The notes beneath the pieces are model-generated. The model was not told the DNA's origin and made no database searches. It worked only from the letters and a program-made list of their open reading frames with translations. From contig CAMCJY010000001.1 in assembly GCA_945875225.1 (NCBI GenBank), positions 1 to 49,326 on the forward strand: a DNA stretch of 49,326 nt, written 5' to 3'. Origin of the DNA: Comamonas sp. lk (GTDB lineage Bacteria > Pseudomonadota > Gammaproteobacteria > Burkholderiales > Burkholderiaceae_C). The position numbers and the translations under genes are program-made. Shown in pieces: positions 1-49,326 of this stretch; the first letter of the stretch is position 1, and the number at the start of each line of letters is the position of its first letter.

Positions 1-664
1 TATCGGCTCGCAAATCACCGAAGAGGCGCCCTACCTGGATGCGGTAGACCGTATGCTTGATCTGGTGCAGGCGATTGAAGCGGCAGGCATTGCCTTGGAG
101 CATATTGATTTCGGCGGCGGCTTGGGCATTCAATACCAATACGAGGCGCCACCGGCGGCCGATGCGCTGTGGGCCAAATTGCTGCAAAAAATCGATGCGC
201 GCGGCTTGGTCGACCACACCTTGATGATCGAGCCGGGTCGCTCCTTGGTGGGTAATGCTGGCGTGTGCCTCACTGAAGTGCTCTACCTAAAGCCAGGCGA
301 GCAGAAAAACTTCTGCATCGTGGATGCCGCCATGAACGACTTGCCGCGCCCCGCCATGTACCAGGCTTACCATGCGATTGTTCCACTGGCGCAACCCAAA
401 ACCCCAGTTCCGGCTAGCGTGTATGACGTGGTCGGACCGGTATGCGAAAGCGGCGATTGGATTGGCCGGGATCGGACATTAGCGGTGCAGCCCGGCGAGC
501 GACTGGCGGTGATGTCCGCCGGGGCGTATTGCATGAGCATGGCCAGCAACTACAACACCCGCACCCGCGCCGCCGAGGTCTTGGTAGACGGCGACCGGGC
601 GACCGTCATCCGCCAGCGGGAGTCGCTTACGGATTTGTTCCGGGGCGAGCAGCTGTGCGCATGA
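1..664 (+). CDS. lysA: Diaminopimelate decarboxylase, 5'-truncated by window edge
   Basis: Frame open from nt 2 (IGSQI, end of the HIGSQ motif); DFGGG, EPGR, GPVCESGD, AGAY and NYN motifs of fold-III PLP decarboxylases. Confidence 0.95.
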   Translation, partial: IGSQITEEAPYLDAVDRMLDLVQAIEAAGIALEHIDFGGGLGIQYQYEAPPAADALWAKLLQKIDARGLVDHTLMIEPGRSLVGNAGVCLTEVLYLKPGEQKNFCIVDAAMNDLPRPAMYQAYHAIVPLAQPKTPVPASVYDVVGPVCESGDWIGRDRTLAVQPGERLAVMSAGAYCMSMASNYNTRTRAAEVLVDGDRATVIRQRESLTDLFRGEQLCA

Positions 665-1253
665 ATCGGCGGCGCAAGCGCCAGGCCAGCAAGACCCCGA
701 TGATGGCGGCATAAATCGCCACCTGGTCAAAGTTGCGCTTACCCGCGCGCATCCAGAAAAAATGCAAGATAGCCAGCAAGGCGATCAGATACACCGCCCG
801 GTGCAGACTACGCCAGCGCGCCGCGCCCATCCAGCGGATGGCCGCATTGAAAGACGTCAACGCAAGAGGAAGCAACAGCACCAAGGCCAGCAACCCGACA
901 AGAATAAAAGGGCGCTTGGGAATATCGAGCAGGATGTCTTCCCACTGCCCGCTCTGGTCCAGCCAGGCATAGGCGGCAAAATGCAATAGCGCATAGAAAA
1001 ATACAAACAGGCCCAGCATGCGGCGAAAACGGGCCAGGCCCACCCAGCCCATAGCCTCGCGCAAAGGAGTCACCAGCAAAAGCACACAGAGCATGCGCAG
1101 TGTCCACAGGCCGGTGCCGCGTAATAGCGCTTCAGCCGGATTAGCCCCTAGCGCATCCTGTAGCAAGGCAAATAGCAAATAAGCCAATGGCAGCAAGGCC
1201 AGCAGAAAAACACAGGGTTTGGCAAAGCGCCAAGCGAGGGCGCGCTGCATCAT
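627..1253 (-). CDS. msrQ: Heme-binding membrane subunit of periplasmic methionine sulfoxide reductase (YedZ)
   Basis: LGANP, RRMLGL, Y..LH, KRPFI.VG, LALTS and W..LHR.VY motifs; downstream of msrP; start uncertain (1250-1265). Confidence 0.93.
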   Translation of the reverse strand: MMQRALAWRFAKPCVFLLALLPLAYLLFALLQDALGANPAEALLRGTGLWTLRMLCVLLLVTPLREAMGWVGLARFRRMLGLFVFFYALLHFAAYAWLDQSGQWEDILLDIPKRPFILVGLLALVLLLPLALTSFNAAIRWMGAARWRSLHRAVYLIALLAILHFFWMRAGKRNFDQVAIYAAIIGVLLAWRLRRRFMRTAARPGTNP

Positions 1254-1274
1254 CAAGGCGGACAACAGCGGCGC

Positions 1275-2282
1275 TCAGTAGAACTTTTTCAAATCCAAGC
1301 CGGCGTACAACTGACCTACCTGCGCTTGGTAGCCGTTAAACATCAACGTCTTGCGCTTTTTGCCAAAAATGCCGTCTTCGCCGAGCCGCCGCTCGGTGGC
1401 CTGGCTCCAGCGCGGGTGATCCACTTCAGGGTTGACGTTGGAATAAAAGCCATACTCTTGCGGCGCGGCCTTGTTCCAGGCGGTGGCCGGTTGGCGCTCG
1501 CTAAAACGGATTTTGACAATGCTCTTGGCACTCTTAAATCCATATTTCCAGGGCACCACCAGACGCACTGGCGCGCCGTTCTGGTTGGGCAATATTTCGC
1601 CATACATGCCAAAGGCCAACAGCGTCAGCGGATGCATTGCCTCGTCCAAGCGCAAGCCCTCGGTATACGGCCAGTCCAGCGTGCGGCTACCCACAAAAGG
1701 CATGGTTTTGGGGTCCGCCAGGGTCACAAACTCCACATATTTAGCGCTACCCAATGGCTCTACCCGCTTGATCAGCTCAGCCAGCGAGTAGCCCACCCAG
1801 GGGATGACCATAGACCAGCCCTCGACGCAGCGCAGCCGGTAAATACGCTCCTCCATCGGGCTCAATGCCAGTAGGTCCTCCAAGGCCCAGCGTCCGGGTT
1901 TTTTAACCAGACCCTCAATATCCACCGTCCAGGGCGTAGTTTTCAGGGTGTGCGCATTGGCGGCCGGATCGGACTTGTCGGTGCCGAACTCGTAAAAATT
2001 GTTGTAGCCGGACGCATCTTTGTAAGCCGTCAGTTTGTCCATGGCCTGCGCACCTGGCAGCGCGCTAGTATTAAAAGGAAGCGGAGCCAATTTGCCAGGC
2101 CTTTGCGTCGGCGCAAGCGCTTGGGCTGCGCCGACGGAAGGCATGGTACCCAGGGCTAGGGCGCTGGTACTGGCGAGCAAATGACGTAGCGCGCCGCGGC
2201 GGCCTTGCACCCATTCGCGGGGGGTGATGTCAGAACTTTGAAGTTTCACAGGGGCTCCAGTCAAAAAACTATGCCGCCGCAA
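1275..2282 (-). CDS. msrP: Molybdopterin catalytic subunit of methionine sulfoxide reductase (YedY)
   Basis: [25 protein letters not shown] and HPRWSQA motifs; RR Tat-like signal; alternative GTG start at 2249 with GGAG upstream. Confidence 0.96.
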
Positions 2283-2319
2283 GCACCCTAGGGGCGGGTG
2301 CGCGCCAGACCAGGCACGC

Positions 2320-2952
2320 TTAACGCAAACCGGCCACGTAATCCGCTAGAGCCTTAATTTCGCGGTCATTGAGCTTGGCCGCAATCTGGCTCATTTGCAA
2401 GTTGTTTTTGCGCACACCATCACGGAACGCGGTCAACTGGGCCGCCGCATATTCGGCATGCTGGCCACCGATGCGCGGGTACTGCGCGGGGATGCCAGCA
2501 CCATTGGGGCTGTGGCAACCGGCACAGGCCGGCACTTGGCGGTCAGCGATGCCGCCGCGGTAAATTCTTTCGCCCAAAGCCACATTTTCTCTGTCCTTGG
2601 CAAAACCGGTCTTCGCGGCTTTGCTTTCCAGCCAGAAAGAGATATTGCGCATATCGTCTTCGGACAAGGTGCTGGCAAAACCCATCATGACGGCGTTGGC
2701 ACGCTTGCCAGATTTATATTCCTGAAGTTGTTTCACCAAATACTGGGGGTGCTGCTGCGCCAGTTTAGGGAATGTCGGCGTGCCCGAATTACCGTCTGCC
2801 CCATGGCAGGCCGCGCACACCGCGGTAAAGCTGGCTTCGCCTTTTGCCAGATCGGGTTTGGCGGCTTTGGCAGGCTCAGCGCCTTGGGCCGGGGCGAAGA
2901 ACGCGCTGGTAAGCATGGCTGCGACGAGAAACAATGCGGAAAACGACTTCAT
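2320..2952 (-). CDS. Diheme cytochrome c4
   Basis: Signal peptide and two CXXCH motifs (CAACH, CAGCH); divergent from engB as is usual in proteobacteria. Confidence 0.93.
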
Positions 2953-3036
2953 GGTGCTAGGGCTCTTAAGTAGGGCAAAAACCCCGGCATTCTACAATGC
3001 GACCCTGGGCTTGCCCGCCACAACAACCACAAGCCC

Positions 3037-3756
3037 ATGACCATCCCACGCCTACCCACTCCGGCCCAGCCAGCCATCGCCGCCGCCGCGCCCAAGAGCG
3101 CGGCCCTGCAAGCGCTGGGCTGGTTGCACACGGCGCGATTTCTGACCACCGCGCCACAATTGCATTTTTTGCCGGAGTTGGACGTGCCGGAAATTGCTTT
3201 TGTCGGGCGCTCCAATGCCGGTAAATCCACCTGCATCAACACCTTAACCCAGCAAAAACAACTGGCTTTTGCTTCCAAACGCCCCGGGCGCACCCAGCAC
3301 ATCAACCTGTTTGCTTTGGGCAAACAAGGCGTAATGGACGCAGTGCTCACCGATTTGCCTGGCTATGGCTACGCGGCCGTGCCCAAGCAGGACAAGATCC
3401 GCTGGCAACAAGTCATGGCCAATTACCTGGTCACCCGGAAGAATTTGCAAGCTATTGTGCTGATGTGCGACCCACGCCACGGGATGACCGAATTGGACGA
3501 AATATTGCTCGACGTCATCCGCCCCCGGGTGGAAGAAGGTTTGAAATTCTTGGTGGTACTGACCAAGGCCGACAAACTGACCCGCAGCGAGGGCGCGAAA
3601 GTCTTGTCGATTACGAAGTTGCAAGCCGGCGGTGGTGAAGTGCGGCTTTTTTCTGCCACCAAGCGCACCGGCTTGGAGGCCGTGGCCACGCTTTTGTGGG
3701 AGTGGGCCCACCCTGCTAGCCTCGCGTCGCTGGCGCTTGAACCGACGGCTAGTTAA
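3037..3756 (+). CDS. engB: Ribosome biogenesis GTPase YihA/EngB
   Basis: GRSNAGKS P-loop, PGRT, DLPGYG, TKADK. Confidence 0.95.
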   Translation: MTIPRLPTPAQPAIAAAAPKSAALQALGWLHTARFLTTAPQLHFLPELDVPEIAFVGRSNAGKSTCINTLTQQKQLAFASKRPGRTQHINLFALGKQGVMDAVLTDLPGYGYAAVPKQDKIRWQQVMANYLVTRKNLQAIVLMCDPRHGMTELDEILLDVIRPRVEEGLKFLVVLTKADKLTRSEGAKVLSITKLQAGGGEVRLFSATKRTGLEAVATLLWEWAHPASLASLALEPTAS

Positions 3757-3789
3757 CAACACGGTGTGTAGGCTATGTCAGAGCCTAGC

Positions 3790-4659
3790 CTAGCCTGAAG
3801 CGTAGATACTGGGCGCACCCGGCGGGCGCGTCTTAAAGCGCTTGTGTACCCAGTAATACTGAGCCGGGTCCTGGTCAATCCATTGCTCAATCCATTGGTT
3901 CATGCGCAAGGTGTCGGCTTGCAAGTCCTCGCTGGGGAAATCCGCCCACACATCGCTCAATCGGACTTCATAACCACCGGGAACCAGGCGGCTGACCAAG
4001 GTGCAGACGCGCGCGCGCCCAAGCTTGGCAAAACGCGCCAGCGTCGGCACGGTAGCGGCAGGCACGCCGTAAAACGGAACCCATAGCGCCCCCTCGGCGC
4101 CGAAATCCATATCCGGCGACAGGTGCAGCCGGATACCTTTGCGCAATCCGCGCAGCACCGGTTGGGGGCCGTCTTTGCGGGCAATCGAGTGCACCTTACC
4201 CGAACGATTGCGACCTCGCACCATCCATTCTTCGGCCCACACCTGGGTCAAGGGCACATAAATGCAAGCGGTGCTGATTTGCTGCAACTCGGTAATTACC
4301 ACGCCGCCAACATCCAGACCCACCATATGCGGTGCCAAAAATATCAAGGGCTCGGGGTTTTCCAGTTCGACCAGCGCCCCGTCAAAATGGATGCGTTCGC
4401 GCAGCAAGGGCACAGGCGCGTGCCATAACCAGGCGCGGTCCAGCAAAGCTTGGGCAAAAAGACGGAAGTGTCTGCGTGCAATAGCCCTGCGCTGCGCCAG
4501 GTCCAAGTGCCCAAAGCAGGCCGCAAGATTGGCCTGCACGACCGCGCGACGGCGACGGGCAAAGACATACAAGAGCATTCCCAGGGCGCTGCCTATAGCG
4601 CGCAAAACCGGCAGCGGCACATAAGCCAGCAACTGCATGACCCGGATCAAGGGGTTCAC
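3790..4659 (-). CDS. Lipid A/lysophospholipid acyltransferase (LpxL family)
   Basis: H-x4-D motif (HMVGLD), PDMD, PAQYYWVHKRFK; start set at GTG 4659 overlapping the upstream stop (GTGA). Confidence 0.88.
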   Translation of the reverse strand: MNPLIRVMQLLAYVPLPVLRAIGSALGMLLYVFARRRRAVVQANLAACFGHLDLAQRRAIARRHFRLFAQALLDRAWLWHAPVPLLRERIHFDGALVELENPEPLIFLAPHMVGLDVGGVVITELQQISTACIYVPLTQVWAEEWMVRGRNRSGKVHSIARKDGPQPVLRGLRKGIRLHLSPDMDFGAEGALWVPFYGVPAATVPTLARFAKLGRARVCTLVSRLVPGGYEVRLSDVWADFPSEDLQADTLRMNQWIEQWIDQDPAQYYWVHKRFKTRPPGAPSIYASG

Positions 4660-5492
4660 GCAAGCGGCTCCCGGCGGGGTTGCTTGAAGCGCTCGTAGCC
4701 CCACAAGTACTGGGCCGGGCATTGGCGCACCAAGCCCTCCATGGCGCTGTTGACCTGGGCCACCATGCAAGCCAGATCTGCTTGCAAGTCCACCTCCAGC
4801 TTGCAGGCATGGATGCAATAGCCCTGTCCCCAGGGCAAGCGCTCTCCCCAGGCCACAACCACATCGGCGCCGGTTTGCAAGACCAGTTTGGCAGCCAGGG
4901 TCATGGTGTAGGCCGGGCGGCCCCAGACCGGTGACCAAATGCCCATGCCCAAGGGCGGCACCTGGTCGGGCAAGAGGCCGACGGCCTCGCCCTTGCGCAA
5001 AGCCTTGAGCAATTTACGCACGCCCTGTAAATTGGTAGGCACGGTCAGCATGCCCTGGCGGCTGCGCGAGGCCTGCAGCATGGCCGCCAACCAAGCTTGG
5101 CGCGCCGGACGGTACAGCACCGTCATAGGCCCATAGCGCTCACCAAACAGCGCCGCCGCAGAGGGCGCTGTCACTTCAAAACAACCTAAGTGTGGGGTCA
5201 AAAAAATCACGCCGCGCCCGCTGGTGTAAGCGGCCTGAACCGCCTCTTGCCCGTTCCACTGTACCGGTACCGGCGCGCCAAACCACAAGCGGGGCGATTC
5301 CAACACGCTGCACCCGGCCTGCCCAATAGCGCCAAGGGCCTCGCGCCAGCCATAGCCGGCCTGCTGCAACTGGGTGTGAAAACGCTGGCGGTAATCCTGC
5401 GAAAACCCATAGCTCAAATAACCCAGCAGCCAACCGACACCGTGCAATAGCCACAGAGGGCAGCGCGCGAGCAGACGGATCAAAAATGGCAT
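4656..5492 (-). CDS. Lipid A/lysophospholipid acyltransferase (LpxL family), second paralog
   Basis: TPHLGCFE (H-x4-E), LLPDQ, PAQYLWGYERFK. Confidence 0.9.
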   Translation of the reverse strand: MPFLIRLLARCPLWLLHGVGWLLGYLSYGFSQDYRQRFHTQLQQAGYGWREALGAIGQAGCSVLESPRLWFGAPVPVQWNGQEAVQAAYTSGRGVIFLTPHLGCFEVTAPSAAALFGERYGPMTVLYRPARQAWLAAMLQASRSRQGMLTVPTNLQGVRKLLKALRKGEAVGLLPDQVPPLGMGIWSPVWGRPAYTMTLAAKLVLQTGADVVVAWGERLPWGQGYCIHACKLEVDLQADLACMVAQVNSAMEGLVRQCPAQYLWGYERFKQPRREPLA

Positions 5493-5514
5493 AGGGCTTT
5501 GCTAGAATGAAATG

Positions 5515-5614
5515 GTCGCCGAGTTAAACGAGCAACTTGCAGGGCGACGACATGATCGACCGGCATTGCCGGCCAATTGTGCCTTGTCCTTCGGGTCAAA
5601 TCTGCTAAAGCGTT
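5515..5614 (+). ncRNA. SAM-II-like riboswitch in the metK leader
   Basis: P1 GTCGCC(5515-20)/GGCGAC(5543-48); TTGCAG pairs with CTGC(T)AA of the GCTAAA core (5602-09); AACG/CGTT pseudoknot; -10 TAGAAT at 5503-08; precedes SAM synthetase. Confidence 0.75.
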
Positions 5615-5671
5615 CGCCAGCTCCCGGGATTGGCAACGCATGTCAACCTCACATTTTTTAGGAGAGCAACC

Positions 5672-6850
5672 ATGGCGAACGATTTTCTTTTTACCTCCGA
5701 GTCGGTGTCCGAAGGACATCCCGACAAAGTATCCGACCAGATTTCGGATGCGATTTTGGACGCGATTTTCAAGCAAGACCCCAAGTCCCGCGTCGCCGCG
5801 GAAACCCTGTGCAACACCGGTCTGGTGGTGCTGGCCGGCGAGATCACCACCAATGCGCATGTGGATTACATACAGGTGGCACGCGATACCATCAAGCGCA
5901 TCGGATACGACAACACCGAATACGGTATTGACTACAAGGGCTGCGCCGTGCTGGTCGCCTACGACAAGCAATCCAATGACATCGCCCAAGGCGTGGACCA
6001 CGCCAGTGACGACCACCTCAACACCGGCGCCGGTGACCAGGGCCTGATGTTTGGCTACGCCTGCAACGAAACGCCCGAGCTGATGCCCGCGCCGATTTAC
6101 TATGCCCACCGCCTGGTCGAGCGCCAGGCCCAGTTGCGCAAAGACGGGCGCCTGCCGTTTTTGCGTCCGGATGCCAAAAGCCAGGTGACCATGCGCTACG
6201 TCAACGGCAAGCCGCATAGCATTGACACCGTCGTGCTGTCCAGCCAGCACAGCCCTGAGATGAGCAATGGCGCGACCATGAAGCAAGAATTCATCGACGC
6301 GGTGATCGAAGAAATCATCAAACCGGTCTTGCCCAAAGAGTGGCTGAAAGACACCCGCTACCTGGTCAATCCCACCGGCCGCTGTGTGGTCGGCGGGCCG
6401 CAAGGCGACTGCGGCCTGACCGGACGCAAAATCATTGTGGACACCTATGGCGGCGCCTGCCCGCACGGCGGCGGCGCGTTCTCCGGTAAAGATCCCACCA
6501 AGGTGGATCGCTCCGCAGCCTATGCCGCGCGCTATGTGGCCAAGAACATTGTGGCGGCCGGTCTGGCCCCCCAATGCCAGATCCAGGTGGCCTATGCCAT
6601 TGGCGTGGCCAAGCCCATGAACGTTACGGTCTATACCGAAGGCACCGGTGTGATTTCTGACGAAAAAATCGCCGCCCTGGTCAGTGAATATTTTGACCTG
6701 CGCCCCAAAGGCATCATCCAGATGCTAGACCTGCTACGCCCGATTTACGAGAAAACCGCGTCCTACGGCCACTTCGGCCGTGAAGAACCCGAATTCACCT
6801 GGGAACGTACGGACAAAGCGAGCGCGCTGCGTGCAGCGGCAGGCTTGTAA
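5672..6850 (+). CDS. metK: S-adenosylmethionine synthetase
   Basis: [35 protein letters not shown]; AGGAG RBS before ATG 5672. Confidence 0.98.
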
Positions 6851-6862
6851 AACAACAAACGC

Positions 6863-8113
6863 ATGAAGCTGCAGACACAACGCCTGATAGACCGCTGGCT
6901 GGGCCAGTTGCTATGTGGCCTGGTGTCGGGCTGGGTGCAGCTCTGCGGTTTATGGCGCAAGCCTGCGGTGATGCCGCAGGATGCGCGACATATTCTGGTC
7001 ATCCTGTTGTCGGAAATGGGCAGCATCGTCTTAGCCGGTCCGATGTTTGCCGCGCTACGCCAGCGCTACCCGCAAGCGGCCATCCACATTCTGCAACTGA
7101 AAAAAAACCAAGAAGTCACTCGCTTGCTGTCGCTTACCGAAGCAGCCCACATGCATACGATCGACGACAGCGGCGGCCTTGCGCTGGTGGGCGACATCCT
7201 GCGCGTGAGCGCACAACTGCGCGCTTTGGGTGTTGACGCGGTTATCGACTGCGAATTGTTTTCGCGCGTCAGCGCGCTGCTGTCCTTTGCCTGCGGCGCC
7301 CAGGTGCGCAGCGGTTTTACCCCGCATACGCAGGAAGGCCTGTACCGGGGCAGCTTTATTACGCATGCGATTCCCTACAACCCTTACCAGCACATCAGCT
7401 TGCAATTTTTATCGCTGGTCGATGCCCTGCAGGCGGACAGCCTACCGCGCAATAAAGCGGCGCCCATCCGGGCGGTACCCCAAGACAGTGCTTTGTCCGT
7501 ACCGTTTACGCCCGAAGAACTTTTGGCTTACCAGGACACATTGGGGCAGGACCATCCGGCCACCCAAGCCAAACGCCTGGTGCTCCTGTATGCCGGTGGC
7601 GGAATCCTGCCCGAGCGCGCCTGGCCGCAAGCGCACTATGCGCGCGTGGCGCAAGGGCTGTGTCACAAGGGTTACGCGGTCGGCTTGATTGGCCTCAAAG
7701 ACGATGCCGCTTTAGCGCAACATCTGAAGACCCAGGTCGGCAGTGATTTATGCATTGACCTGACCGGCTATACCCGCAGCATCCGCGAGCTCTTGATGTT
7801 GTTTTATGCCGCCGATTTGCTCATTACCAACGACGGCGGTCCTGGCCATTTCGCCACCTTGACGCCGATCCAAACCATGGTTTTTTTCGGACCCGAAACC
7901 GGCAAGCTGTATGGACCGCTAGGCAAGCGCAGTGTGGTGCTTGAATCGGGTATCGCCTGCTCGCCCTGCCTGAGCGCCTACAACCACCGCCTGACCTTTT
8001 GCGATGGCGACAACCAGTGCCTCAAACGCATTACGCCGGATCCGGTGCTGGACCAGGCGCTGGCCTTTTTGCAAGCGCAGTGCGGTGCGCAGGTGGCGGC
8101 GCCCGGCGCATGA
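6863..8113 (+). CDS. Glycosyltransferase family 9 (heptosyltransferase-like)
   Basis: ILVILL...LRQRYPQAAI, RAWP..HY, DLTG, NDGGPGH, FFGP and C-terminal CSPC...C...CL. Confidence 0.85.
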   Translation: MKLQTQRLIDRWLGQLLCGLVSGWVQLCGLWRKPAVMPQDARHILVILLSEMGSIVLAGPMFAALRQRYPQAAIHILQLKKNQEVTRLLSLTEAAHMHTIDDSGGLALVGDILRVSAQLRALGVDAVIDCELFSRVSALLSFACGAQVRSGFTPHTQEGLYRGSFITHAIPYNPYQHISLQFLSLVDALQADSLPRNKAAPIRAVPQDSALSVPFTPEELLAYQDTLGQDHPATQAKRLVLLYAGGGILPERAWPQAHYARVAQGLCHKGYAVGLIGLKDDAALAQHLKTQVGSDLCIDLTGYTRSIRELLMLFYAADLLITNDGGPGHFATLTPIQTMVFFGPETGKLYGPLGKRSVVLESGIACSPCLSAYNHRLTFCDGDNQCLKRITPDPVLDQALAFLQAQCGAQVAAPGA

Positions 8114-8598
8114 GCGCGCAAGCCCTCGGGCGTGACCGCCTGCTGGTCCTACTGCGCTGGCTGCTGGGTATCCGCTACATCAAATTTGGCATGGTCGGAG
8201 CCAGTGGCACCGTCGTCAATATCGCCGTGCTCTATCTGGGCCACGAGTATGTGTTTCAAAGCCTGGAGGGACCCCAGGGCAAGCCTTACGCCTCACTGGC
8301 ACTGGCGATTGCGGTGGCCACCGTCAATAACTTTACGTGGAACCGCCTCTGGACCTGGGCTGACCGTGTGCAGCAGATGCCCAGCGAAGCGGGCATAGAC
8401 CCCTTGCCCCCTACGAGTTTGGCCGTGCAGTTGTTCCAATACGCACTGGCGTCCTGGTTTGGCATCGGCCTGCAATACGTGCTCACCCTGTGGCTGGCGC
8501 ACAGCATGCATTACATGTTGGCCAATGTGATTGCCATCGTCATCGCCAGCGTAAGTAATTTTTTAGCCAACGACCGCTGGACCTTTCGTAAACGCTAG
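8110..8598 (+). CDS. GtrA-family flippase-like membrane protein
   Basis: KFGMVGASGTVVN, NNFTWNRLWTW, SNFLANDRWTF; ATGA overlap with the GT9 stop. Confidence 0.9.
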   Translation: MSAQALGRDRLLVLLRWLLGIRYIKFGMVGASGTVVNIAVLYLGHEYVFQSLEGPQGKPYASLALAIAVATVNNFTWNRLWTWADRVQQMPSEAGIDPLPPTSLAVQLFQYALASWFGIGLQYVLTLWLAHSMHYMLANVIAIVIASVSNFLANDRWTFRKR

Positions 8599-8599
8599 A

Positions 8600-10402
8600 G
8601 TGCTCCGCATGGTGTCCATCACGCAGCCCCGCACATCCGCTACACAAGGCGCACTCTGGCCCTGGTGGGTCTTGCTTTTTTGCGCAGTAGCTCTGTATTT
8701 TTTCGGACTCGGCAGTCCTTATGCGCCGACCAATGGCGACGAAATGGTCTATATCCATATCGCCCGCCTCACAGCAGCTTCGGGGCATTGGCTACCGCTG
8801 GTATCGGACCTGGAGAATATGCGCAACACCAAACCACCCTTGCTGTTCTGGCAAGCCATCGCCAGCGGCGATTGGAGCGCACAAGGTAGTTTGTTTTCTC
8901 TGCGCTGGCCCAGCGTGGCCTACACCTTGCTAACCGCCGCCGCTTTAGGCTGGATGACACTGCGCATCAGCGACCAATGGCGCACCGCGCTGCTGGCAGC
9001 GATCATTTTTTTGGCCTTTTTTTCCACCTACCGCTATAGCCGGGTGTACTTGACCAGCGCTCCCGAAACTTTTTGGCTGGCCTTGCCTATGTGGTATCTG
9101 TTATGGCAACAAACTGCGCCTACGCGCAGCGCACCGCCACCGGCCGCATTACCTTCCCAGGCCGGCCAGTGGTCCGCTCCGGCCTACCTGCTGTCGGGCC
9201 TGGTCATGGGCGTGGGGCTTTTGTACAAGTCCTTCGCCCTCATTGCGCCAGCGGCAGCCACGCTGGGCTGCGCCTTGTGGCTGAGCCAAGGAAGCCTGCG
9301 CTTCGAACCCTTGGTGCGCACGGCAGCGGGCGTGTGTTTCAGCGTGGTCGTCGCACTAGGCGTTTTCTCACTCTGGTTTGTGCTGGACCCCGATCCCCGG
9401 GCGGTTTGGCAGGAGTTTGTGATCGGCGAAAACGCCGGCAAGCTGCAAACCGGCGGCTATTGGCAAGCGGCCTTGAACGGGGACTATCCCCTATGGCAGC
9501 AAGCCTTGGCCTACCCGGAAAACGCCGGACTGCTGCTGCCAGTGGCACTAGGACTGTGCTGGTACGCACTGCGCTGCGCTTGGCTTGGTCATTGGCGGGC
9601 CTGGGCCGGTCAACCCCAGGGCACGCTTTTGATCTGGCTGATGGTGTGGTTGCTGGTCTTTAGCATCCCCAGCCAGCGCTCAGCGCGCTACGTCATTGCG
9701 GCCATGCCGGCCTTTGCCATCCTGCTGGCGATGTACTGGGAACACCTGGCACGCGGCTGGTTTTTTGCCGTTTTACTGATCGGCGCGATCGCTTTGACAC
9801 TGTTAGCCCGCATTGGCTGGGTTATGCACGGCTTGGGCATAGGCACAGACCTTGAGCTAGGCATCACTCTGATGTGCGCCGCGCTGGGCTTGGCCGCCTG
9901 CCTTGGCGGCTTCTTGGACGCGCGCTGGACGCGCAACAGCGCCTTGGCCGCCACGCTGGCGCTGTACGCCTGTTTCAGCGCCATGACCGCACCGCTTACT
10001 AGCGCGAAAGCGGGCTATAGCGCAGCCATTCAGGTGCGCATGCAAAAGCTGCGTATCGCAGTGCCCAATGGCTTTAACGGGCAATACGAGCGCTTTGCCT
10101 TTTTGCTGCCGGGCAGTACCCTTGTCCCGTATGACGTCGAAGGACGCAACACCGCAAGCCTGCGCCCGGATCTGCCTGCCGCAGAACGCCTTGACTATTT
10201 GCTGGAACGCTTTGACGCGGTGGTGTGGATCGACGCCGAGACAGCGCCGACGCCGTTGACTTGCCTGCCGCACTGCGAGTTGCTGGCGCAGCGCTGGCAT
10301 GTAAAAAGCCGCCACCGCGCTGGGGAGGTAAGCTTATCCAATGTGTGGCAGCCACAGGAGTGGTTGTTTGGCAAAGAGCGCTTAATCATTAGCAAGCCCT
10401 GA
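8600..10402 (+). CDS. ArnT/PMT-like (GT-C fold) lipid-carrier-dependent glycosyltransferase
   Basis: DE motif in first loop (GDEMVY), KPPLLFW, LYKS, RY.I...PA; many TM segments. Confidence 0.85.
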   Translation: MLRMVSITQPRTSATQGALWPWWVLLFCAVALYFFGLGSPYAPTNGDEMVYIHIARLTAASGHWLPLVSDLENMRNTKPPLLFWQAIASGDWSAQGSLFSLRWPSVAYTLLTAAALGWMTLRISDQWRTALLAAIIFLAFFSTYRYSRVYLTSAPETFWLALPMWYLLWQQTAPTRSAPPPAALPSQAGQWSAPAYLLSGLVMGVGLLYKSFALIAPAAATLGCALWLSQGSLRFEPLVRTAAGVCFSVVVALGVFSLWFVLDPDPRAVWQEFVIGENAGKLQTGGYWQAALNGDYPLWQQALAYPENAGLLLPVALGLCWYALRCAWLGHWRAWAGQPQGTLLIWLMVWLLVFSIPSQRSARYVIAAMPAFAILLAMYWEHLARGWFFAVLLIGAIALTLLARIGWVMHGLGIGTDLELGITLMCAALGLAACLGGFLDARWTRNSALAATLALYACFSAMTAPLTSAKAGYSAAIQVRMQKLRIAVPNGFNGQYERFAFLLPGSTLVPYDVEGRNTASLRPDLPAAERLDYLLERFDAVVWIDAETAPTPLTCLPHCELLAQRWHVKSRHRAGEVSLSNVWQPQEWLFGKERLIISKP

Positions 10403-10419
10403 AACGCCGGCTTCGCCAA

Positions 10420-11133
10420 TCAGGTGCCCTGGCGTTTACGGTAGCGCACGAGCGCGTAGCCATGCAGGCCGACGAACAACCAGGGATCGAGCACCGCGTC
10501 CCACAAATTACCGGTGGGCCAACGGGACACCCAAAACAAGGCCAGCACCGGCAGCAGCACTTTGGATGGTGCTTGCAGTAGCGTCGCTGCGCGGCCACTT
10601 GCGATCCATGGCCACAGGGCTACCAGCAAAATCAAGCCATTGGCCGAGGGATGAAAACCCAAGGCATACAGGCTCCAGGGTAAATAAGCAAAGACATCGA
10701 GCAGCAGCAACCAGCCCATGGCTATGCCCACAAGCGCAAAGCGGTCTTGCCATGCAAAGCTGCGCTGTCTGGAACTAGCAGGGTCAGGGTATTGCGCGCT
10801 TTGGGGCCATCGGCGCTGCACCAGACTGCGCCATAGGTAGCTTAGGGCCAAGCCGATGGCCATGAGACTGGGCGTCTGAAATGCCAGCCCCAGCCAATAG
10901 CTCAGGCCCCAGGGGCCGGGAATGCAAGCCCACAATGCACATGCCAGGGCCAGCAGGCGGCCCTTGTCGCGCACCCAGCGCGCATCAACGCATTGCATCA
11001 GGGCCGTGACGAGCGCCGCCAACACCAAGGCCCAGCCCACTTGCCTGAGCAGGGGCAGCAAAGCCGGCTGCGGCAACAGGGGTGCGGCATCCTGCACCAG
11101 ACGCATCCAATAGGGCCCATCCACCCAGTTCAT
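10420..11133 (-). CDS. Hypothetical integral membrane protein
   Basis: 237 aa, Trp-rich, about 6-7 hydrophobic segments, GNLWDAVLDPW C-terminal motif; coupled to the upstream gene by ATGA. Confidence 0.75.
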   Translation of the reverse strand: MNWVDGPYWMRLVQDAAPLLPQPALLPLLRQVGWALVLAALVTALMQCVDARWVRDKGRLLALACALWACIPGPWGLSYWLGLAFQTPSLMAIGLALSYLWRSLVQRRWPQSAQYPDPASSRQRSFAWQDRFALVGIAMGWLLLLDVFAYLPWSLYALGFHPSANGLILLVALWPWIASGRAATLLQAPSKVLLPVLALFWVSRWPTGNLWDAVLDPWLFVGLHGYALVRYRKRQGT

Positions 11134-12341
11134 GGGCGACCTTTGTCAGCCGCTGCCCTGGCCTGCGACACCCAGGCAAATCGCTGCCAGGCAATCGACT
11201 GGCGCTGGTCGGTATAGCTCACCCAAAGCTGGCCATCGACCATGGCCATGGCCGGGTAGGAGTATTCGCGTCCGGGTGGCCCGTTTTCCAATTCCACCGT
11301 AGTGCTCCACAGGCTACCGTCCGCCGAGGACGCCATGCGCAAGCGGTCACGGCCGCTTTTTTGCGGGTTGTACACCAGCAAGTGCTGCCCGCCTGCCGTC
11401 AGCGTGGCGACGCTGGCATTGGGGTTATCCAGGGGCAAATCTTCGGCGTCTGACCACTGGACGCCGCCATCGCGGGTCCGGGCTACACGGATGCGACCCG
11501 CAGGCCCGCTATCGCGCATCAAGGCGAGCCACTCGCGCCGGTCCAGTGCCAGCAAAGCCGGTTGCAGCATCTGGCCTTGGGTTGACATCGGCACCATAGC
11601 GCGCAGCGCACCTTGCGCATCCAGGCGCAGGGCCACCGGGTATTTGCGCGCCAGTTCAAAGTAGGCTGGCAACACCAGACCGCCGTCGGCCAAGGGCAAA
11701 GGGGCGGTGCGCACCAGGTAGCTGGTATTCCAAAGCCAGGACAATGGCAACACCGCTACAGCGTCCCAGGCCCACGGCGCCTGCGGCGTGGGTGCAGCCT
11801 GACGCAAATGCACCACCCGCCCTGCCGCCCAGCCACCTAAACCGGTGGCCACGACAAACAAATGCACTTGCCCCTGTCCATCCAGCCAGGCTACCGGATT
11901 GCCAAGCCGGCGGATGCCAAACCCTAGCTGCGCGCCCATCTCCCAGCGGTCCACCACCATACGGGCGGGGGACCAGCTGCCGCTGGCACGGTCCAGCGCC
12001 GACATGGCGATCTGGACATTGGGCGCACTCTCGCGGTCGCCAGCAAACCAAAAAGCCAGCAGCGCCGAGGGATGCGCGGCCGGCATTGCGAGCAAGGCGC
12101 TGGCATGCGCGGCGGGCACGCCCTGGGGCATGGGGATATGGCCCTGCCCCGTACGCTCCCAACGTCCGCCCGCAAACGCGGCTTGCCCTGGGCTTGGAGA
12201 AGCGTCCGCCCCGTGCGCTGGGGCCATCTGGACGGCCTGCGCAGGCACTAGCTGCGCTCGCCGTCCGGCATCGACCAGACACAGCAGCGCGGCGATGGCC
12301 AGCGCCGTAGCGGCGCGCAACAAGCGGGGGGGAAAACGCAT
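11130..12341 (-). CDS. BNR/Asp-box beta-propeller protein (sialidase-like)
   Basis: N-terminal signal/anchor; Asp-box-like TRDGGVQWS, SADGSLWS, DRASGSWS; YSYP near C-terminus. Confidence 0.82.
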   Translation of the reverse strand: MRFPPRLLRAATALAIAALLCLVDAGRRAQLVPAQAVQMAPAHGADASPSPGQAAFAGGRWERTGQGHIPMPQGVPAAHASALLAMPAAHPSALLAFWFAGDRESAPNVQIAMSALDRASGSWSPARMVVDRWEMGAQLGFGIRRLGNPVAWLDGQGQVHLFVVATGLGGWAAGRVVHLRQAAPTPQAPWAWDAVAVLPLSWLWNTSYLVRTAPLPLADGGLVLPAYFELARKYPVALRLDAQGALRAMVPMSTQGQMLQPALLALDRREWLALMRDSGPAGRIRVARTRDGGVQWSDAEDLPLDNPNASVATLTAGGQHLLVYNPQKSGRDRLRMASSADGSLWSTTVELENGPPGREYSYPAMAMVDGQLWVSYTDQRQSIAWQRFAWVSQARAAADKGRP

Positions 12342-12523
12342 TGGTGCATCTTAGCGGTCGCGCCTACGACCACCCATCGCTTGCGGCCAAGCGCTGCATG
12401 CCGATAGCGCGGCGGGCCCTGCAAATGCGCGACCTGAAACATCTGCCGCTACGGCACAGCCCGGCCACTAAACTGCGTGCTGCACGCGAGGTAGCGTGCT
12501 CCTGCACACGAGGCTATTTATCT

Positions 12524-13543
12524 ATGGCAAACCACAGCATTCTTGCGATCGCGCCTTTGGGATTTCCCTGGCAAACCATAGACCCGTTTTTGTTCTGCGT
12601 CCACCACGACGATGCCTATCCGCGCGGCAACGCGAATATGGGGCCCAAGGCCGATCTGGGTGGGCGCAATATCGGTCAGGACTTTGAGGGCAAAGACGGC
12701 TGGCGCATGTACCACGGCACCACGGTGCCAGGCTTTCCGGCCCATCCACACCGAGGTTTTGAAACCGTCACCATCGTGCGCCAGGGTTTTATCGACCACT
12801 CCGACTCGCTCGGAGCCACTGCCCGCTTCGGGCCGGGCGATGTGCAATGGCTCACTGCAGGCAAAGGCATTGTGCACTGCGAAATGTTTCCGCTGCGCCA
12901 AACCGAGAGCACCAACCCGGCCGAGTTATTCCAAATTTGGCTCAATCTGCCGGCGCGTAAAAAAATGGCCGAACCGCACTTCACCATGCTCTGGGCCGAT
13001 AGCGTCCCATCGCTTGAATTTGCCGACGCGAAGGGGCGCAAGACCTCGGTCCAAGTGGTAGCCGGAGCGCTGGAGCAGGCGCGCGGTGCAGCGCCACCGC
13101 CGGACTCCTGGGCCTCTGAGGTGGACTCCGACCTGGCCATTTGGACTATCCGCATGCAAGCCGGCGCACAATGGACCATGCCGGAAGCAAGCCATTTGCA
13201 ATCGCGACGCCGTCTTTACTATTTTAGAGGTAGCGGACTCACCGTCAACGGCCAGACGATTGCATCGCAATCGGTAGTGGAAGTACAGGCGCAAGATGCC
13301 CTCGCGCTGCAGGGCGGCGACGACGAGACGCAATTGCTGATGCTGCAAGGTCGCCCTATCGGCGAGCCAGTGGCGCAGCACGGCCCCTTTGTCATGAATA
13401 CCCAGGCTGAAATCCACCAGGCCTTTGCCGATTACCGCCGCACCGAATTTGGCGGCTGGCCCTGGGGCCGCAGCGACCCGGTACATCCGCGGGACAAGGG
13501 ACGCTTTGCCCAGCATGCCAACGGCCGCATCGAAGAGCGCTAG
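12524..13543 (+). CDS. Pirin family bicupin
   Basis: GFPAHPHRGFETVT, HSDSLG, GDVQWLTAGKGIVHCE, QIWLNLP, GPFVMN; start trimmed to ATG 12524. Confidence 0.93.
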   Translation: MANHSILAIAPLGFPWQTIDPFLFCVHHDDAYPRGNANMGPKADLGGRNIGQDFEGKDGWRMYHGTTVPGFPAHPHRGFETVTIVRQGFIDHSDSLGATARFGPGDVQWLTAGKGIVHCEMFPLRQTESTNPAELFQIWLNLPARKKMAEPHFTMLWADSVPSLEFADAKGRKTSVQVVAGALEQARGAAPPPDSWASEVDSDLAIWTIRMQAGAQWTMPEASHLQSRRRLYYFRGSGLTVNGQTIASQSVVEVQAQDALALQGGDDETQLLMLQGRPIGEPVAQHGPFVMNTQAEIHQAFADYRRTEFGGWPWGRSDPVHPRDKGRFAQHANGRIEER

Positions 13544-13602
13544 AGCGCTGGCGCGGCGCTTGCTGCAAAATGCGCGACTTACTCGAAACGCTTGGATACG
13601 CA

Positions 13603-14703
13603 ATGTCACTGATTCCCGCCACCATACTCACTGGATTTTTAGGTTCGGGTAAAACCACCTTGCTCAAACGCATACTGACCGAGGCGCACGGCCAAAAAAT
13701 CGCGGTCATTGAAAACGAATTCGGTGAGGAAAATATCGACAGCGATATTTTGGTCAGCGACACCCAGGAACAAATCATCCAGATGAGCAATGGCTGCGTC
13801 TGCTGCACCATCCGCGAAGACTTGCGCACCACTTTGCAAGACTTGGCAGAGAAAAAGCGCAAAGGCGAACTGGACTTTGACCGCGTCGTCATCGAAACCA
13901 CCGGCCTGGCCGACCCCGGCCCGGTGGCGCAAACCTTTTTTATGGACGATGAGGTGGCCGAGTCCTACCTGCTAGACGCCATCCTGACCCTGGTGGATGC
14001 CAAACACGCGCCCGACCAGCTCAACGAACGCCAGGAAGCCCGGCGCCAGGTGGGTTTCGCGGACCAGATTTTTATCAGCAAATCCGACCTGGTCAGCGCC
14101 GAAGCCTTGAGTGCACTGACCCACCGCCTGCAACACATGAACCCGCGCGCGCCCCGGCATATTGCGCACTTTGGCGCGATGGACATTCAAAACGTGCTGA
14201 ATTTGCACGGCTTCAACCTCAACGCCACCTTGGACATTGACCCCGAGTTTCTAAGCGGCGGCGACCATGGACATGGACATGGGCATGAGCACCACGACGA
14301 CGACCATGACCACGGACACGACGCTGCGGCCCACGTGCATGGCCCCGATTGCGACCACCCTTCCCACGCCCACGAGGCACACCATGGCCACCACCACCAT
14401 GTCGATGACGATGTCAAAAGCTTTGTGTTCAGGTCCGAGCGGCCTTTTGACCCGGGCAAACTGGAAGACTTCCTAGGCGCTATCGTTAACATTTATGGCC
14501 CGCGCATGTTGCGCTACAAAGGTGTCTTATTTATGCAAGGCAGTGAACGTAAAGTGATCTTCCAAGGCGTGCACCAGTTGATGGGCAGCGATCTGGGTCC
14601 TCTATGGGGTGCTTACGAAGTCAAGTCCAGCAAACTGGTATTTATTGGTATCGATTTGCCCAAAGACATCTTGTTGCAAGGCATGGAGCAGTCCCTTGTC
14701 TGA
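13603..14703 (+). CDS. COG0523/CobW-family metallochaperone GTPase
   Basis: TGFLGSGKTT, NEFGE, GCVCC, ETTGLA, His-rich insert, RYKG/QGV C-terminal domain. Confidence 0.94.
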   Translation: MSLIPATILTGFLGSGKTTLLKRILTEAHGQKIAVIENEFGEENIDSDILVSDTQEQIIQMSNGCVCCTIREDLRTTLQDLAEKKRKGELDFDRVVIETTGLADPGPVAQTFFMDDEVAESYLLDAILTLVDAKHAPDQLNERQEARRQVGFADQIFISKSDLVSAEALSALTHRLQHMNPRAPRHIAHFGAMDIQNVLNLHGFNLNATLDIDPEFLSGGDHGHGHGHEHHDDDHDHGHDAAAHVHGPDCDHPSHAHEAHHGHHHHVDDDVKSFVFRSERPFDPGKLEDFLGAIVNIYGPRMLRYKGVLFMQGSERKVIFQGVHQLMGSDLGPLWGAYEVKSSKLVFIGIDLPKDILLQGMEQSLV

Positions 14704-14852
14704 GCGTTTTTGCAGCCGCTTACGGCCTTACAACAAGCGGTCTTGACTTGCCTGTACACTCGCGCGCCGAACAAGGAGGCAGCCCGGCGGGGCGGGTCAA
14801 TAGCTGAACTTCCCGCAATCGGGGCCCATGGGTTTCTATTAGGAGACACGAA

Positions 14853-15869
14853 TTGAACGCCACCAGCACCAAGAACGCCAAGCCCAGCACGGCAGCCAAG
14901 CAAGTGCCCGCGCCCAAGCCCAGCGCGGCCAAGACCGCCAAGACCCCCGTCGCAGCCGCCAAAAAGCCGGCTGTAGCGCCTAAATCGATCTCTCCAACAC
15001 AGGCTAAGACCAGCGCGTCGGCCCCGAAAAAAACTGTGACTACCTCCCTCAAAAAAACCACATCGGCACCGGCGTCCAAAGCCGCAGCACCGGCTGCAAA
15101 AAAAACCGCTGCCAGTACCGCAGTCGCATCTAAAGCCCCGGCGGCCGCTGTAAAACCGGCGAACAAAGCACCGCTTGTAATCAAAGCAGCACCTGTGGCC
15201 GCAAGTGTGCTTATGCCGGTGGCGCCCAAAGTGCCAACGCAGCCGAGCAATGACCCGACCGCGGTGCCGGTCAAATCTGGCAGGCCTTCGTCGCGTCTGG
15301 CGCAATTGACCGTTCCTTCTATGGCCCAATCGGTTGCCTCCACCGCAGCCAAGGCCAGCTTCGGCAACGCCTACGAAGCAGAGCCGGTTGCGCCAGTCAT
15401 TCCAGCGCCAGTCAAGAAAGACCCCAAATTGGCCAACAACTGGAAAACCAAGCCGGTGGACCAATTGAGCGACGCCGAATTGCAGGCCATGCCCGACTCC
15501 GAGTACATGAACGATGTGCACATGGCCGCCTTCCGGCTCAAACTGGTAGTGCTTAAGCGCGAGATCCTCAGCAATGCCGGTGAAACCACCGAGCATTTGC
15601 GCGAAGACACCTCGGTGGTGCCAGACCCCACCGACCGGGCCACCATCGAAGAGGAACATGCCCTGGAGTTGCGCACCCGGGATCGCGAACGCAAATTGCT
15701 CAAAAAAATCGAACAATCGATTACCCGTATTGATGCCGGCGATTACGGTTATTGCGATGAAACCGGCGAGGCCATCGGCATCGGACGCTTGCTGGCCCGG
15801 CCCACGGCCACGCTGTCGCTGGAAGCGCAACAGCGCCGCGAGCTCAAACAAAAGATGTTCGGCGATTAA
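14853..15869 (+). CDS. dksA: RNA polymerase-binding DksA with long Ala/Lys/Pro-rich N-terminal extension
   Basis: DPTDRA coiled-coil tip, RTRDRERKL, YGYC..TGE.IG..RL.ARPTA; AGGAG RBS and TTG start. Confidence 0.93.
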   Translation: MNATSTKNAKPSTAAKQVPAPKPSAAKTAKTPVAAAKKPAVAPKSISPTQAKTSASAPKKTVTTSLKKTTSAPASKAAAPAAKKTAASTAVASKAPAAAVKPANKAPLVIKAAPVAASVLMPVAPKVPTQPSNDPTAVPVKSGRPSSRLAQLTVPSMAQSVASTAAKASFGNAYEAEPVAPVIPAPVKKDPKLANNWKTKPVDQLSDAELQAMPDSEYMNDVHMAAFRLKLVVLKREILSNAGETTEHLREDTSVVPDPTDRATIEEEHALELRTRDRERKLLKKIEQSITRIDAGDYGYCDETGEAIGIGRLLARPTATLSLEAQQRRELKQKMFGD

Positions 15870-15880
15870 AGCCGCTTCGT

Positions 15881-15916
15881 GGGCTCGGGCAAGGATACCT
15901 AGTCGCGCCCTTTTTT
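15881..15916 (+). terminator. Probable intrinsic terminator after dksA
   Basis: Imperfect GGGC...GCCC hairpin followed by TTTTTT. Confidence 0.55.
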
Positions 15917-16091
15917 CCATGCGCAATCAGCGTTAAGCGGCCAATAGACAAAACGCCGCACCCCAAAAACTATTCACCCGTTACTTGCAATGCAATTGCT
16001 AAGTACTTAATTTAGAACGTCTTTTATGCGTTTTTTAGACGCAGATCAGGTTCTAAGTCTTTGATTTCATTGGAAAAAACTTACAAAAACC

Positions 16092-16162
16092 TTGTCCCCA
16101 ACACGAATTTGCTGGTAAAGTGCAAATAAGTGCAAATAAGTGGAGGAAAGTGCCAAAAATAG
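16092..16162 (+). promoter_or_regulatory. dcw promoter with MraZ operator repeats
   Basis: TTGTCC-18nt-TAAAGT; AAGTG at 16118, 16128, 16138 and 16148 (exact 10-bp period). Confidence 0.8.
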
Positions 16163-16201
16163 GGCCTTTCACTCATTCAGTTGGAATAAGAGGTTTTTGT
16201 G

Positions 16202-16630
16202 GTGTTTCAAGGTGCTTCTTCGCTTACGCTCGACGGCAAAGGGCGCCTGTCCGTGCCGACGCGGCACCGCGACGTCCTGAGCGCGACCGCGCAAGGACTG
16301 CTCACCATCACCAAACACCCGCACGGCTGCTTGATGGTCTTCCCGCGCCCCGAGTGGGACTTGTTCCGTGACCGGATTTCCGCCCTGCCCATGTCGGCGC
16401 AATGGTGGAAACGGATTTTTCTGGGCAATGCCATGGATGTGGAGCTCGACAGCACGGGGCGCATCCTCATTTCTCCCGAACTGCGCCAAGGCGCAGGCAT
16501 CGCAAAAGACACGGTTCTGCTGGGCATGGGCAACCACTTCGAACTCTGGGACAAAATGTCCTACGAAACGCAGGAAGCCAAGGCAATGCAAGAGCAAATG
16601 CCTGACGTATTCAAAGACTTTTCCTTCTGA
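16202..16630 (+). CDS. mraZ: Transcriptional regulator MraZ
   Basis: [10 protein letters not shown] and LDSTGRILI repeats; first gene of the dcw cluster. Confidence 0.96.
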
Positions 16631-16638
16631 GCGCGCCC

Positions 16639-17592
16639 ATGGACGCGGTTGCGCAACACACCACTGTTTTGCTCACAGAAGCGATTGACGCGCTTTTGAC
16701 GCCCGCGGATCCCTCGGACAGCAGACCGCAGGACGGTCTGTACGTCGATGCCACCTTTGGCCGTGGCGGCCATAGCCGTTTACTGCTGACGCGCTTATCG
16801 CCAAGTGGGCGCGTACTGGCTTTTGATCGAGACCCGCAAGCCGTCGCAGAAGCGACCAGCCTCCAGGACGCGCGCTTTTCCATCCGGCAGCAAAGCTTTT
16901 CTCGCATCGCTGAAATGCCACAGGCCAGTGCGTCGGGTATTTTGATGGACCTGGGCGTGAGCTCACCGCAAATTGACACACCCGCACGCGGATTTAGTTT
17001 CCGCTTTGAGGGTCCCTTGGATATGCGCATGGACACCACATGCGGACAAAGTGTGGCGCAATGGCTGACGGACGCCAGCGTCGAAACCATAACGGAGGTG
17101 ATACGTGACTATGGCGAAGAGCGGTTTGCTGGCCAGATTGCAAAGGCGATTGTCGCTCGCCGGCAGGAACACGGACCGATTGAAACAACCACCGAGCTTG
17201 CCCAACTCGTGGCTGACACAGTCAAGACCCGCGAGCCGGGTCAGAACCCTGCAACGCGCACCTTCCAGGCTTTTCGGATTTTCATCAATGCCGAACTGGA
17301 AGAGCTCGAACAAGCCCTAGATGCAGCGCTGGAAGTACTTGCTCCGGGCGGGCGCCTGGTGGTGATCAGCTTTCACTCTTTAGAGGACCGCATCGTCAAA
17401 CAATTTATCGCGCGCCACTCCAAGGACGAATACGACCGGCGCCGTCCTTTTGCGGCTCCGCGCGCCATGCGACTTCGCGCGCTGGGCCGCAATCGCCCCG
17501 GCGCTGCCGAGGTGGCGGTCAATCCGCGCGCCCGCAGCGCCATCATGCGCGTGGCGGTTCGCAATGACACCATGCAGGGGCTGGCGGCATGA
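16639..17592 (+). CDS. rsmH: 16S rRNA m4C1402 methyltransferase
   Basis: [39 protein letters not shown]. Confidence 0.97.
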
Positions 17593-17873
17593 CGCGCATC
17601 AGCCTTTTGCTAATTTTGGCTACGCTGGCCAGTGCCATGTATTTGGTGAGCGTGCAGTATGAGTCGCGTCGCCTGTTTACCGAACTCGAACGCGCCCAGC
17701 GCGAAGGGCGTCGCCTGAAAACTGAATTTGAGCGGCTGGAAGTAGAAAAACGCAGCCAGGCCACGCCTGCACGAGTAGAACGTGTGGCGCGCGAAAAACT
17801 GCAAATGCACCAGGTCACGCCGGGCATTACGGTGTACATGGGGCAGACCCACAAGCCGGAGCAGCATCCGTGA
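17589..17873 (+). CDS. ftsL: Cell division protein FtsL
   Basis: Single TM plus coiled coil, [12 protein letters not shown]; position between rsmH and ftsI. Confidence 0.92.
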
Positions 17874-19612
17874 GCCGCAGCATCCGTTACACCGCCAGCC
17901 CCTTGCTGACCAGCCGTACGCCGGTATGGCGCAGCAAGTTGGTGGTATCGGCGCTGGCGCTGGGCTTTGTGGGCCTGGGGGCGCGCGCCGCCTACATCCA
18001 GGTGTTTAACAACGACTTTTTCCAACGCCAGGGCGAAGTACGCTACAGCCGTACCCTGGAACTTCCGGCCAACCGGGGCCGCATCCTGGACCGCAACGGC
18101 TTGATACTGGCTTCCAGTGTCCCGTCGCCCAGCATCTGGGCGATACCGGAAGATGTGGAGTTAGATGAGGTCCAACGGGCTAATCTGGCCAAGCTGCTGG
18201 AGCTGCCGCTGGCCGAACTGAACAAAAAATTGGCCGACGAAGACAAAGGCTTTGTCTGGCTCAAACGCCATGTCGAGCCGGAAAGGGCCAAACAAATCGC
18301 CCAAGCCGGTTTCAAAGGCATCCACCAGCGCACCGAATTCAAAAGGCAATACCCCGAAGGCGAAGCCGCCGCGCATGTGGTCGGCTTTACCAATGTGGAA
18401 GACAAGGGGCAAGAAGGCATTGAACTGCTCTACAACAGCACCTTGCTGGGTCGCGCCGGCTCGCGCCATGTGATCAAAGACCGCTTGGGCCAGTCGGTCG
18501 AGCAAGTGGGCGAAAGCGTGCCGCCGGTGGCCGGCAAAGATGTGCAACTGAGCATAGACACCAAGGTGCAGTTTTTTGCCTACCAAAAATTGCGCGACGC
18601 GGTGCTGAACAACCGGGCCCAAGCGGGCAGTGTTGTGGTCTTGGATGCCAATACCGGCGAAGTGCTGGCCCTGGCCAACTACCCTAGCTATAACCCGGAA
18701 AAGCGCCTCAACCTCAACGGCTCGCAACTGCGTAACCGGGCCCTGACAGACACCTTTGAGCCCGGCTCGGTGATGAAGCCTTTCACCATCGGCCTGGCCC
18801 TGGACACCGGGCGTGTCAAAACCTCGACCATCATCGACACCGCGCCCGGTTCGGTGACGATAACCGGTGCCACTATCCGCGATTCGCATCCCCATGGTGC
18901 CTTGAGCGTAGAGCAAGTGATTCAGGTGTCCAGCAATGTGGGCACCACCAAAATCGCGATGCAAATGCCAGCCAGCGAAATGTGGGAAACCTTCTCCGGC
19001 GCGGGCTTTGGCCAAAAGCCGCAAATCGAATTCCCCGGCGCAGTGCCGGGCAAGCTGCGCCCCTACAAAACATGGCGCCCGATTGAGCAGGCCACGGCCT
19101 CCTATGGCTATGGTTTGTCGGCCTCTTTGTTCCAGATGGTGCGCTCTTACACGGTGTTCTCGCATGAGGGGCAAATCATCCGCGCCACCTTGCTCAAAAA
19201 CGATGAGCCAGCCGTTGGCATCCCCGTGTTTTCCAGTGATACCGCCGCCAAAGTGCGCAAGATGCTGCAAATGGCCGCGGGGCCCGGCGGCACCGGCCAG
19301 AAGGCGCAGACCGCTGGGTATTCGGTGGGCGGCAAATCGGGCACGGCCTACAAGCAAATCGGCAAAGGCTATGGCAGCGAGGGCAACCGCAAATACCGCA
19401 GCTGGTTTGTCGGCATGGCGCCGGTTGACAAGCCGCGCATCATTGTCGGCGTCATGCTCGATGAGCCTAGTGCAGGCAAATACTACGGGGGCGAAGTGGC
19501 CGCGCCGGTGTTCAGCGAGACGGTGCAGCAAACCCTGCGCGTCATGGGTGTGCAACCGGATATCAGCATCCGTCCGCAAATCGTGGCCAACGCGGTAGAA
19601 GAAAGCTTTTGA
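17870..19612 (+). CDS. ftsI: Penicillin-binding protein 3
   Basis: RGRILDRNG, SVMK, SSN and KSGT motifs. Confidence 0.96.
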   Translation: MSRSIRYTASPLLTSRTPVWRSKLVVSALALGFVGLGARAAYIQVFNNDFFQRQGEVRYSRTLELPANRGRILDRNGLILASSVPSPSIWAIPEDVELDEVQRANLAKLLELPLAELNKKLADEDKGFVWLKRHVEPERAKQIAQAGFKGIHQRTEFKRQYPEGEAAAHVVGFTNVEDKGQEGIELLYNSTLLGRAGSRHVIKDRLGQSVEQVGESVPPVAGKDVQLSIDTKVQFFAYQKLRDAVLNNRAQAGSVVVLDANTGEVLALANYPSYNPEKRLNLNGSQLRNRALTDTFEPGSVMKPFTIGLALDTGRVKTSTIIDTAPGSVTITGATIRDSHPHGALSVEQVIQVSSNVGTTKIAMQMPASEMWETFSGAGFGQKPQIEFPGAVPGKLRPYKTWRPIEQATASYGYGLSASLFQMVRSYTVFSHEGQIIRATLLKNDEPAVGIPVFSSDTAAKVRKMLQMAAGPGGTGQKAQTAGYSVGGKSGTAYKQIGKGYGSEGNRKYRSWFVGMAPVDKPRIIVGVMLDEPSAGKYYGGEVAAPVFSETVQQTLRVMGVQPDISIRPQIVANAVEESF

Positions 19613-21129
19613 TGCAAGCGCAATTGCACACTCCCCAACAAGCAGCGGCCTGGCTGCGTGAACGGGTGACCGGCCAATTACAAACCGACCACCGCAAGCT
19701 GCACGCCGGCGATGGTTTTATCGCCATGCCCGGCCTGTCAGTCGATGCACGGCAATTCGTACCGCAGGCACTGCACGACGGCGCCGCTGCCTGCCTGGTC
19801 GATGCCCAGGATGCGGCACAGTGGAGTCTGGGGGATGCGCGCGTCGCGCCCTATGTCACGCTCAAAAGCGACTGCGCGCAAATTGCCGCCGCTTTTTATG
19901 AGCACCCCTCGCGCAGCGTGCAAGTGCTGGCAATTACCGGCACCAATGGCAAAACCTCCAGCGCCTGGTGGCTGGCCCAAGCGCTCAATACCATGGGCAC
20001 CCAACCAGTGTGCGCACTGATAGGCACGCTGGGTATCGGCATAGCCCCTGCAAACCCGGCCAAGCCCAGTGCGCTGAGTTCGAGTGGACTGACCACGCCG
20101 GACAGCGTGCTGCTGCAACACAGCTTGCGCAGCTTTGTGGACCAGGGCTTGGACTATTGCGCCTTGGAAGCGTCCTCCATCGGCATCGAAGAGGGCCGCT
20201 TAGACGGCACGCGCGTACGGCTTGCGTTGTTCACCAATTTCACCCAGGACCATCTGGACTACCACGGCACGATGCAAGCCTACTGGGCTGCCAAACGGCG
20301 CCTGTTCGCCTGGCCCGGTCTGCAAGCAGCGGTGCTCAATATCGACGACGATCAGGGCGCGGCATTGGCGAGCGAACTGGCCGCGCAAGCGCCGGAAATC
20401 GATTTATGGACCGTGTCCACCCATTTGGCAGCGCGCTTGCAAGCGCGCGATATCCAGCAAGGTCCGCTGGGCTTGCAATTTGCCGTCGTGGAAGGCACGC
20501 AGCGCTGCCTGTTGCGCACCCGCATCATCGGCGGCTACAACGTTGCTAACTTGCTGGGCGTGATAGCCAGCCTGCGCGCGCTGGGCATAGACCTGTCCAC
20601 TGCGGTGCAGGCCTGCGGCAACTTGCCGCCGGTGCCAGGCCGCTTGCAATGCCTGGGTGGGCAGGACGCACCACTGGCAGTGGTGGACTATGCGCATACG
20701 CCGGACGCTTTGCAAAAAACCTTGGAAGCGTTGCGCCCGGTGGCCCAGCAGCGCGGTGGCGCGCTATGGTGTGTGTTTGGTTGCGGCGGCGACCGCGACC
20801 GCGCCAAGCGTCCACTCATGGGCGCTATCGCCGCGAGCAAGGCGGACCACATTGTGCTGACCAGCGACAACCCGCGCATGGAAAACCCTGCCAACATCAT
20901 CAGCCACATCCTGGCCGGCATGGGCGGCCAGCCACACATCCAAGTGCAAGCTGACCGCGCCCTGGCGATTGCCCAGTCGCTAACGCAAGCGGGCGCTAGC
21001 GACGTGGTACTGATCGCGGGCAAAGGCCATGAAGCGGCGCAGGAAGTGGCCGGACAAAAATTCATTTTTTCCGATGTCGACCATGCCGATATCGCCCTGG
21101 CCCTACGGGCGCAATTGGCTGCCGCATGA
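19612..21129 (+). CDS. murE: UDP-MurNAc-dipeptide:meso-DAP ligase
   Basis: TGTNGKT, DHLDYH, DYAHTPD, DNPR (DAP-specific), AGKGHE. Confidence 0.96.
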   Translation: MQAQLHTPQQAAAWLRERVTGQLQTDHRKLHAGDGFIAMPGLSVDARQFVPQALHDGAAACLVDAQDAAQWSLGDARVAPYVTLKSDCAQIAAAFYEHPSRSVQVLAITGTNGKTSSAWWLAQALNTMGTQPVCALIGTLGIGIAPANPAKPSALSSSGLTTPDSVLLQHSLRSFVDQGLDYCALEASSIGIEEGRLDGTRVRLALFTNFTQDHLDYHGTMQAYWAAKRRLFAWPGLQAAVLNIDDDQGAALASELAAQAPEIDLWTVSTHLAARLQARDIQQGPLGLQFAVVEGTQRCLLRTRIIGGYNVANLLGVIASLRALGIDLSTAVQACGNLPPVPGRLQCLGGQDAPLAVVDYAHTPDALQKTLEALRPVAQQRGGALWCVFGCGGDRDRAKRPLMGAIAASKADHIVLTSDNPRMENPANIISHILAGMGGQPHIQVQADRALAIAQSLTQAGASDVVLIAGKGHEAAQEVAGQKFIFSDVDHADIALALRAQLAAA

Positions 21130-22604
21130 GCGCCGTACTGATGAATCTGGGCCAGGTACAGCAATGGCTGCAGACAGCAAGCACCCACTTGCCGGTCACG
21201 CTGCACGGCGCACCCGATACCGGCATCCTGCGCGTGCACACCGACAGCCGCAGCCTGGAACCTGGCGATTTGTTTGTCGCGCTGCGCGGTGATACCTACG
21301 ACGCGAATAACTTTTTACACCAGGCCAAGGAACGCGGTGCCAGCGCCCTGCTTTGCCACAGCGGTTTGTCCGCCAGCCAGTACCCGCAAGGTCTGCCGCG
21401 CATTGAGGTGGCAGAAAGCACGCAATCCTTAGGCCAACTGGCACAGGCCTGGCGCGCACAATTTTCCTTGCCCCTGATCGCCGTGACCGGCAGCAATGGC
21501 AAGACCACGGTCACGCAAATGATCGCCGCCATCTTGCAGCAGCACGTACCCGATGGCGCGGCGCTGGCCACGCAAGGTAATTTGAATAACGCGATTGGGG
21601 TGCCCTTGACCTTGCTGCGCCTGCGCGCCAAGCACCGGATCGCCGTGGTGGAATTGGGCATGAACCATCCGGGCGAAATCGCCCAACTCGCCGCCATGGC
21701 CCAGCCCACGGTGGCCCTGGTGAATAACGCGCAGCGCGAGCATCTGGAATTCCTGCACACCGTCGATGCGGTAGCCGCCGAAAACGGTGCAGTGCTGCAA
21801 GCGCTGCCCGCGAGCGGCTGCGCTGTATTTGGGCTGGACGATAGCTATACCAGCCAGTGGGAAGCGCAAAACAAGGCCAAGCATCTGCTGGGTTTTGCCG
21901 CAGCAGCGGTGGCAGAACACGACGCTGTCTATGGCGAACAAGCCTTGTGGCAAGACGGCGGCTGGGCGGTACGCGCGCGCTGGCGCCAAGGCGCCTCCAG
22001 CGGGGTTTTGCACTACCGCTTGGATATCGCAGGTAAGCACAATGTACGCAACTCCTGGGCAGCGGCTGCCTGCGCCTTGGCCGCCGGCGTCAGCCCAGCA
22101 GCTGTCGAGCGCGGTTTGCAAGCTTTCGTAGCGGTCAAGGGCCGCTCGCGTGCACTCAGCCTGGTCTGGGGCGGGCGCCGCATCAGCCTGGTCGATGACA
22201 GCTACAACGCCAACCCCGACTCGGTGCAGGCTGCTATCGATGTGCTGCGCGAGCTGCCCGCGCCGCGCCTGTTGGTACTGGGCGATATGGGTGAGGTCGG
22301 CGACCAGGGCCCGCAACTGCACGCGCAAGCCGGCCGCTACGCGCACAGTCAGGGCATCGAACACCTGCTAGCCACAGGAAGCTTGAGCCAAGCTAGCGTC
22401 CAAGCCTTTGTTCAGGCCGGTGGGCAGGCGCATCATTGTCTCGATACAACCGCTTTGACGCACGCAGTAGCCCAGGCATTGGCGCACAGTGCCAGCGTGC
22501 TGGTCAAAGGTTCGCGCTTTATGCGCATGGAAAAAATCATAGAAGCCTTGCAGGACAGGGCCACCACCCAACATACGCCAGTGGAGTCTGACCATGCAGC
22601 CTGA
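21126..22604 (+). CDS. murF: UDP-MurNAc-tripeptide:D-Ala-D-Ala ligase
   Basis: TGSNGKTT, ELGMNHPGEI, DDSYNANP, LVKGSR. Confidence 0.96.
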   Translation: MSAVLMNLGQVQQWLQTASTHLPVTLHGAPDTGILRVHTDSRSLEPGDLFVALRGDTYDANNFLHQAKERGASALLCHSGLSASQYPQGLPRIEVAESTQSLGQLAQAWRAQFSLPLIAVTGSNGKTTVTQMIAAILQQHVPDGAALATQGNLNNAIGVPLTLLRLRAKHRIAVVELGMNHPGEIAQLAAMAQPTVALVNNAQREHLEFLHTVDAVAAENGAVLQALPASGCAVFGLDDSYTSQWEAQNKAKHLLGFAAAAVAEHDAVYGEQALWQDGGWAVRARWRQGASSGVLHYRLDIAGKHNVRNSWAAAACALAAGVSPAAVERGLQAFVAVKGRSRALSLVWGGRRISLVDDSYNANPDSVQAAIDVLRELPAPRLLVLGDMGEVGDQGPQLHAQAGRYAHSQGIEHLLATGSLSQASVQAFVQAGGQAHHCLDTTALTHAVAQALAHSASVLVKGSRFMRMEKIIEALQDRATTQHTPVESDHAA

Positions 22605-22625
22605 GTACTTGAAAGAGGCCAAAAC

Positions 22626-23804
22626 ATGCTGCTAAGCCTGACGCAATGGCTGCAAGGTCTTTACCCCGAGTGGGGTTTTCTGCGGGTGTTCCAGTACCTA
22701 ACATTGCGTGCTGTCATGGCCGCTGCCACGGCGCTGGTGATTGGCTTGGCCGCAGGTCCTGCGGTGATACGGCGTTTGCAGTCGCTCAAGATCGGTCAGC
22801 CCATCCGGGGCTACGGCATGGAGTCGCACTTGAGCAAAAGCGGCACCCCTACCATGGGTGGCGTGCTGATCTTGATTGCGATTGCCAGTTCGACTCTGTT
22901 GTGGGTGGACCTGTCCAACCGCTTCGTCTGGATTTGCCTGATCGTGACCCTGGGCTTTGGTGCGATCGGCTGGGCCGATGACTGGCGCAAAGTGGTCCAT
23001 AAAGACCCCGAAGGCATGCCCTCGGGCGAGAAATATATGTGGCAATCCATCATCGGGGTTGTGGCCGCCTTATGCCTGGTTTTCAGTATCTCGGAAAACT
23101 CCAATGGCCGGGTGCTGGAGTTGTTTGTCAACTGGGTTAGCTCCGGTTTTGACGTCAGCTTGCCACCCAAAGCGGGCCTGCTGCTGCCCTTTTTCAAGCA
23201 GGTGAGCTATCCGCTGGGCGTGCTGGGCTTTGTGGTGCTGACCTATCTGGTGATTGTGGGCTCGAGCAATGCGGTGAATTTGACCGATGGCCTAGACGGT
23301 CTGGCCATCATGCCGGTGGTGATGGTGGGCTCAGCGCTCGGTGTTTTTGCCTATGTCACCGGCAGTGTGATTTATTCCAAATACCTGTTCTTGCCGCATA
23401 TTCCGGGCGCCGGCGAATTGCTGATTTTCTGCGCGGCGATTGCCGGTGCTGGTCTGGCGTTTTTGTGGTTTAACACCCATCCGGCGCAAGTCTTTATGGG
23501 CGATGTGGGTGCGCTGGCCTTAGGGGCTGCGCTAGGCACCGTCGCCGTCATCGTGCGCCAAGAAATCGTACTGGCCATGATGGGCGGGGTATTCGTGGCA
23601 GAGGCCTTATCGGTGATGCTGCAAGTGCTGTACTTTAAGTACACCCGTAAAAAATATGGCGAAGGCCGCCGCTTCTTCCGTATGGCGCCTTTGCACCACC
23701 ATTTCGAAAAGCAGGGTTGGAAAGAAACGCAGGTCGTGGTGCGCTTCTGGATCATCACCATGCTGCTGTGCCTGCTCGGCCTGTCCACCCTGAAGCTGAG
23801 GTAA
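22626..23804 (+). CDS. mraY: Phospho-MurNAc-pentapeptide translocase
   Basis: [36 protein letters not shown]. Confidence 0.98.
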
Positions 23805-23808
23805 GCGC

Positions 23809-25326
23809 ATGAACATGCAAGGGCAACAGGTGTTAGTCGTCGGTCTGGGAGCTTCCGGCCTAGCGATGGCATGCTGGTGCGCGGGCCAAGGGGCGCAAAT
23901 CACCGTGCTGGACGACCGCGCCATGCCGCCGCACGCTGCGACCCTTGCACAGGACATTCCATCGGCACGCCTGTTGCACGGCGCACTCGATGCACAAGCC
24001 TTGGCGCACGGCCCCTTTGAGCGCATTTGCATCAGTCCCGGATTGGCGCCAAAGCGTATCAACGCCTTGGTCGATGCTGCCCGCGCCCAGGCCCTGTGGG
24101 TAGGCAGCGAGCTAGGCTTGTTTGCGCAAGCCTTGCGCGAACTGCAAGAAGCGCAGGCCTATCAGCCCCAGATCATCGCAATTACCGGCACCAACGGCAA
24201 AACCACCGTTACTTCACTGACCGGGCAATTGGTCGCTCGCGCCGGAAAGACGGTGGCCGTCGCCGGCAATATCGGCCCGACTTTGCTCGACACCCTGGCC
24301 CAGGCGCTGCAGGCGCAGGCCTTGCCGCAGGTATGGGTGCTGGAGTTATCCAGCTTTCAACTGCACTATGCCCAGGACTTTGAGCCCACGGTGGCCACCG
24401 TGCTCAACCTCAGCCAGGACCATCTGGATTGGCATACCGATGTGCAAGACTATGCGCGCGCCAAGGCCCGCATCTTCGGTAGCAAGGCTTTAATGCTGCT
24501 CAACCGCGACGATGCGCAGGTCATGGCCATGCTGCCCGAGCCGCTGCGGGTGAAATTGCAAAAGCCGGTGCAACGCGCCCATGTGTGCTTTAGCGCGCAG
24601 ACGCCAACCCACGCCGGCGACTACGGCCTGGAAGAAGTCAATGGGGTGGTCTGGCTGGTACGGGCGGTGCCTGCGGATGGAACGCTCAAGCGCGGGCGCA
24701 ACGCGCCCGTCGAAGACTTATTTTTGCAACACCTGATGCCGGCCGATGCGCTGCGTATCCGCGGCCGGCATAACGCCTGCAATGCCTTGGCCGCTATCGC
24801 ACTGGCCAGCGCCACCGGCTGCGCGCTCGGGCCTATGTTGTTCGGACTGCGTGAATACCGCGGCGAGCCGCACCGCGTCCAATCGCTGGGCGTGGTGGGC
24901 GCGGTCGAATACTTTGACGACAGCAAAGGCACCAATGTCGGCGCCACCGTAGCCGCCTTAGAGGGCCTGGGCCAGGACCGCGCACTGTTTGTGATTTTGG
25001 GCGGCGAAGGCAAAGGGCAAGATTTTTCGCCCTTGGCAGTGCCGGTGCGCGCGTATGTGCGCGCCGTGCTGCTGATAGGCCGCGATGCCGGACTCATCCG
25101 CCAAGCTTTGGAGGGCACCGGTGTCCGCTTGCGCGATGCTGCGTCGATGGACGACGCGGTGCAACAGGCCGCGGCCTTGGCGCAGCCAGGCGATGCGGTG
25201 CTGATGTCACCGGCTTGCGCCAGCTTTGATATGTTCCAAGACTATGCGCACCGGGCAGCCGTGTTTGCGCAAGCCGTGCAGTCACTGGCACTGGCGCAAG
25301 GGCAGATGCTGGAGGCAGCGCTATGA
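23809..25326 (+). CDS. murD: UDP-MurNAc-L-Ala:D-Glu ligase
   Basis: [36 protein letters not shown]. Confidence 0.96.
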
Positions 25327-26579
25327 GTATTACCGCTAACCTGTGGAGCCGTTGGGGTCTGGGCAAATCCGCCCAAGAGAGCGAGGCATTGCCGGTGCGA
25401 CTGGGCCGTCGCGCCAACTACGCAAATACGCAAAGCAGCAGCCGCGTGAGCAGCCTAGACCATGCCTTGATCGCCGTGGTTTCTACGCTGTTGGTGTGGG
25501 GCGCCATCATGGTGTATTCGGCCACCATCGCCATGCCCGACAACCCCAAGTTTGCCGGCTACACGCACAATTATTTTCTGCTGCGCCACCTGGCCTCGAT
25601 TGCCGTGGGCCTGCTCGCCTGCTGGATTGCCTTCCAGTTGCCAGTACAAACCTGGGAAAGGCTGGCGCCCCTCTTGTTCATGGCATCCTTGGTTTTGCTG
25701 GTGGCAGTGCTGATTCCGTATATCGGCAAAGGCGTGAACGGCGCAAGGCGCTGGATATCGCTTGGCATTACGAATTTTCAGCCCTCGGAACTGGCCAAGT
25801 TTTCTGCCGTGGTCTATGCCTCGGGCTATATGGTGCGCAAGATGGAAGTCAAAGAAGACTTTCTGCGCGCGGTCTGGCCTATGGCCGCTGCTGTAGGGGT
25901 GATGGGTGTTTTATTGTTGGCTGAGCCGGACATGGGCGCCTTCCTGGTGATCGCCGTCATTGCCATGGGCATCTTGTTTTTGGGTGGTGTTAACGCAAGC
26001 ATGTTCTTCCTGATCTCGGGCGTGCTGCTGGCAGCTTTTGCGCTGATGATTGCCTTTAACGACTACCGCCGCGCGCGCATATTTGCCTACCTAGACCCGT
26101 GGAGTGAGCACAACGCGCTAGCCAAGGGCTATCAGCTAACGCACTCGCTTATCGCGCTGGGGCGCGGCGAGGTGTTCGGCGTGGGCTTGGGCGGCAGTGT
26201 GGAAAAGCTGCATTGGCTGCCCGAAGCGCATACCGATTTTCTGGTGGCCGTGATCGGCGAAGAGTTTGGTCTGGTTGGTGTGCTGGCGCTGATTATTTTG
26301 TTTCTGTGGATGACGCGGCGCATTATTCATATTGGCCGCCAGGCCGTAGCGCTGGAGCGGGTGTTTGCCGGCCTGGTGGCCCAAGGCGTGGGCATCTGGA
26401 TGGGCTTTCAGGGCTTTATCAATATGGGCGTGAACCTCGGCGCGCTGCCCACCAAGGGTCTGACGCTACCACTCATGAGCTATGGCGGCTCGGCGATTTT
26501 GGTCAATTTAGTGGCGCTGGCTTTGGTGCTGCGCATTGACTATGAAAACCGCAAGCTGATGCAAGGGGTGCCGGCATGA
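25323..26579 (+). CDS. ftsW: SEDS peptidoglycan polymerase FtsW
   Basis: [35 protein letters not shown]. Confidence 0.97.
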
Positions 26580-27658
26580 TGGCCACGAACGCAGCACGCA
26601 CCCCCTGCGCCTTGGTGATGGCCGGAGGTACGGGCGGGCACATCTTTCCTGGCCTGGCGATTGCGCAAGCCTTGCGCGACAAGGGCTGGCGTGTGCATTG
26701 GCTGGGCGCACCGAACAGCATGGAAAGCCGCCTAGTGCCGCCGCGCGGTTTTGCACTGGAAACCATTGCATTTTCCGGCGTGCGCGGCAAAGGCACTAGC
26801 AACCTACTGTGGCTGCCACTGCGCCTGCTGCGCGCCTGCTGGCAAAGCCTGGCGGTACTGGGCCGGGTGCAGCCCGATGTGGTGCTGGGATTTGGCGGCT
26901 ACATCAGCCTGCCCGGCGGTTTAATGAGCGCGCTCAAGCGCATACCGCTGCTGGTACACGAGCAAAACTCGGTAGCCGGGGCTGCCAACAGAGTATTGGC
27001 TCGCGTGGCGCGCCGCGCATTTAGCGCCTTTCCCGCTGCGCTGGACGCAGCGCAGCATGTGGGCAACCCCTTGCGCGCCGAGTTTTTGGTTCAAGACGCG
27101 CCGGATCAGCGTTTTGCCGGTCGCAGCGGGCCCTTACAAATTCTGGTGCTGGGCGGCAGCCTGGGCGCCAGCGCGCTCAACCGCATCGTGCCGCAAGCCC
27201 TGGCTTTATTGCCCGCCGACCTGCGCCCGAGCGTTATCCACCAAAGTGGCGAGCAGCATATTGATGCGCTGCGCACCCACTACGCGCAAACCGGGGTGCA
27301 GGCCACGCTTGTTCCCTTTATAGACGACACGGCCAGCGCCATGGCACTGGCCGACCTGGTGATTTGCCGCGCAGGCGCGAGCACCGTGACCGAAATCGCG
27401 GCGGTAGGCGCCGCGGCTTTGTTCATCCCCTTCCCTGCGGCGGTGGACGACCACCAGACGCATAACGCCCGCTTTCTGGTGGACCAGGGCGCCGCGTGCC
27501 TGATGCCGCAGCACAGCTTGACGCCCGAGGGCCTGGCCCACTGGCTGCAAGCCTGCGATCGGGCCACTTTATTGCGCACTGCGCAAGCAGCTAAAGGCCT
27601 GCAAAACCTGGCTGCAACTACGGCCATGGTGCAGGCTTGTGAGGAGATCGTGGCATGA
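26576..27658 (+). CDS. murG: Lipid II GlcNAc transferase
   Basis: [30 protein letters not shown]. Confidence 0.97.
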
Positions 27659-29079
27659 AACACGCGGTACGCCATATTCACTTTGTCGGCATCGGCGGCT
27701 CGGGTATGTCGGGCATTGCCGAGATCCTGCACAACCTGGGCTACCGCATCAGCGGCTCGGACCTGAGTGACAGCACCACCCTGCAACGTCTGGGCACTTT
27801 GGGTATCCGCACTTTTGTCGGTCACCATACCGAGCATGTGGCAGGTGCCGACGCAGTGGTGACCTCCACCGCCGTGCAAGCCACCAACCCCGAAGTGCTG
27901 CAAGCACGCGTGATGCATATCCCGGTGGTGCCACGCGCACTGATGCTGGCCGAACTGATGCGGCTTAAACAAGGTATTGCGATTGCCGGTACCCACGGCA
28001 AAACCACCACCACCAGCCTGGTGGCCAGCGTGCTGGCCGAAGCCGGCCTGGACCCGACTTTTGTCATCGGCGGGCGTCTGAACAGTGCCGGTGCCAATGC
28101 GCGCCTGGGTCAGGGCGAGTACATCGTGGTCGAGGCCGACGAGTCCGATGCCTCCTTCCTCAACCTGCTGCCGGTGATGGCCGTGGTGACGAATATCGAC
28201 GCCGACCATATGGAAACCTATGGACACGACTTTGGCCGCTTGCAGCAAGCCTTTGTCGATTTTCTGCACCGCATGCCGTTTTATGGCACCGCCGTGCTGT
28301 GCACCGATGACGCCGCAGTGCGCGCCATTGTGGACCAGGTGACCTGCCCGGTCACTAGCTATGGCATCAATGCCGAGGCCCAGGTACGCGCACTCGATAT
28401 CCGAGCGGTGCATGGTCAAATGCATTTCCGGGTGCAAAGGCGCAATGGCGTCACCTTGCCTGATCTGGACATTGTGCTCAACCTGCCTGGGCACCATAAC
28501 GTGCTCAACGCCCTATCGGCCATCGCGATTGCGGTGGAGCTCAACATCCCCGATGCGGCGGTGCAAAAAGCCTTACGCGAATTCAAGGGCGTGGCCAGGC
28601 GCTTTCAGCGCTACGGCGACCACGCCCTGCCCGGCGGCGGCGGCGTAACCGTGGTGGACGATTACGGCCACCATCCGGTGGAAATGGCGGCCACGCTGGA
28701 AGCGGCACGCGGTGCCTTCCCCGGTCGGCGACTCATACTGGCCTTCCAACCGCACCGCTTTACCCGCACCCGCGACTGCTTTGAGGACTTCGTCAAAGTC
28801 ATGGGCTTGGCCGATGTGGTGCTACTGGCCGAGGTGTATTCCGCGGGCGAGGCGCCTATCGTGGCCGCAGACAGCCGCGCCCTGGCCCGCGCCATGCGGG
28901 TGCGCGGCAATACCGACCCGGTGTTTGTGGATGCCATCGGCGAGATGGCCGCTACCGCTGTACGCAATGCACGGGATGGCGATGTGCTGCTCTGCATGGG
29001 CGCAGGCTCCATCAGCGCGGTACCCGGACAGATCGTGGCGCTCTTGCGCCAAAGCGCCACGCGGGAGGGCAGCCTATGA
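27655..29079 (+). CDS. murC: UDP-MurNAc:L-Ala ligase
   Basis: [34 protein letters not shown]. Confidence 0.98.
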
Positions 29080-30065
29080 GCACGGCCACCCAATTACAGA
29101 CAAGCGCCATGGGCAAAGTCGCGGTGTTGATGGGCGGCAGCTCGGCAGAGCGGGAGATTTCTTTGCTTTCGGGCCAGGGCGTGCTGACGGCGCTGCAATC
29201 ACGCGGTATTGATGCACACGCGTTTGACCCGCAGCAGCGTTCCTTGTGGGAACTCAAAGAGCAAGCCTTTAGCCGTTGCTTTATCGCCCTGCATGGCCGC
29301 CATGGCGAAGACGGCACGGTGCAAGGTGCGCTGGAGTTGTTGGGTATTCCCTACACCGGCTCGGGCGTGATGGCATCTAGCATTTCCATAGACAAAGTCA
29401 TGACCAAGCGCGTTTGGATTGCCGAGGGAATCCCAACACCCAAATACATCGCGCTGCAGCAGGGGAGCTTTGATCGGCACCAGGTGATTGAGATTCCAGA
29501 CGCATTGGGCCTACCAGTAATCGTTAAGCCGGCGCGCGAAGGCTCATCTATTGGACTTAGCAAGGTTATAGGCTATTCCGGTATGGCCGCGGCGATCGAA
29601 CTGGCCGGAACACTCGATGCTGACATTCTTTGCGAGGAGTGCATCGAAGGCGATGAAGTTACTTGCCCGGTCATCGGTGAGGGTGCCAACGCGCATGCCT
29701 TGCCCGTGATACGTATCGTCGCGCCAGATGGAAATTACGACTACCAAAACAAGTACTTCACAGAAGATACACACTATTTCGTTCCATCGGGAATCCCCCA
29801 AGGCGAGGAAGAGGCCATTCAGGCACTGGCACTTAAGGCATATCGGGTTCTGGGCTGCCGGGGCTGGGGTCGGGCCGACGTAATGATCCGCGCCAGCGAC
29901 CGCAAACCGTTTTTACTGGAAATGAACACCTCCCCCGGCATGACCAGCCATTCGCTGGTGCCCATGTCTGCGCGCGCTGCCGGCATGTCTTATGAAGACC
30001 TGTGCCTGCAATTGCTGGCCAGCGCGGCGCTAGATGCGGACAGCACCAAGGGGAAGGCTGCATGA
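29076..30065 (+). CDS. ddlB: D-Ala-D-Ala ligase
   Basis: [39 protein letters not shown]. Confidence 0.96.
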
Positions 30066-30850
30066 AGCGCAGCGAAGCCCCGGCCCTCGATGTTCGCCTG
30101 ATGAACGCAGCGGCTATCGTTTTATTTGTAGTGTTTGTACTGGCCTGCGCGCTGGCGCTGACACGCTGGGTCGCCACGCACCAGGTGTTTGCATTTCAAG
30201 GTATCACCGTCATCGGCGATGTCAGCCATTGCAATGCCGCCACCGTGCGCGCGCATATGGTCTCCCGCGTGAAGGGCACTTTTTTCAGCATGGATTTGGG
30301 CAGCACCCGCGATGCCTTTGAAGCCATTCCCTGGGTGCGCAAAGCGGTGGTACACCGCGACTTTCCGAACCACTTGCGCGTTAAGTTGCAAGAGCACCAG
30401 GTGGTCGCTTATTGGGGCGATGAAAGTGAACAGCGCCTACTCAATAGCTATGGCGAAGTGTTTGATGCCAATGCCGGGGAAGTGGAGCAATACGGACTGC
30501 CGCGCCTCAATGGCCCGAAAAACCAGAGCGCGCTGGTGCTAGCCGCCTACCGATTGATAGAGCCACAATTTTCCGCGTTTAACCTGACGATCGAAAGCCT
30601 GGACTTAAGCGTGCAGGGCAGCTGGCGCATAGCCCTGACCGGTGGCGCCCTCATCGAAGCCGGGCGCGGAGACAGCCAAGAGCTGGCCAAGCGCACCCAG
30701 GCGTTTTTGCAAACCCTCTCGCGCGTAGTGGCCCGCTACAGCCGGCCCCTGGGCGCCTTGGAATCGGCCGACTTGCGGCATGAAAACGGTTATGCCATCC
30801 GCTTGCGTGGCGTCAACACGATAGCGACAGCACCTTCCCCCACTCCATGA
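30062..30850 (+). CDS. ftsQ: Cell division protein FtsQ
   Basis: TM plus POTRA ([13 protein letters not shown]) and ADLRH..GYA; ATGA overlap with ddl. Confidence 0.94.
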
Positions 30851-30875
30851 TGAATAACACAACAGGTAACTAGCT

Positions 30876-32105
30876 ATGGCCCGCGAATACAAAGACTTAG
30901 TCGTTGGACTGGACATCGGAACCGCCAAAGTGATGGCGGTAGTGGCCGAGGTGCTGCCCGACGGCAGCCTGCGTCTGGCAGGTTTTGGCTCGGCGCCTAG
31001 CAGCGGACTCAAGCGCGGCGTGGTAGTCAACATCGATGCCACGGTACACAGCATCCAGCAGGCGCTCAAGGAAGCCGAGTTGATGGCCGATTGCAAAATC
31101 ACCCGCGTCTATACCGGCATTACCGGTAGCCATATTAGGGGCCTGAACTCCAGCGGCATGGTGGCCATCAAAGACCGCGAAGTGAGCCAGGCCGATGTCA
31201 CGCGCGTGGTGGAAACTGCTAAGGCCATCCATATCTCCAGCGACCAGCGCTTACTGCTGGTCGAGCCGCAGGAATTTGTGATAGACGGCCAGGATGTGAA
31301 AGAACCCATTGGCATGAGCGGCATGCGCCTGGAAGCCAAAGTGCATATCGTCACCGGCGCGCAAAGTGCGGCGGAAAACATCATCAAGTGCGTGCGCCGT
31401 TGCGGCCTGGAAGTCGAGCAACTCATGCTCAACCCGCTGGCCTCCAGCCTGTCGGTGCTCACCGAAGACGAGCGCGAACTGGGCGTGGCGCTGGTGGACA
31501 TCGGCGCTGGCACCACCGACATTGCCATCTTCACCAACGGCGCTATCCGCCACACCGCCGTCATCCCGATCGCCGGAGACTTGATTACCAGCGACATCGC
31601 CATGGCGCTGCGCACACCGACCAAGGACGCAGAAGAAATCAAAGTCGAAAGTGGCCACGCCAAGCAAGTGCTGGTGGATCCGGAAGTGCAAGTGGAAGTA
31701 CCCGGCCTGGGCGACCGTGGCCCGCGCATGCTCAGCCGCCAGGCCCTCTCCGGTGTGATCGAGCCGCGCATAGAAGAAATTTTCACCCTGGTCAACCAGG
31801 TCATGCGCGAGTCCGGCTACGAAGAAGTGCTGTCCTCGGGCATTGTGCTGACCGGCGGCAGTTGCCTGATGCCGGGCATGGTGGAGCTGGGCGAAGACAT
31901 TTTTCTCAAGCCGGTGCGCCGGGGCATTCCCCAGTACGCCAATGCCTTGTCCGACATGGTGGCGCAACCCCGCGCCGCCACCGTGATGGGCTTTTTGGAA
32001 GAGGCCCGTATCGCGCGTCTGCGCGGCATCAAAGTGGCCCAAAAAGGCGGCAGCGTGAAGAGCGCATTTGCCCAGATTCGTGATTTTTTTGCAGGAACTT
32101 TCTAA
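30876..32105 (+). CDS. ftsA: Cell division protein FtsA
   Basis: GLDIGT.K, VDIGAGTT, VLTGG, C-terminal amphipathic helix. Confidence 0.98.
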   Translation: MAREYKDLVVGLDIGTAKVMAVVAEVLPDGSLRLAGFGSAPSSGLKRGVVVNIDATVHSIQQALKEAELMADCKITRVYTGITGSHIRGLNSSGMVAIKDREVSQADVTRVVETAKAIHISSDQRLLLVEPQEFVIDGQDVKEPIGMSGMRLEAKVHIVTGAQSAAENIIKCVRRCGLEVEQLMLNPLASSLSVLTEDERELGVALVDIGAGTTDIAIFTNGAIRHTAVIPIAGDLITSDIAMALRTPTKDAEEIKVESGHAKQVLVDPEVQVEVPGLGDRGPRMLSRQALSGVIEPRIEEIFTLVNQVMRESGYEEVLSSGIVLTGGSCLMPGMVELGEDIFLKPVRRGIPQYANALSDMVAQPRAATVMGFLEEARIARLRGIKVAQKGGSVKSAFAQIRDFFAGTF

Positions 32106-32270
32106 ATGAAAAACTCCCCGCTCGCGCGCCGCCGCACTTGGCTCCACTGCACTTCGCTTTATCTTTGGATGGCACGCGCTGGGCCGCCGCCAGACCCTGT
32201 TTGTTTTCTCAAGCCTTTCTCATTTTTTTCCATCGCCACGCATACCTTAGGAGCCTCACATGACCATTGA
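32106..32270 (+). CDS. Candidate 54-aa uORF of ftsZ with RAGPPP arrest-like motif
   Basis: ATG directly after the ftsA TAA; MKNSPLARRRTWLHCTSLYLWMARAGPPPDPVCFLKPFSFFSIATHTLGASHDH*; stop lies inside the ftsZ 5' end. Confidence 0.45.
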   Translation: MKNSPLARRRTWLHCTSLYLWMARAGPPPDPVCFLKPFSFFSIATHTLGASHDH

Positions 32271-33549
32271 ACTCATCGAAGAAGAAATCTTCAACCAGGG
32301 AACCCTCATCAAAGTCATTGGCGTGGGCGGCGGCGGCGGCAATGCGGTTGAGTACATGATTCAGTCGCACGTGACGGGCGTGGAATTCATCTGCGCCAAC
32401 ACCGATGCGCAGGCACTGAACCGAAGCACCGCACACCGTACGATTCAGCTAGGCGAAACCGGTCTGGGTGCAGGCAGCCGCCCGCACAAAGGACGCGCTG
32501 CTGCAGAGTTGGCCGAAGCGGACATCCGTAGCGCTATTGAAGGCGCCAATATGCTGTTTATTACCGCCGGCATGGGCGGTGGCACCGGCACTGGCGCCGC
32601 CCCCATCATTGCGCGGGTGGCCAAGGAAATGGGCATCTTGACCGTAGGCGTGGTGACCAAGCCTTTCGAATTTGAAGGCGGCCCGCGCATGAAAAACGCG
32701 GACGAAGGCCTGGCCGAGCTGGAAGCCAATGTCGATTCGCTGATCGTGGTGCTCAACGAAAAACTGCTCGAAGTGCTGGGCGACGATATCAGCCAGGATG
32801 AGGCCTTTGCCTATGCCAACGATGTGTTGAAAAACGCCGTAGGCGGCATTGCCGAGATCATCAATGTGCCTGGCCATGTGAACGTGGACTTTGAAGACGT
32901 GCGCACCGTGATGGGCGAGCCCGGTAAAGCCATGATGGGTACCGCCCTGGCCAAAGGCCCAGACCGTGCGCGCATCGCGGCCGAACAAGCCGTGGCCTGC
33001 CCGCTGCTCGAGGGCATAGACCTGTCGGGCGCCAAAGGCGTGCTGGTGCTGATCACCGCGGCCAAAGGTTCGCTCAAATTGAGCGAATCCAAGCTGGCGA
33101 TGAACACCATCCGCGCCTACGCCTCGCCCGAAGCGCATGTGATCTACGGTACCGCTTATGACGACTCGCTGGGCGAAGACGTGCGCGTCACCGTGGTAGC
33201 CACCGGCCTGAGCCGGCCGCGCCGCACTGCGCCTCCGCTGCAAGTGCTGCGCACCGGCACTTACGATGCCGCGCCCTCGGCCATGGCCAACACCCATGCG
33301 GCCATGTCCGCAAGTACGATGCAACGCAGCATGGGCAACAGCACCATGGCGTCGGCCTCAGGCATAGGCGGCAGCACCGGCATCAGCGCCCCGGCACCGG
33401 CGAGCGCCTCCACCGACTACGGCACGCTTCGCACTCCCGCCGTCTGGCGCGGCAGCCGCACCACCGCTGCGCAAAAAGTAGATGCGCTCTCGAGCGGCGG
33501 CATGGACGATTACGAAATCCCGGCCTTCTTGCGCAAGCAAGCGGATTGA
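32260..33549 (+). CDS. ftsZ: Cell division GTPase FtsZ
   Basis: GVGGGGGNA, GMGGGTGTG, NVDFED, C-terminal EIPAFLRKQAD; AGGAG RBS. Confidence 0.99.
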   Translation: MTIELIEEEIFNQGTLIKVIGVGGGGGNAVEYMIQSHVTGVEFICANTDAQALNRSTAHRTIQLGETGLGAGSRPHKGRAAAELAEADIRSAIEGANMLFITAGMGGGTGTGAAPIIARVAKEMGILTVGVVTKPFEFEGGPRMKNADEGLAELEANVDSLIVVLNEKLLEVLGDDISQDEAFAYANDVLKNAVGGIAEIINVPGHVNVDFEDVRTVMGEPGKAMMGTALAKGPDRARIAAEQAVACPLLEGIDLSGAKGVLVLITAAKGSLKLSESKLAMNTIRAYASPEAHVIYGTAYDDSLGEDVRVTVVATGLSRPRRTAPPLQVLRTGTYDAAPSAMANTHAAMSASTMQRSMGNSTMASASGIGGSTGISAPAPASASTDYGTLRTPAVWRGSRTTAAQKVDALSSGGMDDYEIPAFLRKQAD

Positions 33550-33576
33550 TTTTTTCATCGGCCATCGGCGACTTTT

Positions 33577-33626
33577 GTCAAGAGCCGCTCGGTGCGGGCG
33601 CCTAGCCCCATCGATCGGCTCTTGAC
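33577..33626. repeat. Long inverted repeat (stem-loop) between ftsZ and lpxC
   Basis: GTCAAGAGCCG(33577-87)/CGGCTCTTGAC(33616-26) perfect 11 bp, plus inner TCGGTG/CATCGA and GGGC/GCCC stems. Confidence 0.8.
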
Positions 33627-33649
33627 GGGCGCGCTTTTACAATTGACCC

Positions 33650-34573
33650 GTGCTGCAACAAAGAACCCTCAAATCACTGACCCGCGCCGTCGGCGTGGGC
33701 CTGCACAGCGGTCAGCGTGTTGAAATCACCTTGCGGCCGGCAGCGCCCGGAACCGGTATCGTGTTTCGCCGTGTAGACCTTCCCCACCCGGTCGATATCG
33801 CGGTTTCACCGCAAGCGGTCACTGATACGCGGCTGGCTTCTACCCTTTCGCAGGGCGACGCCAAAGTGCATACCGTCGAGCATTTGATGTCGGCCTGCGC
33901 CGGCTTGGGCGTGGACAATTTGTATATTGATATCAATGCCGAGGAAGTTCCTATCCTAGACGGCTCGGCGGCATCATTTGTTTTTCTGCTGCAAAGTGCC
34001 GGCATCGAATTGCAAAACGCGGCGCGCCGCTTTATTCGCGTCAAAGCGCCCATCCGCGTAGAACAGGGCCAGGGAGCCGATCTCAAATGGGCGAGCTTGG
34101 AGCCCTACCATGGCTTTAAGCTGAGTTTTGCCATCGACTTTGCGCATCCGGCCGTGGACTCCACCGGGCAAAGCGTGGAATTTGACTTAAGCCAGGGCTC
34201 GTACGCGCGCGACATTGCACGGGCGCGCACTTTCGGCTTTACCAAGGACGTGGAAATGATGCGCCAAAACGGCCTGGCCTTGGGTGGCGGTCTGGACAAT
34301 GCCATCGTCATGGACGACTACAAAGTGCTCAATTCCGATGGCCTGCGCTATGACGATGAGTTTGTGAAGCACAAGATTTTGGATGCCATGGGCGATCTGT
34401 ATTTGCTGGGCATGCCCTTGCTGGCGCACTACCGCGCCCACCGCTCGGGCCATGCGCTGAACAACCAATTGCTGCGCCAGTTGCAAGCGCAGCCGCAGGA
34501 CTGGGAAGTGCTTACTTTTGACGATGAACGCAGCGCCCCCAAAGGCTTTGCGCAATTGGCACCGGCCTGGTGA
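33650..34573 (+). CDS. lpxC: UDP-3-O-acyl-GlcNAc deacetylase
   Basis: QRTL, GVGLHSG, TVEHL, DGSA, ARTFGF, HKILD, SGH. Confidence 0.98.
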
Positions 34574-34594
34574 TTGCGCCGCGCAGTGGCAGCC

Positions 34595-35137
34595 TCAGTG
34601 GCTGCGCCCCGACTTGTAACCGGCGCCCGCGCCAATGCCCTGGGCCTTTGCAACGCGTGCCATGGCTGCGCCGGCATGGGCATGGGTAATCGCCAAACCT
34701 AAAGCGTCGGCCGCATCCGGGCCAGGCAGGCCGGGCAGGTCTAACAAGCGGCGCACCATCTCGCGGATTTGCATTTTGTCGGCGCGCCCATAGCCGGCCA
34801 CCGCTTGCTTCATTTGTAATGCCGTGTATTCGGCGACCGGCAATTTGGCATGGACCAAGGCGCTGATCAATGCCCCACGTGCCTGGCCTAGCAGTAAAGT
34901 GGACTGCGGGTTGACATTCACAAACACGATTTCCACGGCGGCGTAATCGGGCTGGTAGCGTTGCACCACCTCGGCCAAACCGTTAAACAAGGCTTCGATG
35001 CGATCGGGCAAGGCCTGGCTGGCCAGGCCTTGGGTGCTGATGGTGCCGCTGGCCACGTAGCGAAGGCTGCTGCCTTGCTGGTCCAGCACGCCAAAGCCCG
35101 TGGTGCGCAGGCCGGGATCGACGCCCAAAATTTTCAT
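34595..35137 (-). CDS. ruvC: Holliday junction resolvase
   Basis: ILGVDPG...TG.G, AVE.VF, GQARG, DAADAL. Confidence 0.97.
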
Positions 35138-35883
35138 GGTGCGGGGGCGCCAGGCAGGCGGGCGTCGGGCATGCGGGCGACGATGACATTGGCGCGCGCA
35201 TTGAGGTATTCGGAATTAGGCAGTTTTTCAAAGTAGCGTGGCCTAGGCAGCATCACGGCTAAGCGCGCCGCTTCCCAGGGACTGAGTTGCGCCGCAGACT
35301 TGCGGAAATAGTGACGCGCAGCGGCTTCGGCGCCAAACACACCGTCACCCCATTCCACGCTGTTGAGGTAGATTTCCAAAATCCGTTGCTTGCTCAGCAG
35401 CTTTTCCATGAGCAGGGTGATGACCATTTCCTGGGCTTTGCGCACCAGCGTGCGTTCGCCTGACAAAAACAAATTTTTTGCTAACTGCTGGCTAATGGTC
35501 GAGCCGCCAACGACTTTGACCGACCGAGTTTCACGGCTATTTTTGGCTTTGGCCGCCCGCTGTGCAGCGCGTTCTTCCGCCTTGCTGTTTTTCGACCAGG
35601 CTTTTTCCAATGCGGCCCAGTCGATGCCGTCGTGGCTGGCAAAACTGTCGTCCTCGGAGGCGATCACCGCACGCTTGAGCGCCTGGCCCAGTTGCGCATC
35701 CGTCTGCCAGCGCTGGCTCCAACGCACGCTGCCTTGCTCCTGCAGTTGGCGCCAGACTTGCGAGCGCTCAAAACTGCTGGACTGCGGATCCACCCAGGCC
35801 ATGGCTGCAATGCGCAGCGCAAAATACAGTTGCAAACCCAGCAGCGCCAAGCACAACACACCGAGTAATCGCAACAAGGCCAT
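35134..35883 (-). CDS. mtgA: Monofunctional peptidoglycan transglycosylase
   Basis: [29 protein letters not shown]. Confidence 0.95.
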
Positions 35884-35964
35884 CAGGCAAGCCCCAAGGC
35901 CTGGGAGCGCAAGGCTTCACCGCGGGTGAACGAAAAGCACACCACCGCTTGCGCACGCAAGGTC

Positions 35965-38034
35965 TTAGGCGGGGTCCGGGGTGTCCAGTACATCGACAGC
36001 AATGGTAATTGGGCCGACCAGGTCTTCTTCGTCTTCGCCCTGCACGCCCGACGCAAGCGCTGCAGCATCGCCTGGGTCACCGGCCTCCTGCGGGCTGTCC
36101 AGACGCTCTAGCACGGTGGCGCTCACATCCAGGGTCATCAGGTCAATCGTGCCCAGGCGCAATCGCACTTGCGCACCCCGTGGCAGACCCGCCCCAGCGG
36201 CAATGGCCAGCACCAGCGGCAGCTCGTCGGCGCGGGCCATACCCTCTTTGATCACGGTTGCGACCAGTTCGCTAATGGCGTTCTGGCGCAGGTATTGCAG
36301 CGTCCAAAAGCGCTCCATGGCGGCCTGGTAGCCGTTGTAGGCGGCGTAGGTGGCCTCGAAGGCGGAGATGATGGAAAACAGCTGCGCGTCTTTGGGCTTG
36401 AAGGGCGCGGCCAGCGCTGCAGTACTGCCGTGGCGCACACAGGCGATGATTTGCCATTGGTTCACCAGATCGGTGTAGCGGCGCAGCGGCGAGGTGCTCC
36501 AGGCATAGCTGGGCACGCCGATACCGGCATGCGGCAAGGCCTTGGTGCCCATGCGCACTTTGACGCCCGGCGCCATTGAGGCCTGGCTGCGGTAAATCGC
36601 GGGTACGCCCAGACTGGCGAGCCATTGGCCCCAGGTGCTGTTGGCCAAAATCATGGCCTCGGCCACGATCAGGTCTAGCGGTGCACCGCGCTGGCGCACG
36701 CTGATCTGCACGCTCTCGTTGCCCGCCGGCTCCCCGGCCAGCAGGTCTGGGAGGCGGAAGTTGTAGTCCGGCCGGTTAAAGCTTTCGGGTTTGCCGCGCA
36801 CGATTTCACGCCGGGCCTTATGGGCGCAGGCAAAGCGGTGCAAAAAGGCCAGCTGTCTATGCAAAGCCGTGGCCGCTGCGCGCTGGCTATCGGCGCTGCC
36901 ATCGTCGGTAGCTTGCGCCGCTTGCAGCCATTCCTCGGTGACTAGGCTGTCGAGCTGGTCGTGGCGCAGGTTGTGGCTGATGGGCAGGCTTTCGATGCGG
37001 GTTTCGCTGTGCTTTATTTCCAGGGTCTGCTCGTCCAAGGTGACATAGAGCGAAAGCGCCGGGCAGTGGCGACCTTGCTGCAAGGTATAGACCTGCACCA
37101 GCGCATCGGGCAGCATGGTCAGCTTGTATCCCGGCATATAGACGGTGGACAAACGGTGACGGCCCAGTCGGTCGATATCGCTATCGGGCGCAATAGCCAG
37201 GCCGGGGGCAGCAATATGCACCCCCATAGTGACCGTGCCGCTACCCAGGCCTTGTAGCGACAAAGCATCGTCGATTTCGGTGGTGGCCGAGTCGTCAATC
37301 GAAAAAGCGGCTACCGGCGCCAGCGGTAACTCATCCGCGGGCGCAACCGCCGCCATCGCGGCAAAAGCCGTGCCCTGCGGAAAGTTTTCCAGCAAAAAGC
37401 GCTTCCAATGGAACTGGTACGGCGAATCGATGGCGCCGCTGGCTAGTAGTAAATCCAAGGGTGCAGTGCGGCTGTCACGCGAGGCTTGCACCACGGCTTT
37501 GTATTCGGGCGCGTTTTTATCTGGCTTGAACAGAATTTTGTAAAGCTGCGCGCGCACCGGCGCGGGGCAGTGGCCTTGGGTAAGCTCATGCGCCCATTGC
37601 GCGATCAACTCGGTTTGCAGGCGCTTTTTTTCAATCGCTGCCAAGGCTTGGGCCACGATGTCGGCAGGCGCTTTGCGGAACAAGCCTTTACCCGCACGGC
37701 GGAAATAATGCGGCGCTTCAAACAAGCGCATCAGCATGCCCGCTTGCTCGAGCACGCTGGCTTTGTCGCTGAAGTAGTCGCGCGCCAAATCGGCAAAACC
37801 GAAATCACCCTCTGGGGAAAACTCCCAGGCCAGCTCCAACTCCACCGCTTGGCTGATGGCAAGCGCCTGCTCCATAAATTGCGCAGGCGCAGGTTTATCA
37901 AAGCGCAGCATCACATTGGCAAGCTTGACCTTGAGGCGCTTGCCACTGTCAAGCTCCACTTGCACCGTGGCATCGCTTTCGGACAAGAGCCTTGCAGCCA
38001 AGAATTTTCCAGCTTCATCAAACATCAGGTACAT
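35965..38034 (-). CDS. RNB-domain exoribonuclease (RNase II family)
   Basis: SIDDSATTEIDDALS, HIA, EAMILAN, TSPLRRYTDL; start trimmed to ATG 38034. Confidence 0.93.
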   Translation of the reverse strand: MYLMFDEAGKFLAARLLSESDATVQVELDSGKRLKVKLANVMLRFDKPAPAQFMEQALAISQAVELELAWEFSPEGDFGFADLARDYFSDKASVLEQAGMLMRLFEAPHYFRRAGKGLFRKAPADIVAQALAAIEKKRLQTELIAQWAHELTQGHCPAPVRAQLYKILFKPDKNAPEYKAVVQASRDSRTAPLDLLLASGAIDSPYQFHWKRFLLENFPQGTAFAAMAAVAPADELPLAPVAAFSIDDSATTEIDDALSLQGLGSGTVTMGVHIAAPGLAIAPDSDIDRLGRHRLSTVYMPGYKLTMLPDALVQVYTLQQGRHCPALSLYVTLDEQTLEIKHSETRIESLPISHNLRHDQLDSLVTEEWLQAAQATDDGSADSQRAAATALHRQLAFLHRFACAHKARREIVRGKPESFNRPDYNFRLPDLLAGEPAGNESVQISVRQRGAPLDLIVAEAMILANSTWGQWLASLGVPAIYRSQASMAPGVKVRMGTKALPHAGIGVPSYAWSTSPLRRYTDLVNQWQIIACVRHGSTAALAAPFKPKDAQLFSIISAFEATYAAYNGYQAAMERFWTLQYLRQNAISELVATVIKEGMARADELPLVLAIAAGAGLPRGAQVRLRLGTIDLMTLDVSATVLERLDSPQEAGDPGDAAALASGVQGEDEEDLVGPITIAVDVLDTPDPA

Positions 38035-38083
38035 GGCTGGATTGTCCCATGGCGTCTTGCGGGGGCGGCGCGATAATCCGGCG

Positions 38084-39238
38084 ATGTCCACTTCCTTTGG
38101 CAAAGTCTCGCTGCGCAGTCGCTTCATGCCCTTATGGGCCGGCCTGGACGGGCCCTTGGCCTTTATCGTGTTTTGTCTCGCCTCTGCCGGTATGCTGGTG
38201 ATGTATTCCTCCGGCTATGACTTCGGCAGCCGCTTCTCTGACCATGCGCGCAATATGCTGATTGCCGCCACCGTGATGTTTGTCGCCGCGCAAATTCCAC
38301 CGCAGCGCTTAATGACGCTTGCCGTACCGCTGTACATCTTGGGCGTGGCCCTTTTGATCGCGGTAGCAATTTTCGGCGTGACCAAAAAAGGTGCGCGCCG
38401 CTGGCTCAATGTCGGCCTGGTGATTCAGCCCAGTGAGATTTTGAAAATTGCCATGCCCTTGATGCTGGCTTGGTGGTTCCAAAAGCGCGAAGGCCAGCTG
38501 CGCCCCTTGGACTTTGCGGTGGCCGGGGTACTGCTGGCGCTACCCGTGGGCCTGATCCTGCGCCAGCCCGATTTGGGTACCGCCCTGCTGGTATTGCTGG
38601 CGGGTCTGTCGGTGATTTTTTTCGCCGGTGTGGGTTGGAAATGGATTGCTCCGCCTGTGGTGTTGGGACTGGTGGGCGTGGTGCTACTGATCGCTTTTGA
38701 GCCGGCGCTTTGCGCCGACGGTATGCGCTGGTCGGTCTTGCACGACTACCAGCAGCAGCGCATCTGCACCCTGCTGGACCCCACGCGCGACCCGCTGGGC
38801 AGGGGTTTTCACATCATCCAAGGCATGATCGGCATCGGGGCTGGCGGCTTTTGGGGCACCGGCTTTATGCAGGGCACCCAAACCCATCTTGAATTTATTC
38901 CCGAACGCACCACCGATTTCATCTTTGCCGCGTTTTCCGAAGAGTTCGGCCTGTTTGGCAATCTGTTGCTCCTGGGCGGCTTTATTGCACTGATATTGCG
39001 CGGCCTGGCGATTGCGCTGGAAGCGCCGACCCTTTTTTCGCGCCTGCTTGCAGGCAGCGTATCCATGATTTTTTTCGCCTACGCCTTTGTCAACATGGCC
39101 ATGGTCAGTGGCATCTTGCCCGTCGTGGGTGTGCCCCTGCCCTTTATTAGCTATGGCGGAACCGCTATGGTGACACTGGGCTTTGCCTGCGGCATCCTGA
39201 TGTCTATTGCCAACGCCAGGCGATTGGTGCAGTCCTGA
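38084..39238 (+). CDS. rodA: SEDS polymerase RodA
   Basis: GARRWL, QPSE, QPDLGT, PERTTDFIF, PVVGVPLPFISYGG; start trimmed to ATG 38084. Confidence 0.95.
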   Translation: MSTSFGKVSLRSRFMPLWAGLDGPLAFIVFCLASAGMLVMYSSGYDFGSRFSDHARNMLIAATVMFVAAQIPPQRLMTLAVPLYILGVALLIAVAIFGVTKKGARRWLNVGLVIQPSEILKIAMPLMLAWWFQKREGQLRPLDFAVAGVLLALPVGLILRQPDLGTALLVLLAGLSVIFFAGVGWKWIAPPVVLGLVGVVLLIAFEPALCADGMRWSVLHDYQQQRICTLLDPTRDPLGRGFHIIQGMIGIGAGGFWGTGFMQGTQTHLEFIPERTTDFIFAAFSEEFGLFGNLLLLGGFIALILRGLAIALEAPTLFSRLLAGSVSMIFFAYAFVNMAMVSGILPVVGVPLPFISYGGTAMVTLGFACGILMSIANARRLVQS

Positions 39239-39315
39239 GGCAGCGTCCTAGCGCGGGCGCCGCTCACCTTGCCCCGTCAGCGACAAGGCCATGGAGCCCC
39301 GCCTAGAATGCGTGG

Positions 39316-40776
39316 ATGATCTCTCGCGAACCCACCCTTGAACGCCTGGCCACCGCCAAATCCCTGTTACTAACGCCTTTTGGCCTTGACGAAGGCCACC
39401 TCAGCCGCGCCTTGGCCGAAATCAAAGCGCATAAGGTGGACGAAGCCGACCTGTATTTTCAATACACCCGCTCCGAAGGCTGGAGCCTGGAGGAGGGCAT
39501 TGTGAAAACCGGCTCGTTCAGCATAGACCAGGGCGTAGGGGTGCGCGCGGTCAGTGGCGAGAAAACCGCTTTTGCCTACTCGGACGATATTTCGGAAGCC
39601 GCACTGCTCGATGCTGCGCGCACGGTGCGCAGTATTTCGCAAGCGGCCAGCCAGCGCCGTATCAGCGTGAGCAAACCCAAGATTGCGCGTAGCCGCTCGC
39701 TCTACCCCGACCAAGACCCCATCGCCACCATGGACAGCGCCGCCAAAGTGGCTTTGCTAGGGCGGGTGGAAAAACTAGCCCGTGCCAAAGACCCGCGTGT
39801 GTTGCAAGTAATGGCTGGCCTGGCCATGGAATACGACGTGGTGCTGGTGGCGCGTGCAGATGGTGTGCTGGCCGCCGATGTGCGTCCGCTGGTGCGCTTA
39901 TCTGTGACCGTGATTGCGGAACAAAAAGGCCGGCGCGAAGTGGGCTCCTCGGGTGGCGGCGGCCGTTTTGGTCTGGCGTATTTTGACGATGCGCAAATCA
40001 GCAAATACGTGGATCAGGCGGTGCATGCAGCGCTCACCAATTTGGAGGCGCGCCCTGCACCGGCAGGAGAAATGACCGTGGTACTGGGTTCGGGCTGGCC
40101 AGGCATTTTGTTGCACGAGGCCATTGGCCACGGCCTGGAAGGCGACTTCAACCGCAAGGGCTCCAGCGCATTTAGCGGGCGCATTGGCCAGCGCGTTGCA
40201 GCCAAAGGTGTGACGGTACTGGACGACGGCACCATGGCCGAGCGGCGCGGTTCGCTCAATGTCGATGACGAGGGCAATACCAGCGCGCGCAATGTATTGA
40301 TTGAGGACGGTATTCTCAAAGGCTATATCCAAGACGCCATGAATGCGCGCCTGATGGGTGTGGCACCTACTGGCAACGGACGGCGTGAGAGCTATGCCCA
40401 TGTACCTATGCCGCGTATGACCAACACCTATATGTTGGGTGGGGACAAGGCGCCAGAGGAGATCGTACGCAGTATCAAAAAAGGCCTGTACGCCGTCAAT
40501 TTCGGTGGCGGTCAGGTGGACATCACTTCAGGCAAATTTGTGTTCTCGGCCAGCGAAGCCTATTGGGTGGAAAACGGCAAAATTTTGTACCCGGTCAAAG
40601 GCGCGACCCTGGTCGGCAGCGGACCGGACTGCTTGAAACGGGTCAGCCTGATCGGCAATGACATGGCCCTGGACAGCGGCGTGGGCACCTGCGGCAAAGA
40701 CGGCCAAAGCGTGCCCGTGGGCGTGGGGCAGCCGACCTTGCGCATCGATGGTCTGACCGTGGGCGGTACCGCCTGA
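39316..40776 (+). CDS. tldD: Metalloprotease TldD
   Basis: HEAIGHGLEGD, PRMTNT, CGK.GQSVPVGVGQP. Confidence 0.97.
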   Translation: MISREPTLERLATAKSLLLTPFGLDEGHLSRALAEIKAHKVDEADLYFQYTRSEGWSLEEGIVKTGSFSIDQGVGVRAVSGEKTAFAYSDDISEAALLDAARTVRSISQAASQRRISVSKPKIARSRSLYPDQDPIATMDSAAKVALLGRVEKLARAKDPRVLQVMAGLAMEYDVVLVARADGVLAADVRPLVRLSVTVIAEQKGRREVGSSGGGGRFGLAYFDDAQISKYVDQAVHAALTNLEARPAPAGEMTVVLGSGWPGILLHEAIGHGLEGDFNRKGSSAFSGRIGQRVAAKGVTVLDDGTMAERRGSLNVDDEGNTSARNVLIEDGILKGYIQDAMNARLMGVAPTGNGRRESYAHVPMPRMTNTYMLGGDKAPEEIVRSIKKGLYAVNFGGGQVDITSGKFVFSASEAYWVENGKILYPVKGATLVGSGPDCLKRVSLIGNDMALDSGVGTCGKDGQSVPVGVGQPTLRIDGLTVGGTA

Positions 40777-40819
40777 TACATCAAGCCTGCGTAAGACCTG
40801 CTGTGTTACATTCATGCTT

Positions 40820-40888
40820 ATGAAATCTCAGCGCTTTTACTTTAGCTACTTTTGGTTCTCCAACGCCCCCGGCGTGAGAGGGTTCTGA
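40820..40888 (+). CDS. Aromatic-rich attenuator leader peptide (22 aa, MKSQRFYFSYFWFSNAPGVRGF)
   Basis: 7 of codons 6-13 are Phe/Tyr/Trp; directly upstream of a terminator and DAHP synthase. Confidence 0.85.
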   Translation: MKSQRFYFSYFWFSNAPGVRGF

Positions 40889-40922
40889 ACGCAAGCAGTA
40901 AAACAGCGTACCGAATTCCCCG

Positions 40923-40950
40923 AACCGCCGGCCACCCCGGCGGTTTTTTT
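40923..40950 (+). terminator. Attenuator terminator upstream of DAHP synthase
   Basis: AACCGCCGG-ccacc-CCGGCGGTT with a T7 tract, 40 nt before the ATG. Confidence 0.88.
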
Positions 40951-40990
40951 ATGCCTTATTTTTTGAACTACCTGTAAGAGGAAATCTGCA

Positions 40991-42094
40991 ATGACCGCCA
41001 GCGCCGACCGCACCAGCATTACCGATGACGAACGTATCAAGGACATTACCGTGCTGCCGCCCCCCGAACATTTAATCCGCTTTTTTCCCATTAGCGGCAC
41101 GGCCGTGGAAGCCCTGATCTCAGCTACCCGCAAGCGTGTACAGAACATGATGAACGGCAAAGATGACCGCCTGCTAGTCATCATCGGTCCCTGCTCCATC
41201 CACGATCCCGCAGCCGCGCTGGACTATGCCAAACGCCTCAAAGAACAGCGCGACCATTACGCCGACACGCTGGAAATCGTGATGCGGGTGTACTTTGAAA
41301 AGCCGCGCACCACCGTGGGCTGGAAAGGCCTGATTAACGACCCCTATTTGGACGAAAGCTTTCGCATCGACGAAGGTCTGCGCATCGCGCGCCAGTTGTT
41401 GATCGACATCAACCGCCTGGGGCTGCCCGCAGGCAGCGAATTTTTGGATGTGATTTCACCCCAGTACCTGGGCGACTTGATTGCCTGGGGCGCCATCGGA
41501 GCGCGCACCACCGAGAGCCAGGTGCACCGCGAACTGGCCTCAGGCCTTTCAGCACCTGTCGGCTTTAAAAATGGCACCGATGGCAATATCAAAATCGCTA
41601 CGGACGCAATCCAGGCAGCAGCCGGTGGCCACCACTTTTTATCGGTGCACAAAAACGGGCAGGTGGCGATTGTGCAAACCCAGGGCAACCCGGATTGCCA
41701 TGTGATTTTGCGCGGCGGCAAAGCGCCCAATTACGATGCGAAAAGCGTAGAGAGCGCCTGCCAGAACCTGGCTAAAGCGGGCCTGACGCAAACCCTGATG
41801 GTCGACTGCAGCCACGCCAATAGCAGCAAACAACACCAAAAGCAGTTAGAAGTAGCCCGAGACATCGCGGGGCAGCTGGCGCAAGGTTCGACCCGGATTT
41901 TTGGCGTGATGGTGGAGAGCCATTTGAACGCCGGAGCGCAAAAATTTACGCCGGGCAAAAACTCGGTGGCCGACTTGCATTACGGCCAAAGCATTACCGA
42001 TGCCTGCTTGGGTTGGGACGATTCGATCAGCAGCCTAGAGACCTTGTCGCAATCCGTGAAAGCGCGCCGGGTGCGCCGCAGCACGGTGGCCTGA
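40991..42094 (+). CDS. aroG: Class I DAHP synthase (AroF/G/H family; isoenzyme not resolved)
   Basis: GPCSIHD, RVYFEKPRTTVGWKG, IGARTTESQVHRE, DCSHANS, SITDAC. Confidence 0.95.
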   Translation: MTASADRTSITDDERIKDITVLPPPEHLIRFFPISGTAVEALISATRKRVQNMMNGKDDRLLVIIGPCSIHDPAAALDYAKRLKEQRDHYADTLEIVMRVYFEKPRTTVGWKGLINDPYLDESFRIDEGLRIARQLLIDINRLGLPAGSEFLDVISPQYLGDLIAWGAIGARTTESQVHRELASGLSAPVGFKNGTDGNIKIATDAIQAAAGGHHFLSVHKNGQVAIVQTQGNPDCHVILRGGKAPNYDAKSVESACQNLAKAGLTQTLMVDCSHANSSKQHQKQLEVARDIAGQLAQGSTRIFGVMVESHLNAGAQKFTPGKNSVADLHYGQSITDACLGWDDSISSLETLSQSVKARRVRRSTVA

Positions 42095-42154
42095 ATACCG
42101 CCAGGACAGGCTGCGCCGAGGCCCAGTGTGGCCTGGCTGGGCTTGCCTGCGCGC

Positions 42155-43564
42155 TTAAGGTGAGGCCGGCGCAGCCCGCTGCAAGGACTGAAGCAACTTG
42201 GCGTGAATGCCGCCAAAACCGCCGTTGCTCATGCACACTAGGTGGTCGCCTGGCTGCGCCGCGGCGCACAACTGATCAATCAGCGTGTCCACGGACTCGG
42301 CAACCCTTGCGCGCGCGCCCATAGGCGCTAAGGCCTCTTGCGCGTCCCAGCCCAAGCCGCCGCTATGGCAAAAAGCCAAATCCGCCTGCTCCAGACTCCA
42401 GGGCAGTTGCGCTTTCATGGCGCCCAGTTGCATGGTGTTGGAGCGCGGCTCGAACACCGCGAGAATGCGCGCCGCGCCCACCTGGCGACGCAAGCCATCC
42501 AGAGTGGTGCGTATCGCGGTAGGGTGGTGCGCAAAATCGTCGTACACCGTCACCAAGGGCGCACTTTGCCGCCCTGCCAGTGCGACGCGTCCACGCACTT
42601 CCATGCGGCGTTTGACATTTTCAAAGTGCTGCAAAGCCAAAGCTGCACGCGCCGGGCGCACGCCCAGGTGCTCTGCCGCCGCGATAGCGGCCAGGGCGTT
42701 GAGCTGGTTGTGTACGCCGCCTAAGGCCCATTGCACCCGTGCGACCTGCGCGCCCTGTTGGAGTACCACGAAATCTTCGGGGTCGCCTTGTGCGGAGAAA
42801 TCGCTAACTGCCGCACCAAAACTACGCACCTCGCTCCAGCAACCCATTTGCAACACACGCGCAAGACTTTCCTCCAAGCCATTGACCAGCACCCGTCCGT
42901 TGGACGGCACCGTGCGCAGCAAATGGTGGAACTGCCGCTCAATCGCCTGCAGGTTCTCAAAAATGTCGGCGTGGTCGAACTCCAGGTTGTTCAGAATGGC
43001 GGTGCGCGGGCGGTAATGCACAAACTTGCTGCGTTTGTCAAAAAACGCGGTGTCGTATTCGTCCGCCTCGATCACAAACGGAGCGCCCCGCCCCAGGCGG
43101 GCCGAAACGCCGAAGTTCAAGGGCACGCCGCCGATCAAAAAGCCTGGCTGAAGACCCGCCTGTTCCAAAATCCAGCCCAACATTGCGGTCGTCGTGGTTT
43201 TGCCATGGGTACCGGCGACCGCCAGCACATGGCGACCGGCCAAGAGCTGCTCAGCCAGCCACTGCGGTCCGCTGGTATAGGGCAGGCCCTGATCCAAAAT
43301 CGCCTCCATCAGCGGGAATTTGGCGCTGCCGTCGGTGTGCCGAGCACGGCTGACCACATTGCCCACCACATACATGTCCGGCGCCAGGGCCAGCTGGTCG
43401 GCAGCAAAGCCTTGCATCACCTCGATGCCCAGCTCGCGCAATTGATCGCTCATCGGTGGGTACACACCGGCGTCGCACCCCGTCACCCGGTGGCCAGCCT
43501 CGCGCGCCAGTGCCGCCAGCCCGCCCATAAACGTGCCGCAAATCCCCAATATGTGTATGTGCAT
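42155..43564 (-). CDS. mpl: Murein tripeptide ligase
   Basis: [49 protein letters not shown]. Confidence 0.97.
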   Translation of the reverse strand: MHIHILGICGTFMGGLAALAREAGHRVTGCDAGVYPPMSDQLRELGIEVMQGFAADQLALAPDMYVVGNVVSRARHTDGSAKFPLMEAILDQGLPYTSGPQWLAEQLLAGRHVLAVAGTHGKTTTTAMLGWILEQAGLQPGFLIGGVPLNFGVSARLGRGAPFVIEADEYDTAFFDKRSKFVHYRPRTAILNNLEFDHADIFENLQAIERQFHHLLRTVPSNGRVLVNGLEESLARVLQMGCWSEVRSFGAAVSDFSAQGDPEDFVVLQQGAQVARVQWALGGVHNQLNALAAIAAAEHLGVRPARAALALQHFENVKRRMEVRGRVALAGRQSAPLVTVYDDFAHHPTAIRTTLDGLRRQVGAARILAVFEPRSNTMQLGAMKAQLPWSLEQADLAFCHSGGLGWDAQEALAPMGARARVAESVDTLIDQLCAAAQPGDHLVCMSNGGFGGIHAKLLQSLQRAAPASP

Positions 43565-43678
43565 CACCGAATTTTACCGGCCACTCCCACCCACGCAGGG
43601 CCATTTGCGTGCCCGCATCGCTGGCGACTATGCAGCCAGCAACGCTTGTCAGGTGCCTCATCGGTGCACAATGCAGCC

Positions 43679-44281
43679 ATGAACAGCATCAAAGCGGAAA
43701 TAGCGGCGGTGGCGGCGCGCTCAGTGGTGGAGGAAGGGCTGGACTTCGGCGCGGCCAAGCGCCGTGCGTCCCAGCAACTCGGCCTCTCGCCCCGCCAGAG
43801 CCTGCCTGACCACGAAACCATGGAACAAGCGGTGCAAGACTACATCGCTATCTTCTGCCCTGAAAGCCAGGCGCAGGAGCTTGGCGTGCTGCGCGGTATC
43901 GCAATGGACTGGATGGAGCGCTTATCCGGTTTTCAGCCCCATCTGGGTGGCGCGGTCTGGCGTGGCACGGCCACCCGCCACTCGGACATCTACCTGCAGT
44001 TATTCTGCGAAGACTCCAAAATAGCCGAAATTACCTTGATCGATAGGGGCGTGCGCTTTGCGGTCAGCCGAGTCACCGGTTTGCATGGCGAGACCGTCGA
44101 TGCACTAAGCGTGCAAGTCTGGTGTGAGGCGTTCAAATCCTATATTGGCCTGCACTTGCTTGTGAACGACTTGGATGGTATTCGGGGCGCGCTGCAATCG
44201 GGCGCGCAGGGGCGGCGCTGGCGGGGTGACGCCAAGGCCTTGCGAACTTTGATGGACAATGGCGCGCATGCAGCCATCTGA
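43679..44281 (+). CDS. Conserved hypothetical protein, nucleotidyltransferase-like fold
   Basis: EIAAVAAR...AKRRA N-terminus; GAVWRGTATRHSDI; start ATG 43679 (upstream part of the tracked ORF is an mpl antisense shadow). Confidence 0.75.
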   Translation: MNSIKAEIAAVAARSVVEEGLDFGAAKRRASQQLGLSPRQSLPDHETMEQAVQDYIAIFCPESQAQELGVLRGIAMDWMERLSGFQPHLGGAVWRGTATRHSDIYLQLFCEDSKIAEITLIDRGVRFAVSRVTGLHGETVDALSVQVWCEAFKSYIGLHLLVNDLDGIRGALQSGAQGRRWRGDAKALRTLMDNGAHAAI

Positions 44282-44819
44282 TCTACCCACACCCGTGCCC
44301 GCCGCGCCGCGCCGCCGCTGGGCGTTGGGAGCGCTTGCGGCGACCGCCCTGGGCGCCGGTATTGCCGCCGCATGGTGGCGGCATCGCCCCGCGCAGGATG
44401 CCGCACCGGCCGGCTTATGGGCGCGCCAATGGATCAGCCCGCAGGGCCAGAACTTTGATATGCAAAGCTTTCAGGGACGACCGTTGCTGGTCAATTTTTG
44501 GGCTACCTGGTGCCCACCGTGTATTGAGGAACTTCCCCTAATCGAGGCCTTTTATCAACAAAACAAAGGCAACGGATGGCAAGTTCTTGGATTAGCCGTC
44601 GACAAACCAGAACGTGTGCTTACTTTTTTAAAAACCAGTCCGCTGTCCTTTGCGATTGGTATGGCCGGAATCGAAGGCACTGAGCTAAGCCGGGAGTTGG
44701 GTAATTTGACAGGAAGCCTGCCCTTTACCGTCGTGTTCTCCAGCGATGGCCAGATCGCCCAGCGCAAACTCGGGCGCATAGTGCAGCAGGACCTGGACCA
44801 GTGGCGTGGCTTAAGATAG
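44268..44819 (+). CDS. TlpA-family thiol-disulfide oxidoreductase
   Basis: N-terminal anchor, VNFWATWCPPC..E.P, LPFT. Confidence 0.92.
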   Translation: MQPSDLPTPVPAAPRRRWALGALAATALGAGIAAAWWRHRPAQDAAPAGLWARQWISPQGQNFDMQSFQGRPLLVNFWATWCPPCIEELPLIEAFYQQNKGNGWQVLGLAVDKPERVLTFLKTSPLSFAIGMAGIEGTELSRELGNLTGSLPFTVVFSSDGQIAQRKLGRIVQQDLDQWRGLR

Positions 44820-44970
44820 CGGCTATAAAGGCCTAATGCGCCAACGGCCTTATGCCGTTTTATGTATCAATTTAAGCTACGTTAGAATGTTTTAAACAAT
44901 TTTAAGTATTTTTATACGCGTTCGACGCGACGGCATTGCCAATCGGCCCTGTCAAATGCAAGGAGGATCC

Positions 44971-45429
44971 ATGGATTTACGCAAACTGAAAACTCTGATC
45001 GACCTGGTCTCCGACTCCAATGTGTCGGAGTTGGAGATTACCGAGGCCGAAGGCAAAGTAAGAATCGTCAAAGGCTCGCAAGCGGTCGTCCATAGCTATG
45101 CACCGGCCACGGCGGGTACGCCGCACACGCAGATTGCGCCCCAGGGCGCACCACCGGCAGCGCCTGCTGAAGCTTCGGCGCCCGAGGTCAGCGAACTGCA
45201 CACCGTCAAATCGCCGATGGTGGGCACTTTTTACCGCTCCTCTTCCCCCGGCGCCAAAGCGTTTGTGGATGTCGGCGACATGGTCAAAGAGGGCGAGACT
45301 ATTTGCATTATTGAAGCCATGAAGATTCTCAACGAGATTGAAGCGGACAAATCTGGCAAAGTGGTTCAGGTGTTGTGTGAAAACGGTCAGGCAGTGGAAT
45401 ACGGGCAAGCCCTGTTCATGATCGAATAA
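44971..45429 (+). CDS. accB: Biotin carboxyl carrier protein
   Basis: [19 protein letters not shown]; AGGAGG RBS. Confidence 0.98.
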
Positions 45430-45438
45430 CGCCAAGCC

Positions 45439-46788
45439 ATGTTTAAAAAAATCTTGATTGCCAACCGTGGCGAAATTGCGCTGCGCATCCAGCGCGCCTG
45501 CCGCGAGTTGGGCGTTCGCGCCGTGATGGTGTATTCAGAGGCCGATCGCGACGCGAAATACGTGCGACTGGCTGAGGAAGCAGTCTGTATCGGACCGGCG
45601 GCATCGAGCCTGAGTTATCTGAATATGCCGGCCATTATTTCGGCCGCCGAAGTGACGGACGCTGAAGCCATCCACCCCGGCTATGGCTTTTTAAGTGAAA
45701 ACGCCGATTTCGCCGAGCGGGTAGAAAAAAGCGGTTTCCAATTCATCGGGCCGACCCCTGATTGCATCCGCATCATGGGTGACAAGGTATCGGCCAAACA
45801 GGCCATGATCCGCGCCGGCGTCCCCTGCGTTCCCGGCTCGGAGGGCGAGTTGCCCGACGACCCCGTCCAAATCCGCCAGATTGCAAAAAGTGTGGGTTAC
45901 CCGGTCATCATCAAGGCGGCCGGCGGTGGCGGCGGCCGCGGCATGCGCGTGGTGCATACCGAAGCGGCGCTGATCAATGCTGTGGCCATGACCAAGGCGG
46001 AGGCCGGGGCAGCCTTTGGTAATCCTGCGGTGTACATGGAAAAATTCCTCCAAAACCCGCGCCATATTGAAATCCAGATTTTGGCCGACTCTTTCAAGAA
46101 CGCGGTGTATTTGGGCGAACGCGATTGCTCTATGCAAAGGCGGCACCAGAAGATTCTCGAGGAGGCGCCTGCGCCCGGCATCAACCGCAAGTTGATTGAA
46201 CGTATCGGTGAACGCTGCGTTACCGCCTGTAAAAAAATGGGCTACCGCGGTGCGGGTACTTTTGAGTTTCTGTACGAGGCCGGTGAGTTTTATTTCATCG
46301 AGATGAACACCCGCGTGCAGGTGGAGCATCCGGTGACTGAGATGATTACTGGCGTGGACATCGTCAAGACGCAGATCATGGTGGCCGCGGGCGAAAAACT
46401 GCCTTTTACCCAACGCCAGATCACCATTTCCGGGCATGCCATCGAATGTCGCATCAACGCCGAAGACCCCTTCAAATTCACGCCTTCCCCGGGTCGTATC
46501 ACCACCTGGCACGCGCCCGGTGGGCCCGGTGTACGGGTGGATTCGCATATTTATTCCAATTATTTTGTGCCACCCAATTACGACTCCATGATTGGCAAAC
46601 TCATCGTCCATGGCGATACCCGTGAGCAAGCAATGGCGCGCATGCGCACCGCTTTGCTGGAAACCGCGGTTGAGGGCATCAGTACCAATATCCCCTTGCA
46701 CCGCCAGCTCATGGTGGACGCCAAGTTCATGGCTGGCGGCACCAATATTCACTATCTGGAGCATTGGCTTGAACAGCACAAGCGCTGA
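45439..46788 (+). CDS. accC: Biotin carboxylase
   Basis: [45 protein letters not shown]. Confidence 0.98.
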
Positions 46789-46795
46789 AGCAAGC

Positions 46796-47677
46796 CTGTA
46801 TGAATTGCGCCTGGTGTGCCCGCAAAGCCAGGTCGAAACCTTGAGCGATGCCTTGCAAGCGCTGGACGCCCTGAGCGTCAGTGTGGAAGACGCCGACGCC
46901 GATACTAAGGCGGAGCAAGCTTTGTTTGGCGAACCGGGCATGCCAGCGCCGCGGGGCGGATGGGAACGCTCGGTGGTGCTTGCGCTCTTTAGCGAGCAAA
47001 GCCTGGCGCTAGAGGCCGGCCGGCTATTGCAAGCACAAGATTTTTTTGAAAGCTGCTCGCTGCAAGGTGTGACTGAGATCGCTGACCAGGACTGGGTGCG
47101 GTTGACACAAGCGCAGTTTGCGCCAGTGGAGATTACGCCGAGTTTTTGGATCGTGCCCAGTTGGCACCAACCCCCGACTGGCGCCAGCCACAGCATTGTG
47201 CTCGACCCAGGCCTGGCCTTTGGCACGGGAACCCACCCCACCACGCGCATGTGCCTGCGTTGGATCGCCCGTAATCCGCTACCCGCGACGGTGTTGGACT
47301 ATGGCTGCGGTTCAGGCATTTTGGCTATCGCTGCGGCCAAATTCGGCGCTAGCGCGGTCTGCGCGGTGGACATCGATACGGCGGCGGTGCAGGCCACACT
47401 GGACAATGCCAACAACAATAGCGTTACGCTGACTGCCGGTTTACCCGATGCGGCCACGGGCCGCTATGGCCTGGTGGTAGCCAACATACTGTCCTCGCCC
47501 TTGAAAGTGCTGGCCCCGCTTTTGTGTAGTCTGACGCACAGCGGCGGCCGTTTGCTCTTGTCCGGCATATTGGAGCGACAGGCTGAGGACTTGCAAGCCG
47601 CCTACGCGCAGTTTTGTCAATTGCAGGTCTTGGATACACAAGAGGGCTGGATCCTGATGAGCGCGACTTTGGATTGA
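46796..47677 (+). CDS. prmA: Ribosomal protein L11 methyltransferase (start codon atypical)
   Basis: DPGLAFGTGTHPTT, LDYGCGSGIL, VANIL, LSGIL; follows accC; no in-frame ATG at the expected start (CTG 46796 or TTG 46805). Confidence 0.93.
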   Translation: MYELRLVCPQSQVETLSDALQALDALSVSVEDADADTKAEQALFGEPGMPAPRGGWERSVVLALFSEQSLALEAGRLLQAQDFFESCSLQGVTEIADQDWVRLTQAQFAPVEITPSFWIVPSWHQPPTGASHSIVLDPGLAFGTGTHPTTRMCLRWIARNPLPATVLDYGCGSGILAIAAAKFGASAVCAVDIDTAAVQATLDNANNNSVTLTAGLPDAATGRYGLVVANILSSPLKVLAPLLCSLTHSGGRLLLSGILERQAEDLQAAYAQFCQLQVLDTQEGWILMSATLD

Positions 47678-47806
47678 AAAGCCGACCCGAGAGTGCGCCC
47701 AGATTCTTACTAGCCTGCCCGGCGACCCGTATGGGCATGCGAATGGGTAGCAGCACTTGCGCCAGCGCATGCCCTGCAAGCGGAAAATCTCAGTGGAAAC
47801 AGCATG

Positions 47807-47841
47807 AAAAAAGCCCAGCACGCGCGAAGCATGCCGGGCTT
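47807..47841 (-). terminator. Intrinsic terminator after the histone-like gene
   Basis: Minus strand AAGCCCGGCA...TGCTGGGCTT running into T6. Confidence 0.7.
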
Positions 47842-47861
47842 GGGTTCGAAGCTGCAATAAA

Positions 47862-48146
47862 TCAGGGCTTCGATGCGCTCGGGAAAGGCCAGGCGGCCTT
47901 AGGGTTGAGCTTGGTCTGCGCCGCAGGAGCAGCAGGCTTCGCAGGTGCTGCCTTCTTAGCCGGTGCGGCTTTCTTCGCAGGTGCGGCTTTCTTCGCAGGT
48001 GCGGCCTTCTTAGCCGGTGCGGCTTTCTTCGCAGGTGCTGCCTTCTTAGCCGGTGCGGCTTTCTTCGCAGGTGCTGCCTTTTTAGCCGGTACGGCTTTCT
48101 TCGCAGGTGCCGCTTTTTTTGCGGCTGGTTTTTTTGCAGTTGCCAT
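47862..48146 (-). CDS. Histone H1-like Ala/Lys/Pro repeat protein (94 aa)
   Basis: AAGGAG RBS; 10 AKKA(A/V)P repeats; C-terminal LNPKAAWPFP. Confidence 0.9.
   Translation of the reverse strand: MATAKKPAAKKAAPAKKAVPAKKAAPAKKAAPAKKAAPAKKAAPAKKAAPAKKAAPAKKAAPAKKAAPAKPAAPAAQTKLNPKAAWPFPSASKP
47925..48122 (-). repeat. 18-bp coding tandem repeat (10 copies plus 1 degenerate)
   Basis: Units such as GCGAAGAAAGCCGCACCT and GCTAAGAAGGCAGCACCT encoding AKKAAP. Confidence 0.92.
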
Positions 48147-48316
48147 GACTATCTCCTTGATCAATTTACAAAGAGCACTTTTTGCCGATCTTTTTGACAA
48201 AAAGAGATCCATGTGGTTGGGTTGGTTCCCAGCAACATGAACGGGGGGTCACAGTCCACAGGCAGTCGGGGTACGCCGCCACGGAACCGTGAGATTGAGA
48301 AACAGGACTCAAAGCA

Positions 48317-49326
48317 TTATTCCCAGGACAATGCTCCGCCTGATTGGTATTCGATGACGCGGGTCTCAAAGAAGTTGCGCTCCTTCTTGAGGTCTATCAT
48401 TTCGCTCATCCAGGGGAATGGATTCTCTTCATGGGGGAACAAGGCCTCCAAACCAATCTGGGTAGCGCGGCGGTTGGCGATATAGCGCAAATAGCCCTTG
48501 AACATAGACGCGTTCATACCCAACACGCCGCGCGGCATGGTGTCTTCGGCGTAGCGGTATTCAAGCTCGACGGCTTTTTCGAACAAAGCCTTGATTTCGG
48601 CCTTGAATTCCGCCGTCCACAGATGCGGATTTTCCGCCTTGAGTTGGTTGATCAAATCAATGCCGAAATTGCAGTGCATAGACTCGTCGCGCAAAATGTA
48701 CTGGTACTGTTCGGCAGCGCCGGTCATTTTGTTCTGCCGCCCCAATGCCAAGATCTGGGTAAAGCCCACATAAAAGAACAAACCTTCCATCAGGCAGGCG
48801 AACACGATCAGGGACTTGAGCAAGGTCTGGTCAGTTTGCGGCGTACCCGTATGGAAATGCGGGTCCATGATCGCTTCGATAAACGGAATGAGGAACTCGT
48901 CCTTGTCCCGGATCGACTTGACTTCGTTGTAGGCACTGAAGATTTCGCCTTCGTCTAAGCCCAGAGACTCAACGATGTACTGGTAAGCGTGGGTGTGAAT
49001 GGCTTCTTCAAAGGCCTGGCGCAGCAAAAACTGGCGGCACTCGGGTGCCGTGATGTGACGGTAGGTGCCCAGCACAATATTGTTGGCGGCCAGCGAATCT
49101 GCGGTGACAAAAAATCCCAGATTGCGCTTGACCATTCGCCGCTCGTCCTCCGTCAGACCGTTCGGGTCTTTCCAGAGCGCAATATCACGGGTCATATTGA
49201 CCTCTTGGGGCATCCAGTGGTTAGCGCAAGTGGCCAGGTATTTTTCCCAGGCCCATTTGTATTTAAAGGGCACCAACTGATTCACATCGGTCTGGCCGTT
49301 GATGATGCGCTTATCCGAGGCGCGCA
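48317..49326 (-). CDS. nrdB: Class I ribonucleotide reductase beta subunit, 5'-truncated by window edge
   Basis: [41 protein letters not shown]; frame open to window end. Confidence 0.96.

Follow-up and report, generated by a model that had tools for sequence, protein, structure and literature searches.

The gap between ftsA and ftsZ in the window (the whole stretch of DNA analysed in the current work, being 49,326 nucleotides from Comamonas sp. lk) holds a small open reading frame (ORF) that is real and that belongs to a family of short, motif-bearing ORFs starting at the ftsA stop codon; a chance origin, which the initial annotation of this locus had left possible, is excluded because the ORF is conserved in relatives. 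The comparison of sequences shows that selection acts on the encoded peptide, and on its motifs only. The reading that we favour, and which we hold to be moderately probable, is that of a cis-acting pause or arrest leader joined to the ftsA stop codon, on which a parked ribosome would help to keep ftsZ expressed, probably by holding off Rho.

In the window, the ORF, a candidate ribosome-pausing leader peptide of ftsZ identified from its translation and its relatives, occupies positions 32106..32270 of the forward strand, as do all features given below, and encodes the 54-aa product MKNSPLARRRTWLHCTSLYLWMARAGPPPDPVCFLKPFSFFSIATHTLGASHDH. Its ATG adjoins the stop codon of ftsA (30876..32105; TIGR01174) in the junction TAA-ATG, and it covers the 154-nt ftsA-ftsZ gap to end 11 nt into ftsZ (32260..33549; TIGR00065), the inferred regulated gene, in a different frame. 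Comparison within the own clade delimits a conserved core W-x-A-R-A-G-P-P (32166..32189), which includes a SecM-type R-A-G-P (32175-32186) whose Pro codon at 32184 lies 76 nt upstream of the ftsZ ATG; the window translation reads RAGPPP at 32175-32192, with GPP at 32181-32189. Between the predicted stall site and the ftsZ Shine-Dalgarno (SD) sequence TAGGAG (32248..32253) extends a G-poor, weakly structured tract (32195..32248; 24 T, 18 C, 7 A and 5 G in 54 nt), which is a candidate Rho loading, RNase or ribosome stand-by region, and the spacer folds worse than 198 of 200 shuffles. The initial annotation had described the abutting ATG, the 54 codons running over the gap and past the ftsZ SD and start, the RAGPPP and the G-poor tract; all of these hold base for base, and the tract (5 G in 54 nt) is also a trait of the family.

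The peptide has no match in Pfam or NCBIfam, both of which were searched, and a search of the protein collection returned three close homologues, all unnamed. An Rfam scan of 31900-32400 gave two matches only, both far under threshold, and no promoter or terminator consensus was found within 31500-32400. Among 30 same-strand gaps of 100-300 nt in the same genome, six carry an ATG at -1 to +3 of the preceding stop, and ftsA-ftsZ alone combines a near-coupled ATG with a following xPP or R[AG][GS]P; taken in this one genome, the case for the ORF is weak and could be chance.

Relatives were sampled through loci collected via FtsZ only, from which the spacers were cut blind to their content. The sets comprised same-genus genomes (135 loci, minus 5 and 1 duplicate, giving 129 distinct spacers), 120 named loci (of about 2300 pattern matches), one genome from each of 89 genera, out of 149 in the family that had a match, and an outgroup of 67 loci from other families of the order, of which 65 were usable (2 dropped). 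Sixteen of 340 loci were dropped for lack of ftsA or ftsZ in the retrieved DNA and nine duplicate spacers were merged, with 315 spacers entering the count of ATG offsets. Named relatives put the window's genus close to Rhodoferax, the peptide encoded by locus L048 being identical to that of locus L002. A tree of FtsA/FtsZ (FastTree, 180 rows, many open forks) was used solely to split two large clades. All counts are samples of related genomes, in which kin are not independent draws, and the motifs were defined on the same translations in which they were later counted; the frame and codon tests given below are independent of that choice.

Within the genus, an ATG at -1 to +3 of the ftsA stop, followed by an ORF with R[AG][GS]P or [DGSA]PP, occurs in 117 of the 129 distinct spacers, that is, in 117 of 118 spacers of at least 110 nt and in none of the 11 spacers of 54-101 nt. 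The lone exception among the long spacers (L223) has TGA where its kin have Trp, upstream of a DPP motif; this copy is otherwise intact, the TGA representing a nonsense allele or a sequence error. In the Comamonadaceae clade of the tree (named members Acidovorax, Variovorax, Ramlibacter, Limnohabitans, Polaromonas and Comamonas), the ORF is found in 89 of 113 rows, or in 37 of 50 when one genome is counted per genus; several of the 24 unlabelled rows are PP-only variants or a displaced copy, and ten have spacers below 100 nt. In the sister clade (Roseateles, Aquabacterium, Rubrivivax, Ideonella), 44 of 56 rows are without the ORF. The other families of the order present a coupled ATG in 5 of 65 loci and an uncoupled RGGP in 2 of 65, which we read as chance, with no convincing case among the 65. 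The ORF has been lost in several lineages and is therefore dispensable, and the lineages without it mostly possess a shortened spacer instead.

A Rhizobacter/Caldimonas-type subclade of the sister clade carries an ORF that starts 5-26 nt past ftsA and contains RAPP, HDPP or RDPP some 98-149 nt upstream of ftsZ (L039, L043, L046, L050, L055, L072, L078, L094, L124, L271, L300, L306 and L310). At one further locus (L280; G187:C1:3287001-3291697), two tandem ftsZ copies lie downstream of the small ORF.

The translational coupling proposed in the initial annotation recurs among the relatives. Across the 315 spacers, an ATG stands at offsets -1, 0, 1, 2 and 3 from the ftsA stop in 50, 35, 18, 113 and 8 cases, whereas almost every offset between 4 and 40 has 0-8, and the junctions of the 222 coupled ORFs are of the types TGACCATG (46), TGATG (46), TAAATG (32) and similar others. 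A 4-nt SD match precedes just 25 of the 222, and ribosomes finishing ftsA are the likely source of re-initiation on the ORF.

The reading frame of the motifs follows this ATG. A three-frame search placed 138 of 143 matches to motif 1 (R-[AG]-[GS]-P) in frame with the coupled ATG, 7-60 codons from it, whereas the same matches scatter over the frames relative to ftsA (34/16/93) and to ftsZ (35/48/60); likewise, 181 of 193 [DG]PP matches fall in the coupled-ATG frame. Information per base at codon positions 1, 2 and 3 is 1.47, 1.53 and 0.44 bits for motif 1 (n = 137) and 1.62, 1.63 and 0.72 for motif 2 (n = 76), and all six Arg codons as well as all six Leu codons are in use. All 30 motif-bearing loci of the own clade (31 examined) share the same W, R and first P, while four Arg, four Ala, and two and four Pro codons are in use, and conservation stops directly after the second P. 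Conservation of RAGP(P) in frame, as amino acids and with synonymous variation, was the check that the initial annotation had proposed, and the spacers of relatives bear it out.

Insertions either preserve the frame or are accompanied by a restored coupling. In 10 of 11 loci matched by a repeat pattern, a motif remains in frame after a repeat has been inserted. In three loci (L256, L311 and L286), an insertion has displaced the peptide, and a relay ORF starting at the ftsA stop ends on the peptide's ATG through an ATGA overlap or a TGA-C-ATG junction. The repeat is GC-rich, reads AAGPPQG...GGS...ASVGA in one orientation and inserts in frame (L012, L014, L087, L185, L189, L198 and others); L014 carries it twice in its ORF.

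The consensus of the family is M-x(3-4)-W-L-A-R-G-S-P-[HP]-x-R-W-R-[CS]-x-[DG]-P-P, followed by a stop codon or by any tail. Motif 1 exists as RGSP (85), RAGP (37), RASP (12) and RGGP (3) among 137 loci, and the second motif is RWRxx[DG]PP. Motif 1 or an xPP is present in 204 of the 222 coupled ORFs, in which either motif may be lost but rarely both; the 18 ORFs without either are a misfit to the model. Where motif 1 ends in a residue other than Pro, a later PP is found in 61 of 73 loci, and a second RAGP occurs in several of the remainder. In the window's clade, motif 2 is absent and motif 1 is kept as RAGPP, the conserved unit being W-x-A-R-[AG]-[GS]-P plus the diproline. GPP is the commonest diproline context and is freely replaced by DPP, SPP and APP; an R or H two residues ahead of the first Pro of motif 2 is missing from the majority of loci, and the coupled frame shows no excess of R/HxPP (16 matches there versus 11 and 33 in the other two frames). 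For the Arg before the Trp of motif 2, the rare codon CGA is used in 95 of 128 cases, as opposed to 10 of 765 Arg codons in ftsZ 5' ends. Motif 1 starts 7-8 codons past the Met in 77 of 138 loci and 22-23 codons past it in the own clade, while the distance from the Met to the last PP has a median of 26 residues and a minimum of 12. Up to the last PP, 5.7% of residues are Trp and 14% Arg, and no hydrophobic stretch was seen by eye in the peptide. The motifs are under-represented in the own proteome (observed/expected: RAGP 7/16, RGSP 3/7, RASP 2/10.5, GPP 39/99, DPP 31/58); an avoidance of arrest-type proline motifs by proteomes is described in the sections of PMC12992588 drawn on here.

Outside the motifs little is kept: conservation extends neither to the 3' half of the ORF nor to its overlap with ftsZ, nor to the third proline. 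ORF length in relatives ranges from 14 to about 80 aa, or extends as an in-frame FtsZ fusion, the shortest natural form being the 14 codons of MKHRLWLARGSPPS (e.g. L194). Of the 222 coupled ORFs, 111 end well before ftsZ, 11 within 20 nt of it, 86 in an out-of-frame overlap and 14 as in-frame fusions; in the latter, read-through would yield FtsZ lengthened at its N-terminus by some 45 residues or more. Such fusions were noted at L012, L014, L016, L148, L177, L180, L190, L207, L212 and L222, and also at L224, L240 and L243. That the ORF has 54 codons and crosses the ftsZ SD and start, as the initial annotation had pointed out, is thus incidental, and a model that needs ribosomes over the ftsZ ribosome-binding site, or a tract exposed by the stall, cannot be general, since the ends vary and half of the ORFs (111 of 222) stop well before ftsZ. 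Similarly, PPP is not the conserved unit, because only half of the own-clade loci (15 of 30) retain the third Pro.

The position of the motifs is held relative to the following gene. From the last xPP to the ftsZ ATG the quartiles are 76/80/89 nt (n = 193), with a standard deviation of 12 nt to the ftsZ ATG versus 29 nt from ftsA, and in the own clade the Pro codon of the motif lies 74-88 nt from the ftsZ ATG. In one same-genus subclade, an flhD homologue (PF05247, E 2e-22) sits between the small ORF and ftsZ, in a spacer of about 560 nt (L018, L020, L195, L200, L216, L220, L223 and L402; e.g. L200:1119-1442), which puts a flagellar master regulator inside the dcw operon. There the diproline lies 85-87 nt from the start of the inserted flhD, which represents one event.

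The tract downstream of the motifs has a G fraction of 0.15 in the family, compared with 0.22 where the ORF is missing and 0.27 in gaps of the own genome. Over 183 loci its composition is A 0.32, C 0.27, U 0.26 and G 0.15, with a median C/G of 1.8 (above 1 in 84% and above 2 in 40% of loci); being as much A/U-rich as C-rich, it is a weak rut signature. It is less folded than its shuffles (mean fold z +0.64). A near-palindromic element, GGCAACTGCA, was noticed ahead of the ftsZ SD at ftsZ -24 to -37 (e.g. L038, L052, L062 and L080), and GGCAACTGCA may be a protein site or part of a promoter; GCAACTG is found in 52 of 183 loci with the ORF versus 51 of 86 without, and is absent from the window. 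A -10-like [CT]A[CT]AAT at ftsZ -23 to -28 occurs in 20 of 86 ORF-less loci versus 2 of 183 with the ORF (Roseateles-type examples at ftsZ -24: L037, L074, L266 and L337), and may be a promoter dedicated to ftsZ that takes the place of the peptide. The 22 sequencing runs found consisted of contigs; of the four compared with the locus, X1, X3 and X5 each have a single contig spanning ftsA, the spacer and ftsZ, which shows neither a transcript nor its ends, strand or level and carries no weight here.

A free N-terminus, a free tail, conservation restricted to avoided proline motifs and a fixed distance point to a nascent peptide acting in cis, and from these marks we infer that ribosomes re-initiate once ftsA is finished, that they pause at R-x-x-P and/or xPP, and that ftsZ is affected. 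In the favoured scheme, ribosomes ending ftsA would re-initiate on the small ORF, and the nascent peptide would pause or arrest its own ribosome at R-[AG]-[GS]-P and/or the following diproline, about 75-85 nt before ftsZ. That ribosomes pause on the ORF is likely; that the pause acts on ftsZ output is likely too, though less so. The parked ribosome would shield the G-poor tract from Rho and thereby sustain ftsZ expression: parked at -80, it would leave about 40-45 free nt ahead of the ftsZ initiation region; if it passed and was released promptly, 70-130 nt would lie bare. A length of 40-45 nt of free RNA is less than Rho generally needs. As half of the ORFs leave the tract untranslated anyway, what the ORF would add is a ribosome held at -80 and consequently less bare RNA. 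Protection from Rho, for which CruR of Bordetella is the model, is the favoured but least certain step and a weak one: the tract is only moderately C-rich, and DaaP-like processing to a stable ftsZ mRNA would suit this geometry equally. The own genome contains efp; rho was not found in its 80% complete assembly, and 5 of 5 close relatives with near-complete genomes have it. Of the natural RAPP/RAGP-like motifs assayed in vitro, the majority gave no arrest, according to the parts of PMC10987492 consulted. Since the nascent chain would be short at the stall, a pull by export or folding, as on SecM, is ruled out as the input; this would instead be the translation state itself, that is, EF-P activity and charged Pro, Trp and Arg tRNA, such that slower translation would raise FtsZ relative to FtsA.

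The main rival, which we consider unlikely, assumes the same pause and lets the stalled ribosome direct mRNA cleavage, or cap a processed 5' end, so that a stable mRNA of ftsZ alone would result and the FtsZ:FtsA ratio would be high; DaaP acts in this way on daaE, the gene of the fimbrial subunit. An even distance to the following start, an A/U-rich and unstructured tract, the prevalence of GPP among diproline contexts, an hrpA over the cut-off in the own genome and, in the accounts drawn on here, the setting of the FtsZ/FtsA ratio by RNase E in E. coli would all suit such processing, but not the ease with which GPP is replaced by DPP, SPP and APP. A decidedly improbable alternative is a SecM-like switch, in which the stalled ribosome melts a helix over the ftsZ start, for instance one between CGAUGG and ftsZ codons 2-3. 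In its favour, the rare CGA-TGG of motif 2 is retained, and the spacing of 79-80 nt is the same as that of secM-secA; moreover, ftsZ +0..+10 is the main predicted partner of CGAUGG in 19 of 74 loci, with a mean pairing probability of 0.24. Nevertheless, when the ribosome footprint is masked, the mean energy needed to open the ftsZ start moves only from 7.13 to 7.09 kcal/mol (n = 183), and that of the SD-AUG region from 4.83 to 4.39 and from 5.00 to 4.71, own pairs are no better than permuted ones (15% of permutations being as good) and show no covariation, the same segment pairs better with ftsZ +56..+95, and the window's clade has no motif 2 and an unstructured spacer. A hairpin over the ftsZ start, considered as a general feature, thus received little support from masking and permutation. 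The ATG nested in CGA-TGG was discarded as a second start, its frames relative to ftsZ being 26/18/30 with no common ORF.

Should the stall or a read-through instead lower ftsZ, by queueing or by Rho loading behind the stalled ribosome, the leader would be inhibitory, a reading to which we give little probability: it gains from the 97 of 222 ORFs that reach or cross the ftsZ start out of frame, in which a stall would bare the tract, and loses by the 111 of 222 that end soon past the motif and leave it bare regardless, by the finding of both forms of ORF end in close relatives, and by a stall site about 60 nt short of the SD. Selection at the peptide level is also what would be expected of a small Trp/Arg-rich protein acting in trans on FtsA, FtsZ or the membrane; its Trp (5.7%) and Arg (14%) content up to the last PP is in keeping with this, and co-translation with ftsA would fix its stoichiometry. 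We regard such action as very improbable, given that the products vary in size between 14 aa and FtsZ fusions, that their C-terminal tails are unrelated and lie in any frame, that repeats insert in frame and that the N-terminal length is free, and given a constrained distance from the motif to the next start that a trans product would not need. Finally, a chance ORF, a conserved DNA or RNA element or read-through of the ftsA stop deserves next to no credence. In the window alone the ORF happens to be in frame with ftsA; across relatives, however, the frame tracks the ORF's own ATG and not ftsA, the motifs have codon-position periodicity, relay ORFs restore the coupling, and there is no Rfam match near threshold and no promoter or terminator consensus. 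Read-through of ftsA was rejected because the frame relative to ftsA varies.

The level of FtsZ and the FtsZ:FtsA ratio decide the timing of division, and their tie to growth is a long-standing question. A stalling peptide at this position would, if true, connect translation to division directly, and in a form open to mutation, in a large family of environmental bacteria. No ftsZ leader peptide was found in the open-access literature searched (subscription papers lying outside it), and the initial annotation likewise knew of no such control; the modes of ftsZ control at the junction met in the parts of that literature consulted are promoters, RNase E and antisense RNAs. The main texts of PMC10987492 and PMC12992588 do not mention fts genes, and 'ftsZ' was not found in the searched parts of their supplements, other tables of which could list such ORFs; 'cell division' and 'Rhodoferax' were not found in the searched supplement parts of PMC12992588. 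As far as searched, therefore, this small-ORF family was previously unnamed and is a variant of arrest or leader peptides at a central cell-division junction.

Among known systems, the E. coli ftsA-ftsZ junction, where the gap is 60 nt, provides post-transcriptional control of FtsZ at the same place, but its agents are the StfZ and DicF RNAs and RNase E (as described in sections of PMC9628754) and not a translated ORF. The Arg/Pro C-terminal cores of ApdA, ApdP, ApcA and the Streptomyces set (PMC12992588, in the sections drawn on) lie in small uORFs, as here. RAPP or HDPP stands at the same place before ftsZ in the Rhizobacter/Caldimonas-type subclade, and an R or H two residues before PP is met only there (RAPP, HDPP, RDPP); the RAPP/RGPP peptides, in the accounts consulted, are for the most part secretory or membrane proteins, 100-200 aa long, and precede sec, TonB or metal genes. 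CruR of Bordetella pertussis (DUF2946), for which RAPP stalling has been proposed to block Rho (PMC9426467, as far as consulted), is likewise a betaproteobacterial uORF that has a RAPP-like motif and is separated from the next gene by a long gap; however, it heads a copper-homeostasis operon, whereas the present ORF is internal to the dcw cluster, and its signal peptide, Cu-sensing CXXC and RAPP are all absent from the window peptide. DaaP, in the E. coli F1845 fimbrial operon, gives a stable daaE mRNA through HrpA-dependent processing, according to the portion of the literature seen. The tripeptide that matters in its nascent chain is reportedly GPP, and to our knowledge it has no SecM-type motif. 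Like the present ORF, it is a small internal ORF with a short proline motif before the gene needed in the highest amount; GPP in a small internal ORF and hrpA in the genome are the DaaP-like features seen here, and operon and taxon differ.

In its motif the ORF resembles SecM, in that the same interchangeable core is found as RAGP (E. coli), RGSP (Mannheimia) and RASP (uORFs of the SecM cluster) in the sections of PMC10987492 consulted, with a Trp upstream in both; the Trp lies three residues before the Arg in the ORF and eight in SecM. Both stand upstream of the regulated gene, and the calculated 79 nt from Pro166 of SecM to secA compare with the median of 80 nt from the last xPP to ftsZ. The ORF nevertheless is not a member of SecM: it has no PF06558 homology (PF06558 itself was not found in the 80% complete own genome) and no signal sequence evident by eye, its chain is too short to leave the tunnel, and it is placed before ftsZ rather than before secA or Sec/YidC genes. 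Nor is it a member of CruR, having no CXXC and no RAPP and lying inside an operon. Further differences from SecM are the frequent second xPP motif, the operon-internal position coupled to ftsA, and folding that predicts no general SD-hiding hairpin. If the pause is true, this would be a natural SecM-type arrest sequence merely 7-22 residues from its own start and, since an arrest so near the start would not be released by force, a minimal model for the relief of such arrest. A more far-reaching reading, which is tentative, is that a family-wide, operon-internal arrest peptide ties elongation capacity (EF-P and the supply of Pro, Trp and Arg tRNA) to the FtsZ:FtsA ratio, with a convergent RAPP/HDPP lineage that has its own SD. 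If true, translation stress would trigger division, and the arrest chemistry of SecM would be at work here without export or folding force, fed by ribosomes arriving from ftsA.
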